A DNA stretch of 63,336 nucleotides, counting the filler, from Choristocarpus tenellus KU-1152 (Eukaryota; Protista; Phaeophyceae): NCBI GenBank assembly GCA_964200185.2. It is 9 parts of 9 records of this genome, joined end to end, with 100 filler letters (N's around TTAATTAATTAA, not from the genome) between each part and the next. Parts side by side here need not be neighbours in the genome. Positions count along the whole stretch, not along the records: positions 1 to 2,888 come from CAXNAD020023910.1; 8 more parts are not named here. One strand, 5' to 3'. Below, one piece after another: positions 1-63,336 of this stretch. Numbering within the stretch: position 1 is the stretch's first letter; every line of letters starts with the position of its first letter. Under the pieces are notes generated by a model. That model did not search any database and was not told the origin of the DNA. It was given only the letters and a program-made list of their open reading frames with translations. The position numbers were made by a program, and so were the translations under genes.

Positions 1-73
1 AAAAAGTGGCACCCTCTAAGTTTTTGAAATACAAAATCTTAAATTGTTGGACATACGCATTCTTAAAAACTCT

Positions 74-450
74 AGAGACGACAAAAAGGGGTTATTTGAG
101 TTTCGAAATGCCATTCCACACTTCGAAACAACTCAAGGACACCCAAAACACGTGCATGAGGATTTTTAGAAATAGTAAATCCAGTAATAACCGTTCTTAC
201 CATTTTCGAAAATACCAAGCACGCACTTTATGGGTCTCAAACGTTTCCAATTTCCATAAACTAAAAGGTCACTTCCAACTGGTACCCACAATTTATTTAA
301 ATACTAAAACCGCTTTTCAGCGACCTTAGTATTTTTGAAAATACAAGAGACGACAAAAAGGGGTTCTTTTAGTATTGAACAGTCGTTTGGTTCTTCAAAA
401 CTCAAGGACACCCAAAACACCTGCGTTAGGGTTTTTACGAAATAATAATG
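74..450. repeat. Imperfect ~105-bp direct repeat pair (about 74-180 and 347-450) upstream of the ParB-like gene
   Basis: The blocks GAGACGACAAAAAGGGGTT and ACTCAAGGACACCCAAAACAC each occur twice at the same spacing. Confidence 0.75.
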
Positions 451-764
451 ATATTCTAATCTTTACATCAACAAATATAATTACAAACCACATCCTTCAT
501 TGATGCAATATGTTTCAAACGTACGAAACGAAAAGGTCACAAAAAAACATTTACTCTCTGTCTCTTTTCGGTATGAAATCGTATGCTGTTCGATATTCGT
601 ATTTATTATAACACAATTCTCAAGGGAAAGACAAATCTGAGCTTGAAGACAGACCGACAGCAGCACCTCCCATCCCTCAGTCCTCCTTTCAATTCATTCC
701 CTTCTGTACATACGACGCGGACCTGTTATTTATCGATCCCTGTCACACCCTCTCAATTTTCGCC

Positions 765-2888
765 ATGTCCAGCATTCCCTCAACAACAACCCACCCGACC
801 GTCGATGGCCCTGCCCACGGATGGAGAACGTGGGACAGCTATCTGAAGGGCATGTCATCACTCCTACAAGATCACTATCTGGGTACGTACCGGATGAAAC
901 TCAGCAACATCAGATGCACGGAGATGGTGCGTCCACTAAGCGAGAGTGGCCTTGCGCGCGTAAGCAAGTCCATCCACGAGAAAGGCTGGCTAGAGCAGTT
1001 TGCTCCGTCTATCGTAATCCAGCGAGACTGTTTAGGTAATGGGGACCAACTCACCGCCGAAACTGTGCTTACCATTCAAGGACGTACACTGGACGGAAAC
1101 CATAGAATAACGGTGCTAAAGAGAGAGTTTGATCCCGAACGCGCTTTCATGATGCGGGTCTACATGGAGTTCAACCAAGCAGAAGAGAGGCTAATTGCAA
1201 ACGGTGGGTGATGGAGTGTTTTCGTTGTTCCATGATCGCCTGATGACTGTTCTGATGTACAAAGTTGTTGCAGAGTTTCCTTACCTTGGTTCATCGTCAG
1301 TCAGTCCATTGAGGATCTTTTCGTTGTTGATCTTTTTATCCCTCGTGGTATTTCTGTCCGCAGCAGCATGTTGCTCTGTACTGCATGCCGCGTGTGACCC
1401 GCGACCGCTCCCCACCTAGCCCTTGTCCCATTTGCCCACTGGACCGCCACGCCTATAGCATTCAACGACGCGACTGAGAGTGTGGTTGAGCGCACACTGT
1501 ACGATAAGATATTTTTTCACCACGAGCTCCAAGAATCTATCAAGCGACAGACAAAGAAAAAAGAAGTGTCAATAGTAGGGATCCGTAACATGTATGAAAG
1601 GGTGACGGAGTTGTCAACGTTAGTGGGATGGTGGCGCTATAGTCCTCCTCCAGTTGGGTTACAGCTGTTGTGAAATCCCTCTGTGTCCTCCTATTCTACC
1701 TAAGTTGATATAGTTATCCCGCGTTTAGGAACTCTGTCAACCAACCTATGGATTTACGGGTAACCAGGTAGTAGTATGTATGTGTGGTTAACCACAGACG
1801 AACAATAAATATACCCTTCTTTGTTTTATCATTAGGCCAGGCCGCTGAATAACACCCCCTCCCACTCATACATAACCCGTTGGCGCGGTAATAATGATGC
1901 CTCATCCTCGCTGACTGGGTGCATAATATTCTTCTTTCTGCCCATTGTGAAGGTGGGCGTTACTCCCCCGCCGAAATCAACTGTACAAAACTGGCAGAAA
2001 GGCATAAAGTCCCTTAAACCAGAGTCCTTCGAGGTACTGAAGGAAGTGTGTGAGAGCTCGGCACCACAGGTAGACTGCTACGCAGTCACACTGACCTATC
2101 TCAGGCGCGACAGGTTTGCCGACTTCACTTCTCTCAAGCAGGGGCTATGCATCCATCTGCTTGCTAGGCAAGTCAAACCGCCATTGTGTTTTATTGTGTA
2201 GACAGCAGTAAGCGCAATGTATGCAGGTCGCAGCACATTGCACATTGACGTGAAATAAGTGTCTCCTACGTTGAAGAATATTGTCGGTCATTGTTGTGTC
2301 GAACGAAGCACCCTTCGTAGTATCGTGTAGATTCTACCAACAGTGTGTGTTTCCTGTTTATATGCGCTGTTGTCTGTCATGAAGTACAACAATCGATCCA
2401 TGAATATTTAATGCATGGACCTTTCGTCATCATTACCTGCGCATCGTTCTCGTTGACGTCGTTCATTGCCATTCTCTTTTTGCAGATACAAGTCGTTCAA
2501 CGGGAAGGTTCCTACGGTGAGGGACTACAAGGAGATCAAATCGGACGTGCACATGTCTGAGATGGTTGTCTCGCGCACGAAGCAGATTGTGCCCAAGGAG
2601 AAGTGGACACCAGAGCTTCAAAGGTTGGTAAATGGTGGAAGTTACAGCGGTTATCTTCCTTTTTTCCTTTTCCGCATCTCCTGTGCACCCATACGTGGCC
2701 ATGCGCCCCTCAATTGTAAAATATACTGTCAGCATATTTTTCGGCACCGCACTTATTGACTGTTGCAAAACTTTTTTTTGACGTTACGTGAATGATGCAC
2801 GGGCTGCCAGGGAAATGAACAAGCTCGCATATGAGAAGGGCAATATGCACGACATCTGGGTCAAGCCCCACCACGAGGAGAGGAAGAG
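765..2888 (+). CDS. Spliced ParB/Sulfiredoxin-fold protein with HTH-like segment, 3' truncated by contig end; exons 765-1203, 1459-1601, 1953-2167, 2486-2623, 2811->2888 (about 337 aa visible)
   Basis: Exon phases join without stops (donors GT, GT, GC, GT; AG acceptors). Translation contains VRPLSESGLARVSKSIHEKGWL..APSIVI...LDGNHRITVLK...AEERLIANAFND, matching the ParB/Srx N-domain pattern (R..l..l..SI...G...PI.V...DGxHR...N), then PKSTVQNWQKGIKSLKPESFEVL, which resembles the ParB HTH region. Confidence 0.75.
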
Positions 2889-2988
2889 NNNNNNNNNNNN
2901 NNNNNNNNNNNNNNNNNNNNNNNNNNNNNNNNTTAATTAATTAANNNNNNNNNNNNNNNNNNNNNNNNNNNNNNNNNNNNNNNNNNNN
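2889..2988. other. Artificial contig spacer (44N-TTAATTAATTAA-44N); identical spacers at 6750-6849, 11204-11303, 14878-14977, 22611-22710, 25384-25483, 28144-28243, 41009-41108
   Basis: Eight identical 100-bp N blocks, each with a linker giving stops in all six frames. Confidence 0.99.
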
Positions 2989-3653
2989 GGTGCCCCGGGG
3001 GGTGGGGAGGACGCGGATGCGGGTTAAACCTAAGTTTCTTGAGATAACAATAGGTATATATTCTTCAAAAAGTGCTGCGCAGTGGTGCTAAGACAGTTCA
3101 ATTACTCTCTCAAGGTCCAGTCTGACAACCAAGTAGGTAATTGAACCAAAATGATGTAATTAATGAAGCAACAAGGAAGGAACCTTAAAAAAAAAAGATT
3201 AATCAACCTCAGATCTTGGATTTCTATCCTCCTGATACATAGCACCTGGCCATTCACTACTAGCTAGCAGTTACAGAGCCATGGCGGGAACGCCTCTCCA
3301 CTTCATCTCTCACTTGCTGTAGCTCTACTGGTCACCTGACCCGCTCCAAGGCCTACCTATCTCATACCCTAGTCACTTCTGTTACTGGGAGACAATTCTA
3401 GTAGGCAGCACAAAAAGTCACACTATCTAAAATAGACATTTTATCACATCATCACACCCCATACCAATAAGACAAGACACATTGCATTACAAGACACAAA
3501 ATCAGCGATAAAGGAAAGGATACCATCAACAACTCAACAAAATGATCAAGAGGTCTCCAGCAAGCAATATGCCCCCCCGCCTCACTCAGGAAGTCAGCCA
3601 ATGCCCATGCCAAGGAGGGAGGCAAGCGGGGGAGTCCGACTATCTATCTTCAC

Positions 3654-4762
3654 CTTACGGGCGTTGATTTCCTTGTGTGAACGGATCTTGAGGTAGAACA
3701 CCGCAGGAAGCAAGTAGCAGATTATAAATCCCACCTGAGCAAGTTTGGCAGTTTGGGACTGACTATGTTAGACGTTTCAAAGCAGACTTGGCAACAATTA
3801 CGTTCATTTGGGAGATTCTACATATATTCTACATGTATTCTACATATATAGACTAGATCAGATAAGGCAGTGATTGAAAAAGACGAGGAAGGAGAGGTTG
3901 CTTGATTTTACATTCTCCGGATGGTTGTATTTCCTACAGGGGGACAGAGGTAACAGGGCCCTGAGGATGACCAAAAGGGACTAAGAAAGTTGTGGATTTT
4001 GGACAGTATCAACTTGTCAACTTGGCCAATGTTGACGTTTGCAGTTGCGTAGCAACCTTGCTTAGATTTGACTGTACAGGAAAGTAGTCAAGTAGGATTT
4101 TTGACATATCAAACCCTAACCCTATCCGGCACATTGCATGGTACACTTAACATACCTCTTAAGACTGGGTTTGGGGGATTCCAGAGTCTCAAAGTATCCC
4201 AAGTTTTTTTATCGACCAAATAAAAAAAGGACTGAGGCAGACAAGCTTCAGAAAAAAATAATAATAACTTAACTAATACACTTAAACTAACTAATACGAG
4301 AGAGGTAAGTATCTCGTGGGGGGTGGGGGGCGGGGAGGTCAGGGGGGAATCTACACCAGGGTGTCCATTCGGGCCCTGGCCAGGAGAAGTGAACATACAT
4401 CATCCATCCGACGCATGCAACCAAAGTCACCCAAAAATCACGACATGGAAAAATGACCCCGGATGGACAGCTGGCACCCTCCCTCAGATACTTTGAGTCC
4501 ATATTTCACTGCAATTACCTTCCCCATCCCTGGCATCCGACCAGACTCCTTCACTAATGTGAGCATACATCCCATACCAATACACACACACATACACTTC
4601 ACACACAAACCCAGATCAACGACTTCATTTAATTTAATTTAATTTAATTTCACTCACCGAAGAGCCACAAACACTCCAAACAATGCCCACGCCTGGTACT
4701 GATGTGGCACAGAACAGGCAAAATGCCAAGAGCCCCAGAGTAGTGACCACGTGCCTCACCAA
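3654..4762 (-). CDS. Amino-acid transporter (Aa_trans / SLC38-AVT-like), internal fragment; exons 4762-4658 and 3734-3654
   Basis: Spliced translation LVRHVVTTLGLLAFCLFCATSVPGVGIVWSVCGSS|VGFIICYLLPAVFYLKIRSHKEINARK matches the late TM helices of Aa_trans proteins; canonical AG/GT sites, phase 0. Confidence 0.85.
4307..4500. mobile_element. MITE family B copy (termini ...AAAGTATCTGG / CCAGATACTTTGAG...)
   Basis: Aligns by eye along its length with 25718-25899 (TCCATCCGACG.A.GCAACCAAA...ATGGACAGCTG.CAC.CTCCC.CAGATACTTTGAG.CC). Confidence 0.7.
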
Positions 4763-4785
4763 CTGGCCAGCGGTGTCAAGTGGGA

Positions 4786-4819
4786 TTAGGGTTAGGGTTA
4801 GGGTTAGGGTTAGGGTTAG
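4786..4819. repeat. Interstitial telomere-like (TTAGGG/CCCTAA)n tract; others at 5684-5709, 6482-6599, 22864-22898, 22968-22986, 23389-23406, 46328-46354, 46581-46604, 47993-48030, 49881-49906, 50351-50378, 50788-50808, 51081-51091, 51313-51333
   Basis: Directly visible 2-6 unit tracts, mostly intronic. Confidence 0.95.
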
Positions 4820-5883
4820 TATGCGGATCAAAACAAAGTTAGTAGCGTAAACGCGGGCAAGGGAGGTAGAGGGTGCCAATAGGGTGGAGAGCAAGAACAA
4901 GAGGATAGCGTCAAGCTCTTCCTGTTGTTAACAAAGGAGTATGTTGAGTATCCGGTGCATAATGTTGAGGTTTCCTCTACTCTCAGAGACATACTTTGTT
5001 CATCTGTGCTTAATCAGTCCCTCCCCCAAAAAAAGACACACTCCTGTGTAGTAGTACTATGTAGGAATCAAACATCTGGCCATGCTCAGGGGGGACCCAC
5101 TGCTAGGTTCGAAACTTGAAATATCTTTTGGGCAGAACAATTACAAAAATCAGTACAGTTATTATTATGAATTACCCGCTGTACTTCACATGTGTACTGT
5201 TTTCAATTTACTGTATTGTATTGTATTGTATTGTATTGTATTTATGTATTGTATGCATTGTATTGTATGTATCGAACATCGAAGGTTCACTACACTGGGG
5301 TATACTTCAATGGTACACTTGGAGCAGATCAAGAGGTGTTATTTGAAGCAACAAATATATTGCAAGTCAACAAACCAAAGAATCCATTGTTATTAATTAG
5401 CACTGTTATCATTTATTGCTTTACCTTTAGGCAGCTGTCGACCCTATTGTTCGGAGTCCCGGGAGTCCCAGGTGTACCTAATGCAGCGTAGTCATGAGGG
5501 TGGCAACACCCCTGCAGGGACCAGGGAAGAACCAGGACCGCACCAGAAAAAGGGTTATGTGGGGGGGTGGGGGGTGGGGGGTGGGGGAGGGGTGGCACCA
5601 GACCAGGTGTAGAGGATCAGAAAGTGTTGTGATATTGGACAAAAAAAAATGAATAAAGCACGGACAGACAAAGAGTGATGTGTCTAACCCTAACCCTAAC
5701 CCTAACCCTGAGAAGAGTGTTTCCTTTTGTTTCTAATTGTTCTGAAAAGGATGATGCTTGAGACATACATATCTTGAAGTCATTCTACATCAACCACGAA
5801 TTAATTTCTCAACATGTAAAAAAAAAAAGTGAAACTATAAAATGGTCACGGTGTGGGTTTCATCACCTTGTCATGGGCTTTAC

Positions 5884-6198
5884 CTGAACTCTGATGCTGG
5901 TCCTTGTCCTAAGAAACTTACCACGGTTACGAACCTCATATGCTTTTTTTTGCATGCAAATCTAGCCTTGAAAATCAGTGTATTGCCCATATACATTTTT
6001 TTAAGACATGCTTGTTCTATATTTTCTACATGTCCCAAGTCTGCAACAATCAATTCTGTTTGAAAATCAGTGTATTGTCCATTATTATTTCTTGAAGACA
6101 TATTTGTTCTTTTTTTTTTCTACATGTTCTAAGTCTGCAGCAATCAATTCTGTTTCTATTACTTCAGCATCTTCTCTAGGATCAACTCCATACTCCAC
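5884..6198 (-). pseudogene. Decayed exon of a YchF/OLA1 Obg-family ATPase with an internal ~92-bp tandem duplication
   Basis: VEYGVDPREDAEVIETELIAADLEHVEKK resembles YchF (VEG.VDP.RD.EII.TEL.LADLE.VEKR). A second copy TELIVADLGHVE follows. There are in-frame stops, the acceptor reads CG instead of AG, and a GT donor lies at 5883. Confidence 0.55.
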
Positions 6199-9100
6199 CG
6201 ACAACATTAGTAACAGAGATGGCGTATAGACTTGATCTCTAGCGGAAAACTATCGGAAAACTATCCCAGGAAACAGAAACGGCTTTCTAATACCTGCACA
6301 AAAAGACACGTGAGCAGAAGGGTGATTTGCACAGTACATACCCATGAGCAATAGTCCCTCCTCATTACAAAACATCTTACCCCATACGAGGAGAGGCAAT
6401 TTGAGGGTTAGGGTTACGTTTTCTGCAGTACCCATTTGCCATCATACCAAGTGTTCTCGCATTAGTGTGTGGACCCTTCATCCCTAACCCTAACCCCAAC
6501 CCTTCTAGCGGTGATTGATGCAGCTTTGCCTGTTCAACCCTAACCCTAACCCTAACCCTCACCCCAATCCCGATGTTGTGCACTCGAGGGTTAGGGTTAA
6601 GTTTCACCAAGAGGATTGAAAACGAAAATCTAGCTGAACAGGGAAGACAGTCAACCACCAACAAAAAAATTAAAAATTAAAAATTAAAACAAACACCCCC
6701 CCCCCGCCACAGTACCTGTCAAAAATATCACACATAGATATCACACACANNNNNNNNNNNNNNNNNNNNNNNNNNNNNNNNNNNNNNNNNNNNTTAATTA
6801 ATTAANNNNNNNNNNNNNNNNNNNNNNNNNNNNNNNNNNNNNNNNNNNNGCGGTGGTGAAGAGACCGTATCACCAGGCACATTATATTAGCACATGTATG
6901 CTAAAGGTGGTTGTTCATCACATCATGTCACGCTTTCATGAAATGGATTTATTGATCATCATGAAATGACTAATTCCATCCTAAAACAAAAAAAAAGAGA
7001 GAAGAGAAGATTCAACTCTACCACCAGGTAAGAGATGGAGACTTCAGGTGAGCCATACATGTTATTTATTCTTTATTCTTCACGTGGCATGACCCCCCAA
7101 CATGATGTAATGACCGTACAGTTACCTCGTATCGTTTTAGGAGAGTTGAGCCACCAACGTGTAAGTTCATCCGAGTTGTTCACTTGGAAAATTATTGTCG
7201 TGAGCAATATTTCCAATCGAAGTCAGAATTGAGGAAGGAGAATGGGTGCACACATTTGATCTAGTCATTTGCTGTGTTGATTTGATTGCGTAACACGCGA
7301 TGTTGTTTTCATGCATCAGAGTGGTGATCAATCAAATCATCGTACCACACTTACAGCAATGTCAAATCACAAACACTAGTCAAATCGTTTTGTTGACATC
7401 GTGTATAGTGTTTGCTCCTCGTCTCCCCATTCTGAGTATATCCTCTGTTTTATACAAGATACTAGAGACCCATATGCTGGCCACATATACCTCTTCCCTC
7501 GTCTTTAGGCTGATTGATATGCTGATCCCATACTCTCAGATCTCGTTCGTAAGCTTGATTGGTGTGCTGACTACACACCATCAACCTTTAGGCTATGTTA
7601 TCCTGATCGGATGTACATCGTTAGCCTCGTTAATATTGTATACTTCATCTCGTGTTAATGGAATTGTGTAATACAATGGTGCAATAGTATACTAACAATC
7701 ACACATGTTTCCCATTTCGCCCTCAGAGCTCACCTTTTAGTTGGCCTTGAATCATGTTTACATGACTTCAAGGCTGATCAGGGGGGGGGGTAATGTGGAA
7801 AGCATGTTTGCCTGTAATTATACCGTTATTGCCGTATGCCATATACTGTTATACCGTGGTACTGATTGAGGTTCCCAGTCAAGCGTACATGATTTCACTG
7901 ACAGACTTTCGGTCAGAATGTCACACATGGAAGATCCACTTTATTCCCACGTCTTGACTGATGATGAAGCCCCACCTTTGATGTTGCTCATCACTCCTAA
8001 GTTTGCATTTGTCCAATCTTAACCTCGTACCCTCGGTCACGGTTCGTCCTTGTTCGTGTGGTCTGTCATGCCCGGTGATTCTCTTCACCACCCTTGCTTG
8101 CCTGAGTGAACCATGCCGCCACAGAATCACAGGTACCCAAAGTTGCATTTTAAGGATACTGACATAATGTACATTGGGCTTTTATGCTAATCCTTTCTTG
8201 ATATTTTCTTAATTCTGGTAAAACTTCTCATCAAACAATCGAGAAATCGACATTCTCAATTCAAACTTAGTGTCAGGGACAGGTTCCTTTTTTGGGATCT
8301 CCGACACACACCTTATGTATAAGACGCGCGGTCAGATACAATTGCGCGCGCCAAACACGTCATTTGAGCTCATCCATATCGACCAGTCCAAAGAAACAGT
8401 CACTTTCATGAGATCCGGATTTGACCAAACAGCTAAAATGGATCCTCAGAACGAAGAACCATTCCGATCTGACGAATCCATTTCTTTGCTGTGACGTTGC
8501 TCAGTCATTCTGGAACATCTGTCATGTTCTGAAAAAGTTGTTCTGTACTGGATTTACTGATCTGTTATGAGATTAGAGCCAAGACCTTGAAACTCGGTCT
8601 CACCATCTGAGGTGAAAGAGTTTCTTTCCGGTGATTGTGATTGCCCCCTTAGAGCAGAGAACTTGGCACCTTTAACACTTCCACATTAGCATCCATAGAA
8701 ATATGTGTGAATTATAAAAAATTGAAAAACTGATTCAAAAAGAAAAATGGGCTTTGATTCAGTGTGATTTGGACTGATATACTTCCATGACTCTAAGTTA
8801 GACATAATACAAGAATAGGTTTAGTACGGTGATGAAGAGAAGAGCTTGCATACCAGTCGAATGACTCAACAAGAATAGAAAAGGCACAACTCACTCTTAT
8901 AAAGTTCCAGAAAGGCAATCAATCATAGCAATCATCAAGAGGTTCCTGCTTCCCCAAACCTGACCAAGTACATGAAAAATAATGACACTAATAACGTCAC
9001 TCTATCCACACAACCCCCATTCTTGTCGGATAGATTGTTCCAAGAAGTTTATGCGTAATGTATCAGAAAACGTTTTTTTACACATGCAAGTATTAAGGTA

Positions 9101-9943
9101 TCAATGATTAACAAATCTGAAGACAGAGGAGACGATTCGCATTTTCCGTTTGGGATCACAACGATCTGGAAGTTTACTTTTTTTTGCAACTCTTGACAAC
9201 CTAAATGGATGAAAAATTAAGACTGTTCCTTGGACGGGTAAACTTTATAGCATGTAAAATGTATGCACACGTTGTTCTCTCCCCAACTTTGATACAATAT
9301 AAATCCAAACTGTATATACTGTCAATGGTAACATTCTGCGAAAACCGCCTCCGCAAGGTGAAACCTACATGTCCGTCGTTTTGATGAGACCCCTTTCAAT
9401 TAGAGTGAGGTGATTTTTGACACTTCGAAACCTTTCGGGTTTCCACTTCTGAAATGTTTTCAACACACCCTTCTCACAACTCAGATCATCTTTCCAACAA
9501 TGCCTTTTTACCCACTTCAAAATCTTTTGAAGTGGGTAAATCGAATCGTTTTCTTGTCGTGCTTTAAGCAATTACATTCACTATTTTATTTGCCCCTTTC
9601 CCTCTTTCCCAATGTCCGCACCTCGTGGCTTGACTTCCAAGCCCATGCCACACCAGTAGAAAAGGAGCACAGGACCGTTCACATTGCGGTTACCAACATC
9701 ACTGGTGCACACATCATACGACTTGTCAGGTCAACTCGCGAACACCTACAATGCCAACCTCCTTGATATTGAGAGGGTGAGCAGCATCCTCGCCAAACTA
9801 GGAGATCATCCAGATAATGCCGCCAGAACGCTCTCCAACATACTTGGCGACCAGCAATTCTCCTTCTGTTCCAAGTGGAAGGACACGGATGACTTCCAAG
9901 AACCCATGATGGAAGATGGGGTCCATGACAATTGCCCTGTGGA

Positions 9944-11065
9944 TCACACGTTCAGCGAGTACATAGGGTCAGGGTGAAAGTATCTTAGATGGTACGAGTT
10001 TTGCCCAGTTTGTCCATTTCGGGCTTGGCTTCCCCCAGGGGGTGGTCTTTGGCTGGTTAGGGTATTGTAGGTGCAATAGAAGAGTGTGGGGATGGGTAAG
10101 TGTGTTCTGCAGTGGGGGCATGTGAATGGATGGTTGGCATCTTCGCAGAGGCTGACCATGCAGTTGAGGTGGAGCGAGCACCCACAGGGGAGGGTGCCTT
10201 GGTGGTCTGGGGGGAGAGACTCTAGACAGCCGAGGCAGGGAGGGAAAGAAGGGGGAGGGGTTGGGGTGTGAGGGCGTTGGATGGAGAGTAGGCGGAATGG
10301 TGGGATGGCAAAAGGGGTGGAGGACGATTGTGAGCGGATGGATTCCAGCACTGCTTCGGTTCTCACACTCCCCTCCATGGCGGCGTAGTAGTGTTCGGGG
10401 CTGACAGGGGTACGATAGGTGGGGCATGGGATGGGATGTAGGGGTCTGGCGCGGAGGTATAGAGCCAAGGCACAGCCCAGGTCCAGTGAGTGTGTGCAGG
10501 GGAAAGGGAGTGCTGGCTGTTGTATCTCGGAGAAACATATTGCACAGTGTTCCGGTGTAAGCTGACGTGGTTGTTGGGATGGGCAAGGGTTGGGGTCCCT
10601 GGTGGGGGAGGCTGGCCTTCGAAGCCCCGTAATATTTCTGATCGCCTCCTCTCCTGCCTCCTCCTCCTCGTGGCCGTGTAGGGGTGAGTCTCTCTCCCTG
10701 CTACCATCGCCGTGTGCCTCAGCCATCTCTCCAACTCCATCCCCTTGGGTGCTCGTTCGATTTTCCGTCCAGGCTACGCCATCCTGTAGAGCCGAAACCT
10801 GTCTACCTATTCCCAAAGAGGAGTGATGTACTCTGCTTATGTTCCCCCCTTGCCCGTGCCTATCTCGTGAGCCTCCATTCCCATCCTCGATCGCCTCGAC
10901 CTCGTCCCCATGTGGGCCCATTCCGTTCTCTGTCCATCCTTCTCCATTCTGCGAAATCGAGACCTGGGTATCTATTCCTGGAGCTGGGTTAATCCTTCCA
11001 CTAATATTCGGTCCTTGCCCTTGCCTGTCTCGTGTACCATCGTCACCTTCCTCCATCACCTCCAC
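9944..11065 (-). CDS. Intronless ORF with ~55-aa N-terminal repeats and two RING-like zinc fingers (first degenerate); C-terminus runs into a MITE fragment, possibly a pseudogene
   Basis: CAIC..PCTHSLDLGC..CPTYR and CLGC..PCGCSLHLNC..CPHCR; repeated RDRxGQGxNIS...QVS...WTEN units. Confidence 0.6.
   Translation of the reverse strand: MEVMEEGDDGTRDRQGQGPNISGRINPAPGIDTQVSISQNGEGWTENGMGPHGDEVEAIEDGNGGSRDRHGQGGNISRVHHSSLGIGRQVSALQDGVAWTENRTSTQGDGVGEMAEAHGDGSRERDSPLHGHEEEEAGEEAIRNITGLRRPASPTRDPNPCPSQQPRQLTPEHCAICFSEIQQPALPFPCTHSLDLGCALALYLRARPLHPIPCPTYRTPVSPEHYYAAMEGSVRTEAVLESIRSQSSSTPFAIPPFRLLSIQRPHTPTPPPSFPPCLGCLESLPPDHQGTLPCGCSLHLNCMVSLCEDANHPFTCPHCRTHLPIPTLFYCTYNTLTSQRPPPGGSQARNGQTGQNSYHLRYFHPDPMYSLNV
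9972..10036. mobile_element. MITE family A terminal fragment
   Basis: GGGTGAAAGTATCTTAGATGGTACGAGTTTTGCCCAGTTTGTCCATTTCGGGCTTGGCTTCCC matches the starts of the copies at 22300, 22464 and 28944. Confidence 0.8.
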
Positions 11066-11323
11066 AACCCCATTTCCTCCTCCTTCAACCTTAGATCAAT
11101 TGTCCTTTTCGATCATGGTGTAACATCAGTATAGTGTAGGTTATATCGACAAGTATGATTTGTTCACGATTTTTTGGTGGAGTATCATTCATCTAACCTT
11201 CTCNNNNNNNNNNNNNNNNNNNNNNNNNNNNNNNNNNNNNNNNNNNNTTAATTAATTAANNNNNNNNNNNNNNNNNNNNNNNNNNNNNNNNNNNNNNNNN
11301 NNNGGGGGGGGGGGGGGAGGGGG

Positions 11324-11366
<43 letters not shown>

Positions 11367-11625
11367 CTGAACAGAGATGACAAAAGAAAGCATTAACTAT
11401 CAGGAATATATTTCATCAGGAACACATAGCATATGTTTTTAGATGAACACAGCCCATAAAGTCTGGAAACACACTTGTTTATACCAAAATGTCACACTCC
11501 TTCCAGATCTAGCTGGCAGTCAGATCATTCCCAGATCAGTTACAAAAAGCAGGGAGGTAAGGTTGAGCTACAATAGGCAATGGTGTGAAATGTGATTCAA
11601 AGGTCATGCAAATGGGTTGGCTTGC

Positions 11626-14600
11626 CTGATTTCCTCCATAAGAGCCAGCATAGCCTGCAGAGCTCTCTTCCCCCCTGCTCTTCCACATGCTTCCACCGTG
11701 CTCTGGTAGAGGGATGTTCCTCTATCCCCTGGGTGTTTTGTTCTTGCCTGTGGAGTGTTGTAGTGTTATAGTGATGCTATAATGAATCAATTCTAAGAAT
11801 GCACTTTGCATGTGTTGTTGTAAAGGGAATGGTGTGGTCCTTCACAGTGGTGGTGATAACTCAATCTATAACCTATAACCTGTAACCTATTATGTATAAT
11901 CTGTAATCTATAACGAACTAGTCCTTCCACCAAAACAGTGTTTTAAAAATGAATCCATCAGGCCAGCCTCATCAAATCATACCAAAATACATGACACATT
12001 TCCAAGGAATGAGAGTATTATTACAGCATTTCACCACACAGAGTAGCTGGCTCTAGATGATACTCAGTACACCCTATAACCCTAATGTTTTATATATCAC
12101 ATTGCAATTATCACCCATATATATATATATATATACTACAAATACCACAAAAAAAATAGTTGATCACAAATAACTGACAGAAATTTACATGGAACAATCC
12201 CAAAACGCTTCAAAATATTCAACCTTTTAAAATAAAATAAAATAAAACAAGCTACCAAATGCCGATAGCATCACTACTATATTTATATTAATATTGCAAT
12301 ATGAACAATAGTATCCATGGATACCACCTCCCCCCTCGATAAAAAATAGACAAATCTCAACAAAGACTCCACATACCAAACAAAGCTAAGAAAAGGCATT
12401 ACCTCTCCCACATTCCAACAGTGATAAAATCAAGAACAGTAGTAGTACCCTCCCTCCCTAACCCTTCCCCTGACGTGTGTTGACGCCACTGTTACAAGAC
12501 ACAAAAGACACAAAACAAAAACAAATTGGGCACACTCCAACTTGTGTCATGTCTTTTTCTAGTTTGATTGAAGCCTTCAACTGGTGTATACCTTGGAAGG
12601 CATTTCCAACGTCCTTTTCAGGGTCGTAAATTGTTAGAGGGGAAATAGCCAGGGGCTAAAAAAAAGAATTTCGTTTCCTTTATGGAACGTGCGATCACAG
12701 CAGAATCTTAAAAAAAATAATCCCTCCCTCCCCCCTTGCTGCCCCCAATAAAAGGAATGTTTCTTAATACACTAGAATGGATCATATTATATCATTTCAC
12801 ACACATGGACATCAACTCTACCTAGTTTTAGTTTGCTCGCCTCATACATAGCCGAGTGAGAAGTCAGTGTACAACACACCAGTTTCATCTATACATTATT
12901 ACACCATTATTCTTCCTAAAATACCACAACATCAAAATAATGCTTTCTCCCTTCTGGATCAGTTTAAAACATTGGTTTTAGCCAAACCAATTGAGGTATA
13001 GGAAGGTTTGGATCCTTTTGCAGTCTAAATCATCTTTGCTAGCCTGTTCAATACAGTCTATTTCATCGCTCTATGTACAAAATAATAGTATACACAATAA
13101 TAGTGTAAAAAATAATAGTATACACAATAGTAGTATACAAAATAATAGTATACACAATAATAGTGTACACAATAATAGTATACAAAATAATAGTGTACAC
13201 AATAGTAGTATACACAAAATTGATATACCCTCCTTACACCACAATTCACCAAAGGCTCTTTCTACAATTGTCCAATATGACAGCTTCTTGCACTTTCCCG
13301 GGATCCTTAAAAGGCAACCCTGCCTCCCTCTCTACCTCTCAGTTGTTTTTGACTAAGATGAGTCCCTCAATAGAGACATGTTACCACCCTCATTGCTACA
13401 TCTTTCTCATCACCTCTCTTACTAATACAACCTCACTTCACACCATTAATGGGAACTTTTCTTTTTGAAGAAATACAACATTAAAAAAAAAGTCAACACC
13501 TTTTGCTTCTTCATGTAATTTTCCATTTATTCTGTTTTGTAAAAAAAAAAAGTATAAAAGAGACGGAGCGATCGAATCATATTTCTCCCAAGGAACACAA
13601 CACAACACAACACAGCACACACAACACTTCACTGAAAATAGAGTAAAATAAGGATAAATTGGGTAGTCTCATGTGTACAAATGTATCTTATTTTTACTTC
13701 TCTTCTAGCAGACCTGTGAGAGGGACTAAAGTATAAAAAAAAAGAGCTATATCCGAAGCATGTACTACTACATAGTACCAACGCTACTTAATACTATGGA
13801 GGCGTGTTTCAGAAATATTACCAGGGAAAAAAATAAATACGCGGGGAATAAAGCAATCTAAAAAAGCACTTCAACTTTGAAACGTGATTTAAACGACAAT
13901 TTGAATGTTTGAATTGTTTGTGGGGTTTTATTTGCTCCTGTTGGGAATGATATTATTAAAAAAACAAAAATGACAGGTAAAAAAGAAAACAAAAATGAGA
14001 AGAAGTTACCGTAGGTAAGGATACTCTCAATTGGGGTACTGTGTCAATCATCAATCCTTTCTTCTTTTTTTTTTTAAGATTCAAAAAATTAAATTACTAA
14101 ATAATGTTAGGTATGCTTATCTGGATAACAGTAAAATAATATTAATAATACTTGAAACAAAAGTACATTTTTCTTTTTTATCATTATTTTTACCAATGAT
14201 CATAAACACACACACACACACAGGCATACACGCCTCCCTCTCTTTAACACACTACACACAACAAAATACCATCTTTATTCCATCAGCCGATCTCTCCGAT
14301 CGCATCCAATAACATCTCCATTAGTACCCTACCCTTTGCTAGTACTCTCTTTTCTCACCTCATTGAAAATATAAAGAACATTATCCAGTGAAGCAACTCC
14401 TAGTGCTCTAACACCCTTCTTTCCCCCCATATCCATTCCAAGCACCCTCCACTCCACATCAATCTGACCATCACTTGAGCTGCACAAGTTTTCCTCCTCA
14501 GAAGAGCCCATTCCCGTCCCAGCCACCTCCACCTCACCATCCACTTCTACCACTCTAGACCCTACCAAAGCCCCTGCATTCTCCCCAATTGGCTCCTGGG

Positions 14601-14745
14601 CGATCTCATGTGGCCCGTGGGCATCTTGCTCTTGATATGAACCTCCTTTTTCTTCTTCAAGTTGTCGAGCAAGCTCCAATCCATACTCCCTTATCAAGGC
14701 AATGTATATCTCCATGATAGGCGTTTGCCCCATAGACACCATTCG
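11626..14745 (-). CDS. Pentatricopeptide-repeat (PPR) protein, internal fragment; exons 14745-14359 and 11747-11626
   Basis: RMVSMGQTPIMEIYIALIREYG...LDNVLYIFNE|ARTKHPGDRGTSLYQSTVEACGRAGGKRALQAMLALMEEIR fits PPR helices. Phase-0 junction with GT donor; the second exon ends AG|GCAAGC. Confidence 0.65.
13072..13217. repeat. 15-bp minisatellite AATA(A/G)TAGT(A/G)TACA(C/A), about 9-10 copies, inside the PPR intron
   Basis: Directly visible tandem array; it explains the repetitive NNSIH / YYYCV ORFs. Confidence 0.9.
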
Positions 14746-14978
14746 CTGTAAAAGAAATAAAAAAAACATCAAGAAAATCTTGTAAAAATATTATTAAAAA
14801 ATCTACATGAAGGGGGGGGGGGGGGGGGAATTGGGGGGGGTTTTTTTTTTTTTTATAAAGGAAAGGGGAGGGGTACCNNNNNNNNNNNNNNNNNNNNNNN
14901 NNNNNNNNNNNNNNNNNNNNNTTAATTAATTAANNNNNNNNNNNNNNNNNNNNNNNNNNNNNNNNNNNNNNNNNNNNC

Positions 14979-17900
14979 CTTCCCCTCCGTGCACTCTATG
15001 GTGAGCCAGGTGTTAACCTTTCCTGATCTTTCACTGATCGTGGCCACTTGGACGCCCATACCCTTGTACCGTACCCCATCGATCACGCAGCCCCTACGTA
15101 TCCCCACCAGCTTTTCTTTCGTCACCTCGAATCAAAAAAGGAAAAAGCAGGCATCGGCGGGGAGGAAGCACGGATTCGGACGCTGCACGGGACCAACACC
15201 ACATCGGCGAAAAAGAAAAAAAAAGCCGCTCCCATTCAACTTACTTTTTTTTAAGTAGTTGGTTGGCTCTTACTTCACTGTGTAGGCGAAGACACGAAAA
15301 ATTCGAGCCGAAATACTTTTGAGTCTTGATATGGAGTCACGCCAAGGTCGTTGGGTGAGAAATCCATTTTTAAAATCCATTTGAATATCGACACTTCAAC
15401 TGAAACAACAGTGCCCCCGCATCAAATTGAACCAGTTCAACGCATTTGTTGCCTAACCTCTGATATCCCCCAACCTTCGTGAAACTCTACTTCCAATCAA
15501 TGGGGGGGAGGGGGTACTTGTTATTGTTAAGCTGCGAGAAAACTACATAGAGATGGGGCTATAAGCACACTGTCTTATTGGATGTAAGCGCCATGATCAT
15601 TTATAAAATGACACAGCCCTGCTGACACACGGAACACACGCTGCATGGAGCAGTTGTAGCAGCGAGCACAGACTCTTCCTGTAGAAGTGCCCCCTTTTTC
15701 AACCCGAGAACAAAGTCCAAACACCAGCTTTCACAACCTACCTCAATAAAGTAACACAAACTTGTAGTAAGATCACCGTATGGTATTTCAATACCTTCAT
15801 CAAAACCAATAAATACCCTTTGCTAATTCTAGATCGTAACAACTTGTAGTCCTTTCTCTGTCTCTGTGCTGGAGATAGGATACATTCAGAAGTGTAAGGG
15901 CTAGTGATACAGCGCCACAGGCTGATTTGTACTTGGAAAACCATGTGAAATAAAAAAGGGTAACCTCATCATATTGTCTTGGTTGGGGGCTTTGAAATCT
16001 CCCTCCCCAACACAAGCTAAGTCGATGCACAACCAATGCATCTCTATGATACCTTTCCATGGACGCGGACAGAGTACTTGCGCACCATGCCTGTCATGGG
16101 ATGCTCTAGTTGCCGAGCTAGTTCCCCGTCATTGGTGAGAAGGATTAGACCCTCTGAGTTGAAATCCAGCCTGCCCTGCACAGAAAAAAAAATTAGCATA
16201 AGAGGGATGTTGAAGAGGAGCTGGAGGGGATGGGAGAGACAGACAGACAGATAAACAGACAGACAAGATGTTCGTATGATGAGCCTCTTGTGCTGCTCTC
16301 AAGGTTGTTTCAACTGGTTTGCATACTGTGGTCTTGACTCTAGCTCCAGTCGCAGTGGCGATAAAAAAATAATACGATAGGGATGAGCTATAAACCATTT
16401 TTTTTTTTTGCTGGAAAGATCAGGAGTATCAAGCCACTGCCTCCTTGACGCAGATGGCAAGGGCATGAGAGTGCTGGGGGGTAGAGCTTACCATCTACAC
16501 ATGATCTGGACAAACATACAGAAAATATTTTGAGACCACCTCCTCCACGCCCACATGCACTTGTCTACACATCAACTTCTAGAGTGTGAAGTCAATAACC
16601 ACGTGCCAGGAGTGTCCATACACCAGCACACTAGAACGGAAAATAAACCGACAGAAAAAAAAAATGTGTTGAGAAAGCCTTCATCATCCACGCACAATTA
16701 ATTATTCTACAATACAGATGATGACAATGGGATCCTTCATACACTGCAACCACCCAAATCCTCCTGCAATGATCTATCCACAACATGCCATCCCTATCTG
16801 ACTGCTCACTGTGCTAGTTTCCTAGCATCGCCCTTGGTCAAACAGTCGAATGCATTGGAGCAAGGTTAACGGAAAAGTTAAAAAATACACATCCATGCGC
16901 AATCCTACGGGGAAAAAACAACTGAAACACAGGCAAGATCAGATGCCTCCTAGCTGTAGCTAATGCTGTGACCAGCACGAGTCCAATCCTCACATGTGTC
17001 CATTGTCCATGTCAACTGTGCTGTGTTCGATGCTGGTGGTTATTCAAGAATAACGTGAAAAATCTGTATCAACTCCTTACTAATAACTTACCACAGGCAT
17101 TAGTGTGTTAGGTAGCCCCACTTTACCGAGGCGTCCAAGGAGTGTGGGTCGCTCTTTGGGGTCATTCCTCGTGACCAATTCCCCTTTGAGCTTGTGCACC
17201 ATCCACAGATGGGGGACGTGATCCTGGAATGAAGGGAGCACCTTGCCCTGCCGATAGAGTTTACGATAGAAGGGGTTACAGTACGAGCATACGTGAAAAA
17301 AGAAAATGCGCTTATGATGTGCTTATGCGACCATTAGAACACATAGGTATGAATCCCGAGCCTGCTTGTGGACGTGGGTTGTCAAGCTCTGAGTGAATCG
17401 ACCGTGTACAGTGTGATGCGAAACTCGTCGCATGGACGGATGGAGTGTTGGAGAACCAGTATACAAAACTCTCCAGAAATACCCTACTTGAAGCCTTCTC
17501 ACACAAAAATACAGTGTACGAGGGTAGGACGGGGATTAAAAAAATCAGGAATCAGACGAGGGGACTTACGTTGACACGGACGATGTCGTTCGGACCCACA
17601 TTAAGGGCTGGGCTGTTTATGGTTGTCCCATTGACAGATACGAAGTCACTGGCCAGGAGTCTTTTTTGGGGAGACGCAATTTGGGTGGTGTAGAGTGAGA
17701 TGAAGGTGGGAAGAGTTGTACCGCCTGGTCGTTGGTATTTTAACATATTTGTGAAGGAAGTTAAAAGTCGCTTCCTCAACATCCCAGATTGCACCATCAG
17801 TAGGTCGTGAGCAACAGATTGTTCAGAGAGCTGGGACGGAGAGCTACCGAGGGCAACCAAAGCCAAGGTGAAATGATGCAGGATGTGTTTGCAGAGTGAA

Positions 17901-18254
17901 ATGCACGACTCTTGACCGCTAGTGAAGACTAAAACCAAGACATTTTTCAATATAAAAGTGGATGTACCTCTCAGCCTCCCTCCTGGAAGCGATGCCTGAT
18001 CGAGCGATACGCCTTGCTATCCTCATCCACCCTGCCCGTTCCTCCTTATCTCCGTGATCCAGACCTCCAGACGCTGATACCTCCCCATCCCCATCAAGCG
18101 TGTCTGGTGCGTGCTTTGGAACGACAGCAGAGGCTGTCCCCCGTCCTTGACAAAGATGACTCCAAAATGGGTGCATAAGTCTCGGGTTTCCCACTCCAAC
18201 TTGACCCATACCTACCTGGCGCAGTTGCTGGAATCTTTGCAGAAGTGTAAACAT
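14979..18254 (-). CDS. RsuA/RluB-family pseudouridine synthase with S4 domain and N-terminal organellar-type extension, 3' truncated; exons 18254-17968, 17660-17570, 17247-17092, 16175-16053, 15125-14979
   Basis: S4 motif RIARRIARSGIASRREAE; HKLKGELVTRNDP; catalytic PV|GRLDFNSEGLILLTNDGELARQLEHP; WLTIECTEGK. All splice phases are consistent. Confidence 0.93.
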
Positions 18255-19905
18255 TTTCCTTGTAATAGAAGACAGTGTAATTTGAGGATAAAAGGGAACC
18301 TATATTAGTCTGAGTCTTGATGGAGCTTGCAAAGACTGCACTAGTGTTGTTGCCAAGGTCTGGTATGCTCGTCTTCAGTATACAATCATAGTGATTGACG
18401 TGGTTCAGCACCCAGAGTTTAATATATTGACCAGTGGTTGCCCCGTCCACTTACTGCACCATTTAAGGTTGTATTCCTCTTGTCCTTGCACTATCGTCCT
18501 ATCAACTCTCGATTGTGGACTGATCTGAGGTGAAGAAGTAGTATTCCAATGAGCTTGCCGTTAAGTACTCTGCACACTCCGCAAGTCAGAAATTAAAATG
18601 AAACATATAGCCGGTCAATTGGGAAGAATTGGTGGTGGTCTTCACCCTACATTCCTTTCCACTAGCCTTTTTCGCTTTCTCTGAAGTCCTTGGCCGATAT
18701 ATCGCAAATATCGACATCGTGACATTTTCAATGTCGATATTTGATTTACAATCATCAAGAAACTGGCGAGGGTGTCTGCCTTGTAAGGAACCTCTTTGAC
18801 ATCTACACCACGAAGATGAAAAGACCTTATTCAACCGTGGAGAGTAAGCTGGTTTCTACCACTAACACCTGGAATCTTCAATGTCGAGAGAACCAGAGAG
18901 TGTGTTACACACGAAATATCTTGATGGCGGTTTCATAAATGCCACTATATGTTTATTAGTTTAGTCATTATCATGATGACCCATTCATTGAGGGGGTGTA
19001 TGGTTGCCAGTTTTGTTTATACCCTGATGATACTTATGAGGTTGAATAATCGAAGTGAGAGATCCAGCATACATGACGACATGTGCATATGGAGCCTTGT
19101 ACGTTGTACGAACTTCATGGTCCACATATATTCTTATGGATTGGAGCTGCATATCCCATCGTGGTAAAGCTTGCGGAGAGTTTTGTAACAAGAGCGTCTC
19201 TCAGCACATCCATGACAAGCCTGGACAACAACTCAGGGAGCAAGCATCTGGTGCAAAATGGTTCCGCAATGACGCAAAATAGTTCGAAAATAAGGTAAGA
19301 AATATTCCACTTGGTGTTCCCCCGTGTTCCTGAAGAAGACCCACCTTCTAGTACATATGAGTGTGTTATATTATTGATATTAATTCTGTGCTGCATGTTT
19401 GTGTTTGGAGGTTGCCACAAAAATGATCTGCATTATTTGATATTGCACGTACAAACTAACAACGTGCACACACCATAATAAACCCAATGAACAATCCTCA
19501 TAAAATATTGTTGAAAGAAGGCAAGTAGATTATACTTCAAAGTATGTATTATACTGTATATGTTGGATATTGGAATAAATCGTCTAAAATACCTTTCTAC
19601 CTCTACCTTCACAAAACAAATGTTCCTTCTAAAATTATACACGAAAGTTCTTCGGATTAACCCAGGTTCAAATATCCAAGTTTATGGAAGATGAACTTAT
19701 TGTAAAGTGCGTATAAAATTACGACCACACCATTGTCAAGAAAAATTATATATATCTTCAGATGATATCGCAACACCTACATCCACAATGAAGGACAAGG
19801 ACAAGATCAACAAACACCTTGTTGTCACTACCTTTCCACTCTCTATTTGGATATATATTTTGCAACAGCGAAAATCTTTCTCGAGACGTCAACAACACCA
19901 CGACG

Positions 19906-22219
19906 ATGGGCAGCCTTCCACGGACTACGTACCTCTTGGTGCTCCTGATCTCAACTTCTTGCCCAACACAATCTGATGACACCACAATGTGCGAGTCCGA
20001 TTCCTCCATCAGTCCCTTCGCTCCCCTGGCCAGAAGAGTCACCGCCTTCGAGAAGCGCCAAGAGGCTGCTCAGGCCGAACTCGACCTCAGCCATCGGTGT
20101 CATAACAACAACGGCGACGAGGAAAAATATCCATCGCTGATCGGCAACTTCCACAAGACCTTGCCCCACAATGAATACGGAGAGGTGAAGCCCTTGTTGA
20201 TTCCATGAACGGACATCGATGATGATGCAAGCGCGCATATGTTGTTGGGTGTACAGAATGGGATTGGATGGCTAATATAATACTTGTTGGCGTGCGCGCT
20301 TTTCCTGTTCGATTATTGTGGTCTTGGGCATCCTCTTCCCTCCAGGTATCGAACCCCTAATGCTGTGCTGAAGAAGAGTAAAAGATAATCACATGTGGAG
20401 ATAGGAAGATGTTCTGCTTAGGGTGTTACAGTATGCTGTGGGCACCAATCTCCTTTATAGTGGAAGTCAAATTGACTCCAGCCTTGACACATCCTTTCGG
20501 CGCACACCTTTGCCCCCTCTCTATCTACATCGTTCACTCACAGGTAGATACCGAGGCCTACGATGTACTACTAAATTGCCTGTCCTCAGGGGATTTCTCC
20601 GAGTGTGATGATATACCGGGAGGACCAAGAAAGCTGGCAAATCCTTTGGGAGGACTAGCTTTCCAGATGCGAGGACCTGACCCGTGAGTTTGGGGTCATC
20701 TTGTAGAATTGAACCTGCCCTCGATACTCTGCTTCCAACGACGTGGTGAACTTCAACGCCTTGTTTGTGCTCACACCCATTTTACGGTTTATCAGTTTTC
20801 TGGACGATCAGCACTTACATAAGTAGCTGAATCTAGATGCACTCTCACCCATAAAGTTTGGCAGTTTTTGTGGCGTTTTGTCATCTTTTCTAGATATGTT
20901 TTTGTCCTGCGCACAATATAGCGTTAGCTGGGCTACCTGAACAAATCTACATATATGGGTAGGAAATATGTTGGGGCCCACCTAAGCCTGTCCTTACGTT
21001 AGGGCTGGGGTTAAAGTTAGTCATAGGGTTTGGGCACTGAAAACATTAATCCTACAAGGTTGAGGTAGGGAGCAGCAGTAACCCGAGACAACAGAGCATT
21101 GTAAGAACGAACCAAATACGTGTGAGGACAGGCTTCACACAAGCAGGGTACTCCACAAGGAAGGACTACAAGTCCATTAGGTCTCTAACGATGGACTATG
21201 GAAGTCTTACATTAGGAGGATATTCGCGGTACATTGCTCAACCATATATTAATCTAGTATATCAGTTAAATCGAAACGCCACAGTTCAAATCTGCCTTTG
21301 CTAGACAACCTTCTACACCAAATGGCCAGCTTGTTGACCTTACCATTGTCATTCCTCGCCTTCTCTTCGCTGTCCATTCCAGTCAAGCAATCGTGATAAG
21401 GCCACCACCAAGCCTGGAATCTGCACAACTGGCGGCCCAGATGGCTGAGGTAGCTTGGATATGTTGCATCTAAGATTCCTGCGTCTGTTGCATGTGTCCA
21501 TCATCAGGTGTTCTTCTATAATACCGAAGCTCATACTCGGGGCATATTCTGCTTTCTACTGTGCGATAGAAAGCTTGACCCTGACCTACTGCCCTCGTTC
21601 CAACGTGAACTTTAGGAGACTAATGTTCTTCTTCTCAGTCAGGATGGAACTCTAGGACCTAAAACATAATCTACGTGTTCTCTTTAACGTAATCTTTCGT
21701 CCCTTTTAAGTAGTTAGCAAGTGCTGAAAATATATCTCAGTTGGTGTGAAACAGTATGTGTTCGTACCCACCATGTATCCACCTCCTTTCAATGCCCCCA
21801 CGAAAGGTGTACTGGATGTCATTGCTCCGGGACGTGCCCTTCAACGAGTATGGTACAAATAAACTGGCAAAGAAGGCCGCAGGTGAGGTGATGAGCAGTT
21901 TTGATTTGTTGATATCGTAGGGGTGAACTAGAATCGGATACATAGTTTCTTTTGACATGGACTACGCCCATATTGCAGCAAATTAATAGAAGGCCCAGCA
22001 TGCCATAATAGTTGTCTTCATTAGACCTGCACCCTTTGCTCACAGACTCCTTATTCCCTGTATCAAAACCCCTGTATCATTTCCACAGAGAATCTTGCCA
22101 AGATGCCTGGATACTTTGGCTATGGTCGACCTGTAGACTCTGATGGATCAGTGGATCCCGCTAGCCAACTCTTCCGAACATCGTTCCCCGGGGTGACTGA
22201 GGGACCACACGTGTCACAG
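19906..22219 (+). CDS. Secreted vanadium-dependent haloperoxidase (brown-algal vBPO/vIPO type), N-terminal half; exons 19906-20184, 20544-20683, 21383-21449, 21807-21882, 22089-22219
   Basis: Signal-like YLLVLLISTS; NGDEEKY..GNFHKTLPHNEYGE|VD; LANPLGG; AQLAAQMAE|VYWMSLLRDVPF; DPASQLFRTSFPGVTEGPHVSQ. The vanadate-binding C-terminal half lies beyond the contig end. Confidence 0.92.
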
Positions 22220-22299
22220 GCAAGAGTACTCTTCCATGCTCATCCGTAGGTTCTGCCCAGAATCCTCCTTACGTGTAGAAATTTCTTGTGTGATGCAAT

Positions 22300-22610
22300 G
22301 AGTGAAAATATCTCAGAGGGTACGAGTTTTTTCCTTCTTTTCCATTTGGGGCTTGGCTTCTCATGGGTTCTTTTATGGCATTTTCCTACTCCAAAACGTT
22401 TCGGAGTAGGTAAAATATATGCAATATGAAAAAGGTGTGTCCAGAACATGGATATTGACCCTTGAGTGAAAGTATCTTAGAGGGTACGATTTTTTCCCTG
22501 TTTGTCCATTTGGGGCTTGGCTTCCCACGGGTTCTTTATGGCGTTTTACCTACTCCAAAACATTCTGGAGTAGGTAAAATGTTTACATTATGAAACCTTG
22601 AGCCCGCAAC
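22300..22610. mobile_element. Two tandem partial copies of MITE family A (22300-22462, 22464-22610) in a vHPO intron
   Basis: Both start GAGTGAAA(A/G)TATCT(C/T)AGAGGGTACGA and carry the internal hairpin TTTT.CCTACTCC....GGAGTAGGTAAAA. Confidence 0.85.
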
Positions 22611-23994
22611 NNNNNNNNNNNNNNNNNNNNNNNNNNNNNNNNNNNNNNNNNNNNTTAATTAATTAANNNNNNNNNNNNNNNNNNNNNNNNNNNNNNNNNN
22701 NNNNNNNNNNGGGGGTAGAGTTGAAAAATAAAAAAAAAAAAAATTGAGGGGGGGGGGGGGGGGGGGGGGGGGGGTGAACAGAGAGAAAATTATATTCAGT
22801 AAATGTTGCAGGGCGGAGAGTAGGTAATAGATCGCGTGTCATTTTTCTGGCACTCAACATTGACTAACCCTAACCCTAACCCTAACCCTAGCCCTAATCA
22901 TAAAAAACGTTGAGGACACACAATGAACTTTAGTGCCGCTAACTGGATTCTGGGTGTATCGGTAGCTGGGTTAGGGTTAGGGTTAGTGAGCTATAGTACC
23001 ATTTTGTAATTACCTGCATAAATTTCGTGGGTTCAAACCTCTTCAATTCGTGGAAACTATGTATGTTAGTGTATGAAGAGAGAGTACTACAGGTAGAAGG
23101 GAAGGGGGTCGGTATGACAATAGATAGAAGTATCCACCCTTTCGCATCTAGCAGTAGCTACTAAAGTGTCTCGGGTACTTGACAATCCCAAACCTCTTAA
23201 AGCTACCTGCATTCTACTGTCCCTGCACAATATGGTGTTCTTGAGGTGTAAAAGATTGGGTATGCCACAGTCCGCAGCCTCAAACAAGTCTTGGAAATGT
23301 GGTTAGAGGTAGAATACAGTTTAACTACAGCAGATTGATAAATACAATAGATTGAAAAACAAAGTTGGCAAAAAAGACGAGGTCCAGATAACCCTAACCC
23401 TAACCCAAGACAGTGTTTCCCCCCAAAATATCATTTGCTTCACAACACCCACTCATAGAAAAAACTAAAACAGGTATACTACTCATCAGGCAATGCCATG
23501 TCAGAAGATCTATGAGAATATTGCGCTATTGAAATTATTGTGGGGATGCTAATAGAGGGATGGGCATGTTCTACGTGTCACAGAGACCAATTCACCACCT
23601 AGTTCCACAGTTGTGCACTATTTGAGTTATCCTTGGCACAGGGAAGATTGTATAGCTAGGACTGTATTTCTAGTTTTTAACAAATATGTAATGTGTATCT
23701 GTGCTTGGTGAACACCGAAAGGCTGCATAGATTAAGTACAAATACAGAATCATATCATGTGCAGTATAATGAATATGACTAGAGTCGAACAGTGTTACAG
23801 CCAGAAGAGTAGTTGTTTCCAAACAGAGCATAGACTGTATTTCCAAGCAATGAAATAGGGTGGGAAACAAAATCGATTCTTGCACAAGAAGGTATCTTTG
23901 CTTCAGCTACCAGTTCCGTAGCATCCCCAATCCCTAAATGTCTACAAAAGTCCACAAACTAATTTATCAACCCCAACCCTAACCACCTACCTAC

Positions 23995-25043
23995 CTTTCA
24001 ACAACGTTGCTGAAGTGACTGTTGCCAGCATCCAGTCCTGTGTCAAATATTGCCACCCGTACACCCTGGCCAGTATACCCCTGCTCCCACAGCTTCTTTC
24101 CCTCCAGTCCTGCACGCCTAAAACGTTTGCCGGGCGAACTCCGTAGAGCTCGAGTACGAGATTTTCCAGTGGACATGCTTCTTTCAAACAAATGCCGCGT
24201 CGGTCCCTCATGTGACAGAATCTGTTCCCACATCTTGGTATTCATGATTCGCCTTTTGCATGCTGCATCACAGTGAAGTTCGAAATGGAGACTCACCTGA
24301 TCACTGAAGGCGAATGAACTAGGATGACGTCGAACCTCCCATGGAGGTGTTTGGTTTCTCCCAACACTCCAGATGTGTGCCCCTCTCCGCGACCCGGGGT
24401 CTCCTTCGGGAATCGAGAAGTGATAAGCACTGCTGGAAGGTCGAGAGGTCTTCGCCCTCGAGAGAATGAGTACGTTGGGTACTTCGTCCACGCCTTTCGC
24501 GTCTCGCTCCTTGCAGTTAGTAGTGGCACTCAAACACTCCCTAACATGGCCTACGCCTCCCCTTTCATCCTTTCCTTTAGCTTCCACTTTCCGAATGTCA
24601 AAATCCATCAAAGCAAGTTCATTATTAATGATGCTCTGTGGGAATACGCCGATGACTTCTTCACTTGCCCTTAGGGACTGTAGGGCAGGTTCCACCAATC
24701 TTTTGTCAAGACAAAACCCCTCCTGTCCGGCACGGAAACGCACTAAGGAAAAGTCGCTGGGAAATCTCGAGGTTGCCGCATTTTCGCGGCGTACATGCTC
24801 CCAATAAAATTTCACAGGAGAAGATGATACACCCCACCTAAATGATGTCCAAGTGTGGGGATTGAAGCCTGTTAGTGCTGAACTCAAGAGGTCATCATGG
24901 TGCGAAATAGGGTGGTATGCTGTCCACTGCACCACAAATACGGCGGAATGAACGCCATCTTCGACAGCTGCCTGGGCGAGATGTCCGAGACATGTCCACA
25001 GTGCAACCAACAAGAGGGTATGATGGCAAGGTGTCCTTGACAT
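23995..25043 (-). CDS. MBTPS1: Site-1 protease / SKI-1 subtilase (S8 family), first exon: signal peptide, prodomain, catalytic Asp region
   Basis: RRENAATSRFPSDFSLV and LWEQGYTGQGVRVAIFDTGL..NSHFSNVVER closely match S1P ([30 protein letters not shown]); GT donor at 23994. Confidence 0.85.
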
Positions 25044-25717
25044 ACTAATGAAAGCCTTTTCATTACACTATTTGGTTTGAAATCAAACGATTAGATTACA
25101 AGTTTTGTTTTGAACTCGTGGCCCCAGAGCCCCCCAGAGCAGTCCATACCTCGACTTATAGAGGTATGACACTGCAGTACCTTCACCTATTTTGTACCAA
25201 ATATTATATACAAATCCCATTTTTGTACCGCTTTTTTCGACATACTAAAAAAAATAGGCTTTTGTACCGGAATTCTCGTATTCGGGCGATTTGGTACAGA
25301 ATCGGGGAGATATTCACGTGATTTTGGCGCGCGCGTAAAAATTTCTCGCAAAAAGTGCCTTTCTTCCTGAGTCATTACCACACNNNNNNNNNNNNNNNNN
25401 NNNNNNNNNNNNNNNNNNNNNNNNNNNTTAATTAATTAANNNNNNNNNNNNNNNNNNNNNNNNNNNNNNNNNNNNNNNNNNNNGTGTAGACTCTCCCCCC
25501 CCCCCCAGATACTTTGGGTCCCTACTGTAAAGGGGAAAGGTCTGGACTCCAAGACTTTCATGCGTGGGTAACATTTTGTAATTGTTGGGTGGAAATGTGT
25601 CCATGTTGGTACAGTCTGCAATCGTGTCATTCGAGTCCAATGGAAATAGACATGCTTGTGTACATTCTTTATTATATACACCAATTACAGATTGGACTGG
25701 ATACGCCTGTTTTCGGT

Positions 25718-25899
25718 GACCCAGAGTATCTGGAGGGTGGAGGGGGGTCTACAGCAGGGTATCTATTTGGGTCATAGCCAGGAAAGGTGCAGTTAAATTA
25801 TCCATCCGACGTACGCAACCAAATTACACGAAAATCGCGACATAAAAAAGATTAGCCCCAAATGGACAGCTGCCACACTCCCCCAGATACTTTGAGCCC
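25718..25899. mobile_element. MITE family B full copy (~180 bp); other termini at 25484-25521, 28064-28143, 28296-28329, 63317-63336
   Basis: Inverted termini GACCCAGAGTATCTGG ... CCAGATACTTTGAGCCC. Confidence 0.75.
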
Positions 25900-28800
25900 G
25901 GTTGAAAGAGTGGAAGATTTTTTTCTCCCCATTCAGTAATCAATCTACATTTTGTGCCTCATGTCATGTCACTGAATATTTGTGGGTTTTGGAGAGGCCT
26001 CCTCCCAAGTCTTCCAGGAATTTTGAAGCCCATTGGTTGGCAAGGAACCAGTGCCATATCTACAGATAGGATCATTCAAGTGGTTCCACAATTTCTGAAG
26101 ATACAGTGATGCAATACAAATCAAGTACCTCTTATACATAATATATAAAATTGTCTGTTTCAACTAAGTCACCTCTCCATCATATGCCTGTCCTAGCAGC
26201 AGGGGAACTCTTAATCTCATTAATCTGATCTGATTCTAGAGTCACACTATTCACAGGTACGTTTGGCTAAAAATGTAGATGCTGTTTGCAAGTGGTAGCT
26301 TTCTACTAGGACAAGTGTGTGTCTGTGGACTCTACATTCTGCATTACAGGAACATATACTTCAAAGTGTTCCAGTATCTAAATATCCTCATATTCTTTGG
26401 ATATTTATTTTATTGCATCGAATCATCAATTTTCTACTAGGAGACTCTTTTTTTCCAGGGATCTACACGATTCCACCTTCGCTGTTTAGGCGGCTTTTGT
26501 CCTTGGAGGCTCATCCAGCTGTATTGAATGAGCTGTGAGGATTGCTGGCAAGGTCACAATGACCGTCGTTGTCTTTACCATGACACAAAACGGTAACTTT
26601 GGGGATTTTTACAAGGTGGTTCAGTTTATGAAAAACATGAACATCTGCAATCATTTTTTACAGTACAGCTACAGTTGCAGTTTACCTCATACCTTTGGTT
26701 GGAGTTCTGTTTTTGATGGTGCAATCGTGGTTGTTTTGACTTGATGGTATAATTTCAGTTGGGGTTTTCACAGAACGGTTACACTTGTACCTATTTTTTA
26801 CATGGTTGTGATGGCAGCGTGACTCTTAAATGGCTGTGCATAGCAACTAAAGTGGCTCTCAAATGTTCCCAGTCGTTCAGCTATTGCGTTAGGAATGGCA
26901 AAGGGGTTGGTGATCAACCATTATTTGTTGTTGTCCTCTCCCCATAAATAATACGTAACACGTTTGTATATTTGATGCTTGCATAATCTATTGTGGGTTA
27001 TAGCACTTTATCACTTGTCTTCTTCGAAGGACGTCATGGATGGTCTAGTATAGAAGAAATGGAGGATACTATAGTGTTATTTAAGCACTTATTATACGAT
27101 GCAGGCTGTGGGTTTCGAAACGACGTGTTCAGAAGTAAACTAAATAATGAAATCAACCTGGATACTCCAGATGACACACACCTTTTGTGATATACAACCT
27201 CCCAAGGGGACTTGTCCATAACAGATACTTTTTAGAGGAACTTAATCTAGTAGTAGGCACCTTAGACAACTCATTGAACATACTGTCAGCAATAATTGAA
27301 CATAATGAAATTAATTGATGAAAAATAACAAGAGAGGAGCAAGTTGAAGAGATGGATATTGTACATATGATAGGATAAAGCATGTCCCAGAATAGAAACA
27401 TAACCGATATCGGGCATTTTTTTTTCTGGGAAAGAACCCACACTGAACCGGTTTGTATACTCCTGACAGGCATTTCCTCTATTTTAAGTGTGACAAGATA
27501 AGAGGGAAGGCAACACCTACTCAGAGAAAGTATATTGAGCATAGAAGGGAAAAGGCAAGTTTATGGATCAAATGACTCAGGAAACATTGCATGTTTATAT
27601 ATATATATATATATTCTCTACTATATCATTCTATTTTATTATATTCTTGTACTCATTGATATTCGGAATGTAATTACGTATCAAAGTATTAAAGGATTGT
27701 GTTTGATTCACGCTGGGGGGCATGGAGTAGGTAATCATTATGCATTTCTTTGGTCATAGGTGGTGTGGGAGTCTTGGGTTTATTCATTGACAAACCACAC
27801 AAGACTCATCCCGAACTGAACTTTGTAAATGGGCAAGCCACCCAAGAATAACAAATGTGCACTCAAAAGGTCACATGTGATGTTAGAGGATTGGAACTTG
27901 GAACCATTTTAAAGCCAAGTCAGAGAAGTGTACTTCTTAACTCTTGAAGCAGACATCCAGAAGGAACAACAATTGTCTACTCTAACTAGGTAAGGCGCAA
28001 GCTGACTCTGTTTGTATCTTGCGACCTTTTGGACGGACACTCCCAAGGGGAACAGAAGCATATGGGTCAAAGTATCTGGGGGGGGGGGTGTCCGCGTCCG
28101 TTTTTCACTCTTTTCTTGATTTTCACTTTTTTGGTGTGATTTGNNNNNNNNNNNNNNNNNNNNNNNNNNNNNNNNNNNNNNNNNNNNTTAATTAATTAAN
28201 NNNNNNNNNNNNNNNNNNNNNNNNNNNNNNNNNNNNNNNNNNNGATATTATATATGCACTTTTTTCGTTTTTGGACAAAAGGAACCACTGGTTGAGCCCC
28301 CCCCCCCCCCCCCCCAGATACTTTGAGTCTAGTTACATCACATGGACTCAATCAAAATGACTATCTCTCATAGACAAAAAAGGTACGCATCACTATTGTC
28401 CTATTTTGCACAGAAATAGGGTGTCTGAGTGGAGGACATGGCGACAATTGCCTTTTCCTAGGGTACAAATCAAGTCAACTATCCCTTGGATGCCCACCTG
28501 AACAATGTGTGGCACTGGGTGCAAGCGAAACCAAGCCCAAACGGAATCACTGGACTTAGAACTATATGGAAAGGTGAAGAGATCACGCAGCTCATTTAAT
28601 GTGAACTAGGGTCGACAACCACACCTCGCACATAATCTTCTCGGTTCATAGTCGCTTATTGAAACCATAGTAATATTGGCCATTCTGTTCTGTGACAAGG
28701 AACAAAAGTGGATCTTTTTCATGCATAGTGTAGGTTGTTACTAGTGCGAAAGTTGTTGAAATGAGTCCCAGTCTAGAGCCATGTCGTGCGTGCTCTCAGT

Positions 28801-28943
28801 TGAAATTTTGAAACTGTTATAGAGGTATATTTTCCATCTATACCTGCCACACTCTATTGTAGTCAACGGTGTATCGGAAAGGATCTATGCTCGAATGGAA
28901 AAGGTGGGTCAGACTGTGGAACTGAAGAGACGTACAATTTTTT

Positions 28944-29203
28944 GAGTGAAAGTATCTTAGAGGGTAGGTTTTTGCCCTATTTGTCCGTTTGGGGCTTGGC
29001 TTCCCAGAGGTGTTTAATGGCATTTTCCTACTCTGAAATGTTTCGGAGTAGGAAAATGTGTACGTTATCAAAAGGTGTGTCTGGAACAAGGATATATTGA
29101 CACTTCCTAACAAACACAATAGTCAAAATTACAGCAAAATCGGAACATTGGATTCTTGCCCCCAAATGGACGCAGCTCTACCCTCTAGAAGATACGTTAA
29201 CTC
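28944..29203 (+). mobile_element. MITE family A full copy (260 bp)
   Basis: TIRs GAGTGAAAGTATCTTAGAGGGTA ... TACCCTCTAGAAGATACGTTAACTC; flanks TTTT/TTTA. Confidence 0.85.
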
Positions 29204-32200
29204 TTTATTCAAATTCCGTGCAGACATTGACCAATGAACATTTGTGGTGTTTACATATGAAGAAGATTGTTCTAGATGCCTAACGGTCAACAAAACATTG
29301 TGTTCCTATTCCCGAAAAGTGTCAATGTCATAAAACTCGACACAATTTTCATATTTTCGGAAAGATCGCGTGTAGGAATTAAAGACTTGTTTCAGTTCTT
29401 TGAAACCTCTTCATCCACTAAATTCATTTAGAAGTGGTTAACCTTTTGTCTGCGGGGGAGTCCTGGTGGTTGCAATGTTATGGGTGGAAGTTAAGTGGTC
29501 TATTTTTTGGGTTGTCTAATCTCACATGCCATGACCTTGACTACATGACATTAGAGAAAGAAGGAACAGAGTCACCAGGTAGGTAAAAACCTTACTGTCC
29601 AGGCTATCTGGGGGTTTATTGTTGTTCAACGATGTTTCACAAAAACAAGTGATCCAGCACAGGGGTATCACAATTGGTGCTCTGAGGACTTTGCCACAGG
29701 CTGAATCATGGAGAAGGGAGACCTTGAAACGAACATGAGAAATGGCTCAAATGGGTGAAACGGTCAAGTTGCTAGCCTTAGGTGATGCTACCAGATGTGT
29801 CCAGATGAAGAGTTGGAGCTGAAGGTGACTGAGGAGGATGAGAGCGAGCTGAGGGAGGAGAATCGCACCGCTCGCCCAGAGGATGACATCTCCTGTGCAG
29901 TAGATATCGGAGATGTTGAAGAGAGTGACGAAGAGCAGGAGAAGGATATGGACGAGGTGGAAGGAGACATGGAAGACCGTGTAACAAGTGTTGTCTTAAC
30001 ATGCGTTCACTGCCAGTGTTGGGTTCCTCAATATTAGTCTTGAAATATCGCCGTTTTTCTCAGCAAGACGAAATCTCCATCCCTTCCAACAATCTCATAA
30101 TTCCATCTGTAATTGCTCCATACCATGTGCTGCCTATTGAGTCCTAATTTTGTGCTAATCCTACAAGATACCCCTGACTCTCACACTCACTGGCGTCCTT
30201 ACGGGTCAATAATTAACGTGCTGACAACTTACATAAATTTCATGGGTTCAAACCCCTTCAACGCCAGACTTCTTTCCATGGTTAGGGTTCTGGTTCTACG
30301 GAACATATTCCTTGAGACAAGCACAACAGATTGAATACCTGTATTGTCCTATCCGTGGCTATATCTAAAAATTATTTCATGTATCCCTTATCCAATTTGC
30401 GCAAAGAGTTATAAAAGTACTTGCTCATATGCCTACCTAGCCTACCTATCAGTTGCCTACTTACGAGATTATTTTGCAGTTCCAACCACGATGATGTGTG
30501 CACTTGTTCAAATGGCATCCTCCCACAAGACGAATCAGCGTGGGGGGCGATCACCATCGATTTTCTTGTAAAGAGGAGGACTTGTTAAACATTTCAATCC
30601 CAGCAACCGGCAAAGCACAACTCTAGCATGAGCGAAAATGGAGAGGCATTCCATGCGGTATATGGTAGATGAATGCGATACTTCCTAGAATTTGGTGACA
30701 CCTATGACTACAATATGACTTCATCCTCCACTAAATTCATCATTCAAAATAAATTTCTAGTGAGCATGTGTACACACACCTGTCTCGGATGGTATCCAAC
30801 TATGACACACTAGAACATTTTCTATTTTTGTGAGTGTGACAGATAGTCATGTTCGCTATCAATATCAAAATCGTGATTTTTAGAGGCATTATTTGAAAGG
30901 GTATAGTTGTGTACACTCACGAAAAAAAACCTGAGTTGCCCAAGTAATGCGGGATGTAAGTTGAGTTATATACATAGGTGTCAATACATCTTAGGAAGTC
31001 ATCTTCAACAATCAAATACGGTATGGAGGCCCCTCTGTTTCGGCCTACATTTGAGTTGTGCTTGATGGATTGCTGACTTCGAAGTGTCCAATAGGACCTC
31101 TTAGTATGGACCTCGATGGTGACCACCCTCCACTCTGATTCATCCTGTGAGAGGACATCATTTGCCAGGTGTAGGGTCCCTTAGGGTGTACTCTGTCTCG
31201 TTAGCTTTGAGTGTTTGACAAAGGGCAAGGTTCCCAGCATCTGGTTTCCGTTGAGCTTGAGTCTCTGGGCAGCGGACTTCACCACAGTCCCAATTCCACG
31301 GATAAGGATTTACCCTGTTTATTTTCTAATGAGATTATGTATGATGGCAAGAGGTGAAGAAGTGGTGGACGACCGTGATCCCTACCCTTGCAATTGCCTG
31401 AGAACCCATATGCCATCTACTCTTAAACAGCTTCCACGGCCTCAGACCAGATGTGGAGGAATTACATCATCTGTCTATATCCACGAGGCAAGGGCTTCAA
31501 GTAGCAGTTGACAAGCATCACCAGGGCATTCCACACGAACTCAATATATTGGCCGGTGTCTTCACTGAAAATCTCAAAGTTGTTTCCCACGTCCGTGTCC
31601 TCCCAAAGTTTCCTCTATTCCTCAAGTCCCTAATCCACATACCACTGAGAACTGATGTCAATATAACAGATTGAAGAACTCTTGCCATTTTAAATCATGG
31701 CGATTGTGACTGTATCGTGAATTGCAGTCTACCACCACGGCAGCATGCCTTTTGGGGAGTGCTTGTGCTGGCAGGCCTGCTAGATGTTTGTGTTGTAGAT
31801 GAGGAAGTTCTTGAAGATTATCGTGTTTGAACAGACTTCCCCACTCTATCAAACGATTCTAGTAAAAGTGAATGTGGAGTGAGAGTACGTAGTTATTACT
31901 TTGTAAATCAAAGTTTTCTCGTATAAAGAGAAATATTCGACTTTCACAAAGTGTTCGTATGCCCCCACCAACATGGTAAACTAATCCATCCCTTTACAAC
32001 ATTTCGTAACACTCTGTACTTATCATTCCTAATCCCACAAGATGTAGCTTATGCCTAATACAAAACATTGTGATACTGGGTGTCTAACCTGCTACTTTAT
32101 CATGTCTTCACATGGAGAAGGGAACTTACCAGTTCATGCTCAGGGCTGAAGTGAGCACCCCCTTAAGAACTTCATAAGCTTCTTCTACTCTGGAACGTAT

Positions 32201-33617
32201 GTCTAGGGATCTCATAATGCTACAGCAAAGGCAGAAACAACAGAATAGGAGTTTTTGTGCCAGAGTCCAAGCTGCTTGCTGGAATCTCCCGGATTTGCAA
32301 AGATGGTTCTTCTACAGGACCATCTTATAGTTGTGTGCTAACTGATTATGGTACCAACCACTCTTTGTTTTGTGCATTGTGTTTGCTCCGAATAAGACCA
32401 CCATGGTCCTTACATGCACTTGTGGTATATTCTCTTTAATTTGGTACCAACCCCCAGGAGTTAGTTGTGTTTTCAGGTCAAGATTATCATTGGGCCTACT
32501 TATATGAATTGAGTCAAAGTAAACGAGAGATACCCAGAGTTGCACTTTAAGAGTGATGACAATTATGTGCAAAATTCGGTCTTTTGACAAATGCGTATAG
32601 GATACTTTTCAAATAGTGTCGAGAAGTTTCAAGCAAAAGATAAATTAACCCTCTCATGTCAAATTTAGCACATCATCCATGAAAGTATGGGGGAATAGTA
32701 AAAGATTGAAAACCTGCCTTGTAATGCAAATCGCCCAAAAGCTGGGTACCTCTCGTTACTTTGGCTCATTCGTAGTCATGGTTCTTGTTTGTGTTTGACA
32801 TTTCCGATTGACTGATCATTTAGTAACTGTGTTATTTCATATTGATCATATCAGGTTACCGTTCTATGGTCCAGAAAAGAGTTACGTGTTTTAATCTGAA
32901 GGAGGATCAGGTCGGATTTCGTACTAACTTTCCTTTAAAGGTGCTCTTTCCTGACACCTATATCTAAGTAGTGGAATTTGTGTGACCAGGGGCTAATTTG
33001 ATGGCACATGTCTCATAAGACTTGGAAAATTGAAGAGTTCATGGCGAAATTTTGTTGAATTTACAGGACTACGTGTAGCAGTCTAAGAGATACGAATTTC
33101 TTCATGTCTGGATTATCATTCAGTGCAATCAGCATTTAGCTGTCTTGTATCTCAGCGGCATCGACTCTGATACAATTTTGAAGGATTCACAGCCGAGTGA
33201 CCACAGAGAGTTGTTTGGGCTTAGGAGGGTATTCGAATAGACTCTTCCCACTCTATCGGAAAATTCTGGCGAAGTGGATATTGAGTCAGCGTACATAGTT
33301 AGTGGTTGATAAACCAAACCTTACATAGAGAAATATTTCGGCTTTCACAGGTTGTTTGTATACCCCACTTCATTTGTGTGGGAAACTTTAAGTTGGTATG
33401 TACCAAATCTGTCACGTCACTGGTCAAGTTAACACAGATCAAGGATTGGTATTTGCGCTGAAGTTAAAGAGACTATTGATACCAGGTCTAGGGCAGAACC
33501 GTTTCTCTCCTATTGTTTCAGGAAGGATGGGATGGGAGATAGCGTTATCCGAAACCCCGCACTTGTCTCATCCTGAAGTGAGGAAGGTCATACTGACTAG
33601 AAATTAAAGCAGTGTCT

Positions 33618-33877
33618 GAGCCAAAGTATCTTAGAGGGTAGAGCTGCGTCCATTTGGGGGTCAAAATCCAATGTTGCGATTTTGATGTAATTTTGACTGT
33701 CGTGTTTGTTAGAGAGTGTCAATATCCTTATTCCAGACACACCTTTTCAAAACATAGTCATTTTACCTACTCCAAAACACTTTGGAGTAGGAAAATGTCA
33801 TAAAACAAAAGCATGGGAAGTCAAGCCCCAAACGGACAAACAGGGAAAAACTTGTACCCTCTAAGATACTATCACTC
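33618..33877 (-). mobile_element. MITE family A full copy (260 bp, opposite orientation)
   Basis: TIRs GAGCCAAAGTATCTTAGAGGGTA ... TACCCTCTAAGATACTATCACTC; flanks GTCT/GCCT. Confidence 0.88.
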
Positions 33878-34330
33878 GCCTGTTCAATCCAACTGGAGCT
33901 ACACAAGGTAGGAAAGGAGGAGAGAGGACTTGCAGCGATGGAGCTGGAGTCTGCCGCTGAATTTTCAATAGTGTTAGGATCCACCATGTGACTGGTGCTG
34001 CCACTGTCTATGAAACGATCAATTATCCCATCAGTAGACAAAAGGCTTTGAAATGTGCACTGTCTACACTAAACAAATGTTGGTAATTGCTGATGTTTCT
34101 TTCACTTGATCCTTCTCCTTTTGGGATCTACATTTGGCATCAGAGTGTGATACAGAGTTGTGATAACTGCACCATTTCTTTTCTCAACCTTTTCAATTTC
34201 TAGCAACATGACCAGGCCTATTGTACACAAAGCACTTACTACTAATCTTATACTTTCTCCTGCTTTCATTTCATCTCTTGCTGCGAAATTTGGGCTTGAC
34301 TCTAAGTGGCTTGGACTGTCTATACAATAC
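33878..34330 (-). mobile_element. Possible highly degenerate Copia protease remnant
   Basis: FIDSGSTSHM resembles the Copia aspartic protease motif W.IDSGATSHM; no other domain was recognised. Confidence 0.4.
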
Positions 34331-35050
34331 AATAGGTCAAAACGTTATTATTTGAAGAAGACATGGCAAGGTTAGCCGCATCATTGAAAGGGCAATCAGA
34401 GATGCCAGAATTTATCTGTTCTTTATCTCTGCCAGTAGGTTGATCTGTAGATAGAAAGGATTGGTCTGTAGAATCTATGTTAGTAGGGTAACACTTCTGC
34501 TTCAGGGAGTTGTCAACCTCCATGATTTTCCATTTCAATGGTTGGACTATTCTCACTACTTTGATCTCTGTTTTTGGTTCTACCAGAGTCCCCTATATTA
34601 AATTGGTGTGTGCTTCTCACTTCTCAACTTTGTCCTATCTTCACAGGTAGAAGGACCATACACAGTACAAATAATGAAGACACCAAAGAACACCAACCAA
34701 TATCTTTTAATTACTCTTCGGGACTCTCAAGAGCCAGGAGTCCAGACTATCCACCGCCTTCCTAACACAGAATGGAACTGAGTTTAAAGAGTTAACACCA
34801 GGTGGAGACTGAATTACTTGAGAAGAGGAAGAATTGGATGATGGCCATGGTTGACTAGGATTGAACGATGAACTTCTTGTTGTAGGATTGGAGTATTACA
34901 ATAAAGGTTCAACTAGTGTAGGAAGAAGGTTCTCATCCAAATGAGTCATCTTAACTCAAGATAAGCATAGAAGTGTACGGTTGAGTAGATTCCACTAACA
35001 AGTAAGGTACGGATATATTCTGAAAGGAATGGGATGGACTGCATGAATAG

Positions 35051-35052
<2 letters not shown>

Positions 35053-35090
<38 letters not shown>
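35053..35090. repeat. (GT/CA)n microsatellite; others at 14207-14222, 37144-37167, 41742-41778, 47088-47128; (ATTGT)n at about 5212-5270
   Basis: Directly visible. Confidence 0.95.
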
Positions 35091-35091
<1 letters not shown>

Positions 35092-35517
35092 AAACAGCGG
35101 TTTACAATTTGTGTTGTTGGCCCTTTATGTGATTGTGAATGGTGATGGTCAGAGAGATAGCGACAACTGTAGTGGGATCACACTATGTGTCAACAGCAGG
35201 GGCATGTCAAACAGTGGATTGTGTTTTGCACTGTTAAGAGTTTGTGTGATGGTGAAAGGTATTATCTTGCATTGAATGTTTGGTGAAATACCTTCAAGAA
35301 CAAGTAGAAATGTGGAGCAAGTAGTATAGGTCAAGGAACCAGCTGTCAGAACAAAATATACAGAGTGATCGGGAATTCTTGACTGAACAATACTTCATGA
35401 CAAAAGTAGTCTAGGTCAAGATTTTGACCTAATGGATGTAAGACCGATGGATTAATGACACAGACCTTCTGAAGAGTGCAGGGGGATCATCATCATTACA
35501 TCAACAGTACTGCTTGC

Positions 35518-38500
35518 TCATGAAGAATCCTGCACATCAACGTTCACGAAGTGGCTTACGGGTGAACCTTGGAGGATAAAGGGGGCAGTGTTGAAACGCC
35601 CTCCAAAGGCGATGATATAACCTAGTCCGATGAACAGTTGGGGGTTCACCATACGGACCTGAAACAAAAAAAGTCGAGTGGGAACAGTTTATACTACAAC
35701 GAACTCACTGCACTATTCATGCGGTCATGGAGACCTAAGACAGTTGGAAAAACAAAACAAATGGTTGTTGTACTTTCTCCTAGCTTTTCATTGCACAGGA
35801 TAGAAGCAGAAGGCATTATCAGAGGAGTACTATGTAGTACTTGAGTATTAAAGTACAGTCAGTGTACTTCAGAGTTAAATGACCACGAATGACGTCTTGG
35901 GGTTCATTGAAACAGGTTCATACTTCAACAAACACAGCTATGACTGACCCCCCCTCCCCATAGCCCCCACAGGCAACAGTTTCAGAAGGTGTTGAACAGC
36001 GCAATTAAAAAAAGTTATCCACATGCGTTGAACAGACACATAACCTGGGAATAAGTGTGCAAGCCTGCTTGTTTCATCAATGAAACGGAATCACAGAGAG
36101 CACCAAAGGATGGCATGCTCTTGATAAAGTAAGGGCGCTTCATCAGACGTGCAAGTAAAAATGGTCACGTCTGCCAACCAGACGAACCCCACAATAATCT
36201 GACATATATCCTGGACCATGTCCCCTAGGTATTGAACTGGTCCAGGTCTACTGGCTGGAGTGGGTCCAACATTCTCTACCATGTCCGGACTATGTTCACT
36301 GGGTATTGCCCTGATCTGCATCCGCCACCCAGACTGGGTCTAACGTTTCTGACATGTCTGGACCATGATTGGTGTTCCAACCCTTTCTGGCGTGTCCGGA
36401 CTATGTACACTACGTGTTGTACTAGTCAAGAGGTTAAAATTGACCGTCAACTTCATGGGGAAATATAAAAAAAAAATGCGCAAAATGTCAAAGGTTAACT
36501 TTTACGTGCATATAGATAGTACTCGTTCTAGTCATCTCTGGACTTTCTAGCTTCCCCATCATCAAGAACATATCCATATGTATGGGGAATGATAATGTCA
36601 GGAGGTATAACTGTGTGGAAACTATTCAATATTCAACGTTCGTGCATTTGACAATGCACTAAATATGAAATTTTGAAGTCTAAAATAAAAAATGCAAAAT
36701 AAACATAAAATTTCAATATATATATATATATATATGTGGAAATAGAAAGCAACCTACTACATGATAAATTTAGTACGTACTATTTACAGTAGCAGTACAG
36801 GACAAAAGATACAAAATACAAGTAGAGTGAACGGAGAATGGTGGACCATGGCGATGACATAGCCAGCCCAAGTATCAACAAAAAAAACTGGCTTAACATA
36901 GATAAAATACACTAACAAGGCAAAGTCCATGGCTGTCGGTACTTCAACATTTCCACTGCTGGTCGGCCTGGTACAACCAAATTCAAATATGACCAAGTCC
37001 ATGACCATCAAGTGATTCAACATGACCTGATTGTAGGCCAGCCCATCTCAATGTGACTAATGGTGGACATGCTAACCGCAAGGCCTGGTGAGATGCCCCA
37101 GATAAAATCAGGTAGGCTAATCCTCAGGGTATCTAATTCAATCACACACACACACACACACACACACCAGTCTACCGTCTTGGGTGAATCTTGAGCAATT
37201 GTCATGGTTGGCAATGTTGCATACGATGTGTTGGGCGAACATGTCTGCTAGGAACAAAAATGGCAAGAAACAAATTCACTTCAATAGGTTCAAGTGATCA
37301 ATGATGCACGCTCTAACGAGCTGTATTTTCGACATACCCCAAAAAAGTTGAAAGAGGATGGCAAGTGTACATCATCGGATGTGACCAAAAGCCTGAAACA
37401 TGCATACCCTTTACGGGAGCATTATGAGCATTATTGATTCAATTTTCTTGTATCCCTTTGTGTGTGTGGGTTTCGAAACAACTGTAATACGCAGCGAAAA
37501 AAAAAGAATGTTCCTTGCAATTCCATGTGTCCCACAAGGCAAGAAGGGACATGTGGAAAATAGAATCCAAATATCAAATTTCTTGTTCTTGACTGATAGC
37601 GACGCAATGCACACAAACTGTGCAATTAATAGTAGTAGTGTGACAGCACACTACTCCTGGCCTGTGTTTGAGACTTTTCACCCTATATATATATATATAT
37701 ATATAGGGAGTCAGACATACTCAACCACTGCGTTCACCTAAAGAAAAATTGGTAACGTTTTCTAAGCCCAGAAGAAAAAAACAAAAAACAAAAAACCAGA
37801 TAACGACACTCGCACAAAAAATAAGAAAATATCTCACCTCATCTCTCATGCCACCAAACAGCAGGCCGTTTTTCTTGTCCCTACCATAGTTGAAGCGCAT
37901 GGAGTTGCCGCCGTCAAAAACACTCCCATCAATATTAGTTACTCCAAACCATCGTGTGCGAACAATTGCCTTTCTTGGCGCATGTATTGCCCAGCCTGAG
38001 TTGGCCTCCTCACTGTCCAAAACCACGCGTGACTCGAAGATATTGTAGCCCTCTGATGAGCATGGGTGCACCGCCTTACCAAGCCAGCGACCTGGCCTGG
38101 TTGGGATGAGAGACAGGCATTGGGAGACCAACGGCATCCGTCCCAACGTAACGTGGGAAAGGACAAGAGGACAACATATTGTATGGTTTGTATTCCCACC
38201 AGGCAAGGGCTTGATACGCATATATCATAGAGAGGTACAGCCTGGGTAGAGAAAGCAACACATCAAGTAATGTGATGCTTCCCCCCGTCTCCAATGCTAG
38301 AGATCTTTGTCTGCACCAGTCAGCAACCTGAACCAATGTTTTTCCTATTGCCTCACCCCCAAACCCAGTTTGTGATGAATGATGCTACTGGGTGCAACAC
38401 TCCCATGGGCAGCGCTCGGGCAAAATACTCCCCTTCCAGATCACCAGCACTTGGACAGGGACTTGCGTAGAATAGCTGCATAAATCCCGCCTTGTCTTGG

Positions 38501-39168
38501 TTGCCCGCAATTCATGAGGAGAAAACATATTTTAAAGTGTTTAGATATCTGAAAACAAGGCCTCTTGTACTGGAACTTAACTCCATATGATTGGAATCGC
38601 ATTGTCGGAGACGCGATGCATATGTGCCGTGCATTTTTTTATGAAGTACATGTTTCGAAAAAATGCAAAATCGGCAATTAATAGTACGTACTAGACCACA
38701 ACATCCACATCTGACAAGCGCTAGTTTCATTGGTGTCTCACCAAGACGTTCGACATCCACAGCAGTCGCCTCCTCCGCAGAAACACCCAATATTTTACTC
38801 TGAGTCTCTCCTTTGTAACCTTTCACACCACCTTGAAGAGCGTTTACGACCGAAGCCCCGACCAGGGCGGCGAGGAGAGTCGCAGGAACATGATACAGCC
38901 CACATGCGACCATCGAACAGGGTCGTGAAACCCGCCGATTCTCGCTTGGTGACGAAAATACATCTCGCCATCTATGTCCTGGGTGAGGCATTCTTAGTTG
39001 AGTTGCAGTGTGTTTCGAGTTTCTGGGCCAATTTCGGCTGGGGATACAAGGTTCTGGAAGTTGGGAAGAATAACTCAGAGGCGAACCACCAGGATGGGAT
39101 AGAGGTGTGAACTGTGAATTTGGTGGAATGAAAGCAGCCAAATGGATCAACATCGCTGTCAGACCCAT
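35518..39168 (-). CDS. Complete 4-exon gene (321 aa): probable plastid-targeted protein with a GXWXG/DUF4334-like domain; exons 39168-38742, 38495-38357, 38096-37838, 35658-35518
   Basis: Phases 1/2/0 give one open frame from ATG to TGA. Leader MGLTAMLIHLAAFIPP is ASAFAP-like. Core: FMQLFYASPCPSAGDLEGEY..WGPGRWLGK..GYNIF..SVFDG..MRDE|VRMVNPQLFIGLG..PFILQG. Confidence 0.8.
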
Positions 39169-53064: not shown

Positions 53065-54935
53065 GATGCCGTACGTCACCTTGTACCCATCACCCGAACA
53101 TAACAGGAATTTTGAAACCAGACCTCTACGACCTTCACCCTCTTTTCGTTGCTTCTCTGTTCTTTCTTGGTGGATTTAGAACCTAAACCAATTAAAAAAG
53201 TTGATACTCATTCCAAAACGATGGGAATGACATTCATCAATAAAATATACTATATTGTAAGTATTGTTGCATGACACAATAATCGATACTCACTAATCAA
53301 TACCACGTATTTCTATCTGGATGTATTTAACATTATATGTTTGACAAAAGTACCAAAAATATTGAAGTTGTGTAACTGCACAACTCACTTTCCTCTCCCT
53401 GCTTGTCACCAAGTCCAACGGGACCTCATGCTTTTTCCCTTACCACCGATATGGACACTTCTGAAGACACCTGCTAACACCAAGGACTCCTAGAACTCCT
53501 GAGGGCAGGGACAATGTTTCCTCATGAAGTTTCAGCACTGCACTGCGTCAACAGTTTATTTCGTTCCTTCCATCCAACGCTGCCACAAGTACGCCCACTC
53601 CCCTCCTTATCACCTCCTCCAGTCTCCTTGGTTCTATTCGGATCATGAGGACTTGACTGAGATGCTACTCGGGAGCTGTGTTAACAAGCTGCTCTCTCAG
53701 AGTGCCCTCTGCATCATCTGATGACGATACTCCAGAGTCTGGTTGCCGCTTGCCCACATGGGACATCCATTCATTGATGTTCATGCTTTTCGAGAATACA
53801 CGGTCTCCGTTGTAGTCACGATGCCCTCTTGAACTTCGAACATATCGGTCTGTGACTGATCCACTAGATTGAGCACGAGTCCCCTCGATCTACATACGAT
53901 AATCTTCAGAATGTACCCCTTTGCACTGTACATCCTCTTGCACCTGAAGAAATCGACATTGGGTGGGAGTGACAGCTGGCGGATTATTTCCAGCGACAGG
54001 GGAAATTCTGACCTCATCGCCTTGGGTTTCTGGAAAGAGATGCTTGATAGATGAGTTGATACAGTAAACTGCTGGACAAAACACTTGAGGAAGCAATCCC
54101 ACATACGGACAGAGGGTATGGCATTTCAATGTAGAAGGATCAAGGGCCAAGGTCAGTGATAGTGCGTAAGTAATATGTTATTACAATTTGATCCCTTCAA
54201 GAGGTCATTCCACAGCATACGCAATGCAAAATTTTATACCCTCCTTCAAATCCTCTAAAACTCGGTCGGTACCTGCCCATCAAACCACAACCCTATATCC
54301 TGAAAGCTACATTCTAGCAAAGCGTTAAAGCCTGTACGATAAGTCATCACTTAACATGAGTGTTTATATTTTTTATTTGTGAAAATTGTAGCAAAATGTC
54401 CAGGTCAATCCTGACATTGACCAGCGCAGTGGGGATTGAGCAACCTCGATGTGCACCGGGGGGGAGAAAGGTGTTCAAATTGTAGGATGTATACTCTATT
54501 GTTCTGTAGTTCTTCGTATGATATTTGGTACTGCGCATCTCGCGCAACCAAACATTTTAAGGCCTTGCTGCTCTTTGTGATATATGTACTCGTTGTAAAA
54601 TTTTATCTGATACTTCAGATGGCCTATACAACTGTGGCTGAAAAAAGCACAGATGTGTTTGGATTATTTCATCAGTATCACCATGCCGAAGAACAAACAG
54701 TCGCAAAATATTATTTTTTAAATAAACAAGACTTAAGATAACAAGGAGACATACAAAACCGACGATCAATATGTAGTGCAGACGTAACTAGAACCAGCGC
54801 AAGACCGAGGCTATGTAACGCATAAGGTGGATCTAGCGTGTAGTTGGCACGAGCATGCACAATACTGACAGCTGGTGCCAAAATGTAACTCATCATGAGG
54901 TGCGAGATGATGTAGAAGCGTGATACAGAGGAGAG

Positions 54936-57900
54936 TGCGCAAATTCAGACTACTGGTTATGTCAGTATGGAAGGAGAGAGAATAAAGGCATGGGAGCCTC
55001 ACACGATTCCCCTTTGGTGAAACATGATGAAATAGTTGAAAAGAAGAGTGTATGGTTTAGAAACTGTTGCTTCCAGAAAAAATCACTCACCCTAAACACA
55101 TACACTTCTAGGAAACTCCATCAAGATTTAGAAAACGTTTCGAACATGTCGACATCAAAACCCAAAATTGATTCTCTATAAATATCCCGCTAAGATATGA
55201 ACTACAGCCCCAAATGCTTTCGGTTCACATCATTGTAATTCTAAGTTGCAGTGCAGTAGGCATTTACTTCACTACCATAATTCCTTGACTCACATACTCC
55301 CTTGTGCATTTCAACTTCATTTCTACATGCCCAGTTCTTTCCATTGAAACCCACAGTTGTCCCTGCTTGTATTGCGATTCGGTTATCCCCATATCAAGTA
55401 GTAACCCCTTGTGGTATGCCAAGCTCCCCCAGGATTACTCTGATAAACATCGCGTGTCTCGTCTCTTTTACCATTGCTGTCCACTCTGCTTCTGAGCTAG
55501 ATACAGCTACTACTGCTCCTAGCAGTTTCGACTTCCACGCGATCGTTGTTCCATTGAACAAGAGTGGGTATCCTGTGACGCTCTGTCTCGAAACAGGATC
55601 GTTGGTCCAGTCCGAGTCCCCACACCCGATGGACCCTTTGTTTTCTGTCTCTCCTTCAGTGGGATAGAGTATCCCCACATTTGTGGAGCCTGCAGCGTAA
55701 CGCGGTAAATGTTCTAGTCCCTTCTAGTGTGGCCTGCATTGTGATGAAGCACTGCGATCTAGCTCCCTCACAAAGGCACTGTTGTCACTACCACTGTCTT
55801 GAAGATGTTGAAGTAGTCCACACCGTACCGTTGAGTGAAGCCTGTACCACCAACCTTCTTTTGTACCGTTCAATGGTCCCTTCGGCTATTCGCTTTATTT
55901 CTTGAATACAAACTTGGTCTTGACGGGTTTTCTTCTTTGTGACAAATCCTCGATATATATATATATAAAAATGCTCCTCTCATCCATTCTCTCTTCATCT
56001 CATTCTTGTCTGGTTGCGATTATCTCGCGTCAGACCCTGCGAGGGCGTTTGATATAGAACATGGTTGTTGATGGTTTGGAGATTAAGGAGATGGGGGGTA
56101 AGGTTCTATCCCCAACGAGCAAGAAGTGGGGGGTAAAGGGTGATACTTTTTGAGGATATATTTTGGGATGTGGTATCCCATTCCGAATATTGAGGAATGT
56201 GATCCTGCCATGAAGGTGGAGAATTTTTGGATTCTTGATCAAAAGTGAGTTACCTAAGGAATTTGGGGGAATGGTCCACAGATAAATCTCGAGAAATCGG
56301 AGGAATTTCTACAGGTGAAGGGAAGTATGGAAATAAAGGAGTCAAGCGAATGCGTCAATTGCCAGGAAGAGCCAGAAGGTAACACCTTGTCATTGGAACA
56401 ACATATTAGGCTAGTAACTGTGAAACTTCAAAGGTGATCCAGGGACAACAGTCGTCATTCCTAACGACCTCATCCCTTCACAAGATGATCGATATAACCG
56501 AGGCAATCAGGTCGGAGCTGCGGCTGTTGACCGAGCCTGCGCCAGATGGACGTGGAGCAGTCACCACACTTGTCCTTGAGGGAGCATGCCCATCGATTGG
56601 AGACGCCATGATTCTTGCTTACAGAGAGTAAAAAGAGATCGCTGTACCTTCCATCAAGGGGATCAGGGTATCAGTGGGAGCAGTTAACTAAGCCTCCGTC
56701 AGAGGGGGAAGGAGTAGGTATTTTTGAGATGCTTGCTGCGATGGGACACCTCCACAGCCCCCCACTCGCCTGTATGAGGGCTAGAGTTAGGCCTCCAACT
56801 CCTGAGGGAGAAGAAGCCAAGCAACCAGTCAGTATGGTATGTGTGCAATTTATCTTGGAAGGTACTATTGTCCTAGTTTGCACAGTAAGGCGTTGCTCTT
56901 TCCAAGGTGGTTGTCACAATGGCAGACAGACCTTGATGACTCTCGCAGGGAAGGCACCCTGGCGAGTCAGGTGGTTGGCAAAGTGCTGCCTACACAAGAC
57001 TGGTGAGTCTGGGGAGTGCGAAATACCTACTCCAGCTTCCCATTGTTACCGAAGGTGCAGGTCCACTTTGTTGGTATGACGGTGATGATACTATTGCCCG
57101 TTTCAGCTCCTCATAGATTGTATCGGGTCTTGTGATCAGCTGTGCGAAAAATGTTCGGCGTGGCGTTCTTGATGCCTACTTGCCAGTTTCAGCTACTCGT
57201 AGAATATATCGTGTCTTGTGATCAGCTGTGCGAAAATGTTGGGCATGCGTCCTTGATGCCTATTTGCTTGCTTCACCTTCTCGTAGGTTATATCAGGGCT
57301 TTTCAAGTTGGATTACGAAATCCATACTGTCTGTAGTCAAGGAGCACCGTAGCTCCCAGAAGCACCCTTCCAACGTAATGACTTGCACGGGGACCTCGTC
57401 CTCTGCGCGACCTCCAATGACTCTTTCTAATTCCATCCATACTCCTCTGCCGACTGGATTCTTGTGGTTCTCCAATCGCTCCACTATTGCTGCTGAAGAT
57501 CCTCATATCACTTGGACAACCAGCAGAAACCACAGAAGTGTCTTGTTCTTCTCGTAGATCTCGTGCGCTATTCGTTCCTAGACATCCCGCTAGTGTCTCC
57601 GTGGCTTCAGGGACCACGTATTTTCGCAGCAGAATGTCTTAAAGACCATTTCGACCGGCGTAACCACTCCACATATATTGTGTGCATGTTGTCCAGGTCT
57701 CCACATCCTGGTGGTCCAGTCCAGATGGGCAACTTCTTCACGTCGTTCTCCATACCATTGAGGCTCATAACCTGTGCAGGTTTAGACTGCTGTTTGTGTC
57801 AGTATGGAAGAAGAGAGAAGAAAGAGATGGGAGCCTCACATGATCCCCCTTTACTGAATGTGATCACACGGTTGAAAAGAGAAGAGTGAAAATACTACAG

Positions 57901-58018
57901 GTGGTGGGGCTTAGTTTGGTTAGCACCTGTTACTTCTAGGAAGAATCACTAACCCTGAACACTTAAAACATTTCAAGAAAACTCCAAGATTTAGAAATAC
58001 AACTCAAACATGTCAACA
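54936..58018 (-). mobile_element. Old, internally deleted Ty1/Copia LTR retrotransposon; LTRs about 54936-55154 and 57773-58018 (the ends at ~55154 and ~58018 may extend ~25-30 bp)
   Basis: Diverged direct repeats (TGTCAGTATGGAAG...ATGGGAGCCTCACA.GAT.CCC.TTT...CAAGATTTAGAAA...ACATGTC.ACA). PBS GGTTATGAGCC follows the 5' LTR. RT remnant IKRIAEGTIERYKRRLVVQ at about 55845-55910. RNase H DSDWTNDPVSRQSVTGY..IAWKSK..VSSSEAEW..LGELG at 55394-55640. Confidence 0.9.
57762..57772 (-). promoter_or_regulatory. Copia primer-binding site GGTTATGAGCC (initiator tRNA-Met half-molecule type)
   Basis: Lies immediately after the LTR end ...GCACA and resembles the Drosophila copia PBS GGTTATGGGCCC. Confidence 0.75.
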
Positions 58019-58572
58019 TCAATCCATGGTCAATTGTCAATAATTGACCTGGTATGACATGAACCAAGGTTTTGAATGCTTTTGGTTACATATTGCTGTA
58101 ATTCATATCTTATTTTGCACAATATCAACCTGACAGTATATGTACTTCTCCAAAAGAAATATATGTGTACTGTTTAACGCTTGAGAATACTTTTCATATC
58201 TCAATTCTTGACTCATGGAGTTTTATGAGGTGGGTGTCGTTAAATTTTTGAGGAAACCTACAAACTCCTTGTGGTAGACGTGCTTTGAAGACTCTGGAAA
58301 CCGCTTTAGGCCAACAAGGTGTTGACAGGTAATCCTCTTTTCTACAGCCAAACCCTCCAAACGGGGGTTAAATTGGTTTCGACCATTTCTACGGTGTACA
58401 TTATGCAGGGTTCAAAAATGTCTCATAACTCAAAAGGACCAAAATCAACCCTTATTTTGGATTGTTTCACTCCTTCAAACGGATCCAGCTACATTGGATG
58501 GTCAAGAAAAAAGACGCAGTTGTGGTCACCATATCAGGGCTGTAACTCATGCATTTCGCAATATATATGTTG

Positions 58573-60883
58573 CTATCGCAGGTTATGCAACTGTGGGAAG
58601 TCAGTGCCAAGGATACTATCCACGCGGTAGTCTTCCTCACCCCCACGGATAGCCTCCAGGCCTTGCAGGATAGGTTCTCCATATATGTCTAGCACAGGTC
58701 TGGTGGTCTCACCAAGAATACCCTGACTATTGTCCCCAAGGACAATTTTCTCAAACACAACGTTCATTTGGTAAGTCACATGGTCCGGCAAGTCAAACTT
58801 ATCAGTGGGGTCTCGCATGGCAACCTGGTGGATCTTGCCATGGTTCAACCTCATAGACAAAAGAGGGGAAGAAATCTGGAAAGAAACATGTTCCGACTGA
58901 TGCTCAAACAAAGAATCATTTGCCACTGCCTTCTCAATGTACTTTTTGCATTCTGCAGGATCTGTCCTCTTTCTGTCCCTCAGAATCCAATCAGACATTT
59001 GCAAGACCTCATGCAGGCGGCGATGGTCTTTCATGATAGAGTCTGTCTTGATCTGCTTTTCAATCCAATATTTTTCGAACCCAAACGGTCTACATTCCCC
59101 TGGAAGATTGGCCCCTGAGATCACGACACTATCTCCGAAGTCAACCTGGGCAACAAGCACAGTTTGAGATGGATTATAACAACAACCCATCGTCGAGACG
59201 AGAGAGAGAGTACTAGTCAACGATATTGAGAGGCGAGAGTATCAATATTCCTGACCGGTGTACCAGAGTAGCACTGTGGAGTATGTTATTTCCTGGAAAT
59301 ATTTATTTCATTTAAAAAAACTAACATCTGCAAAGGAGGAGTAACTGAGTCCATACCTCTCCAGGCTCCTCCATCTCTTGGCCATCAAGCAGCACTTTGA
59401 TTGCCCCTTCTGCAATGCACTTGCTGTTCTGTGGGCAATCAGTCTGTAGGACGTGGGTGTCTGCAACATAAATTTCTACACTGTGCTTTTTGCCACTCTC
59501 TCCACAAAGCAACATGCCTACACCTGTGATGTACGTGACTTGAGGAGTGTCGGGGATAGGCGCAGAAATACGCATGTTGATGACGTTACATATCCCATCG
59601 TTCACGAGGTTGTAGTACGCCCCTTCAAGGCCTGTGAAGTCGAACTTCTGTGACATGAACCCCATCAGATGAGGGTCACCTTCGCCCCCAGGATTGTCTA
59701 GAACAATAGCGTTGGGAACAAGAATAATACGATATATAATATTATTAGATCATTGGTACATGGACAAACTGTCAATATTTTGCAAACAAGATCTACTCCT
59801 AGTTGGTGTGTATGTCAGTGGCCTACTCGCAGTTGTGACGTTGGCAATTGACCAAAAGATCCCCATGCCAAAGAGGTTTAAAGCAAACCAGAAAATATCT
59901 ATTTCCTTTCCCAAAAAAAAACAGAGAGGGGACAATGAACAAAAAAATAAGAGTGTTGGTACAGCGAAGGCATATAGGACGTGAATGTACTACATACGTG
60001 CATTTTGCTTACCACAAACACCAGAGACATCCTCTTTGATGCATAAGCCATTAACGCAAACACAGGACCCCAATGTAGCTCCACAGTCCTGTAATGGCAA
60101 ACAATCGTCATGTGGAAATCTCTTATTCTTGTCGCTGAAGTATAGACTCACTCGATCAAGTAGTAGTCAAGAGTGACTAAAAGGACAGATGTGACGGAAG
60201 CAACAAGCAAGCTACTGCCTATAAAACACCAACTTTAACCCCACGCTTTGCAAGAATGGAGTTAGCACAGCCTGTCAGTCATGTTAGAGTCTTATCCCTT
60301 GCCTCTTCGTCTGTGTCTGCACCACTGTAGAACTCACAGATGGATGGCAATGATTCATCACCGAATGCAGGTAGACATTGCCCTATGTCTCCTTCTTGAG
60401 AGCAGCCCGCATTGATGTGCACTTCTTCTATGTAGCACTGAGATCAAGAATAGGTGGTGAGAATGGTCGGGAAAATTGATCAACACAGCACGTAGGAATA
60501 ACAGAATTGTATCATGCATCCATTACTCATTCTTTAGCGTGTAGGAAATATTTGTAATTTCATAGGAGTATATATGTTGTGATCTGTGTTATTATTTTGT
60601 GGTACTCATTACTTGAATATTGTTGTAACCTGGATTTAAACAGTTGGATAACAACAAAACAAGAACGAGAATATTATAGAAGAGCTTTTCTATAGAAGTA
60701 GCATTTACTATTAGGAGTTGGTGTACTTTATCACCTACCATTATTTAAGTCGATACTTACATCCTCTTGAGCCAAATTGTTGCTGGTGCACACATTTACT
60801 TGTCCATTTGCAAGGTCAAACAGAAGCGCCCAGAGGACCAGAGTGAAGGGGTCTGTCAAACCGAACGCCGTTATTGTTTTCCC
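58573..60883 (-). CDS. Secreted Cys-rich protein with C-terminal GDPH VWD/root-cap-like domain of the Ectocarpus-type family; exons 60883-60761, 60437-60303, 60088-60013, 59697-59357, 59145-58573 (start codon exon not fixed; candidate ATG at 61007)
   Basis: In-frame splicing. Hydrophobic LVLWALLFDLANG, then a Cys-rich segment, then GEGDPHLMGFMSQKFDFTG..NMRISAP..ANLPGECRPFGFEKYW..HQSEH..MRDPTDKFDLPDH..GILGET..DYRV. Confidence 0.88.
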
Positions 60884-61469
60884 CTGCAAAGTGTGTACGA
60901 TCGAAGGTCAAGTGGGGACTCTGCAGATAGGAGAAAGGTCATTCATCTCTCCTGGTACGCATTAGATCTAATTTGTTTGTTTGCGTTCCTGACGTGGGCT
61001 TGACCATGAACAAGAGAGAAAGATGCATCAATAACGAAAGAATGGTTATATCAAACGCACGATACTTGCATGATAAGTGATTGGTGATGACAGCAACTGC
61101 ACCCTCGTGAAACCCTAGCTATCACTCCTCTTGGACAAACAGAAGGAACACTATCATGACACCCTAAAGTGATATTGATTGATCATATTGGTGGTGAACG
61201 GAAGATGGGAATTGTGATCACCCGCATTAGCATTTCTCTGACAAGGTCCCCTTATTGTACCACCAAAAGTGAGCGCAAGAGCACCGTTCGCCAAAACTGA
61301 AATGCCATACTTTAATCTCCGGAGAATGCACACACTAGGATGCTCTATGCAGCTAGTTATAGGTTAGGAAACAACCAAATCCAAGAATCCAAGGAGTATC
61401 ACCAACCTTTCCTCAATGATTTGTTACGTAGGGTTGATGCAAGTAATATTGTACAGTGCAGTGCAGGAT

Positions 61470-62075
61470 AGTAACTCCTCTGCTCAGTCTACGTGCACGG
61501 TCTTCACTCCTCCAGACGGAATTTGGGATGCATCAATGGGGCGACCGGATCAAGACCAGAATAATCCTTGAATCTCCATGTAACACCAGCCCCCATGAGA
61601 AAAATCGCATGCATAGAATAGGGCAAACTGACCGAGTTACAACTTTCCTGGGACCGTTGTGAATTCTGTTGTGCTGTCCTAACAATACTGCTGACTCACA
61701 GAATACATCAAACTTCTGCCTGTGCCCACAAACTCGAGCGGTGGTTACGCGTGTCCGAGGGGACTGTCCGTTTTCGGCTGTACAAAGAGGGTTGTCTAAC
61801 GGAGAGAGCCTGCTATTAAGGCATCAACTGATTGGGCACTATCATTTCGACCAAGGACAACAAAATGTCGTTGAAAAAACTTTCTCTTTTTTTTTACATG
61901 CACACGAAAGACCCTGCCTAAGCATCTTTCGGATCAGAAGGGAACGATGGGCGAAGGAACTAAGAGAGAAACCAGAATCGGCCATAACAGAGTGTGACAT
62001 ATGCAAACTACACAACAACAGAGAAGACGAAAATACCCTCTTCTGTAATAAATGTGTGCATTATTGGGGAGTGGA
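61470..62075 (+). pseudogene. Degenerate SNF2-type helicase C-terminal fragment followed by a PHD-like finger fragment
   Basis: PLLSLRA and IILESPCN..NRMHRIGQTDRV resemble SNF2 motifs V/VI (LLSLKAG, R.HRIGQ); CDIC..NTLFCNKC resembles a PHD N-half; the frames are broken. Confidence 0.45.
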
Positions 62076-63336
62076 CCATAGCTTCTGATTTCATTCATGA
62101 TCTTAGAAGTATTTCTATTAACTTTGTACTGTATGCTTATTATTATGCCCGCTGACATTTGCAGATGTGCCAGGGGGGAAACCAATGAAAACAACTGTAC
62201 ACATACCAGTATAAGCCCATACTATATATCGATGATATACTGTCGCATCTGCAAAATGTCAGAGGGCATAATATATATATATATAATACTGTCGCTGAAG
62301 GAAGTTGTACCGTAGGTGGGACCCTAGCCAACAATTCCTTATGTACCTGTTTTTGGTCGGCGTTCTATGACGAACAACTTTCGATACCAATCTACTACCC
62401 ACCCATGGGCATACCTTTTATTTTTCCTGTCTATTATATAACAAGTCTTGTTGATTACTCCGTACTTTGTAACGCTAAAGTATTTGGGCATTTCTACTGC
62501 AATTTATATAATAATCTACTCTAAACCATCCTCTGTTCTTTCCACTATACGACTATAAACAACTACCACACGAAGTGGGAATAGAGAGGATGAATTGAAC
62601 CCATCTCCCGCGTCGGCTCTTCCATGGTGGATTAGCCAACCTTCTCCCTCCAACTCCTGACCGAAATATAACCAAGCAACCACGAGAAAGAAATATATGT
62701 AGATATATCCCCTTTATTTCCTTCTATCCAACCTTTGGTATGACTTGTCCGCATTATTGTAACATCTACTCCTTCACTGCCTCATGAAATCTCCCTTTCA
62801 TACAAAAAAACAAAACTAGAAATGGCTAGCCCACATTCCACATGGAATTGGGTAAGTCATCTGCAAAGGGGTCACAAATTCTTACAGGAATAAAAAAACA
62901 TTGTTCCCTACGGTTCCGAATCCCTGTGTGCTTCGAAAAACCCAAATTCCTCTGGATATTCCTCCTTCAGCAATCCCAACGCTTTTTTCTGGATGTCTCG
63001 ATGGATGGATGACATTGACGCAGTGTTTAAATATGAGGCTTCAGCTTAGTTTTTCATTTAAAAACGCCTCCCGTAAAAATAATGTTGCTACAGAAGTTCA
63101 AGTAGCCTCCCATCAGACCCACTCGTCCACTAGCAATGGTGTCGCTGTTCCAACATCTGAGGCGCGAAAGCGCTCCCACCTTGAAGTTTTGATCTCAGCA
63201 TCTTCGAGGTGGAAAGTTTTAGAGACTCCTTAGAAAGCAACCAGAACGTTTCTTAGATTGAATTAGCCACACACAGTAGGGGAGGGACGGAAGGATATAG
63301 TAGGAAAGGGGCTGTGACCCAAAGAATCTGGGGGGG

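Follow-up and report, generated by a model that had tools for sequence, protein, structure and literature searches.

How a brown alga comes to carry a spliced gene for a ParB-like protein is the question raised by this locus, given that nearly all ParB-type nucleotide switches on record are prokaryotic. The common eukaryotic case of the type, according to a survey of 2025, is sulfiredoxin (PMC12704722). The window, i.e., the whole stretch of DNA analysed (63,336 nucleotides from Choristocarpus tenellus KU-1152, assembly GCA_964200185.2), consists of nine contigs joined by N spacers, and the ParB-like gene is located on the first (1-2888), where it is truncated by the contig end. A sequence-only reading of the window had proposed three possible origins for the gene: an uncharacterised nuclear system, the accessory gene of a mobile element, or an endogenised virus. 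We show here that the gene is real and argue that it is, on balance, probably the 5' portion of an accessory gene, spliced and carried by a giant brown-algal transposon, which encodes a ParB-like clamp protein that acts on its own element. The parts of this reading differ in strength: we are rather confident that the gene belongs to a transposon-borne family of ParB-methyltransferase-like proteins, and we put forward the self-binding clamp mechanism tentatively, at somewhat less than an even chance. The carrier would be a very large DNA transposon of the cut-and-paste type, for which the literature points to Sola-1 in the case of Ectocarpus; Sola-1 elements have AACCG...CGGTT termini and a 4-bp target-site duplication.

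The gene is encoded on the plus strand and has five exons that splice in frame, as the sequence-only reading had predicted; the product is 337 residues long with zero stops. The motifs named in that reading are all located in the product: PSIV at 81, LDGNHR at 109, ANAFND at 145-150 (spanning intron 1), and KSTVQNW at 202. Exon 1 (765..1203) provides the start codon and most of the putative ParB-like nucleotide-binding domain (R56, S69, G74, and DGNHR at 110-114), an assignment drawn from its 88% match to the Choristocarpus protein P0001, from conservation, and from the fold of the relative P0025. Exon 2 (1459..1601) encodes N149 (box III-like), the linker helix, and the first helix of the predicted helix-turn-helix (HTH). 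Exon 3 (1953..2167), at 84% to P0001 through its GC donor, encodes the second HTH helix (KSTVQNW) and the helices after it, and exon 4 (2486..2623) a helical domain. Exon 5 (2811..2888) is cut by the contig end, and 26 of its 26 residues are identical to P0001. Taken whole, the window protein shares 291 of 337 residues (86%) with P0001 (C. tenellus CAM9623429.1) in a gap-free alignment, and about 52-53% of aligned residues with gene models of Undaria (P0002) and Ectocarpus (P0003, 52%). The window gene is incomplete: its relatives extend 150-500 residues further, and what lies beyond the cut in exon 5, absent from the window, is in them a helical bundle, an acidic or basic linker, and a methyltransferase-like domain, into which the window copy presumably continues. 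The 2.9-kb contig shows no other genes, and neither a neighbouring parA nor a transposase, terminal inverted repeat, or target-site duplication was found on it.

The introns could be compared with three public runs (X1, X2, and X3) that come from one organism and one study, contain 0.12-0.30 of the contig's words, and possibly represent a relative. Contig pieces of these runs were placed on the window contig at 80% likeness. Among the joints listed (22 more exist), X3 has joints at all four introns and the same rows are zero in X1 and X2; the check on the junctions suggested with the sequence-only reading thus turned out in its favour, on related copies. Intron 1 (1204..1458; GT-AG, 255 nt, phase 1) has a joint in X3, as does intron 2 (1602..1952; GT-AG, 351 nt, phase 0), where the joint runs from 1583 to 1950 with 15 diverged letters in between. 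Intron 3 (2168..2485; GC-AG, 318 nt, phase 2) corresponds to 318-nt joints and intron 4 (2624..2810; GT-AG, 187 nt, phase 2) to a 187-nt joint. The GC donor at 2168 is preferred over a GT at 2114 because of the P0001 homologue and the 318-nt joints; the alternative remains in frame (319 aa) but loses 18 conserved residues. We take the X3 joints to reflect splicing in related copies, RNA being the simplest source; they do not imply expression of the window copy itself. The median depth relative to X1 was 0.092 in 9 exon bins vs 0.015 in 17 non-coding bins for X3, and 0.377 vs 0.23 in the same bins for X2, contig depth being a poor measure and the kind of run X3 not on record.

Does the protein have the fold of ParB? 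The sequence alone is insufficient to show this, because a 60-sequence profile put phycocyanins first, with SbnI at E 1.1. Single-exon searches of Pfam and PDB sequences gave nothing useful, and 60 members scanned singly gave weak matches to several ParB-like families (DUF1015 in 7 of 60, GmrSD_N in 4, DUF6551 and DUF3723 in 2 each, DndB in 1). The protein folded was the fullest relative, Cladosiphon P0025 (843 aa, 104 aligned sequences), which matches a window-derived profile at E 5.8e-27; the predicted fold therefore belongs not to the window protein but to a relative whose ParB domain shares 28% of its residues with that of P0001, and a four-sequence model of P0001 reached pLDDT 42. The model of P0025 is confident over 30-420 (mostly pLDDT >80), disordered in the middle, and patchy over 595-830. 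Residues 38-153 superpose on Myxococcus xanthus ParB-CTPgammaS (7bnr) with Z 10.8 and rmsd 2.1 A over 94 aligned residues, and the model gives the same Z (10.8) on Bacillus subtilis ParB. The superposition continues through the HTH region after the N-terminal domain, reaching 220-312, with pNOB8 ParB (29-220; Z 10.1, rmsd 3.8, 161 aligned), KorB (38-312; Z 9.8, rmsd 9.4), Caulobacter crescentus ParB (39-299; Z 8.9, rmsd 6.6), and Noc (Z 8.9-10.1 and rmsd 3.8-9.4 over the four). The 13 best rows listed by Foldseek are all ParB, Noc, or KorB, so that the structural comparison asked of the proposed ParB/Srx fold upholds it for this relative. Independently, exon 1 falls close to the ParB_N, DUF3723, and DUF6551 clusters of the Atlas (0.92-0.95), in which 11-38% of the members carry the family in question. 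For DUF3723 (PF12520), listed as cargo of fungal Starships in the available text of 10.1101/2021.12.13.472469, 2 of 60 members gave a match, at best with E 0.061, and the Atlas neighbour at 0.92 has the family in 31% of its members, which suggests a shared clan rather than membership. On these models, the proteins of the family are predicted to have a ParB/Srx fold followed by an HTH region, the order that the sequence-only reading had seen in this alga.

The residues of the putative nucleotide pocket are conserved. In M. xanthus ParB, R54, R95, and N127 contact the phosphates and S68 and G73 the base, and Q52 and E93 act in hydrolysis, as given in the available text of PMC13229309. By motif order and spacing, the first five would correspond to R56, R114, N149, S69, and G74 of the window protein, which are kept in 84/93, 85/93, 17/20, 84/94, and 87/94 family members. 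S69 and G74 belong to Box I (S...G...P), and R114 to Box II (GxxR), whose G111 is found in 92/93; these boxes, as defined in PMC12704722, were assigned by motif order, without printed residue pairs. The probable equivalents of the hydrolysis residues are M54, a position mostly hydrophobic in the family, and N112, which is N in 80, A in 11, and E in 0 of 93. The combination of a conserved nucleotide pocket with replaced canonical CTP-hydrolysis residues appears, as far as sequence comparison can tell, to be new here. The pocket suggests that the proteins may bind a nucleotide, the choice of which is described as not predictable from sequence (PMC12704722). The ParA-binding motif LG[RK]GL is absent from the window translation.

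The other half of the fuller relatives resembles a methyltransferase. Residues 594-813 of P0025, a part of the model that is patchy (pLDDT 50-80, gaps <50), superpose on beta-class amino-methyltransferases (M.BceJIV, Z 10.9; M.MboIIA, 10.7; CcrM and M.RsrI, 9.9; M.PvuII, 9.8) and on rotifer N4CMT (Z 9.6), and 24 of the 30 Atlas hits of this domain are in the PF01555 set (best 0.92). Ectocarpus P0156 carries the same domain (28% identity to P0025, E 4e-19). P0003, which is in the clade of the window copy, carries its start (score 100 against P0156, the best of 2000 shuffles reaching 51), and P0001 stops just short of it, with a weak match in the linker (score reached by 0.6% of shuffles). The two halves are separated, in P0025, P0003, and P0090, by a Cys/His cluster and a linker of low complexity that is either acidic or basic.

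Enzymes of the beta class have a catalytic motif IV, [DNS]PP[YF], and a SAM motif I, FxGxG. Such motifs would be expected if the C-terminal domain of the same transposon accessory gene were an active DNA methyltransferase, guided by the ParB-HTH part and writing 4mC or 6mA on its own element. This is the published proposal for Sola1-1, for which N4C or N6A methylation is predicted (PMC12477816, available text). It draws some support from the fold, which is kept among subfamilies about 28% alike, and from a P[HN]P[WH] motif that follows the next strand, is conserved in P0025, P0156, and P0003 (three subfamilies), and could be a shifted catalytic loop; moreover, only three subfamilies were seen, via gene models, and intact copies may exist. 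Yet neither [DNSH]PP[YFW] nor FxGxG occurs in any of 10 proteins examined, among which 7 include the domain wholly or partly. The first strand is instead followed by CLNRA, NVGAF, or SIGAE, the alignment has FTAESD or FGAEHN at the position of the SAM strand, and P0155, P0156, and P0003 have no match to PF01555 at E up to 10. We consider an active enzyme unlikely, and the methyltransferase-like domain of the fuller relatives likely inactive. The apparent erosion of its motifs in all three subfamilies seen is new here.

How widespread is the family? A four-sequence profile search gave 187 representatives at 50% clustering (E up to 0.001), of which the best 150 were used. Twenty of these were looked up, and the 14 that are named are all from brown algae (Choristocarpus, Sphacelaria, Ectocarpus, Pylaiella, Scytosiphon, and Cladosiphon). 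The family ranges over at least seven genera of brown algae, a span that is new here. Its first intron is old and shared by most members, because 71 of the 93 rows that bear DGxHR end their match near the end of exon 1 (11 run on and 11 end earlier). Individual genomes have several copies: Choristocarpus has at least four proteins on separate contigs (P0001, P0005, P0012, P0050), of which the three with a ParB domain are 68-74% alike; Pylaiella has six named copies within one 90% cluster; and Ectocarpus CCAP 1310/34 has three copies in one cluster and three subfamilies that are 18-36% alike. The window copy is placed in a clade with P0001, P0002, and P0003 by FastTree (0.967, 14 rows); in IQ-TREE, run on 28 of 90 rows, this 14-row clade has UFBoot 77 and a group of 18 rows has 99. 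The grouping of the window copy with the Choristocarpus copies has 0.93 in FastTree and 46-75 in the same 28-row IQ-TREE, i.e., without resolution. One Ectocarpus gene model, P0120, fuses to the ParB exon a further stretch that, in our assumption, resembles a transposase; the stretch is without Pfam or PDB support.

The public runs indicate that the locus is repeated as a whole. Contig pieces (3209, 2442, and 393 in the three runs) span all 30 bins of the contig, including the introns and the upstream repeat, and those of X1 cover a broad range of divergence (314 pieces at >=99% alike, 754 at 95-99%, 1385 at 90-95%, and 756 at <90%). Such a pattern is that of repeats dispersed through a genome, the introns and upstream flank having multiplied along with the exons; the numbers of pieces are no measure of copy number. 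The 12 indels listed (of 49) relative to related copies are all outside the exons, which make up 35% of the contig, a sign of frame conservation in the family. Contig 1 also has CpG values of 0.87 and 0.96 vs <=0.76 in all 38 blocks of the other contigs; one other coding stretch is at 0.87 too, a CpG is regained at 7 of the 18 T>C or A>G differences listed (about 5 expected), and we draw no inference from these figures.

Could the family have been domesticated, i.e., be derived from a mobile element but now serve the host in chromatin or chromosome organisation? The four spliceosomal introns, the first of them in a position common to very divergent members, would fit such a role, as would the spliced forms and the signs of frame conservation. 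However, introns and upstream repeat are multi-copy like the exons, many relatives are broken gene models or are without an exon (e.g., P0003, P0042), and the pattern of one orthologue per genome is not seen in the family. Spliced accessory genes also occur on giant algal transposons (PMC12477816, available text). We regard domestication as quite improbable.

A gene from an endogenised giant virus or virus-like element is very improbable. Phages are reported, in the text available, to be enriched in ParB + N6_N4_Mtase fusions (PMC12704722), and the structural matches of P0025 include ParB-like proteins of Orpheovirus and Bodo saltans virus, but no relative was found by a pattern scan of IMG/VR or by tblastn of 50,697 phage records (two rows at chance level), and the gene has four introns within 1 kb of coding sequence. 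Furthermore, just two genomes of the brown-algal survey lack viral regions, and both belong to the Discosporangiales, the order of the closest named relative (10.1101/2024.02.19.579948, available text). JGI metagenomes had no relative either. Among the three origins first offered for the gene, the accessory gene of a mobile element is thus favoured; the high copy number (introns and flank included), the several divergent copies per genome, and the absence of a viral locus from the collections searched speak against an endogenised virus and against domestication as a single nuclear system. Finally, we give little credence to the idea that the window copy has no present function, being a decaying gene or a passenger that a non-autonomous element has multiplied: among the 12 exon differences from other copies that are best supported, 7 alter a residue, and many family members are fragments, but the window copy keeps 337 open codons, four intact splice pairs, and intact pocket residues, and related copies are spliced.

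If the gene belongs to a giant transposon and its product acts on that element, the DNA upstream offers a candidate target. Two AT-rich tandem units of about 270 bp (4..272 and 277..540, unstranded), recognised by their local alignment and by autocorrelation peaks at lags 269 and 272, may be subterminal repeats; the repeat families D1, D3, and D7 in this flank are spaced 268-272, and related copies have 277-284 nt joints that skip about one unit. A perfect 12-bp palindrome (202..213) and a related, near-perfect one of 16 bp (329..344), both unstranded, are weak candidate binding sites: the upstream DNA has no excess of palindromes over shuffles (2 were found against a mean of 0.66, and 14.5% of shuffles reach this number), and the motif search for them was circular, its pattern being taken from the two sites themselves. 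In the accessory-gene reading, the HTH would recognise the element's own repeats, and the ParB-like domain would bind a nucleoside triphosphate that gates loading onto the element and spreading along it, in the manner of ParB at parS. By coating its own element, the protein could keep it transcribed or pair its distant ends, and the methyltransferase-like domain would be a non-catalytic module for DNA binding or dimerisation.

Nucleotide gating is not assured in this scheme, because the hydrolysis residues are replaced in the family and because a phage ParB, the partner and activator of a DNA-modifying enzyme, still functions when its NTP-binding residues are lost (PMC13229309, available text). 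We hold as doubtful the fullest version of the scheme: a nucleotide-gated ParB-type clamp working in the nucleus, which would load at the subterminal repeats and spread over tens of kilobases, while the dead methyltransferase fold holds the DNA, shields it against silencing, or joins the ends. If true, a bacterial centromere mechanism would have been repurposed for the self-recognition of a transposon.

The window gene most likely belongs to a recently noticed and barely studied class of algal transposon accessory proteins. The idea that transposons mark their own DNA via ParB-like proteins was raised, without experiment, in two algal genome papers of 2025 (PMC12477816; 10.1101/2025.02.11.637652, available texts). 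A literature search joining ParB with algae or transposon terms, which covered few subscription papers, found none on the brown-algal range of the family or on its eroded methyltransferase motifs; ParB is not mentioned in the part of 10.64898/2026.08.24.746577 available. How brown algae and their transposons keep each other in check when DNA methylation is scarce has been posed as a question (PMC12477816), and DNMT1 is reported to be retained in Discosporangium (10.1101/2024.02.19.579948, available text). The family makes the self-marking idea directly testable, since it offers numerous natural variants, an arginine in the conserved nucleotide pocket that can be mutated, and a candidate repeat as binding target. 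As a correction to that idea's methyltransferase part, we suggest that the domain may have become a pseudoenzyme, which alters the effects to be expected.

The closest known system, by description only, is the 21.5-kb Sola1-1_Ec32 of Ectocarpus sp. 7, which carries, on the strand opposite the transposase, a protein of 1104 aa with ParB-like and N4C/N6A methyltransferase domains (PMC12477816, 2025, available text). Both cases involve a brown alga, a spliced gene family, and repeated DNA, and the scale of the repeats is alike (a 282-bp imperfect terminal inverted repeat vs about 270-280 bp for the flanking repeat here). The same fusion is found in P0025, in P0156, and partly in P0003, the window copy ending before the domain. 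In contrast, the Sola1-1_Ec32 protein is noted as Ectocarpus-specific and predicted active, whereas the family described here occurs in at least seven genera, reaches 843-876 aa in its fullest members, and has eroded motifs. A search among proteins of 666-2000 aa found no homologue, which is weak evidence.

Other systems share part of the architecture. PAG3 of the red-algal Plavaka (EnSpm) elements joins a ParB-like N-terminal domain to a 2OG oxygenase, on giant DNA transposons and next to tandem inverted repeats, and has likewise been proposed to bind its own element (10.1101/2025.02.11.637652, available text). Unlike PAG3, the relatives described here end in a methyltransferase fold; Plavaka encodes its N6_N4 methylase in another gene, PAG2, as a fusion with SET, and its repeats are inverted, whereas the tandem repeats here are without palindrome enrichment. 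A ParB-type HTH is also fused to Dam-like enzymes of chlorophytes (PMC4738411, available text). The phage fusions of ParB_N and N6_N4_Mtase (PMC12704722) have both folds in the same order and are the likely ultimate source of the family, but it has no sequence match in phage records, has lost the methyltransferase motifs, and separates the two folds by the HTH, helical bundle, Cys/His cluster, and acidic linker.

The CTP clamps of bacteria (ParB/Spo0J, Noc, KorB) share the ParB fold followed by an HTH and the order R, S, G, R, N of the pocket residues, with similar spacing. They differ in having GERR where the family has DGNHR, in the hydrolysis positions, which in the family are hydrophobic and N, and in the LG[RK]GL motif missing from the window protein; the latter also has a longer insertion before box II, and the family has extra C-terminal domains and eukaryotic introns. 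Sulfiredoxin has the ParB/Srx fold (Z 8.5) and its catalytic cysteine in a GCHR motif. The sequence-only reading had set the gene apart from it, rightly so, since 0 of 93 rows have a cysteine in the G-x-H-R motif and the domain is followed by an HTH and further domains. A functional analogue is VANC of the Arabidopsis VANDAL transposons, which is encoded by the transposon, binds non-coding regions of its own element, and has an experimentally established activity (PMC5735166, PMC10398659, available texts); the likeness to the brown-algal family is one of proposed function and implies no homology.

The contig that carries the ParB-like gene (window 1-2888) has a CpG observed/expected ratio of 0.91, against 0.29-0.63 in the other eight contigs, and every one of 38 blocks of those contigs falls below each half of the gene's contig. 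The high ratio could reflect escape from host methylation, but a ratio equally high occurs in one other coding stretch.

The window also holds other candidate genes and element fragments. The minus strand at 23994-25067 holds a site-1 protease-like subtilase exon (MBTP1_N, E 1.3e-7). We take the stretch at 19792-20205 (+) to be a candidate start, signal peptide included, of a vanadium-dependent haloperoxidase, and that at 55397-55723 (-) to be a candidate Copia-like RNase H fragment; neither interval has a Pfam match. A GC-rich open frame of 383 codons at 9947-11095 (-) carries a pair of RING-like cysteine clusters (zf-C3HC4, E 0.017) and possibly derives from a mobile element. Two open frames at 58576-59749 (-), with a weak Root_cap match (E 0.18), probably encode a secreted or cell-wall protein. 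On several contigs, short interstitial runs of TTAGGG/CCCTAA are common (4786-4819, 5684-5709, 6536-6564, 22864-22897 and 46328-50379).

Among the relatives of the ParB-like protein, one from Cladosiphon (P0025) and two from Ectocarpus (P0156 and P0003) share a conserved P[HN]P[WH] motif. It follows the second strand of their methyltransferase-like domain and may be a functional loop that has shifted. In the Ectocarpus sp. CCAP 1310/34 gene model P0120, at residues about 150-220, a ParB exon is joined to a stretch that seems to resemble a DDE transposase core, and for which no database support was found. The model may be a physical link between the ParB-like family and a transposase.

In feature space, Atlas hits place fungal DUF3723 next to the window's ParB-like domain. 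DUF3723 is conserved in fungal Starships, and one study lists it among their cargo genes (10.1101/2021.12.13.472469). ParB-fold proteins may have been recruited by eukaryotic giant elements more than once.
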